In this document: in pieces, positions 1 to 64,000 of the stretch
Numbering within the stretch: the first letter of the stretch is position 1
Layout of the letters: each line of letters begins with the position of its first letter
Assembly: GCA_965248055.1 (NCBI GenBank)
Contig: CBDFIJ010000004.1
Coordinates: forward strand, 1,440,001-1,504,000
Direction of reading: 5' to 3'
From: Candidatus Multivoradales bacterium
GTDB lineage: Bacteria > Acidobacteriota > Thermoanaerobaculia > Multivoradales > JAHEKO01
DNA: 64,000 nucleotides
The notes under the pieces: model-generated
Databases searched by the model: none
Seen by the model: the letters and a program-made list of their open reading frames with translations, nothing else
What the model was told of the DNA's origin: nothing
Program-made: the position numbers and the translations under genes

Positions 1-603
1 CTCATCAATGATGGTTTTCAAACGCTCGGAGACGGTCTCTCGTTCACCCAGGAGATCGGTGAGCTCCATGGTGCCAATGGTGTCTTTCATGGCGCTGTTG
101 GCGGCTTGAAACACCGCCTCCCGGTAGTCCTTAACCCGCAGAGCCGCGCGCTCAGGATCTTCTACCCGCATGAAAATCACCGCCTCACAACCCACCGGCA
201 CGTTGTCCTTAGTCAGGGTCTCAGCCGCAGTAATCACCCGGGTTTGTATCCGATTATCAAGAATTGCCGCCACTGACTGGTAGAACGGCGGATAAGGAAT
301 CACCCAGAACAGCCCTGGCCCCTTGACGCCGACGAACTTTCCCAGCTTGAGGATCACAACCCGTTCGTACTCAGGGATGACGTAGAGGGAACGACTGGCA
401 ACGCGTGCCAAGACCAAGGAGAACAGACCCCCTATAGCCAAAACTGGAATAGCAAAAACCGAACCGAACAGTCCCAGCGCAAAGACGACCGCCAGCAGCA
501 ACCCGCCCAATACCGCGAGGGTGCCAAAGAACACGAACGAACGCAGAACTGTCTGAACTGTATTGAGACTCCGATTGTTCGAAGTTACGCTTTGACTGGC
601 CAT
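1..603 (-). CDS. SPFH/band-7 (stomatin/slipin) family membrane protein, runs off the window edge
   Basis: Manual translation from ATG at 603 (not in the ORF track): two hydrophobic helices, then YVIPEYERVVILKLGKFVGVKGPGLFW...ETLTKDNVPVGCEAVIFMRVEDPERA, a typical stomatin-like SPFH signature. Confidence 0.9.
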   Translation of the reverse strand, partial: MASQSVTSNNRSLNTVQTVLRSFVFFGTLAVLGGLLLAVVFALGLFGSVFAIPVLAIGGLFSLVLARVASRSLYVIPEYERVVILKLGKFVGVKGPGLFWVIPYPPFYQSVAAILDNRIQTRVITAAETLTKDNVPVGCEAVIFMRVEDPERAALRVKDYREAVFQAANSAMKDTIGTMELTDLLGERETVSERLKTIIDE

Positions 604-735
604 GCTTACCCCCATTACTGCGCCTCACTAAGAGGCAAGCGGCAACTACCCAGATCGTAGCACGGCGATTGACACGGCGGTTTGCCAAAGCAGCGTCGTC
701 GAGAGCCGTCTAGCGCTGCGACGGCAACTAGGCGA

Positions 736-1092
736 CTAGCTTTGATCTCGCGCCAAGAGCAAGGTCAATAACGCGAACGTAGCGAAGGTTGTTAGCCCCA
801 AGACAAACGAATGCTTGCTTATCATTGCGATCCGTCGGCCACGGCCTGTCGCCCAAGTTTGATCTCCATTCAATTGGCTGCGAATAATTGCTGAAATGGA
901 TTGCAGGCCAGCGAGCACCGCACCGATCAGAAAAAGCCAACTCATTACGAGCAGAGCCAGTTGTCCTAGGTTTGAGATCGAGAACTGCTGAATAAACGTA
1001 GCACTCAGGACCAAGACGCCGGAAGCCAAAGTGATGATTTGCTTCACCAGTTCCAGCGCCGTTGCTGAAGGACTTTCTGTACTGCTCACCAT
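736..1092 (-). CDS. Hypothetical small membrane protein (about 3 TM)
   Basis: Three hydrophobic segments (KQIITLASGVLVLSATF..., SWLFLIGAVLAG..., FVLGLTTFATFALL); starts immediately after the methyltransferase stop. Confidence 0.6.
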   Translation of the reverse strand: MVSSTESPSATALELVKQIITLASGVLVLSATFIQQFSISNLGQLALLVMSWLFLIGAVLAGLQSISAIIRSQLNGDQTWATGRGRRIAMISKHSFVLGLTTFATFALLTLLLARDQS

Positions 1093-1094
1093 TG

Positions 1095-1805
1095 CTATGG
1101 CCACACCGCGGGTTTCCAGTACAAGAAGACCTGCTCAGTTCCACGGGCGCTCAACGAACGAATCCGTTCCAACCCGGCGGATTTGAAAAGGGCATGCGTC
1201 TCCGCCGTCGCGAACTCTCGATAGAAAGAGTGCCGAGGCCACGCCGGCCGCGTATAGTAGCCATCCGACACCCGATACCGCCTCATTGCTTCTGTCATTT
1301 GGCCATAACGAGACATGTAGAGCAGACAACCGCCCTTCTTGAGTCGACTGGTAACGGTTTTCACCACGACTTTGCGATCCTCAGGACGGGGCATGGTTTG
1401 TAACACAAAGCAAAGAAGCACCGCATCAAATTTTCTTCTTTTGTCGCGGAAACACTCACGCCGCCAATGTCGACCGAAGAACTTTTCCGGCGAGACAAGG
1501 GCGGTGAAGTTGGAACTATTTCTTGCTCGGCGAATTGCTTCTTTGTTCTTGGGCCGCTCGAAAGCGTTGGGGAATTCGACCGCACACACCTGAAAGCTTC
1601 GACGCAACAACGGAAACGTGTGGCGTAGACCCCCAGCGCCGAAATCCAGAACCTGCTCCAAGCCTCGTTTGCGCCACTCCGGTATCACCGTGTCGACAAC
1701 AACCTTATGCGGCGGTAGGGAAGCTGAGATGGAGGTAGTTACGTCAATGACCACCGGCTCTGCGTCCGAACCAAATTTATAGATAGGGCTTTTCCATTTT
1801 TTCAC
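1095..1805 (-). CDS. Class I SAM-dependent methyltransferase
   Basis: Motif I VLDFGAGGLR, post-I CAVE, FDAVLLCFVL, LKKGGCLL. Confidence 0.75.
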   Translation of the reverse strand: MKKWKSPIYKFGSDAEPVVIDVTTSISASLPPHKVVVDTVIPEWRKRGLEQVLDFGAGGLRHTFPLLRRSFQVCAVEFPNAFERPKNKEAIRRARNSSNFTALVSPEKFFGRHWRRECFRDKRRKFDAVLLCFVLQTMPRPEDRKVVVKTVTSRLKKGGCLLYMSRYGQMTEAMRRYRVSDGYYTRPAWPRHSFYREFATAETHALFKSAGLERIRSLSARGTEQVFLYWKPAVWP

Positions 1806-2280
1806 CAGAACTCCTCGTTGCTCGTTTTCATACAGGTCCGATCGCGGGGACGGAATAGATAGGTTGGGTCAACGAGCCCGTCCCAAGGAGATAGCAGCCC
1901 AAACTCACTGTCGACTTCCCAAACTCGACGCTGGTTCAACGCATTTCTCATGGATAGAAACAAAGTCGTTCTCATAGCCTATCCAAATAGACCCGAGTAG
2001 CAGCACCCGGAAAATGAGTGCCGTTGCTGAAGCCCAGACCGCCATCGATCCAAGCAACCACTTCTATACTCCGAACCCTAGGCATCAGCCTTTTCCGTAT
2101 TTCAGGATCTTAGCATCAGAATCTACGAATTAAACCCTCCCCCGACGCAATCACTGACCCAAGCGTCGGGAGAGCACTGGTTGAAATCATCGCCACAAAG
2201 TAAAAATGGCTCCGAAACAACCTGGGGGAACCAACCTTCGGAGAATAGACGTCGCCCAGACGTGTCACCTACATCGAGCA

Positions 2281-2310
2281 CAAAAAAAGGGCGCTAACGC
2301 GCCCCTTTTG
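2281..2310 (-). terminator. Rho-independent terminator closing the Rieske/cytochrome b operon
   Basis: Minus strand reads GGGGCGCGTTAGCGCCC followed by a T-tract, about 20 nt after the stop at 2333. Confidence 0.8.
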
Positions 2311-2332
2311 CGATCAATCTGGAAGCTGCTCG

Positions 2333-3100
2333 CTAGGCAGCCGGCGAGTAATCGAAAGACGCCTCGGACGCACCATCGGCAGTGATGGTTACGGTCTGGG
2401 TCTGAGGACCAAACTCCTCGTGCCAGGCTTCGATGGTGTACTCGCCCACCGGTAGCCCTTCAATCGAGAATGTCCCATCCGCACTGGTAACGGCGTAGAA
2501 CGGATGATCAAGGACAGCAATGTAGGAACTCATCCAGGGATGCACGTCGCACTTGAACGGCACCATAACCTCCACCTGTTCGAAGACCTTCTTGGTCTCC
2601 ATACCCTGAACTGGCTGACCCTGGTTGAACTCTTGGTTGTGCTCGGGCATCGCGTGGACGTTGTGCAGGGTTGCGTCGCTGTTGCGAATAACCAGCGTCT
2701 GACCAACCTGAATGCCAGCAACGTGCGGGCTGTACTGGCAGCCGATCTGGTCCAACATCTTCTTGTCCGTTGGCGCGGTGTAGGTTCCGGTTAGGCCGTC
2801 TTTGACGTAAACAAAGACGTTACCCAAGTGACCGTCCTCTGACAGCAGCACCGACTCGGTGTGAACATCGCCCTCGTGCAAGCTCGAGCACGCTGGATCT
2901 GCATCCATGTTGATGGTGGTATCTGGGTCACCGTTGGAATACATCGCCATTCCCGTCAAGCTTCCTGTGGGCCCACTGGCGGCAGCCACAACTGGCTCCG
3001 GATCGGTGGCCGCGGCTGATTCGGTGTGGGTGTCACCACCGCCGCCGCAAGCAGCAACGACCGCAGCACCGGCAATCAATATCAAAAATTTCTTCATCAT
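2333..3100 (-). CDS. Lipoprotein with cupredoxin-like and carboxypeptidase-regulatory-like domains
   Basis: Lipobox VAAC; DQIGCQYSPHV, NSDATLHNVH, KCDVHPWMSSY, then DGTFSIEGLPVGEYTIEAWHE. Confidence 0.75.
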   Translation of the reverse strand: MMKKFLILIAGAAVVAACGGGGDTHTESAAATDPEPVVAAASGPTGSLTGMAMYSNGDPDTTINMDADPACSSLHEGDVHTESVLLSEDGHLGNVFVYVKDGLTGTYTAPTDKKMLDQIGCQYSPHVAGIQVGQTLVIRNSDATLHNVHAMPEHNQEFNQGQPVQGMETKKVFEQVEVMVPFKCDVHPWMSSYIAVLDHPFYAVTSADGTFSIEGLPVGEYTIEAWHEEFGPQTQTVTITADGASEASFDYSPAA

Positions 3101-3204
3101 TTTCTCCTTGATGGGTGAGGCGGGGTTAGTCCCATCGTCAAGCTTCCATTGAGTCCCAAGAGACTCGTGCTGGTGTTAGACCGAACGCGCTAGCGGCCCC
3201 GCGG

Positions 3205-6123
3205 CTATCGAAGCGTCCAGATGTAATCTCTTAGCGCCGCAGTGACCTCGGAGACATCTCCCAGGTACTCCCGCAACTCGTCCTCAGTGTCAAAGTATCG
3301 CATGAGTTGCTGCTTTTGAGCAGCATAAGTTGGCGAGTCAATCGCCGCGCCAAACGGGCTTTGAAAGTTGCCATCCGCATCTTGGCTAAAAAAAGTCGGC
3401 ATGCGCGTGCCCGGCACCCATTTTTGTGGATCGGTAATCCAATCCGCAATCCAGTCGTGGCGAAGCCGTTCTGGGGCCAGCAACAAAGACGGCGCCAAGT
3501 CAGCCGCACTAGCCCCGCCGGTTACCGGACTAGCTGGGTGACAGCGAGCGCACTGCATCATTCCAAACATCACTTCACCGACCGCCAAATCCTTCGCACT
3601 GGCTTCGCCCTTAGAAGAGATAAATTGGGTGCGATGGTCTTGCTCGGTGAAGTAACCCAACAAAGTGTTGACCTCATCATCCTCAAAACCGAAAGTCGGC
3701 ATGCGCACTGAAAGCCACGGCCGCATGCTCTCGCTGGATGGGTCGTGGAGGTAGTCAAATAACCATTTAGGCTGTACTCGAGCCCCCTGAGACGCCAGGT
3801 TAGGTGGCAACATGCCCTGATCTTCGATCGAGGTGCGAATGGCGTGTCCTTGACCCTCGATCAGATGGCAGCCTTGACAGTTGTATTTGGTCATCAAGTT
3901 GCGTCCGGCTGACAGAGCTTCGCCCCGTCCGCCCTGATCGGATTTGCGTTCCGCGGTCGCCGATTGCTCGGTGAAACCCATGACGTTGACCAAGACCGCC
4001 TCGGCCTCTCGTTCACTCATGCCGAAGTTCGGCATCTTGTAGAGCTCGTGGTAACTCTTAACCGTTTCCTTTCCGCGATCCCAGATCCGTGGCCTAAGCA
4101 GCTTGGTGCGGATCCAGTCGTAGCGGGTATGCGGCACATCGTGGACGTGGCCGAAATCGAACTGATGGAGCGACTTGGAGCCTTCAGTGGTCAACTCCAC
4201 GCCGATCGGTTTGGCGTCCAAGAACTCGTTCAACTCGTGACAAGAATGACAGCCATATTTTTCAATCGTCATTTCGCCGAGGTACACGTCACGCTCGGAA
4301 TCGGCCATCGCTTCCAAGGTCTTTTGGCTCTGTTCAATGGTCTGCGAACTCTGCAGATAGCCGCGCACCAACTCGTCGCGAAGTGCGCCATCCACCGCTG
4401 GGACTTGCAAATTCTCGTATTCTGGCTTGCGCGATCCCATCAAATAAGCGGTGATATCTGCCGCCTCGTTATTGGTCAAACGCAAGCTCGGCATGAGAGT
4501 GGTCACCGAGTGCTGCTTGGGACTCTTGACCCAGGCGTAGAGCCAGCCAGCATCAACCTTGCTACCGGTTCCAATCAAGTTGGGCCCATGCAGACGGTTG
4601 ACCGTCGGGAAAAACTGATCGCGGGTGGCTTCGGCGTCCAACAAATGGCAACCAGTGCAACCAATCGAGGTAAACAACTGCTCGCCTTGGGCTGGGTCAC
4701 CAGCCGGTGGATCTGGATAGTCCTGGGTGCCGGATTTGTCCCACAGGTAGGAGACGATCGACGAAACCTCGATCCGCTGCCGCTCTAGGTTGTCCTCGCC
4801 AACAACATTTTCCTCGAAGAAAAAATGTGGCATCCAGGTCGAAGGTCTAAATTCGCGCGGTGCCTCGATCCACCGATAGGCCCAGCCGGGGTTGGTCTTG
4901 GCCGCTACTCGATCGAGACTCGGTCCGGGTGGAGGTAAATCGCGGAAAGCAGGGTAGTCAATTTCATGGCAGCGGAAACAGCCCATGCGACCGATCAATT
5001 GACGGCCAGCGTCTAAAGACTGACTGTCCGTGGTCCAGGAACCGTCGGCGTGACAAGAAATACAACGAGCCTCAGAGAGGCTTGCTGGAAGGATCGGAGA
5101 CTCCAAGTAGTGCTGTGCCTCCCAGTCGTACTCCTTCTCCCAGCGTTCCCGCTGCTCACCGTCAACCGGGCTGTGACCGGCGCGGGAAAAATCAGTGGCA
5201 CGATCCAACCCAGAATGACACGAGGTACAGCCAAACTCACTGTAGGGATGCGGTGACGCATCGCCGACAAACAGGTCCAGACGAGGGTGAGTCTGGAAAG
5301 GAACGGGCCACTCTTCGCCAACAAAGTTAGGGCGATTGGCCGCAACGTGGCAGGTCATACAGCGGTCAACCCGGTCGATATTGGTGAAGTTGATGTTCTG
5401 GTAGAGACCGGGGAGGACCACCTGATTGATCCGAATGTCGGGTTCAATAAAGTCCATGAACGGAAAGTTCAGCAGCAGATAGCGGCTGTCTTTCTTGAGT
5501 GCGTCAGCGCGATCTTGAAGCGAGGTCACTCCTTGATTGAGCGCGGCCAATTTGGCTTCGGCGCCAACGCGACCGGCGAGCAGAGAATTAAGCTCTTGTT
5601 CCTTGCGACCGCGCTCAGTACGACGTGTCTCAAGCTCAATCATTTCCTCGTTGAGTTGGGCCGAGAGTTGCTCAAACCGCTCGCGAGCTTCCTGGATTCC
5701 CTCTTCGGCTCCGTACTGCACCGCTTGATCGACCCGATACTTGGCGGTGTCCAGATAAGACTTGGTGCTGCGCTGCGCCGCGTCAGCAACGTAGATCCTC
5801 TTGTCTATATCCGACAGCCGGTCGCTAAGATCGTCGACTTGATCGGCTCGGGTCGCTAACTCTTGCTCCGAAATGTCGATCTCACCCTGCAGTTGGGTGA
5901 GCTCGGTCCCGTTGATTCGGGTCCGCTCTTGTTCCGCCTGATTTGCCAGTTGTTGGCGTTCCAGACTACGAAAGCGAGCTTGGAAACGCTTCCACGGCTT
6001 GTTGTAGTCGTCCAGGACCATCCAGGCGGTGGTCGCTAGCAAAGCCAGTGAAGCAATCGCAAAGACGATATTCAGCTTGTGGAAACTGTAAAACCGATCC
6101 GGTTTCTTGCTTGGCACACCCAT
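3205..6123 (-). CDS. Membrane-anchored octaheme cytochrome c, putative cytochrome c subunit of the Rieske/cytochrome b complex
   Basis: Eight CxxCH motifs counted (CMTCH, CTSCH, CISCH, CFRCH, CTGCH, CHSCH, CQGCH, CARCH), N-terminal TM helix and long coiled coil; start placed at ATG 6123. Confidence 0.85.
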   Translation of the reverse strand: MGVPSKKPDRFYSFHKLNIVFAIASLALLATTAWMVLDDYNKPWKRFQARFRSLERQQLANQAEQERTRINGTELTQLQGEIDISEQELATRADQVDDLSDRLSDIDKRIYVADAAQRSTKSYLDTAKYRVDQAVQYGAEEGIQEARERFEQLSAQLNEEMIELETRRTERGRKEQELNSLLAGRVGAEAKLAALNQGVTSLQDRADALKKDSRYLLLNFPFMDFIEPDIRINQVVLPGLYQNINFTNIDRVDRCMTCHVAANRPNFVGEEWPVPFQTHPRLDLFVGDASPHPYSEFGCTSCHSGLDRATDFSRAGHSPVDGEQRERWEKEYDWEAQHYLESPILPASLSEARCISCHADGSWTTDSQSLDAGRQLIGRMGCFRCHEIDYPAFRDLPPPGPSLDRVAAKTNPGWAYRWIEAPREFRPSTWMPHFFFEENVVGEDNLERQRIEVSSIVSYLWDKSGTQDYPDPPAGDPAQGEQLFTSIGCTGCHLLDAEATRDQFFPTVNRLHGPNLIGTGSKVDAGWLYAWVKSPKQHSVTTLMPSLRLTNNEAADITAYLMGSRKPEYENLQVPAVDGALRDELVRGYLQSSQTIEQSQKTLEAMADSERDVYLGEMTIEKYGCHSCHELNEFLDAKPIGVELTTEGSKSLHQFDFGHVHDVPHTRYDWIRTKLLRPRIWDRGKETVKSYHELYKMPNFGMSEREAEAVLVNVMGFTEQSATAERKSDQGGRGEALSAGRNLMTKYNCQGCHLIEGQGHAIRTSIEDQGMLPPNLASQGARVQPKWLFDYLHDPSSESMRPWLSVRMPTFGFEDDEVNTLLGYFTEQDHRTQFISSKGEASAKDLAVGEVMFGMMQCARCHPASPVTGGASAADLAPSLLLAPERLRHDWIADWITDPQKWVPGTRMPTFFSQDADGNFQSPFGAAIDSPTYAAQKQQLMRYFDTEDELREYLGDVSEVTAALRDYIWTLR

Positions 6124-6124
6124 A

Positions 6125-6325
6125 CTAGAAATCAATCCTGCTCGTCGAAGAGCGAAAGCGCGAAGTGTCTGTCAGATCGGAGATACCGCAGCGACGAGCG
6201 CCACAAGCGTACATGCAGTACGTGACGGACGCGAGGAGCGAGAACCCAGGGTTCCCAGGCCGTTCCCCCGCCCGGGCGGGGGCAGCGAGATGGCGGGCAA
6301 TTCGAGTTTGCAGCGATGCCATCAT
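6125..6325 (-). repeat. Palindromic (RPE/MITE-like) intergenic element carrying a 66-aa open frame
   Basis: Core GCGACGAGCGCCACAAG-CGTAC-ATGCA-GTACG-TGACGGACGCGAGGAGCGAG resembles the cores of the elements at 7441 and 16198; it fills the whole gap between two operon genes. Confidence 0.6.
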
Positions 6326-7404
6326 ATGTTGAGGAAGAATTCTTGAATGTGGACAAAGTACTTAAGATTGAACAGCCAGCGGCAGTACATCTTGATCGGC
6401 ATCAACATCATGGTCAGAAACAGGGTCATGCCTAGCGCGTAGCGGGGAGCTCCCATCTTCTGAAAGAAACGGCCAAAGTACTTGGTCCGCGCTAGCAACA
6501 GCGGCAGCAGAAAGAAATACCCTCCCACCAGCAGTAGCCCTGGGAGTTCTCGGATCAGCCAGTGGCTGGGCAAGCCCATCTCCAGCATCTTGATCCAAAA
6601 GACTTCCGACAAGTCGACGTTGACCAAAGGTTCAACTTTATTGGGGTCCCAAAATTCAAACGGGCCAAAGAAGTTCCAGTTGGGTCCACGCAAGAACGTA
6701 CCGATGACGATTAGTTGACTCCACAGCAAGACAAAGCCGAACATGAAAATGCCGATCTCTGGCTTGCGCTCGGCGAAGGTGTAGTAGCCATTGCCCTTCT
6801 TATTGGTGTCGATATAGGGAATTGCCATCAACCCCAGGATGATCAAACTGGGAAGAACCACTCCCGCCATCCAGGGGTCGAAGTAGACCAACATCTCCTG
6901 CAGACCGAGGAAATACCAAGGCGCCTTGGAGGGATTGGGAGCCACCGAGGGGTCAGCCGGCTCTTCCAACGGAGCTTTCAAGACAATCGACCAGACCACC
7001 ATGGCGACGGTCAAAAGCACCATGCAGATGAACTCAGAAAAGACTAAGTCTGGCCAGGTGAAAATCTTGTCTTCGGCTTCGCTCTTTTCAAAAGTCGGCT
7101 CACCGCGCGCAATCAGGTCATCGTTGCGCTGGGCTTTGTACATCGCGAACCAGACAAAGAATCCCACCAAGAAAATCATCATGGTGATCGGCACGTTGTC
7201 GGCCTTGGCCACCACCAGGAAAAAATTTGCGTCGAAAAAAGCCAGCACGTAGAAAATCGTGCCACCAATCAAAAGCGTCCAACCACCCCGTTTGGTCCAC
7301 AGAAAGCGGGTGCGAAAGGCAACGAGAAAAGCTATTACCGAGAGGGTAAACGACCACTGTGGGTAGGACAGCGTATTGATGACACCCTTGATCCAATCCA
7401 GCAT
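6322..7404 (-). CDS. Cytochrome b C-terminal subunit (b6f subunit IV / PetD-like) with extra TM helices
   Basis: FTWPDLVFSE, APLEEPADPSVAPNPSKAPWYFLGLQEML (variant of the PEWY Qo motif), MAIPYID. Confidence 0.8.
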   Translation of the reverse strand: MLDWIKGVINTLSYPQWSFTLSVIAFLVAFRTRFLWTKRGGWTLLIGGTIFYVLAFFDANFFLVVAKADNVPITMMIFLVGFFVWFAMYKAQRNDDLIARGEPTFEKSEAEDKIFTWPDLVFSEFICMVLLTVAMVVWSIVLKAPLEEPADPSVAPNPSKAPWYFLGLQEMLVYFDPWMAGVVLPSLIILGLMAIPYIDTNKKGNGYYTFAERKPEIGIFMFGFVLLWSQLIVIGTFLRGPNWNFFGPFEFWDPNKVEPLVNVDLSEVFWIKMLEMGLPSHWLIRELPGLLLVGGYFFLLPLLLARTKYFGRFFQKMGAPRYALGMTLFLTMMLMPIKMYCRWLFNLKYFVHIQEFFLNI

Positions 7405-7440
7405 TGAGTTACCCGTTCCTCTTCCTTCTCGGTCAGCCTA

Positions 7441-7620
7441 AGCCTGGGTTATTCATGAAGTTGAAAGCAGACTGGAGAGAGCGTCGACGAAATCGGGCCA
7501 ATCGCGGCGAGGAGCGCCGCAGGCAACCTTGCTGGTTGTTGAGGACGCGACGAGCGAGGACCGCACGAGCTGACTGACGATCTCTCCAAGATGCACTGAC
7601 GCTCATGAATTATCCAGGCT
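7441..7620. repeat. MITE-like element, copy 1 (180 bp, 18-bp imperfect terminal inverted repeats)
   Basis: AGCCTGGGTTATTCATGA...TCATGAATTATCCAGGCT; homologous along its length to 16198-16392; overlaps the TAG stop of cytochrome b. Confidence 0.85.
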
Positions 7621-8398
7621 ATGCCGGGCTTGAGATCCCGCCGTCCTTACGTACGCGCCAAAAGTGCACCGCCATCAGCCATGCCGCGACCAGCGGAATG
7701 CCGACACAGTGCAATACATAGAATCGAATCAAAGTACCGCCACCCAACGACCGCCCAGCGATCAAAGCGAAACGGGCATCACTGCCGACATGAATCAGTT
7801 TTGTGCCGCCGATCGAAAGTAGTGCTGCCCCTGGCCCTTCGTGGCCTAAGAAGGGCGTCGCCCTAGCCATATTGGACCCCACAGTAATCGCCCAGATGGC
7901 TAGCTGATCCCACGGCAATAGGTAGCCGGTAAACGACAACAGCAGGGTCAAGACCAGCAACAACACACCGATATTCCAGTTGAACTCACGCGGTGGCTTA
8001 TATGACCCGGTCATAAACACCCGAAACATGTGCAGCCAAACGGCGATCACCATCGCGTGCGCAGCCCATCGATGCAACTCGCGCATGACGCCAAACGCCG
8101 CGACTTCCCGTAGATCGAGCATGTCGGCGTAGGCGAGATCCACGGTCGGCCGGTAATAGAACATCAACAACAGACCGGTGATGGTCTCGACCAAGAAAAG
8201 AAAGAACGCGGTGCCACCCATGCACCAGGTGTAGCTCATGCGAATGCCCGACTTCTTGACCTTGATCGGGTGCAGGTGCAACACCACGTTGCCCAACATC
8301 GCCAGCGCCCGTTTGCGGTTGTCAGTGGGAATACCAACCCGGAAGATGGACTTCCAGATCTGAGATTTGACGATGCTCTTTTGCAGATTCTTTAGCAT
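7619..8398 (-). CDS. petB: Cytochrome b N-terminal subunit (cytochrome b6-like)
   Basis: WCMGG, TGLLLMFYYRP, heme-ligand His in RELHRWAAHAMVIAVWLHMFRVF, REFNW, SFTGYLLPWDQ, RFYVLH...HF. Confidence 0.9.
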   Translation of the reverse strand: MLKNLQKSIVKSQIWKSIFRVGIPTDNRKRALAMLGNVVLHLHPIKVKKSGIRMSYTWCMGGTAFFLFLVETITGLLLMFYYRPTVDLAYADMLDLREVAAFGVMRELHRWAAHAMVIAVWLHMFRVFMTGSYKPPREFNWNIGVLLLVLTLLLSFTGYLLPWDQLAIWAITVGSNMARATPFLGHEGPGAALLSIGGTKLIHVGSDARFALIAGRSLGGGTLIRFYVLHCVGIPLVAAWLMAVHFWRVRKDGGISSPA

Positions 8399-8416
8399 TC
8401 AGATTCCCGTAGCTAG

Positions 8417-9034
8417 CTAGATTGCAAGGTAGGAGGCAGGATCTTCCCACTGACCCATTTCCCACTGAAATTTCTGTCCCTTGTCGACCACGATCTGTCC
8501 GTCGTCCGGGCTGACCGAGATCTTCGCGCGCTCTAGAGGCCGTGGAGTTGGTCCTTCAAAGTTGATCCCACTCTTGTAGTAACCACTACCGTGGCAGGGA
8601 CACTTGAACTTGTTTTGTGCATCCAACCATGCAGGGGGACAACCCAGGTGGGTGCATACGGCAAACAGCGCGTACAACTCACCGTCGTTGTTAACGATGA
8701 ACACACCATTTGATTCCTTGAACCGCTCATCGACCACACCTTCCGGAAAGTCGCCTAGAAAACCAACTTTGAAACTGTTGGGCGGTTCATACAGAACGTT
8801 GGGAAACATGAAGCGACCGAAGGCGGTCATGCATCCGCCAATGGCTGCGGTAAAACCCACCCAAGCCACCGCCGCCCAGGAGAAGAAACCGCGACGGGAG
8901 ACTTCCTTATCTAACGCAGCCTTGGGTTTGGGTTTCTTGGGGGCCGCCGCTGGCGTGGACTCTTTGCCCGGTTGGGGCGCGGTTTCAGTTACCGTCGGTT
9001 CCGCGCCTTGGGTGTTGTCTGGTTGGTCGGTCAT
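8417..9034 (-). CDS. petC: Rieske [2Fe-2S] protein of the cytochrome bc/b6f-type complex
   Basis: Tat motif SRRGFF, CTHLGC and CPCHGSGY boxes, GPTPRPL; start placed at ATG 9034. Confidence 0.92.
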   Translation of the reverse strand: MTDQPDNTQGAEPTVTETAPQPGKESTPAAAPKKPKPKAALDKEVSRRGFFSWAAVAWVGFTAAIGGCMTAFGRFMFPNVLYEPPNSFKVGFLGDFPEGVVDERFKESNGVFIVNNDGELYALFAVCTHLGCPPAWLDAQNKFKCPCHGSGYYKSGINFEGPTPRPLERAKISVSPDDGQIVVDKGQKFQWEMGQWEDPASYLAI

Positions 9035-9678
9035 CGTGTTTTGGGACGAACACCGACACGCTCCGCCCCTCCTCCTGGTGCGCGCTGTCGGCTGTCGCCG
9101 TGGCGCATTCTCTCGGTCAGGGTTGGAGAGTGTCAAGCGAAGCGATTGCCGAGACTAGATATCTTGCCGATCGACACCGCCAATTCCAGTTCCAGGAGGC
9201 ACCGGAATCGTCACCTTTCTGCCATTTACAGCTCCACTCGATCAAACCACCAAGCAACTTTTTCTAACATGTCTGCAAGAGAATCCAAGGAGGACAGCAC
9301 CTACTTCTGGCTCCAGACAGCTCTGTTGCAAGACAGCACTCCATTGACGGAGAACTCGCGCACCTCGATCTTCCGGGACACAACCGACCGCAACTCATCG
9401 ACCGATGAAAGTAACCCGGCGCCAACCGCTTGGTAGTTCCAGCGCGTCTGGATGTTTAGTCCGTCAACACTCTGCCTTCAGCCACTGTTGCGGTGGGTAA
9501 TCGTGACGGGAAGCTGAGGTTAAACTCATAGCAATCCGCACCCCAACGATCCCTAAGAGAAAGCCTCAACACCGTGTCGGCGAAGGACGCGGAAGCTCGG
9601 CAAGTACCAAGGTCGCAAGCCTTCCGATACCATCCGCAGCGTAACAAGAGCCCGACCCATTCAGATCTCGGAGAATTT

Positions 9679-11433
9679 ATGATCAAACAGCCCCTCAAGC
9701 TACCCACCCTTCTTTCTATCGTCTGGCTATCAATTTTGTCTCTGGCCAGCGCCTGCACGCCAACCGCTGAACCGATCATCCACAGCAGCGAATGGGACAG
9801 CTTCGCCGATCAATTCATAGAGGGCTTTCTGGTCGCACATCCGGTGTTCGCGGTGCAGGCTGGAAGGCATGAATTTGACGGACAGTTGCCCGACTGGAGT
9901 GCCGCGGGGATCGCCGCAGAAATCGAACGCCTTGAGACCGCGCGTGAAAAGGCCAACGCGTTCGCCGGCGAGGCGCTCTCAGACGCACAGCTTTACCAGC
10001 GCGAGTACCTGATTTCTGAGATCGACGATGTCCTCTTCTGGCATCGCGACGCGCGCTGGCCCTTTCGCAATCCGCAGTATTACTTTGGCTGGATCCTCGA
10101 TTCCTTCTCTCCCAGCCCCTACATCACCCTGACTTATGCACCGATCGAGGAACGGATGCAGGCGTTCACCAAGTATCTACGAGCGGTACCCCGCGCGGTG
10201 GCACAAGCCCGAGAAAACCTGGAAACGCCGATGCCCCGCACTTGGATCGACTACGGGGTGGCGTCGTTTGGTGGCATGGCTCAGTACTTCACCGACGACG
10301 TGCCGTTGATCTGGGAGGAGGTCGAGGATGAGGCGCTGCAGGCGGAGTTTGCCGAGGCCAATGCCGTCGCCGCCGAGGCCATGGCCTCGATGTCCGAGTA
10401 CTTGGAAGGCTTGCGCAGAGATCAAACCGAGAATTTTGTCCTCGGAGCTACCTTGTTTTCTAAGATGCTCTACGACACCGAACGCGTCGATCTGCCTCTC
10501 GATCAACTGGAGGCGATCGGCCGCGCAGACCTGAAGCGCAATCAGGACTCCCTCGCTGCCGCTTGCCAAGAGTTCGCTCCTGGCGAGTCGGTCCGCAATT
10601 GCTTCGCCCGTATGGCCAATCGCAAGCCTGAAGGAGGGGCGGTGGTCGCCGCAACCGCACAACTCGGCGAGTTGAAAATCTTCATGGAACAGCAAGATCT
10701 GGTCACCATCCCAGGAACCGAGGAAGCACGGGTTGCCGAGGCACCGGCCTACGCACGCTCCAATTCGGCGTACATCAACATCCCTGGTGCCTATGAAAAA
10801 GACCAGCCTTCGACCTACTACATCTCGCCGCCCGATCCCTCATGGCCGGAGGATGTCCAACGCGCCTACATCCCAGGCGAATCAGACCTGATGTTCACCT
10901 CGGTGCACGAAGTGTGGCCGGGGCACTTCCTCAACTTTCTGCACGCCAACCGCGCTGAGTGGACGTTTGGTCGAGTCTTCGTTGGCTATGCCTTCGCCGA
11001 AGGCTGGGCGCACTACACCGAAGAAATGGTGGTGGAAGCGGGCTTGAGAGATGCCGACCCCGAAACCCGGATCGGCCAACTTTCCAACGCTTTGCTGCGC
11101 AACGCCCGCTACCTATCTGCGATCGGTCTACATACCCAAGGATGGACGGTCGAAGAGTCGCAAGCGTTCTTTCAGAATGAGGCCTACCAAGACGAAGGCA
11201 CCGCTCGGCAGCAGGCGTCGCGCGGCACCTACGACCCGGCCTACCTCAACTACAACATGGGCAAGCTGATGATCCTCAAGCTGCGTGAAGACTGGACCGC
11301 CACGCGGGGCGGCCGGGAGGCATGGAAAGAGTTCCACGATACTTTCCTGTCCTTCGGTGGACCGCCGATCCCATTGGTACGCGGGCAGATGATGGGTGAA
11401 CAACCCAAGACAGTCCTATTTGGGCAGAAGTAA
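9679..11433 (+). CDS. DUF885 family lipoprotein (putative metallopeptidase)
   Basis: Lipobox ASAC, HEVWPGH, AEGWAHYTEE, YNMGKLMILKLR, FHDTFLSFGGPP; ATG 9679 follows GGAGA. Confidence 0.85.
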   Translation: MIKQPLKLPTLLSIVWLSILSLASACTPTAEPIIHSSEWDSFADQFIEGFLVAHPVFAVQAGRHEFDGQLPDWSAAGIAAEIERLETAREKANAFAGEALSDAQLYQREYLISEIDDVLFWHRDARWPFRNPQYYFGWILDSFSPSPYITLTYAPIEERMQAFTKYLRAVPRAVAQARENLETPMPRTWIDYGVASFGGMAQYFTDDVPLIWEEVEDEALQAEFAEANAVAAEAMASMSEYLEGLRRDQTENFVLGATLFSKMLYDTERVDLPLDQLEAIGRADLKRNQDSLAAACQEFAPGESVRNCFARMANRKPEGGAVVAATAQLGELKIFMEQQDLVTIPGTEEARVAEAPAYARSNSAYINIPGAYEKDQPSTYYISPPDPSWPEDVQRAYIPGESDLMFTSVHEVWPGHFLNFLHANRAEWTFGRVFVGYAFAEGWAHYTEEMVVEAGLRDADPETRIGQLSNALLRNARYLSAIGLHTQGWTVEESQAFFQNEAYQDEGTARQQASRGTYDPAYLNYNMGKLMILKLREDWTATRGGREAWKEFHDTFLSFGGPPIPLVRGQMMGEQPKTVLFGQK

Positions 11434-11834
11434 CGCCTTCACGAAACCGTGCAAGCAACTACGTCGTGAGCGCACGAATCACCATCATTTGGGACTACGA
11501 CGGCGCGATCGCGCACCTACATCTACGATTGGAACGCAGATTCGACAGCCAAAACTCGCCTTCTGCTGAGTAGTGTTCTTGCCCAAGCGTTGCGGGTGGG
11601 CTCTCCCTCTATTCAAGCCTCGCCCATAGCGAAGCCGATCGACAACTGCTCAAACAAGCTGGATATCTAGCCAGAGAACGCCGGTCAAAGTGATCCATCA
11701 TCCAGCCTCAGCCATGGCGAATCAGCGACACTTCCACTATTCCCTGTTTGACGCCGACGGCAACCTCTGAACGTCCGCAACACGCCTTACACCCGCAGAC
11801 CCGCTCTGCTCAAACTAACTACAGGCGTTCGGGA

Positions 11835-13793
11835 TTAGGGTTTCACTAGGTTTTCGGACTCTCTGAGACGAAACAGCCAACGCCGCCCGGTGGTTACAAC
11901 TTCAACATCTGAGCGCTCTCCGAATCCACGCAAGTCCACTCGTACGTTTCGATGCCGGCGCTCGGGCTCCGACACGACATAGTTGACACCCATCGAGCGG
12001 AGTCGATCCAGGCACTCCGGTTCCTTGGGAAGGAACCCTTTGCAGATCTCGGTCAACTGAAAATATCCCCTGGGAAGAGAACCACTGTGTCCGTTGACCA
12101 ATGGTTTCCGGTGAAACGTCTGCTGGTACATGCGCCTCGCTTCGCTTCCGTGCCCGATGCGAAACGGAAGCTCGACCACACCGCGAACATCATCTCGATC
12201 TCGGAGTGCCTGATAGGCCGGAGCGAGGTCTGACTCCGTGCCGACGAATACCCACCGCCGATTCTGTGGCAACAGTTCCATAAACAATATTGCGCCACAC
12301 AAGACCACCACAGTCTTTACTCGAGTTGATCGGGAGCGCAGTACTTCCACCCCCGCTGCAATTAGCAAGGCGATTGCCAGAGAGACAAACACGTTGAAAC
12401 GAGAAATCACCCGCATCCCGCTAAATCCCGGTAGACGACCTAAGGTGTAGAAATAGAAAACCGGCAAAATAAAAAATACCGAAACCGCACCGATCCACAA
12501 CCAACCCCGCGTCCACTTGTCTCCCATACGCAATCGCAAAGGACGAAAATCGCTTCGCCACCAGACACTCCCGACGATCAGAATGCCTACGATGAGAAAT
12601 TGAAACGGTCGGAGATATCCGCGAGCTAAAGAAATGCCAAGAAACCGCGGCCAAGTAGTCAGCGTGTAGGCATCCGCCAATAGAGCACCCACAAAACACG
12701 AGCCGACACCAAACCAGGTAGCCCCTCTAGTCCAAAGCGGGAGTTTCCTCCAGCCGATGAAATCGATCTTTATCAAAGAAGCAGCGCCCAACCCCGCCAA
12801 CACAAGCGCTACCAACCCAGGGAAGAGACGTGAGTGACCTCGACGCAACTGTGATGGCCAGATATCCGCCCAACGATAACGGGCGTGGGCATTCAAGAAA
12901 CTGCTGGTGGCAATCTCAGTATGCCGCAGTTGGTCCATCCCTCTCGCGCTCGTAACCCCGGCTCGCTCCGCTTGAAGATAGGGAACATAGAGTGTTGCCA
13001 TCATCGCCACAGCAAGCGTGCCGACAATCGCCACCACAATCCCCTTGGTGGGTATCCGGAGAGCAGCGATCGACTCACGCCATCGAACGATCAAGATCAC
13101 CGCCAGAGCCACGTGAATCATGAACGCCAAGTACGCACCACCACTTACATGCAGTGCGTAGAACGCGAGAAACAGCACCCCCCTGCGAGCGCTCGGTTTT
13201 TCCAGCAACCGATCAAAAGCCCAGAGAGTCAACGGGACCCACTGAGCCAGCAAGACTTGAATATGGCTCAGCGTGGACATCCGGTACGGTGAAAAGGCAA
13301 ACCAAAATCCCGCCAAAGCCGCGGCGGGCGCAGAAAACCGGCGACGAAGTACCCAGTAAGTTGCAAACCCTGACAGTAAAAAAGACCCCAAGAAAAGGAT
13401 ATTGAAGCTCAAGACCGAGCCGCCGATCTGATCAGTCAACTTCATCCATACAGCGGGGCCAAGTAGATGGTCTGAGCGAGCGGTTGACCACGTTTCGGGA
13501 AAGAAGAACGGAGCGTGCCAAAACCCTTCCAAGCTGGGTAGACACGAAGCAGCCCACTTTAGGATCGACAGAGTAAATAGCGGGTCTCCTGGATCCGACG
13601 CTACGGAATTAAACAACTTGGCCGAATTCTTCGGCCACAAGTAAGTGAAAACCCCCAACCCCAGCCAAACCACGACCAACCAATGCTCCCAGCTCTTTCT
13701 GTTTAGAGGCAGGGCTCGCTGGGACAAATCTGGTACCGCACCCGAGGTCGGGTTCGACGGCCAAGGTTGATCGCGTTGCTTCGAGAGAGTCAT
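11835..13793 (-). CDS. Polytopic membrane protein, GT-C / YfhO-like glycosyltransferase
   Basis: GDPLFTLSILKW, FWHAPFFFP, FAFSPYRMSTLSHIQVL, many TM helices, C-terminal YQQTFHRKPLVNGHSG. Confidence 0.65.
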   Translation of the reverse strand: MTLSKQRDQPWPSNPTSGAVPDLSQRALPLNRKSWEHWLVVVWLGLGVFTYLWPKNSAKLFNSVASDPGDPLFTLSILKWAASCLPSLEGFWHAPFFFPETWSTARSDHLLGPAVWMKLTDQIGGSVLSFNILFLGSFLLSGFATYWVLRRRFSAPAAALAGFWFAFSPYRMSTLSHIQVLLAQWVPLTLWAFDRLLEKPSARRGVLFLAFYALHVSGGAYLAFMIHVALAVILIVRWRESIAALRIPTKGIVVAIVGTLAVAMMATLYVPYLQAERAGVTSARGMDQLRHTEIATSSFLNAHARYRWADIWPSQLRRGHSRLFPGLVALVLAGLGAASLIKIDFIGWRKLPLWTRGATWFGVGSCFVGALLADAYTLTTWPRFLGISLARGYLRPFQFLIVGILIVGSVWWRSDFRPLRLRMGDKWTRGWLWIGAVSVFFILPVFYFYTLGRLPGFSGMRVISRFNVFVSLAIALLIAAGVEVLRSRSTRVKTVVVLCGAILFMELLPQNRRWVFVGTESDLAPAYQALRDRDDVRGVVELPFRIGHGSEARRMYQQTFHRKPLVNGHSGSLPRGYFQLTEICKGFLPKEPECLDRLRSMGVNYVVSEPERRHRNVRVDLRGFGERSDVEVVTTGRRWLFRLRESENLVKP

Positions 13794-13990
13794 GTCTACG
13801 AAAACTCGGTAGCAGTAACTGTTCTCCGGCTCCCGTTGTCGAGAAGACGGATCCACATATGGCAGTAGCGAATTGCTACTACGTTCAAGCTGACAGGCAA
13901 ACCCTATCACTCAAGACAGCAATCACCGCTCTTTGTTCTAGAAATTTGGCTCTAGTTAGTACGAGATCAACGGGCGCGGAAAAGCAGTTG

Positions 13991-14779
13991 CTAGTTGCAT
14001 TCCCTTTGCACCAGAAAACTGCTCATCAAGCGCGCAATATCGTGAGGTCGCTCAACCGCACTTAAGTGACCAGCCCCCGGGATGGTATGGAGTTCTGATC
14101 CCGCTATCTGCCGGGCCATTTCTTGCGCGTGATGCGGCGGGGTGGCGTGGTCTTCCGCGCCCACCGCAATCAAGGTAGGTACGTTGACTGATGAGAGGTC
14201 GACACCACTTCGACCAAACACTGCGTTCATTGCATTGCCCAAGTGGACGCGGTCGAAAGTTCGCAACAGAGAGATCAATTCGGTGATGCGCTCGGGATGG
14301 TGATCCCGTGTCTCGCTCCCGAACATCGCGCTCGACAGCTTGTTGACCGGGAGAAAGCCAGTTTTTTGGTACAGCCATGCCAGTGCCCGATACTGCAGGC
14401 GTTGCATCGGTGGTTCGGAGCTCGCGGAGGTGTCCAACAAGATCAACCCGCGTACCCGTTTCGGGGTCCGCAACGCCAGTCGCATCGCGGTGAAACCACC
14501 GGTTGACAGGCCGCCACAGATCGCCGATTCATGGCCCTCGGTATCCAGAATCGCCAACCAGTCATCCACCAGATCATCCAAACTGAAGGGCACCGGTGCG
14601 GTGGACTCTCCATGTCCCCGCAACTCAACATTGATCACCGTGCAGTGCTCTTCGATGGTCTCGAGGACGCCATCCCACATTCCTCGGGTGCAAAACAGAC
14701 TATGTCCCAAGATCAAAGGGGGTCCTGTACCGCTTACGGTGTAAGCGACGCGAGCACCTGGGCGGTCAAGAAATGGCAT
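13991..14779 (-). CDS. Alpha/beta hydrolase (3-oxoadipate enol-lactonase-like)
   Basis: LRGHGES, nucleophile elbow GLSTGG, PTLIAVGAED, GAGHLSAVE. Confidence 0.85.
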   Translation of the reverse strand: MPFLDRPGARVAYTVSGTGPPLILGHSLFCTRGMWDGVLETIEEHCTVINVELRGHGESTAPVPFSLDDLVDDWLAILDTEGHESAICGGLSTGGFTAMRLALRTPKRVRGLILLDTSASSEPPMQRLQYRALAWLYQKTGFLPVNKLSSAMFGSETRDHHPERITELISLLRTFDRVHLGNAMNAVFGRSGVDLSSVNVPTLIAVGAEDHATPPHHAQEMARQIAGSELHTIPGAGHLSAVERPHDIARLMSSFLVQRECN

Positions 14780-14913
14780 CAGAGAAAACCCCTGCAAGTC
14801 AGGTTGACTCTGATTCTACGCTGACTGTTTCCGTATTGCGTTCGCCCAAATGCCAAGTTGTTGCCGCAGTTGGTAAAGCTTGGCACCGACTACGGGCGGC
14901 AGATCAGGAGTAC

Positions 14914-15846
14914 CTAGGAAGAGCTTTTCGCAGCTGCTCTGGCCGCATCCCGAATTCGTAGGCTCGGATCGTCAGCCAGCCGACCGATCGCCTCGACCGC
15001 TTCGCTTCCACCGACTCGGCTCAAACCCTCAATACCTGCGAGGATGACTTCTTCGATCTGGCCAGCTTGGATCTCGGAAACCGCCGCCACTTTGTCGCGG
15101 TCGACCATCTCCAACAACACCCGAAGACCGGCGTCGGATCCCTGAGCTGCCAGGGTGGCTGCGGCATTCCAGCGCACGTCAGCGGTACTGTCTCCCAGGG
15201 CAGCGATCAGCGCCTCGGTTGCCTTGGGAGTACGAATCTCCCCCAGGGCGTGAGCGGCGATCTTGCGTACTCCAGGATCATTGTCGTTGAGAGCAGCGAT
15301 TAACTGTTGTTCACCACGCAGATCGCCCATCACCCCCAGCGCCCACAGCGCATAAATGCGCAACTGAGGATCCTCACCCTCGGCCGCGGCCACCAACGCG
15401 GGAACCGCTTCATGATCCCCGGTGTAGCCAAGAACCAGGGCCAAGTAGCGACGAATCGCGTCGTCGTCCGTCTCCGTGAACAGTGCCCGCACCCTAGAAC
15501 GAGCCGCCGGGTCTTCACTCAACGCCTCGGGGTCGGCCAGCAGAATTTTCGACAGTTCATAGGCGGCCTGAGTGCGGCGCGGTTTCCAGCCGTGCGAAAG
15601 ATCGTTGACGAAATCGCCGACTTCGCTGCCGTCGTAGGCCAACCAGCCGAAGCCGAGAAACACCCCGACACTCGCCAAAACCACCAGCAAAGGCACCACA
15701 AACAGGCCTAGAAATCCGCGCAATGCGGAATTGGTTTCCGGCTCTTCGGCCTCTACGGTTGGGAGGTCGGCTCTGAGGTCAGCATGGCTGACGCTGGGTT
15801 CGTCCTGAGGGTTCAAATCCTGGGTCTGGGGATCGTCGTGGTGCAT
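14914..15846 (-). CDS. HEAT-repeat membrane-anchored protein, downstream of the oxidase genes
   Basis: One TM helix followed by PBS-lyase-type HEAT repeats (LRIYALWALG, VRKIAAHALG, VRWNAAATLA). Confidence 0.8.
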   Translation of the reverse strand: MHHDDPQTQDLNPQDEPSVSHADLRADLPTVEAEEPETNSALRGFLGLFVVPLLVVLASVGVFLGFGWLAYDGSEVGDFVNDLSHGWKPRRTQAAYELSKILLADPEALSEDPAARSRVRALFTETDDDAIRRYLALVLGYTGDHEAVPALVAAAEGEDPQLRIYALWALGVMGDLRGEQQLIAALNDNDPGVRKIAAHALGEIRTPKATEALIAALGDSTADVRWNAAATLAAQGSDAGLRVLLEMVDRDKVAAVSEIQAGQIEEVILAGIEGLSRVGGSEAVEAIGRLADDPSLRIRDAARAAAKSSS

Positions 15847-15905
15847 CGCTGGCGGAGCATATCGGACCTGCGCCAGGACAGGTCAGCTATTCCCTGAATC
15901 TATTC

Positions 15906-16193
15906 CTAGAGCAAGAAGTCGCGGGTGAAGTAGTCGGACAGGGTGATGCCGAAGAGGATCGCCAAGAACAAGATTCCAGTGACCACCGCCAGTTTGTTGA
16001 CTCGCGAGGCGTGGCGGATGTGCATGAAGAACAACACCACTAGGGTCGCCTTGGTAATCGCAATCAGCATCGCGACGACATCGTTCCAACCCCCTAGATC
16101 GACAAAGGCAACGGCAACCGTCGCCGCGGTGAGAACCATCAATGCGCCGAAAATAACTAGGTAAGTTGGGATCCTGGTTACGTGTTTAGACAT
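15906..16193 (-). CDS. ctaF: Cytochrome c oxidase subunit IV
   Basis: YLVIFGALMVLTAATV, IAITKATLVVLFFMH; located after subunit III. Confidence 0.85.
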   Translation of the reverse strand: MSKHVTRIPTYLVIFGALMVLTAATVAVAFVDLGGWNDVVAMLIAITKATLVVLFFMHIRHASRVNKLAVVTGILFLAILFGITLSDYFTRDFLL

Positions 16194-16197
16194 GACT

Positions 16198-16392
16198 AGC
16201 CTGGGTAATTCATGAAGTTGGACGCAGATTGGTGAAAGCGTCGGTCAGATCGAGCCAACCGCAGCGAGGAGCGCCGGAAGCAACCTCGAAGGTTGTTGAG
16301 AACGCGACGAGCGAGGACCCCCGCGTAGACTAGCCTGTGAGATGACTGGCGATCTCGCCAAGATGATTGGACGCTCATGAATAATCCAGGCT
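16198..16392. repeat. MITE-like element, copy 2 (195 bp)
   Basis: AGCCTGGGTAATTCATGA...TCATGAATAATCCAGGCT; homologous to 7441-7620; overlaps the TAA stop of subunit III. Confidence 0.85.
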
Positions 16393-17084
16393 TATGCCCT
16401 CCCCAGTAGGTAGAGCAAGGGAAACAAGAAGATCCAGACAATATCGACGAAATGCCAGTAAAGGCCCATGCCCTCAACAAAGTTGTAGTTGTCCTCGGAA
16501 AACGCCCCACGCCAGGCCCAGCGGGCGACAAACAACAAGAGCACGATGCCGATCACCATATGCAGGGCGTGCAACGCGGTCATCGCGAAGTAAAGGTTGA
16601 AGAACATCTCCACCGGAGCGGCATCGCCAGGTCCGTGCCATACGAAGTTGGGGCCGGGGACGTGGTGCTCGTGAAACTTGTGGCTGTATTCGACGCCTTT
16701 GACGCCGAGAAATACGCCGCCCAGGATGATGGTCGCCAGAATCAACCATACGGTCGCCTTGCGCCGGTTGGTTTGTGCCGCCCAGACCGCCAAGGCCATA
16801 GTCAAACTAGAGCCGATCAAGACCGCGGTGTTGAACGCTCCCAAGGTGATGTCCAAGGACGCTGAACCGGCGGCAAAGGCGGCTTGGTTGCCAGTGCGGT
16901 AAACCAAGTAGACGGTGAACAAGCCACCGAAGAACATGATCTCCTGCACCAGGAATAACCACACCCCAAAGTACGAGGACTCTTTCTGTTGTTCAAAGCT
17001 TTCGAAATGATGCGCCAGCCCCCAGGGCTTGCGTTTGCTGCTTGGCTGGTTCACGACCGAGCTATTCACGGCTGACTCGCTCAC
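16392..17084 (-). CDS. ctaE: Cytochrome c oxidase subunit III
   Basis: [53 protein letters not shown]. Confidence 0.95.
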
Positions 17085-18733
17085 GACTGGTTCGCCTCCG
17101 ACTCGCCTGCGTGGGGTTGCCCCGACTCTTGAGCCCTGCCGATGTAGTCGTAGGCCTCATGGGTAACCACGGGAATGGTCTCAAAGTTGTGAACCGGTGG
17201 CGGTGACTGGGTGTCCCATTCGAGACCAAAGGCACCCCACGGATTCGACCCGGCGCGCTTGCCGTACTTCATCGAGTAGACGAAATAGATCAAGGGGATC
17301 AAGTAACCCAATCCCAGAACGCTGGCCCCGGCAGAGGACAACACGTTGAGCACTTGAAAATCGGCTGGGTATTCATGATAGCGGCGTGGCATTCCCAGAT
17401 AGCCGAGGACGAACTGCGGCATGAACGTCAGGTTGAAGCCAATAAAAACCAGCAATGCCGAGATTTTCGACCAGAAAGCCGGGTAAAGCCGGCCGGTGAT
17501 CTTGGGCCACCAAAAATGAAGTCCACCCATGTAGGCCATGATCACCCCACCCACCATCACATAGTGGAAATGGGCGACGATGAAATAGGTGTCATGAACG
17601 TGAATATCGATGCCCAGAGTCGCCAGCATGACGCCAGTGAGGCCGCCAATAGTGAACAGGCCGAGAAAGCCAATGGCAAACAGCATCGGGGTATCCCACG
17701 AAATCGAACCCTGATACATGGTGGCGATCCAGTTGAATACTTTGACTGCCGAAGGCACCGCCACCAGCATGCTCAAGATGGAGAAGATCATCCCGGCGTA
17801 GACCGACTGCCCGGAAAGGAACATGTGGTGACCCCAGACCAAGAATCCGAGCACCGCGATCGACACTGAAGCAAAGGCGACAAACTTGTACCCCGCAATG
17901 CGTTTTCGGGTACCGGCGGTGATGATCTCGCTGATCACCCCCATCGCCGGCAGGATCATGATGTAGACCGCCGGATGCGAGTAGAACCAAAACAAATGCT
18001 GAAACAGCAGTGGATCTCCACCGACCGCAGGATCAAATACGCCAATATGGAACAACCGTTCGGCGGCCAACAGCAGAATCGTAATCGCCACCACTGGAGT
18101 ACCCAGGATCATAATGATCGAGGTCGCATAGTGCGCCCAAACAAACAGAGGTAGACGGAACCAGGTCAGCCCTGGCGCCCGCAGCCGGTGGATGGTGACC
18201 AAGAAATTGAGTCCGGTGAGAATCGAGGCAAAGCCGGTGATGAAAATGCCAACTCCAACCACCACCACAGCGGTATTGGTAAACGCGGTGGACAGGGGCG
18301 TGTAAAAGGTCCAGCCTGTATCGACGCCGCCGCTGAGCAAAGAAAAGGTGACGATGGCGCCGCCGATATTGAAGATGTACCAGCTCGCTAGGTTGATTTT
18401 AGGAAACGCCAGATCCTTGGCACCGATCATCAAGGGCAACAAGAAATTGCCCAACACCGAAGGGATCCCCGGAATCAGCACGAAAAACACCATGAACACG
18501 CCGTGCATGGTGAACATCCGGTTGTAGGTATCCGGCTGCACCAAGTCGCCGGCCGGGGTCACCAGTTCCAAACGAAGCCCTACCGCGGCCAGGCCGCCCA
18601 AGATGAAAAACACCGTAATCGAAAGTAAGTAGAGAATCGCGATCCGCTTGTGGTCGACGGTCAACAGCCAGGATCGAATCCCGTAGTCGGCGTTCAAGTA
18701 GTGGCTGCGATGGGTTGCGGCGTCAGAGGTCAT
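17081..18733 (-). CDS. ctaD: Cytochrome c oxidase subunit I, type A2
   Basis: [24 protein letters not shown] (A2-type YS motif), [24 protein letters not shown]. Confidence 0.97.
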
Positions 18734-19722
18734 GGTGCCTGCTCTTGTGTTGCGGCGGTCGCGTCGGCTGCGGCTGCATCCGCAGCCTCAGACTCTACGC
18801 CCAGTCCTTTGATGTATTGGATCAACCCGACCAGCTCCTCTTCGTTCAATTGACCTTGGTAGGTGGGCATCAATGCTTGATAGCCCGCGACCATTTTGGC
18901 GGTTGGGTCGAGGATCGACTCGCGTAGGTAGTTTTCGTCTACTAACACCGCGCCGCCGCCCTCTAGGGTCTCTTCAGCGCCGAAGAGGCCGGTCAGATAG
19001 GGGCCCAAGTTGCTGTTGTCGGTCCGGTGGCAGGTGCCGCAGTTCTTGGCACTAAACAGATCCTCACCACTGGCGGCGACAGCAACCGCACCTCCACCCC
19101 GCTCCGCCAACCAGTCATCGTAGACACTGGGTTCCATGACGATGATCTCGCCGCCCATGCGCGAGTGCTCAACGCCGCAGTACTCGGCACAAAACAGGTG
19201 GTAGGTGCCGGTCTTGGTGGCTTCAAACCAGGCGGTGGTGTAGCGACCGGGCAGCACGTCCATCTTGACCCGGAACTCAGGAACAAAGAACGAATGAATG
19301 ACGTCTTCCGAGGTCATGGTCAATTTCACCGGCTGGCCTACCGGAACGTGAAGCTGATTGATTTCACGGGGCCCTTCGGGATGCTGAAATTTCCACATCC
19401 ACTGCTTGCCGGTAACGTAGTACTCCAAAGCATCACCAGGAGGGCGCATAGCAAAGAAAAAGACCTTCGCTCCCCAACCAAACATCACCAACAAAATCAG
19501 CAACGGGATCACCGACCACACGATCTCCAAGATCAAGGTCGGTGGCTCCGCCTGACCAATTTCATCAGCAGCCCGCCGCCGGTAGCGAACCGCGAAGCCG
19601 ATCACCAAAACTGCGATCAGCACAGTGAAGACAAAAGCCACGGCCAGAGCAAACAACATCACGTTGTCGACCTGCGGAGCCAACGTCGAAGCGCGCTTGG
19701 GGAATAACGGGAAAGGAAGCAT
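18730..19722 (-). CDS. ctaC: Cytochrome c oxidase subunit II with fused heme c (caa3 type)
   Basis: DVIHSF, CuA motif [13 protein letters not shown]-terminal CGTCH...MP. Confidence 0.96.
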
Positions 19723-20547
19723 CTACTTGGCCTCCGCCAGCACCGGTTTGCGTTCACGGCGGGCAGAAACCACCACGAACCAAACGACCAATGCGAGAGT
19801 GATCAGGCCGCCAGCCCGAATCGTGTTCCACGCTGCAAAGGTGTACTTGCCGACCGTGGGGTCGTAGCGATAACAAAACAACAAAGCTTGATCGACCCAA
19901 CTGCCAATCCCACCATCGGCGGCGTCAACCAAGGCCAACCGTAAGTCTCTGGCTGGATAGTCGATACCCAAATGGTAGCTACCGATCTTGCCTTCAGGGG
20001 TGATCACCATGATCGCCGCGCCATGGGCAAATTCACCGCTGTCTTCCAGGTACTGGTAGCGGTAGCCAATTGTGTTGCTGAGAGCTGTCACCGCTTCTGC
20101 ATCGCCGGAAAGAAACCGCCAACCGTCTGCGGTTTCGGGTTTTCCATACTCGCGCAGGTGTTGTTGCTTGACCCGGGCGGCCGCCTCTGGAGTGTCCTCC
20201 GGGTTAATGCTGTAAGCGACCAAATCGAAGTCCGACCCCGGTTCAAATTCCAACACCTTAAGCGTACGGGTGATGCCACGCAGCACCATGGTGCACAGCA
20301 TCGGACAGTCGTAGTAGATCGGCGCCAGGATCAATGGACGGCCTTGCAACAGATCCCCCAGACGAACCTCAGCGCCCTGGTCGTCAACAAAGACGGCCTC
20401 CAATGGCAAGGTCTCCCCCAGTTGAGGATCGACGCCTACTTTCTTGAGCGGACCCGGCAAGTCGTTGGTTTGCGCGCTAGCAACAGAGCTGGCAATGGAA
20501 CTGGCAAGAACCAGCGTCAATGCCAAGAGAGAAACTCGGTTGCGCAT
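19723..20547 (-). CDS. SCO family copper-chaperone-like protein
   Basis: YYDCPMLC (CxxxC), EFAHGAAIMVITPEG; usual position between ACIII and oxidase genes. Confidence 0.9.
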   Translation of the reverse strand: MRNRVSLLALTLVLASSIASSVASAQTNDLPGPLKKVGVDPQLGETLPLEAVFVDDQGAEVRLGDLLQGRPLILAPIYYDCPMLCTMVLRGITRTLKVLEFEPGSDFDLVAYSINPEDTPEAAARVKQQHLREYGKPETADGWRFLSGDAEAVTALSNTIGYRYQYLEDSGEFAHGAAIMVITPEGKIGSYHLGIDYPARDLRLALVDAADGGIGSWVDQALLFCYRYDPTVGKYTFAAWNTIRAGGLITLALVVWFVVVSARRERKPVLAEAK

Positions 20548-20978
20548 TACTCGCTCACTCCGGCGCCGTCTGATTCGGCAACCATTTGCGCCTCTGCCAC
20601 TTGCGCCTCTGCGGCAACAATCGTGATCGCCCGTTCGACCGGAATCTGAGCCACTCCAGTCGCTTCATCGAGCCACTGATAGCTGGTCAACACCGCTTCT
20701 TCCTCGGCCCGCAGTTGTATCAACTCAGCTTCCGGGTGATCCTGCAAGGCAGGCCCGGGAGGCTGGTACACCGCTCGTGCTTCCGGGATCAGCGACGGTC
20801 GTGGGTCGTCGGAAGCCAAGTCATCGCGCAAGGAAACCGAGAGCCACCACATCGCCGCAGCAGCGCCCAGGATCGCCAGCGCCAGTCCGATCGAAAACCA
20901 CACCACGCCTTTCAGGCTCAACTCACGGTCTATGCCGGAGTCGTGATGGTCGGATCGTCGGTCGTTCACGCCACTCAT
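20547..20978 (-). CDS. ACIII-associated single-TM protein (ActG-like)
   Basis: One TM helix, PGPALQDHP...YQWLDEATGVAQIPVERAI; lies after actF. Confidence 0.6.
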   Translation of the reverse strand: MSGVNDRRSDHHDSGIDRELSLKGVVWFSIGLALAILGAAAAMWWLSVSLRDDLASDDPRPSLIPEARAVYQPPGPALQDHPEAELIQLRAEEEAVLTSYQWLDEATGVAQIPVERAITIVAAEAQVAEAQMVAESDGAGVSE

Positions 20979-20991
20979 CTAGTGCTCGTCC

Positions 20992-22206
20992 TCAATTGTC
21001 GTCTTCATCTAGGGCATCGACCAAGTAAGGCTCATGCACCGGCAGCAACGGACGCTTCTGCAATTCGCGTAGGTAGGTCCCAAACCAGATTCCGCCTACC
21101 GCCAAAACGGTGGTCAAGTCGAGCCAGTGCAAATGCAACCCGGCAGTCTCAGCACCATGGCCAAACGCCGGAGCAACCTGCCAATAGAAATCCAGCCAAC
21201 GCATTACCAGCAACACGCCCGCCACCATTGCCAAGCGTTTGGCATCCCGTTTTAGGTCGCGCGAAAGCAGCAGGGTAAACGGCAGCGCAAAATGACCCAA
21301 AATCAGCGCGATGGAAATCCACTTCCAACCGCCGTGCATCCGGGCCAGATACCAAGTCACTTCTTCGGGGAGATTGCCGGACCAAACGATGATCAATTGC
21401 GACAACTGGAAGTAGCTCCAGAGCATGACAAACGCCAACAGCAGTTTGCCCAAGTCGTGGAAATGTCGACGACGAAACAGTTGATTCATCGGTGGTCGTT
21501 GGCTTAAGTACAACGACATCGGAATCAAAAAAGCCAGTGCGGCGACCGCGTTGCCGCCGATAAAACTGACCCCAAACATGCTCGAGTACCAAAGCGGATC
21601 CAACGACATGATCCAATCGACGGAGGCCAAGGTCGCGGTCAGGCAGTAGGCGATCAAGCCCGGAGCTGCGGTCGCCTGCATCAAGCGAAACAGCTTGTGG
21701 CTTTGGACTTCATCTTGGCGCTTGGACAACCGATTCAAAGCCCAGACGAAAAAACCCCAGATGGCGAAGTAAGCCAGCGCCCGCAGAGTGAAACCGGTGG
21801 GGTTGAGAAACCAGGTCTTGGCTTGGATCAGGGCGTCGTGCTCCACCACCTCAGGTCGCGACCACGGATACAGTCGTCGCATGCCCAACCAAATAGGAAT
21901 GAATCCCAGCGCCACCCAAGGCAACGTTCGGGTCGCCGCTCCCAAGGTCCGGCGGATCACCACCCCCCATCCACCGCGCGTCAACTGGTGCAGCAATCCC
22001 AAAGAGAAACAGCCGAGAACGATGCTCAGGACAAACAACCAGGCGACCAAATAAGAGCGGAAGAACTGTTCTGGGTTGAGCCACAGACCGAGTACCGATA
22101 ACACCACGCCGACCAGCCCAACCAGCCACGCGCGAGAGGCAAGTGAGGAAAGGCTGCTGGGCGGAGTCAGATCAAGGTCCGCTGGGACGATAAATTCGCG
22201 ACTCAT
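20992..22206 (-). CDS. actF: Alternative complex III subunit ActF
   Basis: NrfD-like polytopic protein; DWIMSLDPLWYSSMFG, HDLGKLLLAFVMLWSY, WSGNLPEE. Confidence 0.9.
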   Translation of the reverse strand: MSREFIVPADLDLTPPSSLSSLASRAWLVGLVGVVLSVLGLWLNPEQFFRSYLVAWLFVLSIVLGCFSLGLLHQLTRGGWGVVIRRTLGAATRTLPWVALGFIPIWLGMRRLYPWSRPEVVEHDALIQAKTWFLNPTGFTLRALAYFAIWGFFVWALNRLSKRQDEVQSHKLFRLMQATAAPGLIAYCLTATLASVDWIMSLDPLWYSSMFGVSFIGGNAVAALAFLIPMSLYLSQRPPMNQLFRRRHFHDLGKLLLAFVMLWSYFQLSQLIIVWSGNLPEEVTWYLARMHGGWKWISIALILGHFALPFTLLLSRDLKRDAKRLAMVAGVLLVMRWLDFYWQVAPAFGHGAETAGLHLHWLDLTTVLAVGGIWFGTYLRELQKRPLLPVHEPYLVDALDEDDN

Positions 22207-22820
22207 TGGTGACCTTCTGTTGCAGTTGACTGAGGCAAGTTGCCTCCCAAGGCAGCCAAATCTTGGGGTGCCAAACGCGCGACCTGAGCATTGCGACTGA
22301 ACTGCAACGCCTGCACGTAGGCGGCAATCGCCCAGCGATCCGCCACCGGAACCTGCGAGGCATAACCCGACATGTCGCCAAACCCGTTTGTCATGACGTC
22401 AAAGTAGTAGCCCGGCTGAGCATTCCGTAAGCGCTCTTGATGCAGAGACTGTGGCGCCTTAAAGCCGCGTTGCACGATCATGCCGTTGCCATCGCCGGTA
22501 CGCCCGTGGCAAGGGGAACAAAAGATGTCAAAACGCTCGCGGCCTCGGTTCAACAGGTCTGCGTCAACCGCGAACGGAATCGAAGTCGCAAAATTGCCCT
22601 CAGAATCGACTCCACGATAGAGGTGGTCGTCCGCGCGCAACTCCCCGCGCGCCACCGTCCCCTCGACCGGCAACCGAGAAGCCATGCCGTCGGCGAAGAA
22701 ATCGCTGACTTCATAAGGCTGCAGCTTGGGCTGGTCATGCATGTCTTGGCGGCAGGCCACCGCATTGGTGCAAACCAGCACTGCAAGTGCAGCTACGCGG
22801 AGGAAGTCTCTATTCCTCAA
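22203..22820 (-). CDS. actE: Alternative complex III monoheme lipoprotein ActE
   Basis: AVAC-RQDMHDQPK, PVEGTVARG, CSPCH, DRWAIAAYVQALQ; TTG start at 22820 assumed. Confidence 0.9.
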   Translation of the reverse strand: MRNRDFLRVAALAVLVCTNAVACRQDMHDQPKLQPYEVSDFFADGMASRLPVEGTVARGELRADDHLYRGVDSEGNFATSIPFAVDADLLNRGRERFDIFCSPCHGRTGDGNGMIVQRGFKAPQSLHQERLRNAQPGYYFDVMTNGFGDMSGYASQVPVADRWAIAAYVQALQFSRNAQVARLAPQDLAALGGNLPQSTATEGHQ

Positions 22821-23379
22821 CTTCGTGAACCTCCGTCGGAGATTGCTCGGCCAAGAAACGGCGAGCATCTTCCAACTGAAACTGTGGATCCACGGTGCCG
22901 ATCATCAAGAAGAAGTGATCACGGGAAGCCGAGGCAAATCGATCGACATTAAACGTCGGGTGGTAGGGCATCGGTAGCCCATTGAGGGCGAACATTCCCA
23001 GCACGGCGGCAAACGCTGCGAACAAGATGGTGGTCTCAAAAGCCGGGACAATAAACGCGATCCAAGATGCCAGCGGGCGTCCACCGATGTTGAGCGGATA
23101 CTCGATCGCAGAACTCCAATACTGAAGACCAAATCCGGCCAGGCAACCGATGATGCCGCCAGCTAAGACGATGCCTGGCAGCTTCGACTTGTGGTGGCCA
23201 ATCGCCTCCCAGACTTCTTCGATCGGATAGGGAGTGTAAGCATCCAGCTTGGTGTAGCCCTTCTTACTCGCTTCACGACAAGCTCGTGTCAGCTTCTTGG
23301 CCGAGTCAAACTCCGCCATCAAACCGTAGAGCGGCTTGCCTTGTCGCGAACGAAACTTGATTTCGCGCACCGAGCTCAT
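22810..23379 (-). CDS. actD: Alternative complex III subunit ActD (DUF3341)
   Basis: [36 protein letters not shown]. Confidence 0.92.
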
Positions 23380-24746
23380 TCTTCGTCCTCCCGTTCTTGC
23401 GCCTCAGGAAGGATCGTTCGCATTTCGGAGATCGAAATCATCGGCAAGAAGCGGACAAACAGGAACAACAGAGCCAGAAACAGCCCGATGGTTCCCACAT
23501 AGGTCGCCCAATCCCATTTGGTACCGCTAAACATGCCCCAAGACGAGGGTAGAAAATCGCGGTGCAAGCTGGTCACCACGATTACAAAACGTTCCAGCCA
23601 CATACCGACGTTGACGAATATCGCGACGATAAACACCATCCAAGCGGTCTTGCGGATTTTGGAAATCCAGATCATCTGCGGCGCCAGAACGTTGCACAGC
23701 AGCAAGGCCCACCAGTGATATCGATAGGGGCCGCTAATCCGATTGAGCAGCATGAACTCCTCAAACTGATTGCCACTGTAGAAGGCCATAAAGATCTCCA
23801 CCGCGTATCCGTAGGCGACGATCAACCCGCTGGTGAGCATGATCTTCGCCATATTTTGAATGTGGCGATCGGTGATGAAGTCCTTGAGGTTAAACAGCGC
23901 GCGCAATGGAATCGCCAAAGTCAAAACCATGGCGAACCCGGCAAATAGAGCTCCCGCGACAAAGTAGGGCGGGAAAACGGTCGCATGCCAACCAGCCACC
24001 TGACCCACGGCAAAGTCGAAACTAACCACGGTGTGGACCGAAACCACTAGCGGGGTCGCTAGGCCAGCCAACAACAGGTAGGCGACTTCGTAGTTGTGCC
24101 AATGCACCGCAGAACCGCGCCAACCCATGGCGAAGAAGCCGTAGATGATCTTCTTGAACTTACGTCGCGACTGATCGCGCAAGGTCGCCAAGTCGGGGAT
24201 CAGCCCGACGTACCAAAACAAGGCTGAGACCAAGGCATAGGTGGAAACCGCAAACACGTCCCAGATCAAAGGACTACGAAACTGCGGCCACAGCCCCATC
24301 GAGTTGGGGTACGGCAATAGCCAGTAGGCCAACCAGGGTCGGCCGACATGAATCAAAGGAAAGATTCCGGCGCAGGCCACAGCAAACAAGGTCATCGCTT
24401 CGGCGAATCGATTGATCGAAGTACGCCACTCCTGGCGCAACAACAACAGGATCGCTGAAATCAGGGTTCCGGCGTGGCCAATGCCGATCCACCAAACAAA
24501 GTTGATGATCGCAAAGCCCCAACCCACCGGATTGTTCAGACCCCAAATTCCAGTGCCCTCAACCACCAACTTGGTGAGCGCATACAGCAACAACATCACC
24601 AACAAGAACGAGGCGCCGAACGCCGGCCACCACCAACGCGGCATCTTTTCCAACACCACCGTGGCGATGTGATCGGTTACTGAGGCAGAGGTATGCCCCG
24701 GAGCAACTACCGGGGTTTCCGGAATGAAGGTCTGGTGCCGACTCAC
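23376..24746 (-). CDS. actC: Alternative complex III quinol-binding subunit ActC (NrfD family)
   Basis: [52 protein letters not shown]. Confidence 0.95.
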
Positions 24747-27700
24747 GAACTTTCGGCCCCCTCAACTGGGTTGGTGACTTTAGCCAGATAAGTAGTTCGC
24801 GGCCTGGTGCCGAGCTCGGCGAGCAGCCCGTAGTCCCGTGAATCCGCTTTGAGCTGTGCGACATCAGATAGCGGGTCGTTGATATCACCAAAGACAATCG
24901 CTTCGCTGGGGCAGACCTGCTGACAGGCGGTCTTGACGTCACCATCTGCCATCTCGCGACCATCCCGCGTCGCTTCGACGCGACCGTGGTTAATCCGCTG
25001 CACGCAGTAGGAGCACTTCTCCATCACCCCGCGAAAGCGCACCGTGACGTCGGGATTGCGCATCAACTTGAGCACCGGCGTGTCAGTGTCGTTGTACTTG
25101 TAATAATTGAAACGTCGGACCTTGTAGGGACAGTTGTTGGCGCAGTAGCGAGTGCCGACACAGCGGTTGTAAACCATGTCGTTCAAGCCTTCATCAGAAT
25201 GCACCGTTGCCGACACCGGACATACCACTTCGCAAGGAGCCTGCTCACAGTGTTGACACATCACCGGTTGGTGATGCATCTCGGGGTGGTCCAGGTCGCC
25301 TTCGTAGTAGCGGTCGATACGCATCCAATGCATCTCACGACCCAAGGAAACCTGCTCCTTGCCGACCACCGGAATGTTGTTCTCGGACTGGCAGGCAACC
25401 ACGCAAGCGTTGCAGCCGGTGCAAGAGTTGAGGTCAATCGACATACCCCAAGCGTGGCCGTTGTACTCCCAATCCGGCATCAAACTCAGGTTCTCGTCGA
25501 TCCCATGGCCAACGTGTTGAGCAAAATCCGGCTGGTGCTGATACTCGGCCAGGGTCGCCCTGCGGACCAGATGCCGTTTCTCGGCGGTGCGTCCCTCCAG
25601 GTTTTCTCCCTGCCACGGACTCGGGTCGATATTGCTGTGCAGTTGGGTGCTCGCCAAAGCGTAATTGCCCTCGGCTTTTGCTAGCTCGGCGGCACCACCG
25701 TTGGGCGCCTCCACAGTTCTCAGGAGGTAGCCGTTGAATCCGCGCTCGGTTCCGACCTTGCCCGCACTCTGACGACCGTAGCCGAGAGTCAGGGTGGCGC
25801 AGTTGTGCGCTTGTCCAGGGTGAATCAAGGCCGCCACTTCCAAGTTTCGGCCGCCAGTAGAAACGGTCACTAGGTCGCCACTTTTTAACCCATGCTCCTC
25901 GGCCAGCCCAGGGCTGATCATCAGTGCGTTGTCCCAGGTCAATTTGCTAATCGGCTTAGGACACTCCTGCAGCCAACCATTGTTGGCCCAGCGACCGTCC
26001 CAGATGGTTGGGTCGGCTCGAAGCGACAGTTCGATGCCTTCAACCGCAGCGGTGTTGGCCGATGCTTGAGACACTGCCGCAGGGTCCACCGCCACTGACT
26101 TTGCCGCGGCTTGGCTATCGGTGACGTATCCATCGTGCAAGGCACGACGCCAAGCCTTGTCGTCCTCGCCAGGCTGGTCGCCATATTGGTCGCCATATTG
26201 GGCCTGCCAGTTGGCTTTCAGCAGTTCTTCGCTGGATCGTTCCCCAGCAGCGGTAAACACCGAGGCGACCTCGCCGGCAGACTTGCCACCGTAGAGCGGC
26301 TCGATCAAGGGTTGCTGCAAAGTCAAGGTACCGTCCAACGACCGGCTATCTCCCCAGCACTCCAGGTAATGCGCTTCTGGAATCACCCATTGGCAATATT
26401 CGGCAGTTTCGTTGCGCTGAGAACCGAGGAAAATCCGCCGGGTAACCCCCAACATGAGAGACCCGAAATCTAGATCGACCGGGGCGTCATAGGCCGGGTT
26501 ACCGCCCAAGACCACCAGCACGTCTACCTCGCCCGCCTTCATCGCATCAGCTAACTCGCGAATCGACGCCAATCCATCGACCGTCGATGCCTCAATCGCA
26601 TCGCTGATCAAAACCGTGTTGCCCAAGTTCCCAAGCACCTCATTAATCGCAGCCGCCAGGATATGAAGATCCGGTGAGGTCGCCGCTCCGGCCAGCACAA
26701 CGGCGTTGCCCGCGTCGGCGCGCAGATTCTCAGCCACTGCCTGGACCACCGGCTCCAGTTCCGAGGTTACTTCTCCCGCAGTCGCTCCGGCTACGCCCAA
26801 CTCTGCGGCCAAAGCCAGCGCAAACATGCCGATTTCCGAAGGCGTGGCCGCATATCGGTGATCGGCAACCGACCCGGTCCCGGTTGGGGTCGACTCCAAC
26901 GCCCACAGGCGGTTCATCTTGACCCCTTCCTTCCTAATACCGCCTGGACTGGCACTGCCTGGACGGCGGCGTGACATGAAATCTTTCGAGGCGCGCACAG
27001 CCCCCGGGCCTTGGGTCAAAAAGTCCGCATCCAGCGCCAGTACTACATCGGCTTTGGCAAAGTCATGGCGAATGCCAACGCTCTCACCAAACACCGCTTG
27101 GGTGGCCACACGTTGGGCGTTTTGCCCCACCGCTTCGTATTGATGCCACTGCGCTTTCGGATGACTCTCCAACACCTCTGCCACAACACCAGCCAAGGTT
27201 GGTGAGGTCACCGTAGGGGTCAAGATGCGCAGTCGGGCGCCACCGAGAGCGTCGAGAGCCACCATCGCGCGCGAGCTCTCGTCGACAAAGGTGCTCCAAC
27301 TGCGGATGCGTCCCAGCTCTTGCACATTGCGTAGACGATCGGGATCGTAAAGGTCGAGGATCGAAGCCTGAGCAAACAGATCAGTTGCGCCCAAGTTGGC
27401 CGGGTGCTCGGGATTTCCCTCGACCTTGGTTGGGCGGCCCATATGGCTCTCGACCAAGAGCCCTTGGGCAAAGCCGTCGGTGGTCATGGCAGTGGCGAAA
27501 TAGAGAGGCTTGCCGGGAACGATCTGCTCCGGCTGCTCGACATACGGGACGATCTTTTCCAGCGGTTGGCGGGTGCATGCCGCCAAACCGCCAAACGCCA
27601 GAGAAGCGCCCATCACCTGCAAGAATCCGCGACGACTAAAACCGTCGCTCCAGTCGATCGCCGACTCGGGAAACTCGCGATCCACCATCTGTTGAAAATC

Positions 27701-27931
27701 ATCGGTGGACGCTAATTCTTCCAAACTGCGCCACAGTTCAGGGCCGCGTTGATCCTTGAGCTGACGCCGCAGATCGCCCACCGAAAGCTGCTTTCTAGGT
27801 GTCACAGTGACTTCAGAGGCAATGACCTCGGGAGCACTGACTTCAACAACAGTGCTCTCAGCAGTGACCTCAGAAGCAGTGCCCTCAACAGGATTGGCCA
27901 CAGGTTTAGCGGTCATGGAATCGGTCGTCAT
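24743..27931 (-). CDS. actB: Alternative complex III subunit ActB (molybdopterin-oxidoreductase-like domain plus Fe-S domain)
   Basis: WRSLEEL, Tat [63 protein letters not shown]. Confidence 0.95.
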
Positions 27932-27937
27932 ACGTCC

Positions 27938-28582
27938 TCACCTGTGGCAGGCGGAGCAGGCCAAACGCGGCGCCACCCCATATTCCTCAATCAATTGACT
28001 CTGCAGATCAGCCCGTTCAGGCCTCCAGGTCATGTCGGTGATCGCCTCCCGTGGGCGCATCGCATCCTCTGGATGACGATGGCAGTCCAAACACCACTTC
28101 ATTTGCAACGTTTGAGTCTGTTTGATCAACGGCATCTCGTCGACCCGCCCGTGGCAAGAGACACAGCCCACCCCTTGGGTGACATGGGCTGAGTGGTCGA
28201 AATAGACATAGTCGGGCAGGTCATGAACCCGGGTCCATTGGAGAGGAAGCCCGGTTGCCATACTCTCCCGCACTGGCTCCAACATCGGACTCTGAGCCCA
28301 AATCTGTTTGTGGCAGTTCATGCAGGTCGCAGTCGATGGAATCCCCGCCGACGCCGCGACTTCAACCGAGGTGTGGCAATAACGACAGTCAATCCCCATC
28401 GCCGCAGTGTGATGGTCATGGGAAAAGGGCACCGGTTGCACCCGGGTTACCCCCTGGCGAGTACTAAACGGCGACTGATCCAGCTCGTAGACCAACCAAC
28501 CAGCAATCGCGGCAAAGAAAATTCCACCAAAAATCGTCACCTTGGCCAAGGTGTTGGTGGAGCGATGAAATACCTGCGCCAT
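27938..28582 (-). CDS. actA: Alternative complex III pentaheme cytochrome c ActA
   Basis: Five CxxCH (CRYCH, CMNCH, CVSCH, CLDCH, CSACH), QPVPFSH, VHDLPDYVYFDH. Confidence 0.95.
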   Translation of the reverse strand: MAQVFHRSTNTLAKVTIFGGIFFAAIAGWLVYELDQSPFSTRQGVTRVQPVPFSHDHHTAAMGIDCRYCHTSVEVAASAGIPSTATCMNCHKQIWAQSPMLEPVRESMATGLPLQWTRVHDLPDYVYFDHSAHVTQGVGCVSCHGRVDEMPLIKQTQTLQMKWCLDCHRHPEDAMRPREAITDMTWRPERADLQSQLIEEYGVAPRLACSACHR

Positions 28583-28674
28583 GAACGTTGACCTGAGCAA
28601 TAAATCAATACAACTTGGCCAGCATTATCTGCCTAACCGCCAAATTCGCACAAGAGTATCGGTTTCTTGAAAGC

Positions 28675-28692
28675 TTGTGAAGAGTTTCACAA
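28675..28692. promoter_or_regulatory. Rex-type operator (also fits the CRP/FNR-family geometry) upstream of actA
   Basis: TTGTGAA-GAGT-TTCACAA, an exact TTGTGAA-N4-TTCACAA match, with the palindrome extended by GC/GC; about 90 bp upstream of actA. Confidence 0.7.
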
Positions 28693-28819
28693 GCGTTTGT
28701 ACTGAGGTCGTGCTCGGGTCGCTGAACGATCTCCAGAATAAGCGTAGTGCGGCCCGTGGTGGAGTGATCGAAATAGCCTCAACAAGCTGTGGCACTTCAC
28801 CTGTCCACTCAGCTCTCCC

Positions 28820-29431
28820 CTATGAAACTCGATTTCGATAAAGAGAAGGATCGACCACCGCCGCCATCGCGTCGACGTCCAGGTTGGCATCCAGAAATGA
28901 GGCAAGACGCTGGGCTTGGTCGAGCGGCTGTGCCAGGACTTCGTGGTAGGTCAGTTCGAGGGATTCAACATGATGATTGTTCTTAATGAAGTAGCGAGTA
29001 CGCCACAGGTCGCTTTCAAATAGGGTGCGCATTTGCTGGTCATCACCGTTGTTTTCTTCCCCGCGACGTTCCAGCATCTTCGCTTGCGACGCCAGAACCT
29101 CATCGATCTCACGCACCATGAATACCACTCGATAGTTGTTGTCGGCTGGTAGGTGGCGCACCAGGTAGGAGATGATCTTGATCGCTTTACCGCGAGCTTC
29201 GCGCAACCAAGACTTGTCGCCGTCTTTGGCAAGGTGCAGCACACGGTCGTCTTCGAAGTAGCCCTTGGGGTTGTCGATATCAGCTTCGCGCGCGCCGTCG
29301 GTCACTACCGGTACGCCTGCCGCATCGAGCATCTTCATCGCCATCGAAGTGCCGGACCTGGGAAGACCCGAAACGATGATGATCGGTTCGCCAAAACGTA
29401 CTTTGCGCAACCAACCGTAGATTCCACGCAC
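28820..29431 (-). CDS. PAPS-dependent sulfotransferase family protein
   Basis: 5'-PSB loop IIVSGLPRSGTSM, DNPKGYFED, VVFMVREIDEVLASQ; GTG start 29431 after AAGAGG. Confidence 0.85.
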   Translation of the reverse strand: MRGIYGWLRKVRFGEPIIIVSGLPRSGTSMAMKMLDAAGVPVVTDGAREADIDNPKGYFEDDRVLHLAKDGDKSWLREARGKAIKIISYLVRHLPADNNYRVVFMVREIDEVLASQAKMLERRGEENNGDDQQMRTLFESDLWRTRYFIKNNHHVESLELTYHEVLAQPLDQAQRLASFLDANLDVDAMAAVVDPSLYRNRVS

Positions 29432-29546
29432 AACTTTGACCCTCTTAGATAGAATACTTTTTCCGGGGCGAGCCGGGCCGAAAATCGGCCTTTTGACCAT
29501 GCCGCACCTAGGAAACCCTAGCACGGCTGATTCTGTTTTCTGCGCA

Positions 29547-31727
29547 ATGTTACTGACCCCCACTAGACGAGCTAATCGTCGCAAACTAACTCATAACTGG
29601 GGTTGGGTGTTGCTGGTTCTGGCTTTTGCATCGACGCCTGCGTCGGCCTACATTGGCCCAGGGGCAGGCTTTGCTTTGGTCACCAGTTTCGCCGTGGTTT
29701 TAGTCGCCTTGGTGGTCGCGATCTTGGCGATTCTCACCTGGCCTTTTCGCATGCTGTGGCGGGCGATCAAGAAACCCAAGCGCGGCAAGTCACGGATCAG
29801 GAGGTTGATTGTGGTCGGCTTGGATGGCCAAGACCCGCGCCTCACCGATCGGTTCATGGCCGAGGGAAAACTGCCTAACTTTCAGAAATTGGCCAAGCAG
29901 GGCAGCTACAGCAAACTGCGAACCACCTTCCCGTCGATCTCACCGGTCGCATGGTCGTCGTTCTCCACCGGCACCCACCCAGCTAAACACAATATCTACG
30001 ACTTTCTCGATCGAGACCGGCGTACTTATTTACCGGTTCTATCCTCCACCGACATCTCCAGCGTGCCGCGTCGCGGAGCGGGCGTGCTGTCCAAAATCAA
30101 GTTGGGCAAATACCGCATCCCTGCGGAGAAACCTCAGATTCGGCTGCTGCGCAAATCGAAGCCATTCTGGTCGATCCTCGGGGACCATTACATTTGGTCT
30201 ACCGTTCTGCGCGTTCCGATCACTTTTCCGCCGGATCATTTCTACGGCGCCCAACTGTCAGCAATGTGCGTTCCAGACTTGTTGGGAACCCAGGGCACGT
30301 TCTTGCTCTTCACATCGCGCCCGTCGGAAGCCAAGTTCAAAGAAGGTGGAATCCGGGTGCCGTTGACCAATGGCCAAGGTCCTGGGGTTTGGCAGGCTGA
30401 TCTCGAAGGACCGGAAAACTCCTACGTCGTCGGCGAGCCTGCGATGACGGTGCCGATGAAATTGGTCGTCGATGCCGATGGAAAGAGTGCGCAACTGACC
30501 TTAGGTAAAGAGACTGCGGACCTCACAGTCGGCGGTGGATTGAGTGACTGGATCAAGGCTGAGTTCAAGGCTGCTCCTGGGATCAAAGTTCCGGCGATTT
30601 GTCGGGTCCAATTGCTCGAGGCCAGTGAACACGTCTCTCTCTACATGACGCCGCTTAACCTGGACCCGGAAAGCCCGGCGATGCCGATCTCGCACCCTTC
30701 CTACTACGCCACCTATCTGGCGAAGAAAGTCGGCCCCTACTCGACCCTGGGATTGGCCGAGGACACTTGGGCGCTCAACGAAGAAGTCACCGACGACGCG
30801 ACCTTCCTGCAACAGACCTATGACATCGACAAAGAACGCCAGGCGATGTTCTTTGCCGGCCTGGAAAAGCAGAAAGAAGGGTCTTTGGTTTGTGTCTTCG
30901 ACGGTACCGACCGCATCCAGCACATGTTTTGGCGCTATCTTGAGGACGGCCATCCCGCCGCGGCAGGTAAAGAGGACGCTGAGCACCGCAATGCCATCGC
31001 TGAGCTCTATGAGTACAACGATGAGCTGGTCGGTCGGGTGATGGCCAAGCTCAAGACGGGCGATCTGCTGATGGTCCTCTCGGATCACGGCTTTGCGTCC
31101 TTCCGGCGTGGGGTCAACTTAAACACCTGGTTGCGAGCCCACGGATATTTGACCCTGAAGGACGGCTGCGACGGCAGCTCTGAGTGGTTGCAGGACGTCG
31201 ATTGGTCGCAAACCAAGGCGTTCTCGTTGGGACTGACCGGGGTGTTTCTCAACGTCAAAGGTCGAGAAGCGCAGGGAATCGTCAACCCCGGCGACGAGGC
31301 GCAGGCTCTGAAGGACGAACTGATCGGCAAGCTCAATGGCCTGCGCGACGACGAGAAGAACGAAGAAGGGATCACTGAGGTGTTTGACACCACCAAGCTC
31401 TACGGTGGCCCCTATCTGCGCAACGCGCCCGATCTATTGATCGGCTACAACCGCGGCTACCGTATTTCTTGGGACTCGGCCTCGGGGATGGTTTCCGGCC
31501 CGGTCTTTGAAGACAACACCAAGGCCTGGAGTGGTGACCACTGCGTTGACCCGAGACAGGTGCCTGGGGTGCTTTTCTGCAACGCCAAGATCGACGACGA
31601 CGACCCCTCCCTGGTAGACATCGCACCCACCGCCTTGGAACTGTTCGGCGTCAAACCGCCACAGCACATGGAGGGCAAAGCGCTGTTTTCTGCGAGCAAT
31701 CCGGTCCTCAGTGGAGACAAGTCATGA
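29547..31727 (+). CDS. Alkaline phosphatase superfamily (type I phosphodiesterase/NPP-like) protein, membrane anchored
   Basis: VGLDG, SISPVAWSSFSTG, TDRIQHMFW, VLSDHGF, WSGDHC; N-terminal ASA-YIGPGAG plus TM helix; start uncertain. Confidence 0.85.
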   Translation: MLLTPTRRANRRKLTHNWGWVLLVLAFASTPASAYIGPGAGFALVTSFAVVLVALVVAILAILTWPFRMLWRAIKKPKRGKSRIRRLIVVGLDGQDPRLTDRFMAEGKLPNFQKLAKQGSYSKLRTTFPSISPVAWSSFSTGTHPAKHNIYDFLDRDRRTYLPVLSSTDISSVPRRGAGVLSKIKLGKYRIPAEKPQIRLLRKSKPFWSILGDHYIWSTVLRVPITFPPDHFYGAQLSAMCVPDLLGTQGTFLLFTSRPSEAKFKEGGIRVPLTNGQGPGVWQADLEGPENSYVVGEPAMTVPMKLVVDADGKSAQLTLGKETADLTVGGGLSDWIKAEFKAAPGIKVPAICRVQLLEASEHVSLYMTPLNLDPESPAMPISHPSYYATYLAKKVGPYSTLGLAEDTWALNEEVTDDATFLQQTYDIDKERQAMFFAGLEKQKEGSLVCVFDGTDRIQHMFWRYLEDGHPAAAGKEDAEHRNAIAELYEYNDELVGRVMAKLKTGDLLMVLSDHGFASFRRGVNLNTWLRAHGYLTLKDGCDGSSEWLQDVDWSQTKAFSLGLTGVFLNVKGREAQGIVNPGDEAQALKDELIGKLNGLRDDEKNEEGITEVFDTTKLYGGPYLRNAPDLLIGYNRGYRISWDSASGMVSGPVFEDNTKAWSGDHCVDPRQVPGVLFCNAKIDDDDPSLVDIAPTALELFGVKPPQHMEGKALFSASNPVLSGDKS

Positions 31728-33676
31728 AACGGTCGCGAACTCTAGCCGGTTTGTTCGCCGTCGGGCTCACCGTCATCCTGGCCTGCGGGGACGCTCCAGA
31801 AGGTTACGAAAAAACCGTGATCGTCATCGGCATCGACGGCATGGACTGGGATTTCACCCAAAAGATGATCTCCGAAGGTCAGTTGCCGCATCTTGCCAAG
31901 CTGATGATCGAAGGACACGGACAGCCTCTGGAAACTTCAGTGCCACCGCTGTCACCGATCGCTTGGTCTGACTTCATCACCGGCATGGACTCCGGTGGAC
32001 ACGGAATCTTTGACTTTCTGCACCGCGACCCGGAAACCTTGATCCCGGTTTTCGCCATGGCCGAAGCCACCACTGGCAAACCGATGATGACCTTCGGCGA
32101 CTACCAGATTCCCGCTAGCGGTGATTTTCAACTGCTGCGTCGGGGTACCGAGTTTTGGACCACTCTCGAAGAGGCGGGCGTGCCAACCTGGGTTTACCGC
32201 ATGCCGGTCAACTTCCCTCCTTCGGGCACTGCGACCCGGGAACTCTCTGGCATGGGCACGCCGGATCTTCTGGGGACCTACGGCACCTTTACCTTCTACA
32301 CTTCAGCGCTGTTTTTCGACCAGAACGTCAGCGGCGGCGAAGTGTATGGCTTGGATCTGTGGGAGAGCCGCGCCGAAGGTTCGCTCTACGGCCCACCCAA
32401 CCCATTCCGGGTGGACGAGGAAAGGCTGTCGGTACCGTTGGTGGTCTCGTTTGACGAAAAGGAAGAAATCGCCGAAGTCGACATCAACGACGGCGAAAGC
32501 CGAGTGGTTCTGCAACCCGGAGAATGGAGTGATTGGGTCTCGGTCAATTTTGAAATGATCCCCACCCAGACGCTGACCGGATCGACTCGTTTTTACCTGC
32601 GTTCAGTGCGCCCCGAAGTTGAGCTTTACGCCGCACCGTTGCAAATTGACCCGAACGCTCCAGCAATGCCGATCTCGACCCCGGCCAGTCATGCTCAGGA
32701 GTTGGCACAGGCCACCGGCTCGTACTACACCCAAGGCATGCCGGAAGACACCAAGTCGCTCACCGAGGGCGTGTTCAGCCGCGACGAATTCCTGGCCCAA
32801 GCGGGCGTCGCGCACCAAGAGTTAGTCGATCAATACGAATATCTTCTGGATGAGCACCGCGGTGGGTTGTTGTTCTACTACTTCGGCAACCTCGATCAAG
32901 TTTCGCATGTGATGTGGGGTTCGATGGATCCAGAGCATCCGTCCTATGACCCAGAAATCGACCCCAAATACGCCGAGGTGGTCCCCAAGCTCTACCGAGA
33001 AGCGGATCGCATCATCGGCTACACCCTGGACCATATGGCCGAGAACACAACCCTGGTGGTGATGTCCGATCACGGATTCGCCAGTTGGCGTCGTGCGTTC
33101 AACCTCAATTCTTGGCTGCGCGACCGGGGCTATTTGGTGGTCAAAGACAACAACTTGACCAACGAGCCGAGTCTGTTTCACAACGTCGACTGGAGCCAAA
33201 CCCGCGCCTACGGCGCTGGCTTTAACGGCCTCTACATCAATCAACGTGGCCGGGAATCCAGCGGCATCGTCGACCCCTCGGTGACTGACGAGTTGTTGGC
33301 TGAGATCGGCGATCGCTTGTTACAAACCCTCGATCCGGTAACCGAGTTGCCAGCGGTCACCCGCATCTACAAGTCCGATGAATTCTTTCGCGACCGCGGG
33401 CAATTGGAGGTTGGGCCGGACATGTTGGTGGGATACGCCAAGACCGTGCGCGGATCCAATGAAGGCGCCTTGGGGCAACTCACTGCCGACGTCATGTTCG
33501 ACAATATGGGCGAGTGGTCGGGCGATCATGCAATGGACCACACCACCGTGCCCGGCATTTTCTTCAGCAACCGCAAGTTGTCCAAGGAAGCCAACAGCTT
33601 GAAGGATCTAGCGGCCGCAGTGGTCGCGGAATTTGGGGTTGCAGAGTTTCCACCGGCGCCGGACGACAACCGATAA
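31724..33676 (+). CDS. Alkaline phosphatase superfamily (NPP-like) lipoprotein, paralog of the preceding gene
   Basis: Lipobox ILAC; IGIDG, PLSPIAWSDFITG, LDQVSHVMW, VMSDHGF, WSGDHA; ATGA overlap with the upstream gene. Confidence 0.85.
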   Translation: MKRSRTLAGLFAVGLTVILACGDAPEGYEKTVIVIGIDGMDWDFTQKMISEGQLPHLAKLMIEGHGQPLETSVPPLSPIAWSDFITGMDSGGHGIFDFLHRDPETLIPVFAMAEATTGKPMMTFGDYQIPASGDFQLLRRGTEFWTTLEEAGVPTWVYRMPVNFPPSGTATRELSGMGTPDLLGTYGTFTFYTSALFFDQNVSGGEVYGLDLWESRAEGSLYGPPNPFRVDEERLSVPLVVSFDEKEEIAEVDINDGESRVVLQPGEWSDWVSVNFEMIPTQTLTGSTRFYLRSVRPEVELYAAPLQIDPNAPAMPISTPASHAQELAQATGSYYTQGMPEDTKSLTEGVFSRDEFLAQAGVAHQELVDQYEYLLDEHRGGLLFYYFGNLDQVSHVMWGSMDPEHPSYDPEIDPKYAEVVPKLYREADRIIGYTLDHMAENTTLVVMSDHGFASWRRAFNLNSWLRDRGYLVVKDNNLTNEPSLFHNVDWSQTRAYGAGFNGLYINQRGRESSGIVDPSVTDELLAEIGDRLLQTLDPVTELPAVTRIYKSDEFFRDRGQLEVGPDMLVGYAKTVRGSNEGALGQLTADVMFDNMGEWSGDHAMDHTTVPGIFFSNRKLSKEANSLKDLAAAVVAEFGVAEFPPAPDDNR

Positions 33677-33698
33677 AGATTGGACCAAGGAGATCAAC

Positions 33699-33896
33699 GT
33701 GCTCGGAGCCTACGAAAAAGTCAAACTCGACAAAGAACTGATGGCCAAGATCCGCCGCTACGCGGAGCTGGCTGGCTATTCATCGCCCGCGGAGTTCATT
33801 ACCCACGCGTTGGAGAAGGAACTCTCACAGCTAGAAGACGCGACCTCGGAAGAAGAGATTAAGAAGCGACTTCAGGGGCTGGGCTACATCTCCTAA
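33699..33896 (+). CDS. Small hypothetical protein (65 aa), ribbon-helix-helix-like N-terminus and RLQGLGYI tail
   Basis: GTG at 33699 after AAGGAG; KVKLDKELMAKIRRYAELAGYSSPAEFITHALEKEL...EEEIKKRLQGLGYIS. Confidence 0.75.
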   Translation: MLGAYEKVKLDKELMAKIRRYAELAGYSSPAEFITHALEKELSQLEDATSEEEIKKRLQGLGYIS

Positions 33897-33950
33897 GGCT
33901 ATGCCTTCTAAGGTGATATTTTCTAAGGATTACGCGAGTCGAATCTAGTT

Positions 33951-34772
33951 ATGAACGCAGTAAACGCGATTTTGGCACGTCTGGTTGACGCAGCGTTGGC
34001 CCCGATGGCGGCTTGGCCCTGGTGGGTTGGGGTCGCCGTGGTCACCTTTGTCATCACCTTGATCGCCATGCCGATCATCAAGTGGACCCTCAATCCCAGT
34101 CTTGCAGATCGCATGAAGCGCAACCTGCACGCCTCGATCTTCGAACTGCGTCTGTTCAACGACAGCCTGCCGGCAACCTTCAGGGCAATCTTTGGCATGC
34201 TGCGCTGGACCGGCGGTTATCTGGGCTCCTGGTTGTTGCCAATCTTGATCATGGCGGTACCCATGCTGCCGCTGTTTTCCCATCTGCATGCCCACTACGG
34301 CTATCAGGGTCTCGAAATCGGCGAGCCGGTGACCGTCACCGCCAAGATCGACACAGAGAGCTTTTCTTTGGAAGACCATGCAAAGCCCAACCTGCAGCTC
34401 ATCGCTTCTGACGGTGTGGAGATAGAAACCCCAGCTCTGTGGGTCGCCACGCGCAAAGAGGCAATCTGGCGCATCCACCCCACCGTCAGCGGCGAGCATC
34501 AACTCACGGTCAAGGTCAACGGCGAAGAAGCCACCAAAACCCTGGCAGTGCTGGATGGCACCGCCCGTAGATCTCCAGTGCGACCGGGCAATTTCCTCGA
34601 TCAACTGCTCTACCCCTCAGAGCCCTCTCTAAACGGCGCGGTTAAGGAAATCTCCGTGCCCTATCCAGAAACCCCGATCGTCCTACTCCTGCCCCTGTGG
34701 GTTTGGGCCCTGCTGCTGTTTTCGATTCCCATCGCCTTGCTGCTGAAAAAGCCGTTTAAGGTCGAGTTCTAG
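33951..34772 (+). CDS. Membrane protein, possibly DUF106/EMC3/TMCO1-like
   Basis: Amphipathic helix, TM1, helical linker, TM2, inserted beta-rich soluble domain and C-terminal TM ending in LLKKPFKVEF; family call is by eye. Confidence 0.55.
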   Translation: MNAVNAILARLVDAALAPMAAWPWWVGVAVVTFVITLIAMPIIKWTLNPSLADRMKRNLHASIFELRLFNDSLPATFRAIFGMLRWTGGYLGSWLLPILIMAVPMLPLFSHLHAHYGYQGLEIGEPVTVTAKIDTESFSLEDHAKPNLQLIASDGVEIETPALWVATRKEAIWRIHPTVSGEHQLTVKVNGEEATKTLAVLDGTARRSPVRPGNFLDQLLYPSEPSLNGAVKEISVPYPETPIVLLLPLWVWALLLFSIPIALLLKKPFKVEF

Positions 34773-34962
34773 TCTCGACCTACTCATCGTTTCTTGTCAT
34801 CCGAAGGCCTTTCGTCGGAAGGCAGACAAGTGTCGCGTCCGACCGGAAGGACAAGACTCTGCGAAGCAACCCCTGCCCGGTACCAGCGGCTGAGACAAAT
34901 CGGAGACTAAACAACCAGCCAGCATTCGGACCATAAGTAACAACAGGACAGGAGACCTCCGT

Positions 34963-36498
34963 ATGCCAAAGAGAACGAAACTACGCAATCTCAACAAGGG
35001 TTCTCGATATCGGATCGCACGTGAATGCAAAGGGATACATGTCGATCCACAAACTGCCTTCGTTGGCGGTGCGCACTCGATTGGAATCGGTCGCAAAATC
35101 ACAGCTGGAAGACCGACCAACCAATTAGCAATCCGCCACTATGTGGAGAAGAAACTGCCCGAGAGCCAGCTTTCCGCCGAACAAGCATTGCCTAAGACCT
35201 ACCGGTTCTACTCGCGATCAGAAGACCGTAACGTCTCGATTACCACTGATGTCATTGAAAGCCCGCGCCCTGAGCTGGAGGTTGACCCCAAAGACCGACT
35301 TCGCCCGGCGCCGGGAGGCTGCAGTATTGGAACACCACCTCCACCAGGGTTTGCCAACGCTGGGACTCTCGGTGGATGGGTCTGGGATCTAGAGGACGAC
35401 AGCATCGTTATGCTGAGTAATGAGCACGTCCTCGGGACCACCGCAGGAGTCGGAATCGTGCAGCCAGGAACACTCGATGGTGGCGTCTTTCCTGGGGACA
35501 GAATCGGCGAGGTAAAACGAGGTATTCCGCGTTCCACAACAGCAGTCAATACCGTCGACTGCGCGATCGGAGATCCACAATCAACCGACATCTACCAGGC
35601 CCAAGTTATTGATATTGGGCACGCTGTCTACGCGACCGAAATCGCTGCGTTGGATATGAAAGTCGAAAAATTCGGTCGTACCACCGAGCGCACCTTCGGC
35701 GAAGTCACGGATATCGACGTAACAACTTCGCTATCCAGCGGGCACACGTTCACCGATTGCATCCGTGTCGATGCAATCAGCCCAAGCCCCGACTGGTCTG
35801 CTGGCGGCGATTCGGGTTCCTTGGTGTTCTCGCGCATGACGATTGAGGACTCTGAGGTCAAGCCGGTCATCGGGCTCCACTTTGCCGGTGCTAGCACTCA
35901 CGGAATCGAATGCAAAATTCAAAACGTCTTTTCGGCACTCAATCTCACCACGCTTTGCAGTGGAGCCTTCGCCGTGTTCTTGGACTCCCTCTTCGACGCC
36001 GAAGTTACCGGCGAACTAACACAAGCATCGGAACTCAGCCTCGAGGGCTTGGGGAATACCGCCGCTCGTAGGCCGTTGGGGATGATTCCCCCTACCTTGA
36101 TCCGCAAAGACCGAGAGCTACTTCGTTCAACGCGATTTTTCGGTGGTATCTCTCGAGACCTTCAAAGCCGACTTAGCACATCCGTAAGAGGTCGCCAGAT
36201 CACCCAATTAGTCGATCACCATCGCGGTGAACTACTCGACCTATTGATATCCAACGGTGATGTACGCCGGTCCGTTGTTGCAGCCTTCAGGCCGTTGGTC
36301 GCAGGCGCAATCACGACTTCTGATGTCTTCAATCGCACAGTGACCGACCGTGACATCGACAATCTGCAGAAACTCTCGGTCGAAGTCATGAAGGTAGTCT
36401 CCAGTACCAAACTGAAAGCATCGCTTAAAATGCTGCAAGCAGTCGGCGCTAAGGCTGAAGGAAAACGGCTTGGTCAGATTTTCGGCATCAAAGGTTAG
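34963..36498 (+). CDS. Trypsin-like (S1, Nal1-like) serine protease with N-terminal pro-like domain and C-terminal helical domain
   Basis: GTLGGWV, LSNEHVL (His), VDCAI (Asp), KFGRTT, GGDSGSL (Ser), IGLHFAG. Confidence 0.85.
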   Translation: MPKRTKLRNLNKGSRYRIARECKGIHVDPQTAFVGGAHSIGIGRKITAGRPTNQLAIRHYVEKKLPESQLSAEQALPKTYRFYSRSEDRNVSITTDVIESPRPELEVDPKDRLRPAPGGCSIGTPPPPGFANAGTLGGWVWDLEDDSIVMLSNEHVLGTTAGVGIVQPGTLDGGVFPGDRIGEVKRGIPRSTTAVNTVDCAIGDPQSTDIYQAQVIDIGHAVYATEIAALDMKVEKFGRTTERTFGEVTDIDVTTSLSSGHTFTDCIRVDAISPSPDWSAGGDSGSLVFSRMTIEDSEVKPVIGLHFAGASTHGIECKIQNVFSALNLTTLCSGAFAVFLDSLFDAEVTGELTQASELSLEGLGNTAARRPLGMIPPTLIRKDRELLRSTRFFGGISRDLQSRLSTSVRGRQITQLVDHHRGELLDLLISNGDVRRSVVAAFRPLVAGAITTSDVFNRTVTDRDIDNLQKLSVEVMKVVSSTKLKASLKMLQAVGAKAEGKRLGQIFGIKG

Positions 36499-36943
36499 GT
36501 CAATTCGTGTCATCGCGATCGGCGTCATTGTTGTATCAATCTGTTTGGCCTGTGGAAGAAGCCACCCGAGCGATGTAACTACCAACCATCAACAGACGAC
36601 GGAATCCACTGCCGGAACTGGAAAGGAAGTAGTCGCGATGAAGGAGAGTCCAGATTACGAAGTCATTCGCGCCTTTAAGAATCGAAACGCGATCGAACTT
36701 CTCAACAAATACGGCGCACATAGCCTTGGTATCCGCTGGAAGACGGAAGACGGTACGAAAACGAATCAACTGGCGTTGGCGTTCTACGTCGATCCCTTGG
36801 AGACAGAACAGACCATAGAGTCTGTAAGGATTCGTGAGCCGATTCCATCATCTTTTGAGTTTCAGCTGATGCCTGGCGAGGCGAAAATACAAATCCCCAC
36901 AGAGGTGATCCTAGATTCACGCCCACACTTTGAAGAAGAGTGA
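36470..36943 (+). CDS. Putative lipoprotein homologous to the N-terminal domain of the upstream protease
   Basis: Lipobox CLAC; GAHSLGIRWKTEDGTKTNQLALAFYVD aligns with the protease segment GAHSIGIGRKITAGRPTNQLAIRHYVE; start uncertain. Confidence 0.75.
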   Translation: MVRFSASKVRSIRVIAIGVIVVSICLACGRSHPSDVTTNHQQTTESTAGTGKEVVAMKESPDYEVIRAFKNRNAIELLNKYGAHSLGIRWKTEDGTKTNQLALAFYVDPLETEQTIESVRIREPIPSSFEFQLMPGEAKIQIPTEVILDSRPHFEEE

Positions 36944-37184
36944 TCTGAACGAGGCGACCTAGAGTTGACGGTTGCTAGCTAGTCCACTTAAATCTGCGGC
37001 AAGATTGACTTGCTCATCAGGATTGTCAGCCAACCATAACTCGGTTTCTTGGATCGGAATCGCCCTGGGTTGGCATCGGCGTAACAACGAAGTGTCATCC
37101 GCGGTTTGAACAGATGAGCCATCCTCTTTTTTGCAACCTATTGGGGTGGTGGCACCGGTGATCTATGTGTAGTGTTCTTTACCA

Positions 37185-38522
37185 ATGCCGCCCTCTCAAC
37201 TCCCAAGCATCCCGGTCCAACCAGGTCGTGTTGAGAGGGGCCGACAACGATTACCCAACCGGCGGGCGGTGATCGCCTATTGGAGCTTTGCCCACTTCAG
37301 CTTGGCCACCGCTCTGCTCGCGCTGGTCCTGTGGCCAGAGTCGTTCGCCGGGTTTCACTATCACCCGAAGATGGTGGCGGTGGTGCATCTGGTGACCCTG
37401 GGATGGGTGACTTGCTCGATTTTTGGTGCGCTGCACATGGTGGCGCCGATGGCGCTGCGCTCGCCGGTGCGACCTCGGCCCATAGACCTTTGGGGATTCG
37501 CCCTGGTGGCGATCGGCATCGTCGGAATGGTGGCGCATTTTTGGCTCGACACCTCCTCCGGGATGGCGTGGTCGGCGGGCACCGTGGTTGCCGGTTTTCT
37601 GGTCCCGGTTCTGAGATTCTGGCGCGCGGTTACACGGGCGACGATACCGGCCGAGGTCAAGATCCATTTCTACTTTGCGTTCGCCAACCTGGGGCTGGCG
37701 GCGGGCGCAGGGTTGGCCTTGGGAATCCACAAGAACGCGCCGTTCTTGCCCGGTACCCACCTGTCCAATGTTTGGGCTCACGCCCATCTAGCGGCGCTGG
37801 GATGGGCGACGATGATGGTGTTCGCGGTGGGCTATCGGCTGCTGCCGATGTTTCTACCCGCGGCGATGCCGACTGGCAGGGGAGTTTGGTCGTCGGCGTT
37901 GCTTCTGGAAGTAGGGACCCTGGGACTGGCGGTGACCTTGGCACTAGAGAATCGCTGGGCGATCTTTTTCTCTCTGATCGTGGTGTCTGCATTTGCCGCC
38001 TTTGCGGGCCGGGTGGTTTGGATGCTGCGACACCGCAAGCCTGATCCCAAACAACTGATCCGACCAGACTGGGCCACCGTGCAAGCCCTGACCGCCATCG
38101 GCTACTTGTTGATTTCTGCGGTGCTCGGATGTGCGTTATTGATTGCGCCTCCAGCAGCCTGGAAGATCGGTGCTGCAATGGCCTTCGGCACGGTGTTCTT
38201 AATCGGATTTCTGGCGCAAATGGTGGTGGGGGTAGCCGGACGACTGTTCCCCTTAGCGACCTGGTTGTGGTCTTTTGCTGACAGTGACTACCAACAGCCT
38301 CCACCGTCCCCTTTGGCGGTCACTCCCCGTGCTCTTCAAGCCTTGGTGCTGGGTTTGTGGATTCTCGGTGTACCTGTTTTGACCCTCGGTCTCGCGACCA
38401 CATCCCTAGCCGGTATTCGAATCGGGGCCGTCTGCCTGTTGCTGGGAACACTGGCGAGCGCACTGGCGATGCGCGTGTCCGGCTGGCAACTTCAAGCCGC
38501 GCAGTCGCATACCGTTGACTAG
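37185..38522 (+). CDS. Polytopic membrane protein (about 12 TM) with repeated His-containing helices (NnrS / heme-copper oxidase subunit I-like)
   Basis: Threefold internal repeat HLVTLGW, HAHLAALGW..GYRLLPMF, FLIGFLAQMVVG..RLFP. Confidence 0.6.
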   Translation: MPPSQLPSIPVQPGRVERGRQRLPNRRAVIAYWSFAHFSLATALLALVLWPESFAGFHYHPKMVAVVHLVTLGWVTCSIFGALHMVAPMALRSPVRPRPIDLWGFALVAIGIVGMVAHFWLDTSSGMAWSAGTVVAGFLVPVLRFWRAVTRATIPAEVKIHFYFAFANLGLAAGAGLALGIHKNAPFLPGTHLSNVWAHAHLAALGWATMMVFAVGYRLLPMFLPAAMPTGRGVWSSALLLEVGTLGLAVTLALENRWAIFFSLIVVSAFAAFAGRVVWMLRHRKPDPKQLIRPDWATVQALTAIGYLLISAVLGCALLIAPPAAWKIGAAMAFGTVFLIGFLAQMVVGVAGRLFPLATWLWSFADSDYQQPPPSPLAVTPRALQALVLGLWILGVPVLTLGLATTSLAGIRIGAVCLLLGTLASALAMRVSGWQLQAAQSHTVD

Positions 38523-40009
38523 TTCACGTAACCCAAAGCCTCAAGCCGCTTCCGAGTCTTCTTGTCCAAGTCTTGACGCTGGCTGGCACGACCGTAGCCC
38601 GGCCAGGCTTCCAGGTCCGCGCGCATCGTGGCAACTTGCTCGGGAAGATCAGCAGCAAGATTGACTTGCTCATCGGGATCGTCAGCCAACCGATAGAGCT
38701 CAGTTTCTTGAATCGAAATTGCCCCAGGGTCGGCATCGGGATAGCAACGAAGGCCGACGTTCTCGGGGTTGACGACCAAACGCCATCCGCGGTCTTGAAC
38801 TGTCCAGATCGGGTAGGTATCGAAAGCGCTGAATGCCGCTTCGGTTTTGGATTCTGGGTCCAGCAAGTTGGCTCCGGGTATTTCGTTGGCTTCTTCGGCA
38901 GTGTTCTCCCCAGCAGTGTCCTTCCCGGCACTGGCCTCTTCAGCACTGTCCACCGCAGCAGTGCCCACCCCGACACGGCTCACCCCAACCAAATCCAAAA
39001 TGGTCGCCGCCAGGGCGCGGGTCTCGACCAGATGCCTGATCCTGCGTGGCTTCAAGCCAGGAACCCGGATCGCCAACGGAACGCGCAATCCGGCCCGATA
39101 AGAGGAGCAGGCGTGAAAAAAATATCCATCGTGATCGCCCAGTTCTTCTCCATGATCTGCCGACAACACCACCACGGCTTGTTTGAGCGGGCCATCGAGT
39201 AGGGAAAAGACTCTTCGGAGCCGCAAGTCCGCCTGCCATACTGCGCCATCGTAGAGCGCTTCGAGGTAGGAAAGATCCTCTTCATCGGCACTTCTCTCTC
39301 TAGAGAGTCGGTCGAGAACCCTGTTGCTCGCCTTGACCGGACCTCTGTAGTCGGGAAACTTGCGCTGTGCGTGGCCGCGCCCCGGCATGTAGGGACCATG
39401 GGCGGCAAACAGATGAATCCACACCAACTTGGGCTCCTGACTCTCACTTTTTAGCACCTGCATCGCAGCATCGATCACTCGAGAGTCTTTGCTCTGGAAG
39501 CACTCCATAGTGTCCCATTCAAATTGCTCCAGTACCTTGCAGCCGTTAGCAGAGATCGCGTGGGTCGAGTAGCCAGCCCGCTTCATCGCCGAGACCAAAT
39601 TGGCCGGCATCGGCTTGTGGGCTTTGTAGCCGTTGGCCACCACCCCGTGCTGATAGGTGTGCAATCCGGTCAGCATCGAGGCCAAGCTGGGCTCAGTCAG
39701 AGCACGGGAAGCAAGCGCCTCCTCAAAAACCACCGCTTGCGCCAAGAACGCATCGATCCCGGGAGTTTTGGCCTGATCGTAGCCGTACCCGCCAACCCGG
39801 TCAGCGCGCACGGTGTCCAAGGTGATCACGACAACGTCAGCGTTCTTAGCAATCCCTGACAGGGAGTCCTTCGAGCTACAAGCCGACCCTGCCACTGTCA
39901 CCAGTAGAAATGCCGCCAGGACCAGCCCCAGACCGGGCGCTGGCCTCAGACCCGCCCCTCGCACCGGCGCCATCTCGGGCTGTGTCCTGGGTCGAAAGGG
40001 CAACTTCAC
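38519..40009 (-). CDS. Sulfatase-like hydrolase (alkaline phosphatase superfamily), probable lipoprotein
   Basis: VITLDTVRADR, LTEPSLASMLTG, WIHLFAAHGPY, YDGAV, SADHGEE, ELYRLADDPDEQVNL, tail RLEALGYV. Confidence 0.85.
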   Translation of the reverse strand: MKLPFRPRTQPEMAPVRGAGLRPAPGLGLVLAAFLLVTVAGSACSSKDSLSGIAKNADVVVITLDTVRADRVGGYGYDQAKTPGIDAFLAQAVVFEEALASRALTEPSLASMLTGLHTYQHGVVANGYKAHKPMPANLVSAMKRAGYSTHAISANGCKVLEQFEWDTMECFQSKDSRVIDAAMQVLKSESQEPKLVWIHLFAAHGPYMPGRGHAQRKFPDYRGPVKASNRVLDRLSRERSADEEDLSYLEALYDGAVWQADLRLRRVFSLLDGPLKQAVVVLSADHGEELGDHDGYFFHACSSYRAGLRVPLAIRVPGLKPRRIRHLVETRALAATILDLVGVSRVGVGTAAVDSAEEASAGKDTAGENTAEEANEIPGANLLDPESKTEAAFSAFDTYPIWTVQDRGWRLVVNPENVGLRCYPDADPGAISIQETELYRLADDPDEQVNLAADLPEQVATMRADLEAWPGYGRASQRQDLDKKTRKRLEALGYVN

Positions 40010-40033
40010 GAATTCGATTTCACGAACTCAACT

Positions 40034-41017
40034 TCACGAATTCAGCAACTCTTCGACGGCGGCACGCTCTTCGCGCAATTCTCGATCGGTAGCGTCCATC
40101 CGCTGGCGACTGAATTCGTCGACATCCAATCCCTGAACCACTTGGTAGTCGCCACCTTGGCAGCTCACCGGAAAGGAATACACCACTCCCGGCTCGATGC
40201 CGTAGCTGCCGTTCGCCGGGATCGCCATCGAAACCCAGTCGCCTTCAGCGGTGCCGAAGGTCCAGGTGCGCATATGGTCGATCGCCGCTGACGCCGCTGA
40301 CGCCGCCGAAGAAGCGCCCCGAGCCTGAATAATCTCAGCGCCGCGCTTCTGCACCCGCGGAATAAATTCCTCTCGGGTCCAATCCTGGTCCACCAACTCG
40401 CTGGCCGCTCGATCGTCGACCGTAGCGTGAGAAATATCCGGGTATTGACTGGCTGAATGATTGCCCCAGATGGTCATCTTGCGCACATCGTTGGAGTGGG
40501 TTCCGGTCTTGGCGGCCAATTGACCCTTAGCCCGATTGTGGTCGAGTCGCGTCATGGCGGTGAACTGGCGCGGGTCCAAGTCTGGGGCGTTGTCGGCGGC
40601 GATCAAGCAATTGGTGTTGGCCGGATTGCCGACCACCAAGACTCGAACGTCTTTTGAGGCGCAGTCATTGATCGCTTTACCCTGCGGGCCAAAGATCTTG
40701 CCGTTGGCGCCCAAGAGATCGGCCCGCTCCATCCCCGCGCCACGCGGCCGGGCGCCGACCAACAGGGCGTAGTCAGCGTCTTGAAACCCTTCGCTCAAGT
40801 CAGCGGTGGCGACGATGCCCGCCAGCAGCGGAAAAGCACAGTCATTGAGCTCCATCACTACGCCGTTAAGTGCGTTCAGAGCGGGCGGAATTTCGATCAA
40901 ATGCAGAATGATTGGTTGGTCGGGGCCGAGCATGTCGCCAGCGGCAATGCGGAAGGTCAATGCGTAGCCAATGTTTCCAGCCGCCCCCGTGATGGCAACG
41001 CGAACAGGGGTTTTCAT
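40034..41017 (-). CDS. mdh: Malate dehydrogenase
   Basis: [58 protein letters not shown]. Confidence 0.97.
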
Positions 41018-41368
41018 AGTTAGTGTCTCCTTGAGATGAGCTGAATAAGTACCTCGGTGAACGAGGCCATCAAGTTTACTGATGATAACGAACCTGACTT
41101 TTCAGCGCTCGGCTTTAGACCCCCGGTAGGAACAAAACTCAACCTCTGAAACAGAAAAATGCCGTCCGACCTTGGGCCCAACGGCGTACTCGAGCAGCTT
41201 AAGCACCGACAGGGCCTCTGAACCACGTAATTCAGCGTCAACTACCAGGGCACCTTCCGCCATTGCGAGATCTTCGATGGTCGTGCTCTGGGGATCGAAA
41301 TGCCATAGCGATTGAGGCTTTTGGACGCTTCCGATCTAGCCCCTATGAAGTCTCTATTGCTGCCCAAT

Positions 41369-42527
41369 AGGTACCACCCGATTTCCTGCGAGATCTTTGC
41401 AATGAATTGCGTCTCTCTCTGCATGAGCAGACGACTTCGATACATCCCCGAAGGTGGCGCCTTGGTCGAGATCACCTGCCGCACCTTCCAGGGACGCTAT
41501 CTGTTGAAGCCCTCCCCGGCTGTCAATAGCTGCATTGCAGGTGTGCTCGGGAGAGCCCAGAGGATTTATCCCGTCGAAATCCATGGCTTTGCTTTCCTCT
41601 CCAACCACTATCATCTCCTCATCACCGTCCCAGATGCCCACAGAATGGCCCAGTTCGTCGGCTACTTCAACTCCAACCTCGCCCGAGAACTCGGGCGAAT
41701 TCGAAGCTGGACCGACAAAATCTTCTCCCGCAGATATCAGGCCATTGTTGTCAGTGAAGAGGAAGCTGCCCAGGAGGGGCGCATGAAGTATCTTCTAAGT
41801 CAGAGCGTCAAAGAAGGACTGGTTAGCCATCCCACTAGATGGCTTGGCCTCCACTGCGCTAAACAGCTTCTCAAACGACAAGACTCGCTATCTGGTCGCT
41901 GGCGAAACAGGACCCAAGAAACAGTGCACTACCGAACAACAAGGGAAAGCAAGATCTTTCTGCGGACTGAGCATATCCAACTATCGCCGCCTCCTTGCTG
42001 GCAAGGACAGAGCCACCGCTGGATTGCACAGCGCTGCAAAGAGCTAATAGAACTGATCCAGAATGAGAACAAAGGGATCGAACCTATGAAACTCCCCGAT
42101 CCCGATCCCACTCAGCGGCCGGTCAAGATCAAGCGCTCACCCGCACCGATATTTCACTGCGCTTCTAGAAAGGCAAGACGCTTGCTCTATGAAGCCTACT
42201 GTTGGTTTGTGACTGCCTACCGCGATGCCTGTGAGCAGCTCAAAGCCGGGAATCTCCAAGCTGCCTTCCCGGCAGGCTCATTCCCGCCCCCCAGGCCGTT
42301 TGTAGCGTCCTGAGACACACTCAAGAGCGAGCTTCGAGAAGAAGGTGAGGGAGAGGCTTGCCCTTATGACGGCTCAGACCGTGCCAGCGACGAGACTTTC
42401 AAAACCTCGGGTCAAAGATCTGCGTTGTTTCACTGCAGTCAGGAGCAGAGCCTCGATTGTTTCAGCATTCCTTCCCACACGGAGGCCGTCTTCAAATTCC
42501 CCTGAAAATCACCTGGCACGCTCTCTG
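41369..42527 (+). mobile_element. HUH/Y1 (IS200-like, RAYT-like) element, copy 1
   Basis: Bounds taken from alignment with copy 2; left end AGGTACCACCCGATTTCCTG, right end CCCCTGAAAATCACCTGGCACGCTCTCTG (imperfect inverted pair). Confidence 0.8.
41423..42313 (+). CDS. RAYT-like / IS200-like tyrosine (HUH) transposase, 296 aa
   Basis: MSRRLR start, EITCRT, HUH motif SNHYHLL, FSRRY, candidate catalytic Tyr in MKYLLSQSVKEGLV. Confidence 0.85.
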   Translation: MSRRLRYIPEGGALVEITCRTFQGRYLLKPSPAVNSCIAGVLGRAQRIYPVEIHGFAFLSNHYHLLITVPDAHRMAQFVGYFNSNLARELGRIRSWTDKIFSRRYQAIVVSEEEAAQEGRMKYLLSQSVKEGLVSHPTRWLGLHCAKQLLKRQDSLSGRWRNRTQETVHYRTTRESKIFLRTEHIQLSPPPCWQGQSHRWIAQRCKELIELIQNENKGIEPMKLPDPDPTQRPVKIKRSPAPIFHCASRKARRLLYEAYCWFVTAYRDACEQLKAGNLQAAFPAGSFPPPRPFVAS

Positions 42528-43129
42528 CAGGAGAGCCGCAATCTTGGAATCGGTACACATATGTAAACAATCGGCCAATTCACTATGTTGATCCAGATGG
42601 GCAGTTTGACTTTCTGTCCTTTTTCAGGATCAGTGAAGAAGCAAAGAGCGAAATCCAAAAAGCGGAAGAAGCCTTTGAGGAAGCTCTGGAGCTTGATGCT
42701 AAGTTGCGACTTGGGGGTATTGGGGGAGCTGTTCAGCTCGGTCCAGGCAAAGTAGAAGGGGCGTTAGAACTAAGACTTGGGGTAGATTTGACTACGGGAG
42801 ACTCGGAACTCGAGGGAAGGGGTGTTCTAGCAATACAGGGTGGAACGATCCAAGGACGTGCCTCCGCATCAGCGCAACTTCCCATTATTGAGGGTGGCGA
42901 ACTGTTCCCAAGTGGCGTTACAGGTGACATAAATGGCGCCCTGAGGACCGACGCTACAAATTTGGCTTCAGATTCAGTCTCAGTGACTGCTAGAGTTGGG
43001 ATAGCGCGACTGTTTATCGGAGTGAATTTTGGCGCGTATGCGCGGGGTGTCTCTCACACTGCATCCGCGGTCCGAGAATTGATTCGAGGTAATCACGACC
43101 AATTTGATGTACCTATCTTTTTTCCATAA
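42527..43129 (+). pseudogene. Orphan Rhs C-terminal toxin tip (5'-truncated)
   Basis: In frame upstream of ORF 42704 lies GEPQSWNRYTYVNNRPIHYVDPDG, the Rhs core terminus; in-frame TGA at 42503 and no start codon before the motif. Confidence 0.85.
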
Positions 43130-43145
43130 CTAGAAGGGGGGGGCG

Positions 43146-43460
43146 TTGTCCGACGATGCTCGCGGAACCAGGGTTCTCCTTTTTTCGATTGCCCTACTAG
43201 GCGTAGTCGGTGGTCTTGCGTGGATAGGGATGTACGTTCTGAACGGACGAAGTGCCATACCTTTTCCCTTCCTGTTCTTGCTCTTCTTGGGCGTCTTTGG
43301 ATCGTGGGCTGGCAGCATCGTTTTGTGGACACTACTCCCGCGGCGCGGCTGGACGCATTGGCTCATTTTTCCAGTACTGGTGGTGTTTGGCGGTTTCTTT
43401 GGCTGGGTCTACATTGTGTTGCGCGTATCGAAGGCCTGGCGTAGACAAGGGTTCCGCTAG
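43146..43460 (+). CDS. Small 3-TM protein, putative Rhs immunity protein
   Basis: Directly follows the Rhs tip; G-rich RBS before TTG; three hydrophobic helices. Confidence 0.6.
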   Translation: MSDDARGTRVLLFSIALLGVVGGLAWIGMYVLNGRSAIPFPFLFLLFLGVFGSWAGSIVLWTLLPRRGWTHWLIFPVLVVFGGFFGWVYIVLRVSKAWRRQGFR

Positions 43461-43474
43461 ATAGACGTGCCACA

Positions 43475-43676
43475 CTAGGGCGTGTTAACACTAGAGACAG
43501 CACTCACAATGAGTGCGAACTGTATAAATAATGTGAAGATTATGTCCAATTTGTCGAAGCGTGAGAATATCCGACGAAACCCCTTCAAGCGACGAAACAA
43601 GCGCTCGGCTTCATTGCGCTTCTTGTACATTTCTCGGTCGTATTGCCAAGGTTGCAATCGATTGCTTTTCGGCGGC
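43475..43676 (-). mobile_element. IS5-family remnant (transposase C-terminus plus one end)
   Basis: PPKSNR...YDREMYKKRNEAERLFRRLKGFRRIFSRFDKL; terminal CTAGGGCGTGTTAACA; cut off at the 25-bp motif. Confidence 0.85.
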
Positions 43677-43677
43677 G

Positions 43678-43702
43678 AACTCCCCTGAAAATCGCCTGGC
43701 AC
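43678..43702 (+). repeat. Stand-alone copy of the Y1-element right-end motif
   Basis: AACTCCCCTGAAAATCGCCTGGCAC versus AATTCCCCTGAAAATCACCTGGCAC at 42495 and 47849. Confidence 0.85.
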
Positions 43703-43753
43703 CCTTGGCACCCTTGACTGCGGAGCGAGTCGCTTGGCTCGAACCGTGCCTAC

Positions 43754-44407
43754 TTAGACACAGTTGAAATCGCGCGCCCGTACTCCGACAACGTCGGAAT
43801 AGAGAATGCCCGGACCGAAGAACGGATCCACCATCCAAAGCCGCAGCTCGTGAATCGGGCCCGGCGATCGACACGTAACGTTAGCTTCGGCCACGCCGGA
43901 TGCCTCGGTCACAACGACCGGCTCCCCTTGATCAAAGACTGACTCGCCATCCCGAAAAATATCCAGGATGATGAATTGGAACCGCGGTTCAAAGTTGAGG
44001 TACTTCACCCGAACCCGAAGACGATTCTGATCGGAAATGCTGGATCCATTTGCGGTCAGAATCTCCATGATCTGCAGACTCCGGGTCCCATCGTTCACTG
44101 CGACTTGCAAACTCGAACTCCCGCCGCCCGAACAACTCGCCGTTACGAGCTTGGTGCCGGTCGTCAGCCAGACAGTCTCGAACGCAGTTCCCACGCCGGT
44201 CGGTTGCGAAGCACCGCCATCAGCGCTCCAATTAACCGTAGTCGGGCAACTTGAGGCAGATCCCCTCCATGTCTCGCTGGTTGCAATGTCCGCATCACCT
44301 TCCAGCAGCAAAGGCACTGCAGGCGCAAGCGGATTACTTCCGCTGCCACCACAAGCCAATGACATCAATCCGAAAACAATGAGCCCCATCAGGGTCGCCT
44401 GACGCAT
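43754..44407 (-). CDS. Hypothetical lipoprotein (beta-rich)
   Basis: MRQATLMGLIVFGLMSLAC-GGSGSNP lipobox; ATG at 44407. Confidence 0.65.
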   Translation of the reverse strand: MRQATLMGLIVFGLMSLACGGSGSNPLAPAVPLLLEGDADIATSETWRGSASSCPTTVNWSADGGASQPTGVGTAFETVWLTTGTKLVTASCSGGGSSSLQVAVNDGTRSLQIMEILTANGSSISDQNRLRVRVKYLNFEPRFQFIILDIFRDGESVFDQGEPVVVTEASGVAEANVTCRSPGPIHELRLWMVDPFFGPGILYSDVVGVRARDFNCV

Positions 44408-44456
44408 TAACCGCGATTGTAGCTTAGGTTTGCTATCGCGTATCGCCGAGCAACTC

Positions 44457-44481
44457 AATTCCCCCGAAAATCGCCTGGCAC
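44457..44481 (+). repeat. Stand-alone copy of the Y1-element right-end motif
   Basis: AATTCCCCCGAAAATCGCCTGGCAC. Confidence 0.85.
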
Positions 44482-44490
44482 CCAGTCCGA

Positions 44491-45624
44491 TTGGTAAACC
44501 CGGTCTCTCCCTCCGAAAGTCTCGACTGCTTGGATGGAAGGTTGGGGAGCTTGTCTGGTTACCGTGAAGCGGACGGCAAAGTACGAATGATCCTGCCTTA
44601 CTTGCGCGGCGATGAAGCATACGCAAGCCTTAGCACCAAGGTAGCAGAGCAACTCTCTGGTAAGGAACTTCGTGGTTTGCCGGAAAAGCGCCTATTGCGA
44701 TTTCTCCCACCCGACCGTGAGCCAGCCCCGGTTGTTGGCTGGCCACTTTCCTACTCTGCGACGGAAGACTTTTCGGGGCGATTTGTTTTTGTTGGGGCGG
44801 CTGGAAACGATAGTCATGAGACCGCTTTCGGAAAGGTGGCCGGAGTGCGCATTCACGCATGGGCTGCTCACGCGCTTCGCACCGCTTCGTTCCTGCGGCG
44901 TACCGATTATCGCTGGACTTTGCTCAGTCTGTTCGGCGCCTTCTACGTGCTTACCCTGGTGCAGGCACACGGGGGTGGGCGCCGGGACTTGATCGTTTCG
45001 GCAGCGGCACTGTCTCTTGGCTTTATCGCTGCTACTGTTGTCGCGGCCCGGTTTGGTCGTATGTGGGTCGACATTAGTTATCCGTTGATTGGGATCTGGA
45101 TCTTGACTGGGCTCCTGTCGGGCGGTGCTGTCTTACAAGCTGGTCGACGGCGGGTTGACAGCAAAGAGCCGCTTATTGTTGAAGCGGCCGGTGGCGGCGT
45201 TGGGCCTAGTGATGTATTCCTCAGTCACAATTCGAAGAACAAGCCACTGGTAAGAGAATTGGCGGATGCGTTGCAAGCCCGTGAGCTTGCTGTTTGGCTT
45301 GATGAATGGGAGTTAGTACCTGGCCGTAGCTGGCAGGAAGAATTAGAAACAGCCATCAGCACCACCCGTTCGGCAGCGGTATTGGTGGGTGCGCAGGGAC
45401 TAGGACCATGGGAAATCCCGGAGATGAGAGCGTGTATTTCCGAGTGCGTGGATCGAGGCATGCCGGTAATCCCGGTACTTCTTCCTGGTGCCTCCCGCGC
45501 ACCAGATTTGCCGCTTTTCCTCAGAAGCTTCACCTGGGTTGACTTGCGCAAGGGGTTGAGCGAAAAGGGATTGGATCGCTTGCAGTGGGGGATTACGGGT
45601 GTGAAACCAAAACGCGCTCGCTAG
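44491..45624 (+). CDS. CHASE2-like domain, three TM helices and a TIR domain; probably 5'-truncated
   Basis: EADGKVR, FSGRFVFVG..GVRIHAWA (CHASE2 C-terminal half), three TMs, then DVFLSHNSKNK...VWLDEWELVPG...GLGPWEIPEM...VIPVLLPG (TIR_2). Confidence 0.8.
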   Translation: MVNPVSPSESLDCLDGRLGSLSGYREADGKVRMILPYLRGDEAYASLSTKVAEQLSGKELRGLPEKRLLRFLPPDREPAPVVGWPLSYSATEDFSGRFVFVGAAGNDSHETAFGKVAGVRIHAWAAHALRTASFLRRTDYRWTLLSLFGAFYVLTLVQAHGGGRRDLIVSAAALSLGFIAATVVAARFGRMWVDISYPLIGIWILTGLLSGGAVLQAGRRRVDSKEPLIVEAAGGGVGPSDVFLSHNSKNKPLVRELADALQARELAVWLDEWELVPGRSWQEELETAISTTRSAAVLVGAQGLGPWEIPEMRACISECVDRGMPVIPVLLPGASRAPDLPLFLRSFTWVDLRKGLSEKGLDRLQWGITGVKPKRAR

Positions 45625-45779
45625 CAATGCTGGGGGAACCAAACCACTCCAGCGTTGAGTCGGGTTCTTGCAGTTTCCTGCGACCAAGTGACCGCTATTT
45701 AAACTCACTACGCAGCAAGTACCTGCCATTGGTATGTTTGCCATGGAGGTTCTCTTGATCGTCCACCAAAAGGAGCACC

Positions 45780-45995
45780 ATGCTGCAATTCGTAAAAGTT
45801 GTTTTTCCGAAAGATCGTGCGGTCAATATTGACGGCGACCCGTCTGGACGGGTTGGTGATGTGTTGCGGGTGCAGAAGGGGAGGCATACCTTCAACATGG
45901 GGGCACCGCGGGACTACAAGCCCAAGTGGCGCAGGCCGATGGTCGAAGGGACCAATCCACTGAGTCCGATGAAGGTGACCTTTGAACCGAAGTAG
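45780..45995 (+). CDS. Small hypothetical protein (PEGA-like beta fold?)
   Basis: AAGGAG RBS; RAVNIDG..GRVGDVLRVQKGRHTF. Confidence 0.65.
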   Translation: MLQFVKVVFPKDRAVNIDGDPSGRVGDVLRVQKGRHTFNMGAPRDYKPKWRRPMVEGTNPLSPMKVTFEPK

Positions 45996-46129
45996 TCGGA
46001 TCGTGGTCCTAGGGGTCTGTTGGTTTGGACTAGCCTGCGCTCATCTTCAGCCCACTCAGGAGTTGCAGCGGTGGGATGGGAAAACTGGCTACCGATTTAG
46101 CAACCTGGATCAAGGTGAGAACTCCGACT
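45982..46129 (+). pseudogene. N-terminal fragment of a lipoprotein (resembles the start of patatin-like lipoproteins), interrupted by an IS3-family end
   Basis: GLAC-AHLQPTQELQRWDGKTGYRFSNL...NSDS, then the IS end; no catalytic motif remains, so the family call is tentative. Confidence 0.5.
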
Positions 46130-46708
46130 CGGAACCTGTCAACAACTTTGAGACAGTTGGCAGAATTAATTAGTGAATCGGGACAACCTCCTTGGTGCGC
46201 TGATGTTTGGGTGGGTTGATCCAGACGGCCCTCGGTAATAGCTGAACGGTCGGTCTTCCACGGACAAATCGCTGTGGGTTGTTTCGCCAAGCTTGGTCAA
46301 GGGCCAGTTGACGGATCTTGAGCTTGTGGTCGGCCTTGCCGCAGTGGACATCTTCGGGTGTCAGCATGGCGATGCCGGCGTGCCGGTGCTGGGTGTTGTA
46401 CCAGATAAAGAACGACCTGCAAAAGGCGATAGCGTCCTCGATCGAGCCGAACCGATCGGGAAAGCTCGGGTGATACTTGAGGGTCTTGAATTGGGCTTCG
46501 GAGAAGGGATTATCGTTGGAGATGCGAGGCCGCGAGAACGACTGAGAGATACCAAGCCGTACGAGGAGTCGTCCGGTGTCCTTGGCGGTCATCGGCGAGC
46601 CCCGATCACTGTGTAGGGTTAGCTGATTCTTGGGAATGCCTTGCTTGGTTGAGGTCTCCTTGAGAAGCCTTTGGGCTAAGGCCTCGCGTTCGTGCTCGGC
46701 GAGCATCC
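46130..46708 (-). mobile_element. IS3-family remnant (integrase core C-terminus plus one end)
   Basis: LTLHSDRGSPM, SRPRISNDNPFSEAQFKTLKY, WYNTQHRH; end TGTCTCAAAGTTGTTGACAGGTTCCG on the minus strand; truncated by Y1 copy 2. Confidence 0.85.
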
Positions 46709-46713
46709 CTAAA

Positions 46714-47881
46714 AGGTACCACCCGATTTCCTGGGAGATCTTTGGGGTGAATTGCGTCTCTCTCTGCATGAGCAGACGACTTCGATACATCCCCGAAGGT
46801 GGTGCCACAGTCGAGATCACTTGCCGCACCTTCCAGGGACGCTATCTGTTGAAGCCCTCCCCGGCTGTCAATAGCTGCATTGCAGGTGTACTCGGCCGAG
46901 CCCAGAGGCTTTATCCAGTCGAAATCCATGGCTTTGCTTTCCTCTCCAACCACTATCATCTCCTCATCACCGTCCCAGATGCCCACAGAATGGCCCAGTT
47001 CGTCGGCTACTTCAACTCCAACCTTGCCCGAGAACTCGGGCGAATTCGAAGCTGGACCGACAAGATCTTCTCCCGTAGATATCAGGCCATTGTTGTCAGT
47101 GAAGAGGAAGCTGCCCAGGAGGGGCGCATGAAGTATCTTCTAAGTCAGAGCGTCAAAGAAGGACTGGTTAGCCATCCCACTAGATGGCTTGGCCTCCACT
47201 GCGCTAAACAGCTTCTCAAACGACAAGACTCGCTATCTGGTCGCTGGCGAAACAGGACCCAAGAAACAGTGCACTACCGAACAACAAGGGAAAGCAAGAT
47301 CTTTCTGCGGACTGAGCATATCCAACTATCGCCGCCTCCTTGCTGGCAAGGACAGAGCCACCGCTGGATTGCACAGCGCTGCAAAGAGCTAATAGAACTG
47401 ATCCAGAATGAGAACAAAGGGATCGAACCTATGAAACTCCCCGATCCCGATCCCACTCAGCGGCCGGTCAAGATCAAGCGCTCACCCGCACCGATATTTC
47501 ACTGCGCTTCTAGAAAGGCAAGACGCTTGCTCTATGAAGCCTACTGTTGGTTTGTGACTGCCTACCGCGATGCCTGTGAGCAGCTCAAAGCCGGGAATCT
47601 CCAAGCTGCCTTCCCGGCAGGCTCATTCCCGCCCCCCAGGCCGTTTGTAGCGTCCTGAGACACACTCAAGAGCGAGCTTCGAGAAGAATGTGGGGAGAGG
47701 CTTGCCCCTATGATGGCTCTACGATGGCTCAGGCCGAGCCAGCGACGAGACTTTCAAACCTCGGTTCAATAATCTACGTCGTTTCACTGCAGTCAGGAGC
47801 AGAGCCTCGATTGTTTCAGCATTTCTTCCCACACGGAGGCCGTCTTCAAATTCCCCTGAAAATCACCTGGCACGCTCTCTG
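46714..47881 (+). mobile_element. HUH/Y1 (RAYT-like) element, copy 2, direct repeat of copy 1
   Basis: Near-identical to 41369-42527; followed by partial re-duplications of the right-end motif out to about 47915. Confidence 0.8.
46768..47658 (+). CDS. RAYT-like / IS200-like tyrosine transposase, copy 2
   Basis: Same 296-aa protein as 41423-42313 apart from two visible substitutions (GGAL/GGAT, QRIY/QRLY). Confidence 0.85.
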   Translation: MSRRLRYIPEGGATVEITCRTFQGRYLLKPSPAVNSCIAGVLGRAQRLYPVEIHGFAFLSNHYHLLITVPDAHRMAQFVGYFNSNLARELGRIRSWTDKIFSRRYQAIVVSEEEAAQEGRMKYLLSQSVKEGLVSHPTRWLGLHCAKQLLKRQDSLSGRWRNRTQETVHYRTTRESKIFLRTEHIQLSPPPCWQGQSHRWIAQRCKELIELIQNENKGIEPMKLPDPDPTQRPVKIKRSPAPIFHCASRKARRLLYEAYCWFVTAYRDACEQLKAGNLQAAFPAGSFPPPRPFVAS

Positions 47882-48131
47882 GCACGCTCTCGAGAATCAC
47901 CTGGTACCCTCTCTGTAGACCCAAGAGAGTGCGAATAGAAGCTCGTCCTGAGGTTAGATCCGAATCTAAAGAACGCATGACCGATGGAAAGAAAACCCTT
48001 GACTGGACCGCCCGACTCATAGAACCCGCTTTTCTGCGGCAGTCCGGGTCAACTCCAATTCTGCACCCTTGGCCTTGGGCCACAGCACCCTAAAAGGCAA
48101 AGGCCGGCTTGGCACCTAGTCCAGTCTGCAC

Positions 48132-48530
48132 CTACTCCCTGACCTGGTCGAGTGATTCTGGAACAAGAACTTCAGTGGTCTTCTTGAGGTAGAGACCAGC
48201 AATCCCCCAGGCTAAGGGGAGCCAGATTGGAATGTTGAGCCATGGCCGAGAATACTCCCAGGCACCAAATCGGATCGCAACGAACTCTCCCAAAGAACCC
48301 ATCAACGCACAAAGAACGAAGAAAACAACGTCGGATTTTCGATTCCAGCGATATAGCATCGCTGCACCAATCGCCAGCAAACTACCCGCCAGCAAACCCG
48401 GTCGCTGCCACATCGCCGCGACCAGACCAATGCAGGCGCCATAAATGGGTAGATACAGGATCGCCTTAAGACGACCGCTGCCGCCGTTTGGCACTACGCC
48501 CCTCTTGTGATCTTTCAGACCATGGCTCAT
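48132..48530 (-). CDS. Small membrane protein (DUF2878-like)
   Basis: ATG at 48530 overlapping the upstream stop; GSLGEFVAIRFGAWEYSRP..IPIWLPLAWG. Confidence 0.6.
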   Translation of the reverse strand: MSHGLKDHKRGVVPNGGSGRLKAILYLPIYGACIGLVAAMWQRPGLLAGSLLAIGAAMLYRWNRKSDVVFFVLCALMGSLGEFVAIRFGAWEYSRPWLNIPIWLPLAWGIAGLYLKKTTEVLVPESLDQVRE

Positions 48531-49183
48531 TAATACCACTCCTCTAGCTTCTTCTGGACGGATTGGTTCTGCGGAAGCCAGTAAGTCAGATAGGTGAGAA
48601 TCATCCCGCCAGCAATCAAGCCCAGATGCCATTCCTTCATCTCGGCGACTGACACGGCATTCTTCGCAGCATCTGTAAAGCTCACCCATCCCCCAATGGT
48701 GTCCGATTTGAAATGAACTATCACAAGGGCAAAGATTGCCAATGTAGCAACCACGCCTGCAAAAGCTGGACGTCTGCTCGTCCAAGCTTCTCGTTGCACT
48801 TCCAAGAAGAGCATCACCGAAAGTTGGATCGGTATCAAGGGCGCGTAGAAGCTCCCATGCACGCCCCCGCTTAGGCTTATTACCAGTGAGAGCGAGACGA
48901 TGTTCAATACATACAGCACTACGATTCCCACCTCGAGAATCTTGCCCATTGCTACCGGAGATGTAGTGTCTTTCTTGGACTTGGGCCAGCCAAACGCTAC
49001 GATTGAGACGACGGCAATTACACCCAGGGCCGCGATGGTAGTTGCCAATCCAACGACGAAGCAGTCGCGCCTCCAGCTTTGTTGGAAGGGGATCAGGGGA
49101 AAAAGGCAAAGCCCGAGAGCGATCAGCTCTATCAAAGCGACGGCTGCGAAACGTGCCATTGACTGGTGAATCGTAATCGACAT
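48530..49183 (-). CDS. Hypothetical polytopic membrane protein
   Basis: About six hydrophobic helices; SGGVHGSFYAPL. Confidence 0.6.
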   Translation of the reverse strand: MSITIHQSMARFAAVALIELIALGLCLFPLIPFQQSWRRDCFVVGLATTIAALGVIAVVSIVAFGWPKSKKDTTSPVAMGKILEVGIVVLYVLNIVSLSLVISLSGGVHGSFYAPLIPIQLSVMLFLEVQREAWTSRRPAFAGVVATLAIFALVIVHFKSDTIGGWVSFTDAAKNAVSVAEMKEWHLGLIAGGMILTYLTYWLPQNQSVQKKLEEWY

Positions 49184-49192
49184 TGATCGCTC

Positions 49193-50516
49193 CTAGCAGC
49201 CTGCTGAAAAACGGGCAACGGAGCTAATTTCAGTGGTCATAACGGTCGAAGTACTTTGAATGTGGAGACGAATCAAGGTGGCTGGCGAGTTGAGGGTGTT
49301 GGTGACCCCTTGGGTCAGCTCTTCGATTCGCCCTACCGGGTGATTCGAGCGATTTGAGGAGCACTTGGGATAGAAATTCGTCATGTTGGCGCGCTCAGAT
49401 TGGCTATTCGGAGCAAGTTAAACGCTGTTGCCGCAAAAGTGAAAGACCAACCGATGCGGGCTACGCCTCGAAACATCGGTCTGCGTTGCAGTCCGTACTG
49501 TTTGAGCCAGCCGAAGGGTGCCTCGACTCTCGGTCGTCTCGCCAAGCTGATCTCGTAACCTGCGTGGCGAGTGGTGCGTCGGTCAATCCGGCTGCGGCGA
49601 TTCTTGGTGCTTTGCGCTACGTGAGGTGTCGCATTCAGCTTCCTCGCATTCTCTACAAACGCTCGGTTGTCATAGCCCTTGTCAGCACCCACCGTGACGC
49701 GATGATTGCTAGCCCGCTGCTCCAGCATGGCCAGAGCCGCTGTTGTCTCACCGTTGCCGGTGACGATGTTGACCTCGGTGTTGACAATCATCCCGTGCCG
49801 GTTCTCGACCAGAATGTTGCCCCGGTAACTTAGTTTTGCTTCCTTACCACGGCCTTTTCGCGACAGCCGAGACTCGGGGTCGGTCGTCGAAGCGTGCGTT
49901 TGGTTCAACCGCTTCTGGCCTCGGAAGTCCGCTCCACCGTCCAGAGGTTTAACCTCTTCGTCCTTTGGCCGAAAGCTCTTGTGCGAAGCCCAAGCCTCGA
50001 TCAGTGTGCCATCAACGCTGAAGTGATCCGGTGACAGCAGATCACGGTCCTCGGCTTGAGACAGCACCGCTGCAAACAGTTCTTCCGCGATCGAACCTTC
50101 GAGCAAGCGCTCTCGGTTCTTGCAAAACGTCGTCGCGTCCCACACCCGCTCGTCGATACCAAGACCGACAAACCAGCGAAATAGAAGGTTGTACTCAAGT
50201 TGCTCCATCAGCTGGCGTTCACTACGCACGCTGAAGAGCACTTGAAGCAGCAATGCGCGGAGCAGACGCTCGGGGGGAATCGAAGGACGACCACTCGAAG
50301 CGTAGATCGTCTCAAAACGCTCCGATAGCTCTCCAAGAGCTTCGTCCATCAAACTTCGGATCCGCCGCAACGGATGAGACCGAGGAATTCGCCGTTCCAG
50401 GTCAACGTAGCTGAACATTGATCCCTGACCTTGATCCGATCCACGCATCAAAACCTCCTATTCCCAATTATAGAATCGTTATGGTCAGGTGGTGGGGTTT
50501 TTCAGCAAGCTCCTAG
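49193..50516 (-). mobile_element. Intact IS5-family insertion sequence
   Basis: Terminal inverted repeats GCAGCCTGCTGAAAAAC / GTTTTTCAGCAAGCTCC with CTAG at both flanks. Confidence 0.9.
49381..50451 (-). CDS. IS5 family DDE transposase
   Basis: GRPSIPPERLLRALLLQVLFSVRSERQLMEQL, FSVDGTLIEAWAS, GADKGYD, RPRVEAPFGWLK. Confidence 0.95.
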   Translation of the reverse strand: MMRGSDQGQGSMFSYVDLERRIPRSHPLRRIRSLMDEALGELSERFETIYASSGRPSIPPERLLRALLLQVLFSVRSERQLMEQLEYNLLFRWFVGLGIDERVWDATTFCKNRERLLEGSIAEELFAAVLSQAEDRDLLSPDHFSVDGTLIEAWASHKSFRPKDEEVKPLDGGADFRGQKRLNQTHASTTDPESRLSRKGRGKEAKLSYRGNILVENRHGMIVNTEVNIVTGNGETTAALAMLEQRASNHRVTVGADKGYDNRAFVENARKLNATPHVAQSTKNRRSRIDRRTTRHAGYEISLARRPRVEAPFGWLKQYGLQRRPMFRGVARIGWSFTFAATAFNLLRIANLSAPT

Positions 50517-51226
50517 ATCGTTGTCCGGTCGCTCCAATAATACAGTGTTGCCAGGTTGGCTGAATAGAGCTCAAATCCACAACTCGTCGCTAATTCGTGC
50601 GCATAACGGATTGGGCGGGTCAGCTGCAGCGATGCGCGGGTTGCGATCGCCTCTTTCAGGCTATCGAAGATGTTCATCGAGGCTCCCTCCGGGGTTGGAT
50701 TGAGTCGAGCAGGCAACTGGCTAACCGTGGAGAGGCTCCCGATCCCGATCCTGTTCCCTTCTCGCAACCCGGGCTCTTGCCCACAAACTCGCACGAGCCG
50801 CCTACTTCATGATGAGGGATCAAGCGCCTTACCAGCCCGAAAGGCTGTTTGGTTAATGAGATCGAGGCCGCCAACCAGAAAGGTGCTGTGTTAACAACCA
50901 ATCATCTGAGTGGAAGCGGCCTCGATCTCTCTTACTTGCACCGGTGGCGCACGACTCCGTCAACCAACCAGGGGCTGGATCAAGCTACTAGCTCGAAAAC
51001 CATGCGACTGAATCCCTTCTCATGAAAACGGAATCGAGACCAACGGGTTTCTGGGGCACGAGACTGCCTGGGGTACCGAGGACTGATAACTCGACTACCT
51101 AGATCCTGATGAGTGGCTGGAGCGTCATCGACTCCTACTTAATGAGACCCAAAAACTAGCGCTGCCTTTCTTTGATCACTCAATACCGGGACGCCCCCCA
51201 CCCGGAAAGAAAAGATGTACCCCTTG

Positions 51227-51282
51227 ACATAACGCCGCCTAATAAGTGGCACCCTTTCGCCCTTTGCGGCGCATTGTTATCC
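51227..51282 (-). other. Integron attC site of the SRPBCC cassette (short, possibly degenerate)
   Basis: Minus strand GGATAAC...GGCGGC-GTTATGT; GGATAAC is the exact reverse complement of this cassette's GTTATCC start. Confidence 0.7.
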
Positions 51283-51357
51283 GATGATCCGTCTTAGCTT
51301 TCAAGTTAAATATCTTGTGTTTACAGTTTGCACTAAACAAGGCTTCCTCTAGTTTGC

Positions 51358-51822
51358 CTATGAAGTTGCATCTTGATTCGATTGAACTTTATCCGCGAGC
51401 CCTTCCAGATTACCATCGAGTACCTTTCCCATCATCAATTTCATCATTGTTTGACCTAGTAGCCATCCGAAAGGACCATATTTCACGCTATAGTCCATGC
51501 CCCACGTTACTCTCGTCCGCGCACTATCTAGCGGCTCGACTGACAACTCTGCGTGCATTTCGTTAAGCGGCATTGCTGTCATTTCCGATAAACGGACGCG
51601 ATAACTCTGTTTTTCCTCCCACTGGGTCACCTCTTCCACCACTGAGGTGCCATTGTCGAAATTGCAGCGCCGTTTCGAACCGACCCCGTCTTCGCCGTCG
51701 GTAAGTGCGTCTACAGATTTTATCTGCGGAGCGAACTCATCAATGTGCATGAAGCGACTAATAACCGCCCATACGGCCTCTGGTTTGGCGTCTATATCGA
51801 GAGTTCGTTCATAATGTATCAT
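51358..51822 (-). CDS. SRPBCC (polyketide cyclase/START) family protein, integron cassette 2
   Basis: IDAKPEAVWAVI, GVGSKRRCNF, EEVTQWEE, TRVTWGMDY; flanked by attC sites; visibly more AT-rich. Confidence 0.85.
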   Translation of the reverse strand: MIHYERTLDIDAKPEAVWAVISRFMHIDEFAPQIKSVDALTDGEDGVGSKRRCNFDNGTSVVEEVTQWEEKQSYRVRLSEMTAMPLNEMHAELSVEPLDSARTRVTWGMDYSVKYGPFGWLLGQTMMKLMMGKVLDGNLEGLADKVQSNQDATS

Positions 51823-51882
51823 TTTGATTCCTCAAATGGTTTACTTGTTGGGTTCAACTCTAAGAACCAGTTTTTTTAGTTC

Positions 51883-51945
51883 GGATAACGCCTTGCCGAT
51901 CAGCGGCGGCCCGGAGGGCCGTCCGTCTGCATCGGCTTGTTGGGC
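51883..51945 (-). other. Integron attC site of cassette 1
   Basis: Minus strand GCCCAAC-AAGCCGATGCAGACGGACGGCCCTCCGGGCCGCCGCTGATCGGCAAGGC-GTTATCC; imperfect palindrome with RYYYAAC and GTT cores. Confidence 0.9.
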
Positions 51946-51960
51946 GGGCAACCCACGTTG

Positions 51961-52734
51961 CTAGGCCCGTCGCAAGACCCAGATGGCACAGAGCACTTCC
52001 GTACCGAGAATCTGCGTCTCACGTTCCTGCCTCGCCACATACTCGTCAATCAACTGCTCGAAGGCGGGATGGCTTGCTCTGACGAGACTCGCCCTCTGTC
52101 GGATCAGGTCGGTGTTCCTCTGGTTGACCGACCGTGTCTGCTCCGTCGGGCAGATGACTTCCTGGGCCACCACGTCACCACAGGCCGTCAATCGGCGAAG
52201 TGTCTCCGAGTGACCAGCATATCCTTCAGCCCCCGGCAGACGCGCCACACCGTCCGCCAGGAAGCCCTCCTCGATTACGATGTACCCGCCCGCGCGAACC
52301 AGCCTCCGAAGGCCTGCAATGGTCTGCTCATAGTCCCCCAACACAGGCCCGACGCTCAACAGGAGGACCACATCGTACTGCTCTTCCTGCCCGAGCAGAT
52401 TCCGAATGTCTCCCTGCTCGAAGCGACATCTATGGGAGACACCTCGCTCCGTCGCTAGCGCCAGCGCAGCCTGCAGAAACGGCTGGAAGGCGTCGATGCC
52501 CTCGACTCGGGCGCCCAGCTGCTCAGCAAGGGCCACGGCCACCGCGCCCTTCCCGCAGGCCAGATCGAGAACGGTGGAATCCGGCTCCACTCCAACCGAC
52601 TCGAGAGCGGAAACAACCTGTTCGGCCGAAGGACCCAACTCCCACAGGTCGGTCAGGAGCTCTGGTAGGAGGGGCAAAAGCCGTACGTCGGTCTCCATCG
52701 CTTGCGCGACCGACTCGTCCAGGTCCAGGGTCAT
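51961..52734 (-). CDS. Class I SAM-dependent methyltransferase, integron cassette 1
   Basis: [30 protein letters not shown]; lies between attI and attC. Confidence 0.85.
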
Positions 52735-52761
52735 CCTAAAAACTCCATCCGGCGCGGCTCC

Positions 52762-52768
52762 GTCCAAC
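52762..52768 (-). other. Probable attI crossover core
   Basis: GTTGGAC (GTTRRRY) between intI and the first cassette; one mismatch to the complement of GCCCAAC. Confidence 0.65.
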
Positions 52769-52815
52769 ATCCAATGGACCGAAACATTGCTGTACAGTAC
52801 GTAAATGAGCGTGCT

Positions 52816-53805
52816 ATGTCAATGTTGAAGCGAGCGCCTGGTGAACTTGCAAAGATGGTCCACGAGGTGGCGCGCATACGGCACTTGAGTCCGCGCACGG
52901 AGAATGCATACCTGGGCTGGATCAAGCGATTCGTCAGGTTTCACGACCTTAAACACCCTCTCGACCTCGAAGAACCGGCGGTGCCGTCATTTCTTGGCCA
53001 TTTGGCCGTTAGCCGAAAGGTCTCTGCCTCTACCCAGAACCAAGCCCTAAACGCGCTGGTGTTTTTGTACCGGGATGTACTCAAACGCCCGCTGGACACG
53101 CTGGATGATTTTCCTAGAGCTCGACGCAAGAAGACCCTCCCAACGGTTCTATCGCGCCGCGAGATCCAGCTATTGCTGACCGAACTGACAGGTGTCCACT
53201 GGCTGTTCACAGCGCTTGCCTATGGGGGAGGATTGCGCGTCAGCGAACTGGTGCAACTGCGAGTTAAAGACCTTGATCTGGATACCCTCCGCATCACGGT
53301 GCGTTCGGGAAAGGGAGACAAGGACCGGCTGACGCTGATTGCCAAACAAGCGAAATTGCCGCTGCAGGAACGTCTGGATCGTCTCCGCCAACAATTTGGA
53401 AACCACCCACGGGTGGCGGTCGCAATCCCGCAAGCACTAGCTCGCAAGTATCCCTACGCGGGAACCCAGTGGCCTTGGCAGTATCTGTTCCCTTCTACCA
53501 AAGTACACATTGTTGAGGGAACCCAGATGCGATACCACGCCTCAACCGCGACAGTGCAAAACGGACTGGCTCGAGCCGCCGCATCGGTGGGCATCGGGAA
53601 AAGAGTGACGCCTCACGTGTTGCGACACTCTTTCGCCACCCACCTGGTTGAGGACGGCATCGACATCCGAACGATTCAACGACTACTGGGACACGCAGAC
53701 CTTCGCACCACCATGATCTATACACAACTTGCGACCTCCCCGGAACTGCACAGTCCGCTAGACGCCCTTGGAGATGGCGCGTCACCACCACAGTGGGTCC
53801 TTTGA
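52816..53805 (+). CDS. intI: Integron integrase
   Basis: [43 protein letters not shown], IntI-specific [37 protein letters not shown]. Confidence 0.95.
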
Positions 53806-53887
53806 TGTTTGCAGGCTGGCCGTGATCTGAGTGCCCGGTAGGCCTAACGGGCTTTGTGGACTCTCGGCAATCGAGTAGATTCACCGT

Positions 53888-55432
53888 GTGTCCAACTGGC
53901 TCAACATTGCTGACGAATTCTTGACTGCTAACGCAACAGGCGATCGTCGTGACCGTGCTGCGATCCTGACCACTGACCGCACCTGGACCTACGGCGAAGT
54001 CGACGAACTCGCCAATCGCTACGCCAACGCCCTGACCCACGCCGGCCTGCGCCGAGAGGAGCGGGTGTTGCTAGCGATGGCGGACGGGGCCTCTTGGGTG
54101 GGAGCGTTTTTCGGCATCTTGAAGGCCGGGGGTGTGGTGGTGATGGTGAATCCGCACCTAGCCACGGAAAACCTGACCCGGATCTTTGACTACGTTGCTG
54201 CACCGTGGGGGCTGGTGGATTCGGGAGTGCGGGATTCCTTTGCCGCAGCTGCCGCTGCCGCGGAAACCGCGCCGCAACTGCTCCTTGTCGGCGAGGATCT
54301 CGACCCCGAAAATCCATCGTCGGATACCGACTTCGCTACCGTACCCAGCCACATCGACGACCCAGCCATTTTCCTTTTCTCCGGCGGAACGACCGGACTG
54401 CCGAAGGCGGTGGTGCAGACGCATCGCTCGTTTCTCAATACCACCCGTCTCTACGCCCAGCGGACGCTGGGCTACAACGCCGACGACATCACCCTGGCGG
54501 TGCCCAAGCTGTTTTTTGGTTATGCCACCGGGTCGAGCCTGCTGTTTCCCTTTTCGGTCGGGGCGTCGACGGTTCTCTTTCCCGAGCACCCTACGCCTGA
54601 GGTGCTGTTTGACCACATCGAGCACTTTCGCCCGACCATTCTGATCAACGTGCCCAAGATGATTCACCAGATGGTGCAGGCGGCTGCGGAGCGCGAGCAG
54701 CCGGTGGACGCCAGCTCTCTGCGTTTTGCTACCTCGGCCGGGGAAGCTCTACCCGAACCCCTGCATCAAAAATGGAACCAGGCTTTCGGTTGCGATCTCT
54801 ACGACGGACTGGGGACTGCCGAGATGTGGCATGTGTTTTTGACCAATCGACCAGGAGCGGTTCGGCCAGGCACTTTGGGGCAACCGGTCGAAGGGTTCGA
54901 TGTCCGGGTGCGCGACGAACAGGGACACAATCTCAAGTCGGGTGAAATCGGCCGTCTTTGGGTTGCGGGCGAGTCACGAGCGATCGGCTACTGGCGCAAC
55001 GCGGCCAAATCAGCCGAGGCGTTTCGTGGACGCTGGTTTGTCGGTGGAGATTTGGTCAGCCGTGATGCAGATGGTTTCTTCACCTACCACGGCCGTTCGG
55101 ATGACGTGCTCAAGGTATCGGGGAAATGGCTAGCTCCCAAAGAGGTGGAAGACTGCTTGGTCGCCCACCCAGAGATTCAACGCTGTGCGGTGGTCGGCAT
55201 CGAGGACAGTGCCGGGCTTACCCAGCCCTGTGCCTTTGTTCTGGCGGCGTCAAAAGCTGACCTCTCCGAACAGGCGGTCAAGGATTACGTGCTAGCGCGG
55301 CTCGAGCCCTATAAACATCCGCGCAGAGTGGTGTTTGTTGACGAGTTCCCGCTCACTCACCTGGGTAAAATCGACCGCGGCAAGTTGCGCTCAGGTTTGC
55401 AGGGGACACAATACCCGAAACCTATTCCTTGA
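53888..55432 (+). CDS. Benzoate/2-aminobenzoate-CoA ligase family protein
   Basis: FSGGTTGLPKAV, PKLFFGYATG, SAGEALP, DGLGTAEMWHVFLTN, GRSDDVLKVSGKW, GKIDR. Confidence 0.9.
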   Translation: MSNWLNIADEFLTANATGDRRDRAAILTTDRTWTYGEVDELANRYANALTHAGLRREERVLLAMADGASWVGAFFGILKAGGVVVMVNPHLATENLTRIFDYVAAPWGLVDSGVRDSFAAAAAAAETAPQLLLVGEDLDPENPSSDTDFATVPSHIDDPAIFLFSGGTTGLPKAVVQTHRSFLNTTRLYAQRTLGYNADDITLAVPKLFFGYATGSSLLFPFSVGASTVLFPEHPTPEVLFDHIEHFRPTILINVPKMIHQMVQAAAEREQPVDASSLRFATSAGEALPEPLHQKWNQAFGCDLYDGLGTAEMWHVFLTNRPGAVRPGTLGQPVEGFDVRVRDEQGHNLKSGEIGRLWVAGESRAIGYWRNAAKSAEAFRGRWFVGGDLVSRDADGFFTYHGRSDDVLKVSGKWLAPKEVEDCLVAHPEIQRCAVVGIEDSAGLTQPCAFVLAASKADLSEQAVKDYVLARLEPYKHPRRVVFVDEFPLTHLGKIDRGKLRSGLQGTQYPKPIP

Positions 55433-55481
55433 CCGGGACGAAATAGAGATTGTGTCCCCTCTCAATCATCCTGTGTCCCCT
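55399..55481. repeat. REP-like GGGGACAC(AAT) cluster 1
   Basis: GCAGGGGACACAAT...AATAGAGATTGTGTCCCCT...CTGTGTCCCCT; the 19-mer is the exact reverse complement of 62306-62324. Confidence 0.75.
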
Positions 55482-55482
55482 C

Positions 55483-55776
55483 CTACGAGTCGCTCAAATC
55501 GAGTTCGATTCCACCGGTGAAGCGGACGGTGAAGTTGTAGATGAAGGCCCCAATCATCCAGACGATCGCCCCGATGACGCCGTAGAACAGCGGCATAATG
55601 ATGATGGCGCCAACCCCGAATAGCGCTCCAATGATCGCAGGCTCATCTCCGCCGCCGAAAGCGGCTCCGGCCATCGCAACCAGCGAAAAGATCGCTCCGA
55701 AAATCAACCCCATGATTCCGTAAATCACCGCAGCTGTTTTTCCGGCAGACATAACACCAATTCTTTGCAGTTTCAT
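55483..55776 (-). CDS. Small 2-TM protein (DUF3566-like)
   Basis: LQRIGVMSAGK, IIMPLFYG, YNFTVRFTGGIEL. Confidence 0.75.
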   Translation of the reverse strand: MKLQRIGVMSAGKTAAVIYGIMGLIFGAIFSLVAMAGAAFGGGDEPAIIGALFGVGAIIIMPLFYGVIGAIVWMIGAFIYNFTVRFTGGIELDLSDS

Positions 55777-55840
55777 GGTTCCTCCTGGTTTCCTTCTGTT
55801 CTTCCCTAACGCTAGTTCCTAGCCTAGCGTGAAACTTCCC

Positions 55841-56281
55841 TCAGGTTTTGTGATTCAAGCGCGTCGAATAGTTCGCCAAGCACTCTCGCAGCCAATCAGG
55901 CAACGGCACCTTCTCGAAGGTGTCCAGGTTGATGTTTACCGTAACCACTCTGCCGCGCGCATGGAGATCCGGCGATCCCTTGGTGTAGACCTGATAGTCC
56001 CAAGTCACTGCAGTCTCTCCAATATGCCCGATCTCGACCTCGATCTCGACTTTATCCCCGTAGCGCAGCGGGATGCGAAAGTCGACGTCCAGATGCACCG
56101 TGGGATGGCCCAAGCGATGCTCGTTCATCACGGTTGGATAATCCAGGCCGACGACATCGCGGAAAAACTGCTCCATAGCAACGTGAAAGTAGTGAACAAA
56201 TCGGGGGTAGTAGACGATTCGCGCTTGGTCGATATCGCCGAACTGGACGTCTAGGTGGGCGCGGTAGGGGGGGTGGCTCAT
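55841..56281 (-). CDS. Acyl-CoA thioesterase (4-hydroxybenzoyl-CoA thioesterase family)
   Basis: VQFGDIDQARIVYYPRF hotdog motif, DFRIPLRYGD. Confidence 0.9.
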   Translation of the reverse strand: MSHPPYRAHLDVQFGDIDQARIVYYPRFVHYFHVAMEQFFRDVVGLDYPTVMNEHRLGHPTVHLDVDFRIPLRYGDKVEIEVEIGHIGETAVTWDYQVYTKGSPDLHARGRVVTVNINLDTFEKVPLPDWLRECLANYSTRLNHKT

Positions 56282-56312
56282 GTATCGGGAAGTGTATCCG
56301 TTGGGGCAGGCT

Positions 56313-57449
56313 TTATGCCCGCCCCAACGAGGACCGGAAGGCTTTCAATTTGTCAACAAAATCGGAGTCGCGAAGCCTAAGCTCTTCAAGGTCGATTTGG
56401 CCGGAGCGCCCCATCAAACTGGCGACGAACTCCAGTGGGGGTAAATCGATGCGTTGGTCACAGGTCTCAAACCAAGAGCGACTGACCTCCGCCACTTCCT
56501 GCAGCCGATCGGCGCTGGGGCGCCGAGCTTGTTCATAAGCCGCGATCGCCCGCGCCACGTCGGACTCAGCAGCGAGCGCATCAACCAAGGCAATTGCATC
56601 TTCCATCGCCAGTTTGGTCCCAGAGCCGATCGAGAAGTGCGCGGTGTGGGCTGCGTCGCCCAAGAACACTGTGTTGCCCACTCCCCACCGACCACAACGC
56701 ACGGTAGGGAAACGTCGCCAAACTGAGCGGTTGGTGAGCAAGGCATGACCGTCGAGATGGTCAGCAAAAATCTCTTGGCAAAACTTGACCGTGTCTTGCT
56801 CGCTGGCTTGGTCCAAACCCGCAGCTCGCCAAGCGCTCTCGGTACACTCGACGATCCAAGTGGCGTGGTCGCTGGAAAACGGATAAGCGTGTACCTGAAA
56901 TAAGCCCCACTCGGTGGGTTGGAAGACAAAGGTAAATGCCTTGAGAGGCAGACTCGTACCGAGCCATGAAAATCGCGAAGCCCCCATTTCCACAGCCGCA
57001 CCCAAAGCTTCTGCGTGGCTACGACGCAAACCACTGTTTACCCCGTCCGCACCGATTACTAGATCGGCTTGCTCAAGATCTTCCGCCGTAACCTCGGATT
57101 CAAAGTGGAGGTCAACGCCCACCTCCTGGCAGCGCTGCTGCAGAATCAACAGCAACCTTCGACGTGAAATGGCAAAAAACGAATGCCCGCGGCATTCGAT
57201 CCATTGGTCCGGTACCCAGGTGTGAATCGCATCCCACGAACGAAACTCGGCGGTGATCGCCCGATGGCTTTCACGGTCCGCTCTCCGGAAATTGGACAAG
57301 GTCGCCCCAGAGAACACCACCCCCCAGCCGAAGGTGTCGTCAGCCCGGTTACGCTCGTAGACTCGAACTTTCGCGCCGGGATCCTGCTTCTTCAAAAGCA
57401 AAGCACTGTAAAGACCAGCCGGACCTCCGCCGATTACGTTGACTTTCAT
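56313..57449 (-). CDS. FAD-dependent monooxygenase equivalent to the N-terminal half of anthraniloyl-CoA monooxygenase / salicylyl-CoA 5-hydroxylase
   Basis: GGGPAGLY, ERNRADDTFGWGVVFS, ADGVNS, GDAAHTAHFSIGSGTKLAMEDAI. Confidence 0.9.
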   Translation of the reverse strand: MKVNVIGGGPAGLYSALLLKKQDPGAKVRVYERNRADDTFGWGVVFSGATLSNFRRADRESHRAITAEFRSWDAIHTWVPDQWIECRGHSFFAISRRRLLLILQQRCQEVGVDLHFESEVTAEDLEQADLVIGADGVNSGLRRSHAEALGAAVEMGASRFSWLGTSLPLKAFTFVFQPTEWGLFQVHAYPFSSDHATWIVECTESAWRAAGLDQASEQDTVKFCQEIFADHLDGHALLTNRSVWRRFPTVRCGRWGVGNTVFLGDAAHTAHFSIGSGTKLAMEDAIALVDALAAESDVARAIAAYEQARRPSADRLQEVAEVSRSWFETCDQRIDLPPLEFVASLMGRSGQIDLEELRLRDSDFVDKLKAFRSSLGRA

Positions 57450-57456
57450 CGTTCGC

Positions 57457-58920
57457 TCAATTCCCAGACATTTCTGGCTCCGTCCACTGAGGGGCCGTCA
57501 ATCTTCGCTTGCCGTCGCTGCTCAGCTTCAGTTGGGGTTCGTCCAAAGCCTCCCGATCCCACAACTGGCAAGTGACCTGCTTGTGTTTCTGGTCAAGTCC
57601 TTCGCAGTAGTTGGTAAATACGCAACGCCGAACCTGATCGCCGTGCCCCAGGCGAACCTTGCGAAACCAATCTGGGTCCGCCAACGACTGTCGCGCGGAA
57701 GCGACAATGTCCGCTTCGCCGCGAATCAGAACCTCTTCGGCTTGCTCAAAGGTGGCAATTCCACCTGCGGCTACCACCGGGGTCGAATGGCCAGCCCTGC
57801 GAACCGCAGCGCGAATCGCCGCCACCGACGACAGGTTGCGGCCAAACGGACCCTGTTCGTCTGACACCACCGTCGGCATGCACTCATAACCAGAGCGGCC
57901 AGTGTAGGGATAGGCCGACCAGCCAATTTTCGGCTGCTGAGCGTCTTCAAACTTTCCGCCGCGCGACAACGACAAGAAATCCATTCCAGCGCCAGAGAAC
58001 TCGACTCCGAAATACACCGCGTCTGCGACCTCACCACCGCCATCGATACATTCATCGGCGAGGTATCGGCAGCCCACCGGGTAGTCACCACCAACTTCGT
58101 CCCGAACCGCTGCTAACACCTCCAAGGGCAGCCGAACGCGGTTCTCCCGTGATCCACCGTAACCATCAGCGCGGGTGTTTAACGGTGAGAGAAACGAGGC
58201 CATGGTGTAGGCGTGGGCGTAGTGCAGCTCGACGCCATCGAAACCGGCAGCGCGGGCCCGCCCGGAGGCGGCAGAAAACAGTCCAGGTAAGGTCTGAGGG
58301 AGTTCTGCGATGTGTTGCAGATGGGTGTCGGTCACCCGCTCTCGGTGACCGAAGCGCAATGCTTCCAGCTCACCGAGAGTCAGGGAAGCCTCGATCAGAT
58401 CATCCGGGGCATCCAGCAATGCTGATCGCACTGCCTGATCATCGGTCTCTCCCACCACCTTGCGATGTCGGTCGGTGATTTCTAGATAACGGAGAAAGTA
58501 CTTCTCAGGGTCCGGGCGGCGGCGAATCGCCAAGAAGTCGATCAACTGGATCAGTAGCCGAGTGTGACCCTGACTCGCTTGACGAACCACCTTCACCAAT
58601 TCTTGTAGTCCTGGAATGAACCGATCATGGCCGATGCGCAACAGGGGTCCACTGGGGACATCCCGAATTCCGGTCGCTTCCACCACAATCGCACCGGGCT
58701 GTCCCTCAGCAAATCTCTGGTACCACGCCAGTAAGTCGTCGGTTACCTCTCCATCCTCGGTCGCCCGCCAGGGAACCATCGCTGGCACCCAGGTGCGCTG
58801 CTCCAGCTCGACCGAGCCTACAGAGACCGGTGAAAAGACCTGGGAACCTTCAGCAATCTCCTTAGAGGGCCATTCTGTCTCCAACAACTCGTGGCGGATG
58901 CGCTGTGGTGGCTTCCACAC
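57457..58920 (-). CDS. NADH:flavin oxidoreductase (Old Yellow Enzyme family)
   Basis: PAMVPW, IVVEATGI, AGFDGVELHYAHAY, NTRADGYGGSRENRVRLPLEV, ARQSLADPDW. Confidence 0.9.
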   Translation of the reverse strand: MWKPPQRIRHELLETEWPSKEIAEGSQVFSPVSVGSVELEQRTWVPAMVPWRATEDGEVTDDLLAWYQRFAEGQPGAIVVEATGIRDVPSGPLLRIGHDRFIPGLQELVKVVRQASQGHTRLLIQLIDFLAIRRRPDPEKYFLRYLEITDRHRKVVGETDDQAVRSALLDAPDDLIEASLTLGELEALRFGHRERVTDTHLQHIAELPQTLPGLFSAASGRARAAGFDGVELHYAHAYTMASFLSPLNTRADGYGGSRENRVRLPLEVLAAVRDEVGGDYPVGCRYLADECIDGGGEVADAVYFGVEFSGAGMDFLSLSRGGKFEDAQQPKIGWSAYPYTGRSGYECMPTVVSDEQGPFGRNLSSVAAIRAAVRRAGHSTPVVAAGGIATFEQAEEVLIRGEADIVASARQSLADPDWFRKVRLGHGDQVRRCVFTNYCEGLDQKHKQVTCQLWDREALDEPQLKLSSDGKRRLTAPQWTEPEMSGN

Positions 58921-60087
58921 TTACGCCGGCTCGCTGCTAAGAATCTTGCGAGCGATTACCAATCTCTGCACTTCACTGGCACCTTCATAGATCCTCAGCG
59001 CTCGCACTGCGCGATACAGGCGTTCCACTGGATTACCCAGCAGAACTCCTTTGCCACCCAGGATCTGCACCGCCTGATCGACGATTTTCTGAGCAGCTTC
59101 GGTAGCGAACAGCTTGGCTTGTGAGGACGCCAAGGTGTTCGGCTCTTGGGTGTCGGCCAACCAAGCAGCCCGGTAGACCAAAAGTCTTGCCGCCTCCAGT
59201 TCCGTCGCCATGTCGGCGATCTTCGCTTGGATGAGTTGAAACTGGGCCAGCGGCTGGCCGAATTGCTCTCTGCTACGAGCATGAGCAACCGCTTCGTCGA
59301 GAGCCCGCGCAGCCATGCCGCAGGCTGCAGCGGCGACCGTGGGTCGCAATAGGTCGAGGGTCTGCATCCCGATGCCAAATCCTTCACCCTCGCCACCGAT
59401 TCGTTGGGTCACCGGAACCCGGCATTCTTGGAACGCCAGGGTGCCCAAGGGATGCGGTTCGGCCAACTGTTGCGGTTCGACAAAGTTACAGCCAGGGGTG
59501 CCGGCAGGGATCAGCAAACAACTGATCTCAGCGCGGCCATCTGACCTCTCTTCGGTGCGGACGAAGGTGGTGTAGAAATCGGCGATCCCGGCGTTGGAAA
59601 TGAATGTCTTATGGCCGTTGACCAGATAGTCATCGCCGTCACGAACCGCAGTCGTCTGTAGCGAGGAAACGTCGCTCCCGGCTTCGGGCTCGGTCATCGC
59701 GAAAGCGGCGATTGCTTCGCCCGAGGTGACCGCCGAAAACCACTGGCTTCTTTGATCTTCGGTTCCGGCCAGCAAGATCGGTCGAGAGCCCAGGGCCTGC
59801 AGAGCAAAAACCGCGTCTGCCAAAGGCGAGTAGTAAGCCAACCGCTCCCGGATCAGGCAACACGATCGTAAGGCTTGGTCGGTGGTTGCCAGCGCCGCGT
59901 CGAGCACCCCGGCGGCGCCCAGGCGCGACGCCATTTCACGGGCCAAGGATCGAGCCTGGTCGTCACTGCCAGCGTGGTTGGTGTCGAGCCACGAAGCCAG
60001 AGTCTCCACACGTTCGACCCAGGCTGGATCGACCCCTTCTAGGAATGGATTGGCGTCAAGTGTTGGCAACGGCAGATCTTCAAGCAT
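58921..60087 (-). CDS. Acyl-CoA dehydrogenase
   Basis: AFAMTEPEAGSD, GHKTFISNAG, REQFGQPL, VQILGG, LRIYEGASEVQ. Confidence 0.95.
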   Translation of the reverse strand: MLEDLPLPTLDANPFLEGVDPAWVERVETLASWLDTNHAGSDDQARSLAREMASRLGAAGVLDAALATTDQALRSCCLIRERLAYYSPLADAVFALQALGSRPILLAGTEDQRSQWFSAVTSGEAIAAFAMTEPEAGSDVSSLQTTAVRDGDDYLVNGHKTFISNAGIADFYTTFVRTEERSDGRAEISCLLIPAGTPGCNFVEPQQLAEPHPLGTLAFQECRVPVTQRIGGEGEGFGIGMQTLDLLRPTVAAAACGMAARALDEAVAHARSREQFGQPLAQFQLIQAKIADMATELEAARLLVYRAAWLADTQEPNTLASSQAKLFATEAAQKIVDQAVQILGGKGVLLGNPVERLYRAVRALRIYEGASEVQRLVIARKILSSEPA

Positions 60088-60107
60088 GGGGGTGGGCGAT
60101 CAACAAA

Positions 60108-60179
60108 TCATTCAAACTGTGGGCTCCGCTGTTATTCAAACCGTGGGCTTCGCTGTTATTCAAACTGAGGGATTCGCTT
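60108..60179. repeat. Three tandem 24-bp units duplicating the 3' end and stop codon of the enoyl-CoA hydratase gene
   Basis: TCATTCAAACTGTGGGCTCCGCTG / TTATTCAAACCGTGGGCTTCGCTG / TTATTCAAACTGAGGGATTCGCTT. Confidence 0.85.
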
Positions 60180-60953
60180 GGCAACGAAGGCATCGTAGGC
60201 TTCGCGAAAATCGGGTTCTTCCATCAACTCGGCTTGAATCGAGGTTTCCTCAGCCATCGCGGTTTGATAATCGAGAACTTGCTCCCGAAGCAGCATCTTC
60301 TTGGTTACCTCAAGGCCCCGCTTGGGTCCCCGAGCTAACGCGGCGGCGATCGACAAGGCTTCGCCCAGCACCAAGCCGTCCTCGACCACCCGGTTGTAGA
60401 GGCCGATGCGGTGCGCTTCCTCTGCGGTGATGAAATCACCGGTGAGTAACAACTCACTAGCGTGACCCAAGCCGACAATGCGGGGGAGCAGCCAAGATAT
60501 CCCCATATCGGCCCCAGAGAGCCCGACCTTGGTGAACAAAAAGGCGACCTTGGCACTCATCGCGGCGACCCGAATGTCACAAGCGCTAGCGATCACCGCT
60601 CCGGCGCCCGCGGTGGTGCCATTGATGGCGCCGACAATCGGACGACGGCAGCGCAGCATGTTGAGGATCAACTCGCCAGTGGTCTGCGTAAACTCCAATA
60701 GCCCCGCCGAGTCGCGCTCAAACAGTGCCCCGATGATGTCCTCAACATCGCCCCCGGAGCTAAAAGCTTTGCCGGCCCCAGTAATGACGATCGCCGCAAC
60801 GCCTGGCTCTTGGTCCAACTGAGCAAAGGTATCGGTGAGTTCGCGGTAAACCTCAAAGGTTAGAGCGTTAAGACGCTTGGGCCGGTTGAGGGTAATGGTG
60901 GCGACCTCAGTCTCTGCATCTAAGGAATAGAGAAATGATTTGGGGTCGATCAT
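60156..60953 (-). CDS. Enoyl-CoA hydratase/isomerase family protein
   Basis: LNRPKRLNALT, FSSGGDV, AGAGAVIA, KVGLSGADMG, EAHRIGLYN. Confidence 0.93.
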   Translation of the reverse strand: MIDPKSFLYSLDAETEVATITLNRPKRLNALTFEVYRELTDTFAQLDQEPGVAAIVITGAGKAFSSGGDVEDIIGALFERDSAGLLEFTQTTGELILNMLRCRRPIVGAINGTTAGAGAVIASACDIRVAAMSAKVAFLFTKVGLSGADMGISWLLPRIVGLGHASELLLTGDFITAEEAHRIGLYNRVVEDGLVLGEALSIAAALARGPKRGLEVTKKMLLREQVLDYQTAMAEETSIQAELMEEPDFREAYDAFVAKRIPQFE

Positions 60954-61432
60954 GGGGTCGAGTCCTCAGCGAGCCCAGTACCGTCTTCAGGCCCAGTACC
61001 GTCTTCAGGCCCAGTACCCTTTTCAGGCCCTGCTTTCTCGACAATCACTGCCGTCGCTTCGATCTCCAACAGGGCGCCTGACTCCACCAACCCCGACACT
61101 TCCACCAGCGCCATGGCCGGAAAGTGCCGCCCCATGCGCGATCGGTAGACCTCACCCAAAGGCTTCAAGTTGTCCAGGTAGTCGGCACGATCGGTGACAT
61201 ACACGGTGAGTCGTACGATGCTTTCAGCAACTCCTCCGGCAGCGTCGACCACGATCAACGCATTGGCCAGCGCCCGATCGAATTGGCGGACAAACCCCTC
61301 CGCGACCGCACCGTCCGGATGATCGCCGATCTGTCCTGCTACATAGAGTGTGCGACCCAAAGGGGCCAATACACCATGGGAAAAGCCTTTGGGAGCACCC
61401 AGTTGCTGAGGATTGATGAGGGTCGATTTCAA
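60950..61432 (-). CDS. RidA/YjgF family protein with a C-terminal tandem repeat
   Basis: PKGFSHG, YVAGQIG, HFPAMALVEVSGL, LEIEATA; tail (GPE[K/D]GT)x3 from 18-bp units; TTG start overlapping the SDR stop. Confidence 0.88.
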   Translation of the reverse strand: MKSTLINPQQLGAPKGFSHGVLAPLGRTLYVAGQIGDHPDGAVAEGFVRQFDRALANALIVVDAAGGVAESIVRLTVYVTDRADYLDNLKPLGEVYRSRMGRHFPAMALVEVSGLVESGALLEIEATAVIVEKAGPEKGTGPEDGTGPEDGTGLAEDSTP

Positions 61433-62217
61433 GCTTGTACCCCTCCGCCATCGAGCACGATCGCCTGGGCGTTGATTCCTTGCGCTTGCTCCTCGCACAA
61501 ACAAGCCACCAGATAGGCGACTTCACTGGGTTCCATCAACCGCCCCTGCGGACTGGCCTGGTCCATGTGCTGGCGCACTTTGTCTTCCACCATTCCGGTT
61601 TTCTCCATGATCCGGGCCACCGACAATTCGGTCATCGAGGTGTCAACGTAGCCCGGACAAACCGCGTTGACCGTCACCCCGCTCTTGGCGAACTCTGCTC
61701 CCAAGGCTCGGGTCAAACCGACCACTGCGTGTTTGCTGGCCGCGTAGGCGGAGATGTAGGGCGCTCCCACCCGACCGGCAATCGAGGCGATGTTGACCAC
61801 CCTGCCCCATCCTTGTTCCACCATCTGCGGCACAATCGCCTGAGTACAAAGCATGGTACCGGTGACATTGACGGCGAAAACCCGTTCCCAGTCGGCGAGC
61901 TCTATTGCCCGCAACGGCGCTGAAGGGGCAAACCCAGCATTGTTGACCAAAATTTGTACCGACCCCACCAGCTCTTGAGCTCGCTGGGCTAATGCTGCCA
62001 CCTGCTGGGAATCTGAAACATCGCACCGCACCGCGTGGGCGTCGCAGCCAGCAGAACGTAACTCCTGCGCTACAGCTTCAATCTGCTCCGCAGAACGAGC
62101 GCTGACGACAACGCGAGTTCCGCGTTGAGCCAGAGCGGTTGCCACCGCCGCCCCGATGCCGCGACCACCTCCGGTGACTACCGCTCCTTTTCCGCTTAAC
62201 GAAATCTCGTTCGACAT
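61429..62217 (-). CDS. Short-chain dehydrogenase/reductase (3-hydroxyacyl-CoA dehydrogenase-like)
   Basis: TGGGRGIG, NNAG, YAASKH, NAVCPGYVDT. Confidence 0.93.
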   Translation of the reverse strand: MSNEISLSGKGAVVTGGGRGIGAAVATALAQRGTRVVVSARSAEQIEAVAQELRSAGCDAHAVRCDVSDSQQVAALAQRAQELVGSVQILVNNAGFAPSAPLRAIELADWERVFAVNVTGTMLCTQAIVPQMVEQGWGRVVNIASIAGRVGAPYISAYAASKHAVVGLTRALGAEFAKSGVTVNAVCPGYVDTSMTELSVARIMEKTGMVEDKVRQHMDQASPQGRLMEPSEVAYLVACLCEEQAQGINAQAIVLDGGGVQA

Positions 62218-62264
62218 GCTCGAACGTTAGGGGTGGGCGAAGGGGGTGTCAAGCAGTCTTGGCG

Positions 62265-62336
62265 GGGGACACTGTTTCTTTGCCAAGGGGACACAATTTG
62301 TGGGCAGGGGACACAATCTCTATTGTGTCCCCTGCC
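62265..62336. repeat. REP-like GGGGACAC cluster 2 with a perfect 15-bp hairpin
   Basis: GGGGACAC three times; GGCAGGGGACACAAT-CTCT-ATTGTGTCCCCTGCC at 62303-62336. Confidence 0.8.
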
Positions 62337-62371
62337 TCCTCCGTTGGGTCTCCAGGTTAAGATCCCCGACC

Positions 62372-63676
62372 ATGACCGATGCACCCTCCTCGGTAAAAAA
62401 ACGCGAGATCTTTGGCTGGGCGATGTTCGACTTCGCCAACTCGAGCTACACCACGATCATCATTACGGTTGCCTTTAGCATCTATTTCACCAAGTTCATC
62501 GCTACCGGCGCCAAAGCGGACGTTTGGTGGGGGACCGGCATCTTGATCACCAACGTAGTTGTACTGCTGTTGGCTCCGGTGCTGGGAGCCATTGCTGATG
62601 GGTCTGGGCGGAAGAAACAATTTCTCTTTCTTTCGTACGTCGTTTGCGTGTTGGGAACGGCAGGTCTCTACTTTGCGGTTCCTGGCGCGTTGGTTTTGTC
62701 GATCGCCCTCGTAGTCATTTCAAATATCGGTTTCGTTGCCGGAGAGAATTTCGCAGGGGCATTTCTGCCCGAGTTGTCGACGCCAGACAATGTTGGTCGG
62801 GTCTCCGCTGTTGGTTGGGGAATCGGCTACTTCGGTGGTTTAGCTTCGCTTTTGTTGGTGCGCCCCTTACTGGGAGGTATGAACCTAGACGCCGGTGTGT
62901 TGACCGCCCCCGAAAACGCTTCAGCATTCGCTCAGGTGCGCTTTGCCTGGGTGATCACCGCGATCTTTTTTGCCATCGCTGCGATTCCCACCTTCGTGTT
63001 TCTCCGTGAGCGCGCTCCGCGGGGCAACCAACCTCTCACAACCTACGTCTCTACCGGTTTCAGTCGCTTGCGCCGCACCGCCAAATCCGTGCGCCAGTTT
63101 CGACAACTGGTCCGCTTCTTGTCTGTCTACTTCGTGTACCACGTGGGTCTGACCGCAGTGATCGCCTTCGCCGGAGTCATCTACGAACGCACCTTTGGAT
63201 TTACTGCCAGCGAGATTGTGACCCTGTTCATCGGCCTGCAATTTGCCTCGGCAGGCGGTGCCTGGGCGTTTGGTTTTGTTCAAGATCGCCTGGGAAGCCA
63301 GCGCACGATTCAAGCGGTGCTGCTGCTTTGGATCTTGGCTTGCGTCGGCATCTACTTCGCGAATAACCGATTCCACTACTGGGTCATCGCGGTTATCGCC
63401 GGCATCGGGATTGGCGGTTTGCAAACCGCATCTCGAGCCATGGTGGGCTTGATGTCTCCTCCAGCCAAAGCCGGAGAATTCTTTGGCTTTTGGGGAATGG
63501 TGTCGCGCGGTGCATACGCCATCGGACCGCTGATTTTCGGCCAGATTGCCAGCGCCACGGGATCCCACCGTACCGCGATGCTCAGCCTGTCGGCGGTGTT
63601 TCTGATCGGCTTGATCGGCATGAATTGGGTCAATGAGGCCGACGGACGAAGAGCCGCCGAACAATGGGTGGACTAA
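62372..63676 (+). CDS. MFS transporter (UMF1/Atg22-like)
   Basis: WAMFDFANSSY, GAIADGSGRKK, AFLPEL, GWGIGYFGG, GEFFGF; about 12 TM. Confidence 0.9.
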   Translation: MTDAPSSVKKREIFGWAMFDFANSSYTTIIITVAFSIYFTKFIATGAKADVWWGTGILITNVVVLLLAPVLGAIADGSGRKKQFLFLSYVVCVLGTAGLYFAVPGALVLSIALVVISNIGFVAGENFAGAFLPELSTPDNVGRVSAVGWGIGYFGGLASLLLVRPLLGGMNLDAGVLTAPENASAFAQVRFAWVITAIFFAIAAIPTFVFLRERAPRGNQPLTTYVSTGFSRLRRTAKSVRQFRQLVRFLSVYFVYHVGLTAVIAFAGVIYERTFGFTASEIVTLFIGLQFASAGGAWAFGFVQDRLGSQRTIQAVLLLWILACVGIYFANNRFHYWVIAVIAGIGIGGLQTASRAMVGLMSPPAKAGEFFGFWGMVSRGAYAIGPLIFGQIASATGSHRTAMLSLSAVFLIGLIGMNWVNEADGRRAAEQWVD

Positions 63677-63696
63677 GCAGTGGGTGGACTGATTCC

Positions 63697-64000
63697 TTGC
63701 GCCTAGCCGACCGTGTGTTGCGGGGTCTTGCCCGTGGTGCGATCTCCACCTTCTACCGCAAGATTCAAGTTCTCGACGCGGAGCGGATACCCGCCACCGG
63801 CCCGCTAATCTTTGTTGGCAATCACGGCAACGGTCTGATCGATCCAGCCTTAGCTATGGGCTACTTGCCACCTACTGTGCGATTCCTGGGCAAAGCGACC
63901 CTGTGGAAGCATCCTGTAGTCGGTCCGTTCATGCGTTTGGCTGGCGCGATTCCGATTCAGCGCCCCAACGACCCGGGTGCGAATATGGCGCGCAATCAAG
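63697..64000 (+). CDS. Lysophospholipid/glycerol acyltransferase, runs off the window edge
   Basis: Manual translation: ERIPATGPLIFVGNHGNGLIDP (NHxxxxD), RFLGKATLW, GAIPIQR. Confidence 0.85.
   Translation, partial: MRLADRVLRGLARGAISTFYRKIQVLDAERIPATGPLIFVGNHGNGLIDPALAMGYLPPTVRFLGKATLWKHPVVGPFMRLAGAIPIQRPNDPGANMARNQ

Follow-up and report, generated by a model that had tools for sequence, protein, structure and literature searches.

The window analysed here is a 64,000-nucleotide stretch of a contig from a Candidatus Multivoradales bacterium. It contains two full copies, in direct orientation, of an element encoding an HUH single-tyrosine (Y1) transposase. These enclose 4,187 bp, in agreement with the approximately 4.2 kb given in a preliminary description of this DNA. 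The features are as follows (window coordinates, strand, description), where each unit of about 25 nt equals one terminal inverted repeat (TIR) of the element:

41370-42527, plus: Y1 element copy 1, left TIR from 41370, GGTACCACCCGATTT...
41402-42313, plus: copy 1 transposase CDS; likely true start ATG 41423, giving 296 aa
42495-42519, plus: copy 1 right TIR unit; tail GCTCTCTG at 42520-42527
42528-43460 (whole segment), plus: Rhs-type C-terminal module with no start; motif 42551-42601, stop 43129
43146-43460, plus: hydrophobic ORF of 104 aa, a possible immunity gene, directly after the Rhs-type module
43461-43677, minus: 3' stump of an IS5-family element, broken at 43676/43677
43678-43702, plus: solo right-TIR unit; overlapping stutter TGGCACCCT x2, to 43714
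43754-44407, minus: intact 217-aa ORF; no family match, unique in the genome
44457-44481, plus: solo right-TIR unit; 7-nt tail CCAGTCC, to 44488
44489-46708, plus: 2.2-kb copy, about 99% identical, of C4:316757-320298
44491-45624, plus: 3' two-thirds of a CHASE2-TIR gene, within that copy
45780-45995, plus: 71-aa ORF, within the same copy
46130-46708, plus: first 579 bp of an IS3 element, within the same copy
46715-47881, plus: Y1 element copy 2, left TIR from 46715, CDS 46747-47658
47849-47873, plus: copy 2 right TIR unit; tail 47874-47881
47868-47917, plus: stutter and short end unit (TGGCACGCTCTC x2 to 47891, GAGAATCACCTGGTACC at 47892-47908, filler CTCTCTGTA)
47918-48024, plus: last 107 bp of an IS110-family element, ending ...CTCATAGAA
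48025-48122, plus: remainder of a miniature Y1 element, from left-TIR remainder CCCGCTTTTCTGCGG to right-end-like GGCTTGGCAC (48100-48115), tail CTAGTCC
52702-53805, plus: integron integrase (IntI), as context; cassettes to its left on the minus strand

The two copies are 96.3% identical across 1,176 aligned bases and their transposases 99% identical. The TIRs are imperfect, the left being (A)G|GT[ACG]CCA...GATT and the right its complement, ...TGG[N]AC|CT, and analogous TIRs occur in every paralogue. A search of the window confirmed that the 25-bp right-end motif, AAYTCCCCYGAAAATCRCCTGGCAC, is present as four exact copies, all on the plus strand (42495, 43678, 44457 and 47849), with the partial copy GAGAATCACCTGGTAC at 47892. 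From 100 shuffles of the window the expected number is 0, and a scan of the whole 3.4-Mb genome allowing up to five mismatches, a check suggested by the preliminary description, returned these four only, with no copies of exact type outside the window. The short duplications said to follow two motifs are both in the sequence, at 43697-43714 (TGGCACCCT x2) and 47868-47891 (TGGCACGCTCTC x2). Folding of the motif gave neither a hairpin nor an attC-like fold, which bears out the statement that it is not self-complementary. The preliminary description also gave the left end as the same motif imperfectly inverted, for which the local alignment scores were 18.5-21.5 against shuffle means of 12.7-13.8 (standard deviation about 2.8), but the best shuffles reached 27.0 (copy 1) and 24.0 (copy 2). 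Because these exceed the observed scores, the inversion leans more on the GT.CCA/GATT pattern common to the paralogues, and it is mainly through this pattern that the claim holds. The motif is the right TIR of an IS-like element that measures about 1.16 kb and exists in multiple copies; its assignment to the end of an HUH/Y1 transposase element is supported.

Each of the joints between unrelated DNA at which the motif copies had been placed (Rhs, IS5, CHASE2-TIR and IS3) was confirmed. After copy 1, the Rhs-type module begins 15 in-frame residues ahead of its RYTYVNNRPIHYVDPDG motif, and the whole segment 42528-43460 is unique in the genome. The IS5 transposase fragment, which covers profile positions 199-256 of 258, adjoins the solo unit at 43678, whose core (ATCGCC) and tail (CCT) are those found at the right end of the element in a same-genus relative; short-read contigs of intact IS5 copies continue beyond 43676. 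The 217-aa ORF would encode a putative lipoprotein, as read from its N-terminus. The truncated CHASE2-TIR gene begins at CHASE2 profile position 105 of 257 and is about 218 codons short of the intact 596-codon paralogous locus, its parent, 1.16 Mb away. Its segment starts 7 nt past the solo unit at 44457 and stops 6 nt short of copy 2, whose left end cuts the IS3 transposase (profile 252-369 of 369); intact IS3 copies run beyond 46708. The IS5 of the source locus is absent from the window copy. Since the source sits between two inverted IS3 copies, an IS3 composite transposon could have delivered the segment, the Y1 ends only trimming it. That the element ends sit at true breakpoints is supported. 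Beyond copy 2, the GGTACC of the short end unit is also the start of a left TIR, and the IS110-family element inserts 6 nt inside Y1 TIRs. No second genomic copy of any composite unit of the window was found.

Neither cleavage nor circles nor alternative joints turned up, the read data being assembled contigs from four runs of one sample, in which rare forms are invisible. These short-read contigs bridge the copy 1 right-end junction (42427-43559) and both solo junctions (43614-44518), with no other letters over 42498-43559, 43625-44518 and 44489-46013. As the sample is probably the source of the assembly, they are not independent. The array lies between mdh and an acyl-CoA ligase gene, 5 kb from the IntI gene, beside which a clear attC-like hairpin was seen (by eye) only at the integrase-proximal cassettes. 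Between mdh and the ligase gene the gap measures 12.8 kb, against 3.9 kb of different content in a same-genus genome; it is a hypervariable rearrangement hot spot beside the integron. A solo end lies within the same gap in the same-genus relative.

The transposase, of 296-303 aa, matches Pfam Y1_Tnp with 25.8 bits (cut-off 23). Its HUH histidines H69 and H71 and tyrosine Y130, in a Y-x3-Q/H motif, are invariant in 25 aligned homologues. In a profile search SNHYHLL and KYLLSH align with DHVHLL and KYIESQ of ISDra2 TnpA (E 2e-4). The predicted model (pLDDT 80) has as its top structural match the RAYT 4ER8 (TM 0.70 on target, rmsd 3.3), followed by the ISDra2, IS200 and IS608 TnpA proteins. The predicted fold is nearest to E. 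coli RAYT and the sequence nearest to ISDra2 TnpA. The match to NCBIfam REP_Tyr_transpos is partial and, at 46.5, below the family cut-off of 80, while the C-terminal half is conserved and matches no recognised family. The databases yielded 1,221 homologues, for many of which the contig is 1-2 kb long; sources label homologues 'REP element-mobilizing transposase RayT'. The clade is RAYT/TIRYT-related and common in Acidobacteriota.

The host genome gave 17 tblastn and 23 nhmmer matches to the element, the latter comprising 8 full and 15 partial copies (5 with the left end kept, 9 with the right end kept and 1 internal); matches were found in 35 of 41 related genomes, with a maximum of 25 per genome. 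Many partial copies of the family retain one intact end. Units of about 25 nt are reiterated beyond both element ends, oriented like the adjacent end, as solo units, tandem units or stutters of 9-14 nt that re-copy the final element bases and the first flank bases. The minimal unit is about 25 nt in three lineages and is usually flanked by DNA beginning CT. At 61 distant Acidobacteriota loci, repeated words containing GGNAC were downstream in 29 and upstream in 3, those containing GTNCC were upstream in 15 and downstream in 4, and a repeat of any kind was downstream in 49, compared with 8 of 61 in shuffles. At the right end, the same-genus relative has a tandem duplication of 234 bp. The extra ends in most relatives are spaced by tens of bases and enclose no cargo. 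Four of the nine right-end-keeping partials directly follow another right-end core with a 5-13-nt tail, and a fifth follows GGTACCA. In a 20-kb region (C4:1381559-1401353) all 20 right-end cores are on the plus strand and the sole minus match is a left end. No target duplication of the element was seen and no tnpB accompanies it. A left-end hairpin is present in some distant relatives (by eye), with no subterminal hairpins in the host's lineage. Eight of ten element clusters are head-on to replication, a bias that fits, weakly, strand-specific single-strand chemistry. In a position-weight test, none of 16 junctions had left-end-like sequence at the acceptor point (p<0.05), and these points have no common motif.

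Two 100% identical copies of a 3,253-bp unit, at C4:1142304 (plus) and C4:2107526 (minus), bear on passenger DNA. Both begin 4 nt ahead of a left TIR and end at ...TGGCACCT, a third right end. Inside lie two further right ends, along with an IS110-family element and about 0.7 kb of unrelated DNA. Because the copies are identical, the insertions must be very recent, and a fresh stutter lies in the flank of one. In this same genome the arrangement gives independent support to the view that such an element can mobilise DNA stretching from its left end out to a distal right end. The distal end is itself split by the IS110 element, which leaves just 6 nt of the TIR on its outer side. Either a very short piece of end sequence is enough or, once the unit had transposed, IS110 inserted into each copy separately.

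We think it reasonably probable that, through the Y1 element ends, insertions and end-anchored rearrangements piled up in a hypervariable gap to give the 4.2 kb in the window. The transposase would bind a TIR unit and cut single-stranded DNA at its boundary, much as RAYT cuts at C|T to either side of a REP; now and then the resulting 3'-OH, or the 5' end linked to the tyrosine, would be joined to a wrong partner. A distal right end, if used, would bring passenger DNA along; end-anchored deletions would leave an end beside the middle of a gene or a sister copy; and end units could be re-copied. Such events, with IS5, IS3 and IS110 insertions, would have accumulated between mdh and the acyl-CoA ligase gene to give a scrambled pile-up rather than a functional cassette array. 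On their inner (5') side the solo units join DNA that is no element end (IS5 interior, promoter region). There a simple end-anchored deletion fails, and an extra assumption is required, such as two-sided cutting or protection of the bound unit; alternatively, the two solo units could have a common ancestor, which would give an identical 5' boundary with no special mechanism. Capture in this Y1 family is inferred from one event. The element ends are instructive in that they mark where neighbouring genes are cut or copied.

Passive decay, an unlikely reading though one with some substance, would have the element insert normally, with slippage, illegitimate recombination and homologous IS exchange making the solo ends, truncations and stutters, the ends persisting only since short remnants are harmless. 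The crowding of the region by IS5, IS3, IS110 and IS256 stumps, the variation of the gap between congeners, the lack of a motif at acceptor points and the possible IS3 composite origin of the CHASE2-TIR copy all suit it. However, a 1,150-bp element truncated at random should seldom be cut down to pieces shorter than 45 bp, whereas units of 11-41 nt predominate, with the same boundary of about 25 nt across lineages. The reiteration is also orientation-specific (29 versus 4 downstream and 15 versus 3 upstream, of 61 loci), a stutter occurs at one of two 100% identical insertions, and four of nine truncated copies adjoin another end core and tail. A chimeric assembly across repeats is scarcely credible: the region does hold two 96% identical copies and multicopy IS fragments, and depth increases 5-15 fold where the IS5 and IS3 stumps lie, but contigs, if probably of the same sample, bridge the copy 1 right-end and both solo junctions.

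The preliminary description had proposed that the transposase uses isolated ends to capture and shuffle DNA. The part concerning breakpoints at ends and movement of DNA, as with the 3,253-bp unit, stands; a dedicated system, with isolated ends as recombination sites and the transposase building a usable array of conflict cassettes beside the integron, we regard as improbable. Co-oriented end motifs do separate gene-bearing segments in the window, Rhs/PKD, eCIS-core and unknown genes lie between the 20 co-oriented ends at C4:1.38-1.40 Mb, and passenger DNA has moved within a unit bounded by a left end and a distal right end. Against this, 'cassette-like array' misdescribes pieces that are dead fragments (a startless Rhs tail, a partial CHASE2-TIR gene, IS5, IS3 and IS110 stumps), lacking starts or domains and with genes on either strand. 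Moreover, each window composite occurs just once in the genome, the motif does not fold like an attC site, and reiterated ends also surround ordinary family copies in many genomes, mostly cargo-free and tens of bases apart. A domesticated, REP-like role for the solo units (for example in ending transcripts or binding protein), with a RAYT-like housekeeping enzyme in place of an IS transposase, is very improbable. The best structural match, the homologues' names and the partial NCBIfam match point that way. However, that score (46.5) is below 80, copies are many per genome and include identical ones, the units are few (four of the window type) and clustered by elements rather than dispersed, the motif has no hairpin, and the tyrosine motif is not the class 2 Y-x3-NP given in PMC6006769.

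Among known systems, integron attC/IntI arrays also have a short recurring co-oriented site between gene-bearing segments, but here the motif lacks an attC fold and the segments are fragments on either strand. IS91/ISCR and Helitrons are HUH elements of the rolling-circle type that can transpose from one end and capture gene fragments; their enzymes are two-tyrosine or Rep-helicase proteins and their ends are not inverted repeats. The skipping of a proximal end for a distal one, the carriage of flanking DNA and the arrays of one-end-truncated copies are similar here, but the enzyme is Y1 with inverted-repeat ends. IS200/IS605 elements (IS608, ISDra2) include the nearest solved proteins by sequence and share the Y-x3-Q-type motif, multiple copies, no target duplication seen, the weak head-on bias and, in some distant relatives (by eye), a left-end hairpin. 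The protein here is twice as long, however, with imperfect inverted-repeat ends, no subterminal hairpins and no tnpB.

RAYT/REPtrons (E. coli TnpA-REP, 4ER8) provide the top structural match and also have a gene between inverted short cognate sequences. The RAYT cuts C|T 5' or 3' of the REP, according to Corneloup et al. 2021 (PMC8266576), and cutting on either side would give discrete short units like those of about 25 nt here. The element differs in being multicopy and IS-like, where the RAYT is presented as single-copy, and in its few, local units with neither hairpin nor GTAG, as well as in its NCBIfam score (46.5 against 80).

To call this an undescribed system was too strong, since TIRtrons and their TIR-associated tyrosine transposases (TIRYTs) were named in 2013 (Di Nocera, De Gregorio & Rocco, PMC3733652) and taken up again by Quentin et al. 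2018 (PMC6006769). In the portions of these papers available to us, a RAYT-like Y1 gene lies between TIRs that recur as singles, dimers and clusters, and an Acidobacteria-specific protein group is mentioned. The gene here is likewise flanked by TIRs rather than REP hairpins, with extra TIR copies in the same forms. By those descriptions it is set apart by TIRs starting GT[ACG]CCA (many TIRYTs have GGGGWSAS), by a length of 296-303 aa (subclass 2.1/TIRYT proteins, with HTH tails, have a median of 238 aa) and by its Y-x3-Q/H motif; stutters, one-end-truncated copies and passenger mobilisation are not mentioned in those portions. In the literature that we searched, we did not find this Y1 clade and its end reiteration described. 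The element is a variant of a kind already known, closest to the TIRtron/TIRYT.

The preliminary description reported a 25-bp motif four times in one orientation, and four copies are indeed present in the window, all on the plus strand, where none is expected by chance. A fifth, shorter copy (GAGAATCACCTGGTAC) is found at 47892, where a partial one had been reported. Even with five mismatches permitted, no further copy was found outside the window in the 3.4-Mb genome. The motif is the right end of a transposase element, two direct copies of which enclose 4,187 bp (put at about 4.2 kb in that description). Over 1,176 aligned bases they share 96.3% identity, and their proteins differ at three residues. 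As had also been observed, the left end of the element is an imperfect inverse of the right end, the motif does not fold on itself (DNA folding), and two motifs are followed by short tandem duplications ('stutters'), which re-copy the last bases of the element end plus the first bases of the flank; both are present in the window sequence. Every junction named in the description holds.

Element copies, isolated right-end units ('solo' units) and junctions of the array (window coordinates)
41370-42527: element copy 1; after it, an Rhs-type C-terminal module begins, 15 in-frame residues ahead of its RYTYVNNRPIHYVDPDG motif
43678: solo 2; to its left, an IS5 stump (profile 199-256 of 258)
44457: solo 3; after it, a CHASE2-TIR gene beginning at profile position 105 of 257
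46715-47881: element copy 2; to its left, an IS3 stump (profile 252-369 of 369)

The right-end junction of copy 1 and both solo junctions are spanned by short-read contigs (four runs, one sample), at whose loose ends intact IS5 and IS3 copies continue exactly where the window stumps end. Since the sample is probably the genome's own source, this bridging serves as a consistency check and not as independent support. No alternative joints or circles are listed among the assembled contigs of these four runs, in which rare forms are invisible. At window 41458-41731, the contig linking the left flank to copy 1 has copy-2-type letters in two of the four runs (13 positions in run X1; 10 in X4, plus one site shared with X2), due either to graph simplification between the copies or to real exchange between them.

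The transposase ORF encodes 303 aa from its first ATG. Copy 2 has GTG at this codon and homologues start at the second methionine, so that a product of 296 aa is likelier. The protein narrowly passes the HUH Y1 superfamily profile (Pfam PF01797, Y1_Tnp), with 25.8 bits for copy 1 and 24.9 for copy 2 (cut-off 23). Histidines H69 and H71 (SNHYHLL) and tyrosine Y130 (KYLLSQ/H, that is, a Y-x3-Q/H motif) are invariant across 25 aligned homologues, and a profile search of solved structures (E 2e-4) places them opposite the HUH of ISDra2 TnpA and its KYIESQ tyrosine helix. An AlphaFold model (pLDDT 80) matches best the Escherichia coli RAYT 4ER8 (TM 0.70 on target, rmsd 3.3), followed by ISDra2, IS200 and IS608 TnpA. 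The HUH Y1 fold is recovered in 27 PDB matches at E<=0.001, led by 4ER8, 2XQC, 2F4F and 2A6O (TM 0.6-0.7 on target). Residues ~160-303 form a conserved extra half (PLPCW, SPAPxFH, WFVAAYR, FPxGSFPP), for which the PDB comparison of the model gave no structural match.

The element belongs to a multicopy family. The transposase has 17 tblastn matches in this genome, two of which form a 100% identical pair, and a DNA profile of the full element gives 23 (eight full, five left-end-only, nine right-end-only and one internal piece). The paralogous proteins are 60-65% identical, and the ends of every paralogue are variants on one pattern: a left end, (A)G|GT[ACG]CCA[CG]C..GA[AT]T.., directly upstream of the gene and a right end, ..A[AT]T[CT][AG]CCTGG[N]AC|CT.., about 200 bp downstream. 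Flanks tend to ..AG|left end and right end|CT.. but vary between copies. Neither the 100% identical pair nor either window copy has a target duplication. Matches to the family occur in 35 of 41 related genomes (a tally that takes in one unpublished genome, G002, counted without use of its sequence), with a maximum of 25 per genome. The protein database contains 1,221 homologues, many sitting on 1-2 kb contigs, and the best 80 of 366 reference-genome loci all come from Acidobacteriota/Thermoanaerobaculia MAGs. Judging from its identical copies and many partial ones, the family is clearly mobile. Eight of ten clusters are head-on to replication; as the clusters are few, this bias is suggestive only, and weakly fits a strand-specific process.

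The motif is a genuine element end, and its reiteration is a family trait, not confined to the window and wider than the preliminary description recognised. Beyond the right end in distant relatives one very often finds either its last 20-32 nt copied again or stutters, in which GGCAC is repeated together with the adjoining 6-10 nt. The bias of repeated words towards GGNAC downstream and GTNCC upstream indicates that re-copying of an end takes place on the outer side of that same end.

Repeats flanking the element in 61 relatives' loci with sufficient flank
Direct repeat of >=10 nt, 100-700 nt downstream: 49/61 loci (shuffled sequence, 8/61)
Repeated words with GGNAC: downstream 29/61, upstream 3/61
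Repeated words with GTNCC: upstream 15/61, downstream 4/61

In G001, a relative of the same genus, the element's right end (GAAAATCGCCTGGCACCCTTCCTC) agrees in core and CCT tail with the two solo units of the window, and a tandem copy of the last 234 bp comes after it. Within the genome itself, C4:1381559-1401353 (C4 denoting whole-contig coordinates), 39-59 kb upstream of the window start, contains 20 right-end cores, all on the plus strand; the sole minus match is a left end. The DNA between these cores comprises truncated sister copies, the stump of an IS256 and genes, most of them on the minus strand, for a PKD/RHS repeat protein, an eCIS-core domain protein, TPR proteins and many unknowns. 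This 20-kb stretch repeats the window's pattern on a larger scale.

The smallest recurring end unit, counted to its GGNAC end, is about 25 nt in three lineages: 25 nt for the window type, 26 nt for the AATAATCGCCTGGGAC type, and 25, 23 and 28 nt at three loci in relatives (L002, L023 and L046). The window type has four copies, all local, and the commonest type 20, of which 16 are inside one 20-kb stretch. A reading of the motif as a genome-wide REP was rejected on these four local copies, and a hairpin or attC nature was rejected after folding of the four sites gave weak, non-homologous stems only. A scan of public metagenomes for GAAAATCRCCTGGCAC returned at least 119 stretches. No transposase relative (tblastn E<=1e-5) was found in 80 fetched loci, and three further motif bases are common to only 3 of these 80, so the matches are taken as chance or as uninterpretable solo units.

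Joints coincide with element ends. Of nine partial copies that keep the right end, four begin directly after another right-end core with a 5-13-nt tail and a fifth begins after GGTACCA. Window 44489-46708 is a ~99% identical copy of non-local DNA (C4:316757-320298). The copied segment starts 7 nt past the solo-3 unit and stops 6 nt short of where element copy 2 begins; its source locus has an intact 596-codon CHASE2-TIR ORF and an IS5 missing from the window copy. At C4:313985-320298 this ORF lies between two inverted IS3 copies, with the IS5 inserted downstream. The arrangement looks like a composite transposon and could have been the vehicle of the window's CHASE2-TIR copy. Neither element copy in the window has matching flanks, and the missing halves of the Rhs gene, the IS5 and the IS3 are not found across the adjacent element. 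By eye, several joints had resembled the left TIR (terminal inverted repeat). This was rejected: when 10 true left ends were turned into an ungapped weight matrix and 20,000 random windows served for comparison, 0/16 junctions reached p<0.05, and the acceptor points have no common motif. Elsewhere in the genome (C4:2230657-2234024 and 2228306-2228372), a solo right-end unit lies ~2.3 kb from the two other Rhs-type C-terminal junction motifs, upstream of which there are just ~170 codons of open frame.

One composite exists in two identical copies and points to an event in which passenger DNA moved along with the element. The paralogues at C4:1142304 (plus strand) and C4:2107526 (minus strand) each lie in a 3,253-bp unit, 100% identical at both sites, which begins 4 nt ahead of the left TIR and ends at ...CATCTCATCTGGCACCT, a third right end. 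It includes the transposase gene, two right-end units, an IS110-family element and ~0.7 kb of unrelated DNA with an IS5-type terminal word. At one site the flank carries a fresh stutter (GCACCTATCTCTAC twice). The IS110 element is located 6 nt inside the third right end, and two readings are possible: either very little of the end is needed, or IS110, which seems to home to this position, invaded the two copies once the unit had moved. Under both, the moved unit would be delimited by the left end and the distal right end.

The array occupies a variable interval between mdh and an AMP-binding ligase gene, which measures 12.8 kb here vs 3.9 kb in G001, with different gene content. The G001 interval also contains a solo end, and no integron integrase ORF was seen in it by eye. 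Given this variability, the integron and the intact IS5, the array is just one component of an interval in which mobile DNA of all sorts has piled up.

Features surrounding the array (window coordinates)
40034-41017: mdh
49193-50516: intact IS5
51822-52000, minus strand: attC-like hairpin (GCCCAAC...GTTATCC; by eye), after the first cassette, a methyltransferase gene; the cassettes lie left of the integrase on the minus strand
52702-53805: integron integrase (TIGR02249, 343.8 bits, cut-off 265)
53888-55432: AMP-binding ligase gene

Two other repeats are associated with the element ends. An IS110-family element of 1.39 kb (236 bits to the NCBIfam entry 'IS110 family RNA-guided transposase') sits within Y1 terminal repeats at window 47918-48024, C4:1379056-1380443, C4:1144161-1145548 and C4:2104282-2105669. 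Wherever both flanks are readable the insertion point is identical (between GTGCCA and the following [GC]CC), so this element seems to home into Y1 element ends. A ~220-bp repeat ending in ...CCTAATAAGTGGCAC has six long and two short copies (window ~51030-51252; C4:1145757, 1145868, 1386575, 1393280 and 3286999) with GGCAC-type units at both borders. The window copy is inside the integron cassette array, where its end and flank mimic half an attC site.

The sequences show a multicopy family with TIR ends, orientation-specific re-copying of end units, joints at ends and one composite in two identical copies, and we think it probable that the array itself arose from end-anchored rearrangements by the transposase, in which the TIR unit is recognised, cut and mis-joined. 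The enzyme would recognise the unit and cut single-stranded DNA at its boundary. RAYT cuts at C|T, on the 5' or the 3' side of a REP (PMC8266576); here the flank following GGNAC usually begins with CT. Mis-pairing of cut ends could then have three outcomes: use of a distal end, with carriage of a passenger; end-anchored deletions, placing truncated neighbours and sister copies beside an end; and re-copied end units, that is, stutters and solo units. These outcomes do not account for the joint on the inner side of a solo unit, with the interior of an IS5 or with a promoter region; two-sided cutting as in RAYT would account for it, and so would common descent of the two solo units.

Purely passive decay of inserted elements is a less convincing source of the array and in our judgement rather unlikely, as a 1,150-bp element truncated at random would rarely leave pieces of ~25 nt. 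The preliminary description proposed a new, dedicated cassette system in the window. We consider this very improbable: the segments are most likely a pile-up with the reiterated ends of an element family of known kind. A bolder extension of the end-anchored rearrangements, which we put forward tentatively and regard as doubtful, is that the ~25-nt end units are portable joining sites, cut by the transposase and ligated to unrelated DNA, such that elements may copy or carry gene fragments from the left end to any downstream unit and re-copy their own ends. If true, this would be a bacterial counterpart of Helitron gene-fragment capture and an active, tractable model for the spread of short repeats by RAYT/TIRYT enzymes.

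The way in which RAYT-type enzymes disperse their short cognate repeats is an unsettled problem. The known cases are, to our knowledge, single-copy and difficult to observe in action. The present clade is mobile and offers short, well-defined end units and legible products (stutters, truncations that keep one end, a composite with passenger DNA), so that the chemistry could become testable. For annotation, co-oriented short repeats among gene fragments can be transposon ends and not a cassette system, and an IS110-family element can apparently home into Y1 ends.

The element is not a canonical IS200/IS605 member, since these have a small core-only TnpA (~130-150 aa) and subterminal hairpins without inverted repeats, whereas this protein has 296-303 aa with a conserved C-terminal half and its ends form imperfect inverted repeats, with no stable hairpin at the right one. 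Members of that family insert beside a fixed short target that is not duplicated; here the identical pair lacks a duplication and the flanks vary. Nor is the element a RAYT. It scores 46.5 bits against NCBIfam REP_Tyr_transpos (NF047646; cut-off 80); in place of one low-copy gene per repeat family there are 17 protein-level matches, and up to 25 in relatives; and in place of dispersed GTAG-tagged palindromic REPs there are few, local window-type units without a hairpin. The tyrosine motif of RAYT-type class 2 is Y-x3-NP according to Quentin et al. (PMC6006769), in whose Table 1 no row joins NHYH, Y-x3-Q and ~300 aa. IS91, ISCR and Helitron transposases have two tyrosines or a Rep-helicase, unlike this Y1 fold with its single conserved catalytic tyrosine; their end skipping with flanking DNA may have a parallel in the one 3,253-bp unit, present in two identical copies from left end to third right end. 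Integron arrays have an attC-type imperfect hairpin at each cassette boundary, a fold lacking from the 25-bp unit and its flanks. In the full-text literature outside subscription journals and ISfinder, we found no description of end stutters, truncated copies keeping one end or the composite unit, and nothing on TIRYTs or TIRtrons beyond the 2013 and 2018 papers. TIRtrons, according to PMC3733652 and PMC6006769, are RAYT-like Y1 genes flanked by TIRs, copies of which occur as singles, dimers and clusters; four TIRYT protein groups are published, among them an Acidobacteria group to which the present clade may belong. The present element likewise has a RAYT-like Y1 gene between TIRs unrelated to REPs, and further TIR copies occur singly, in pairs or in clusters, but it does not match the GGGGWSAS TIR motif given there for many TIRYTs. 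By the defining features tested, the TIRtron is the nearest described kind.
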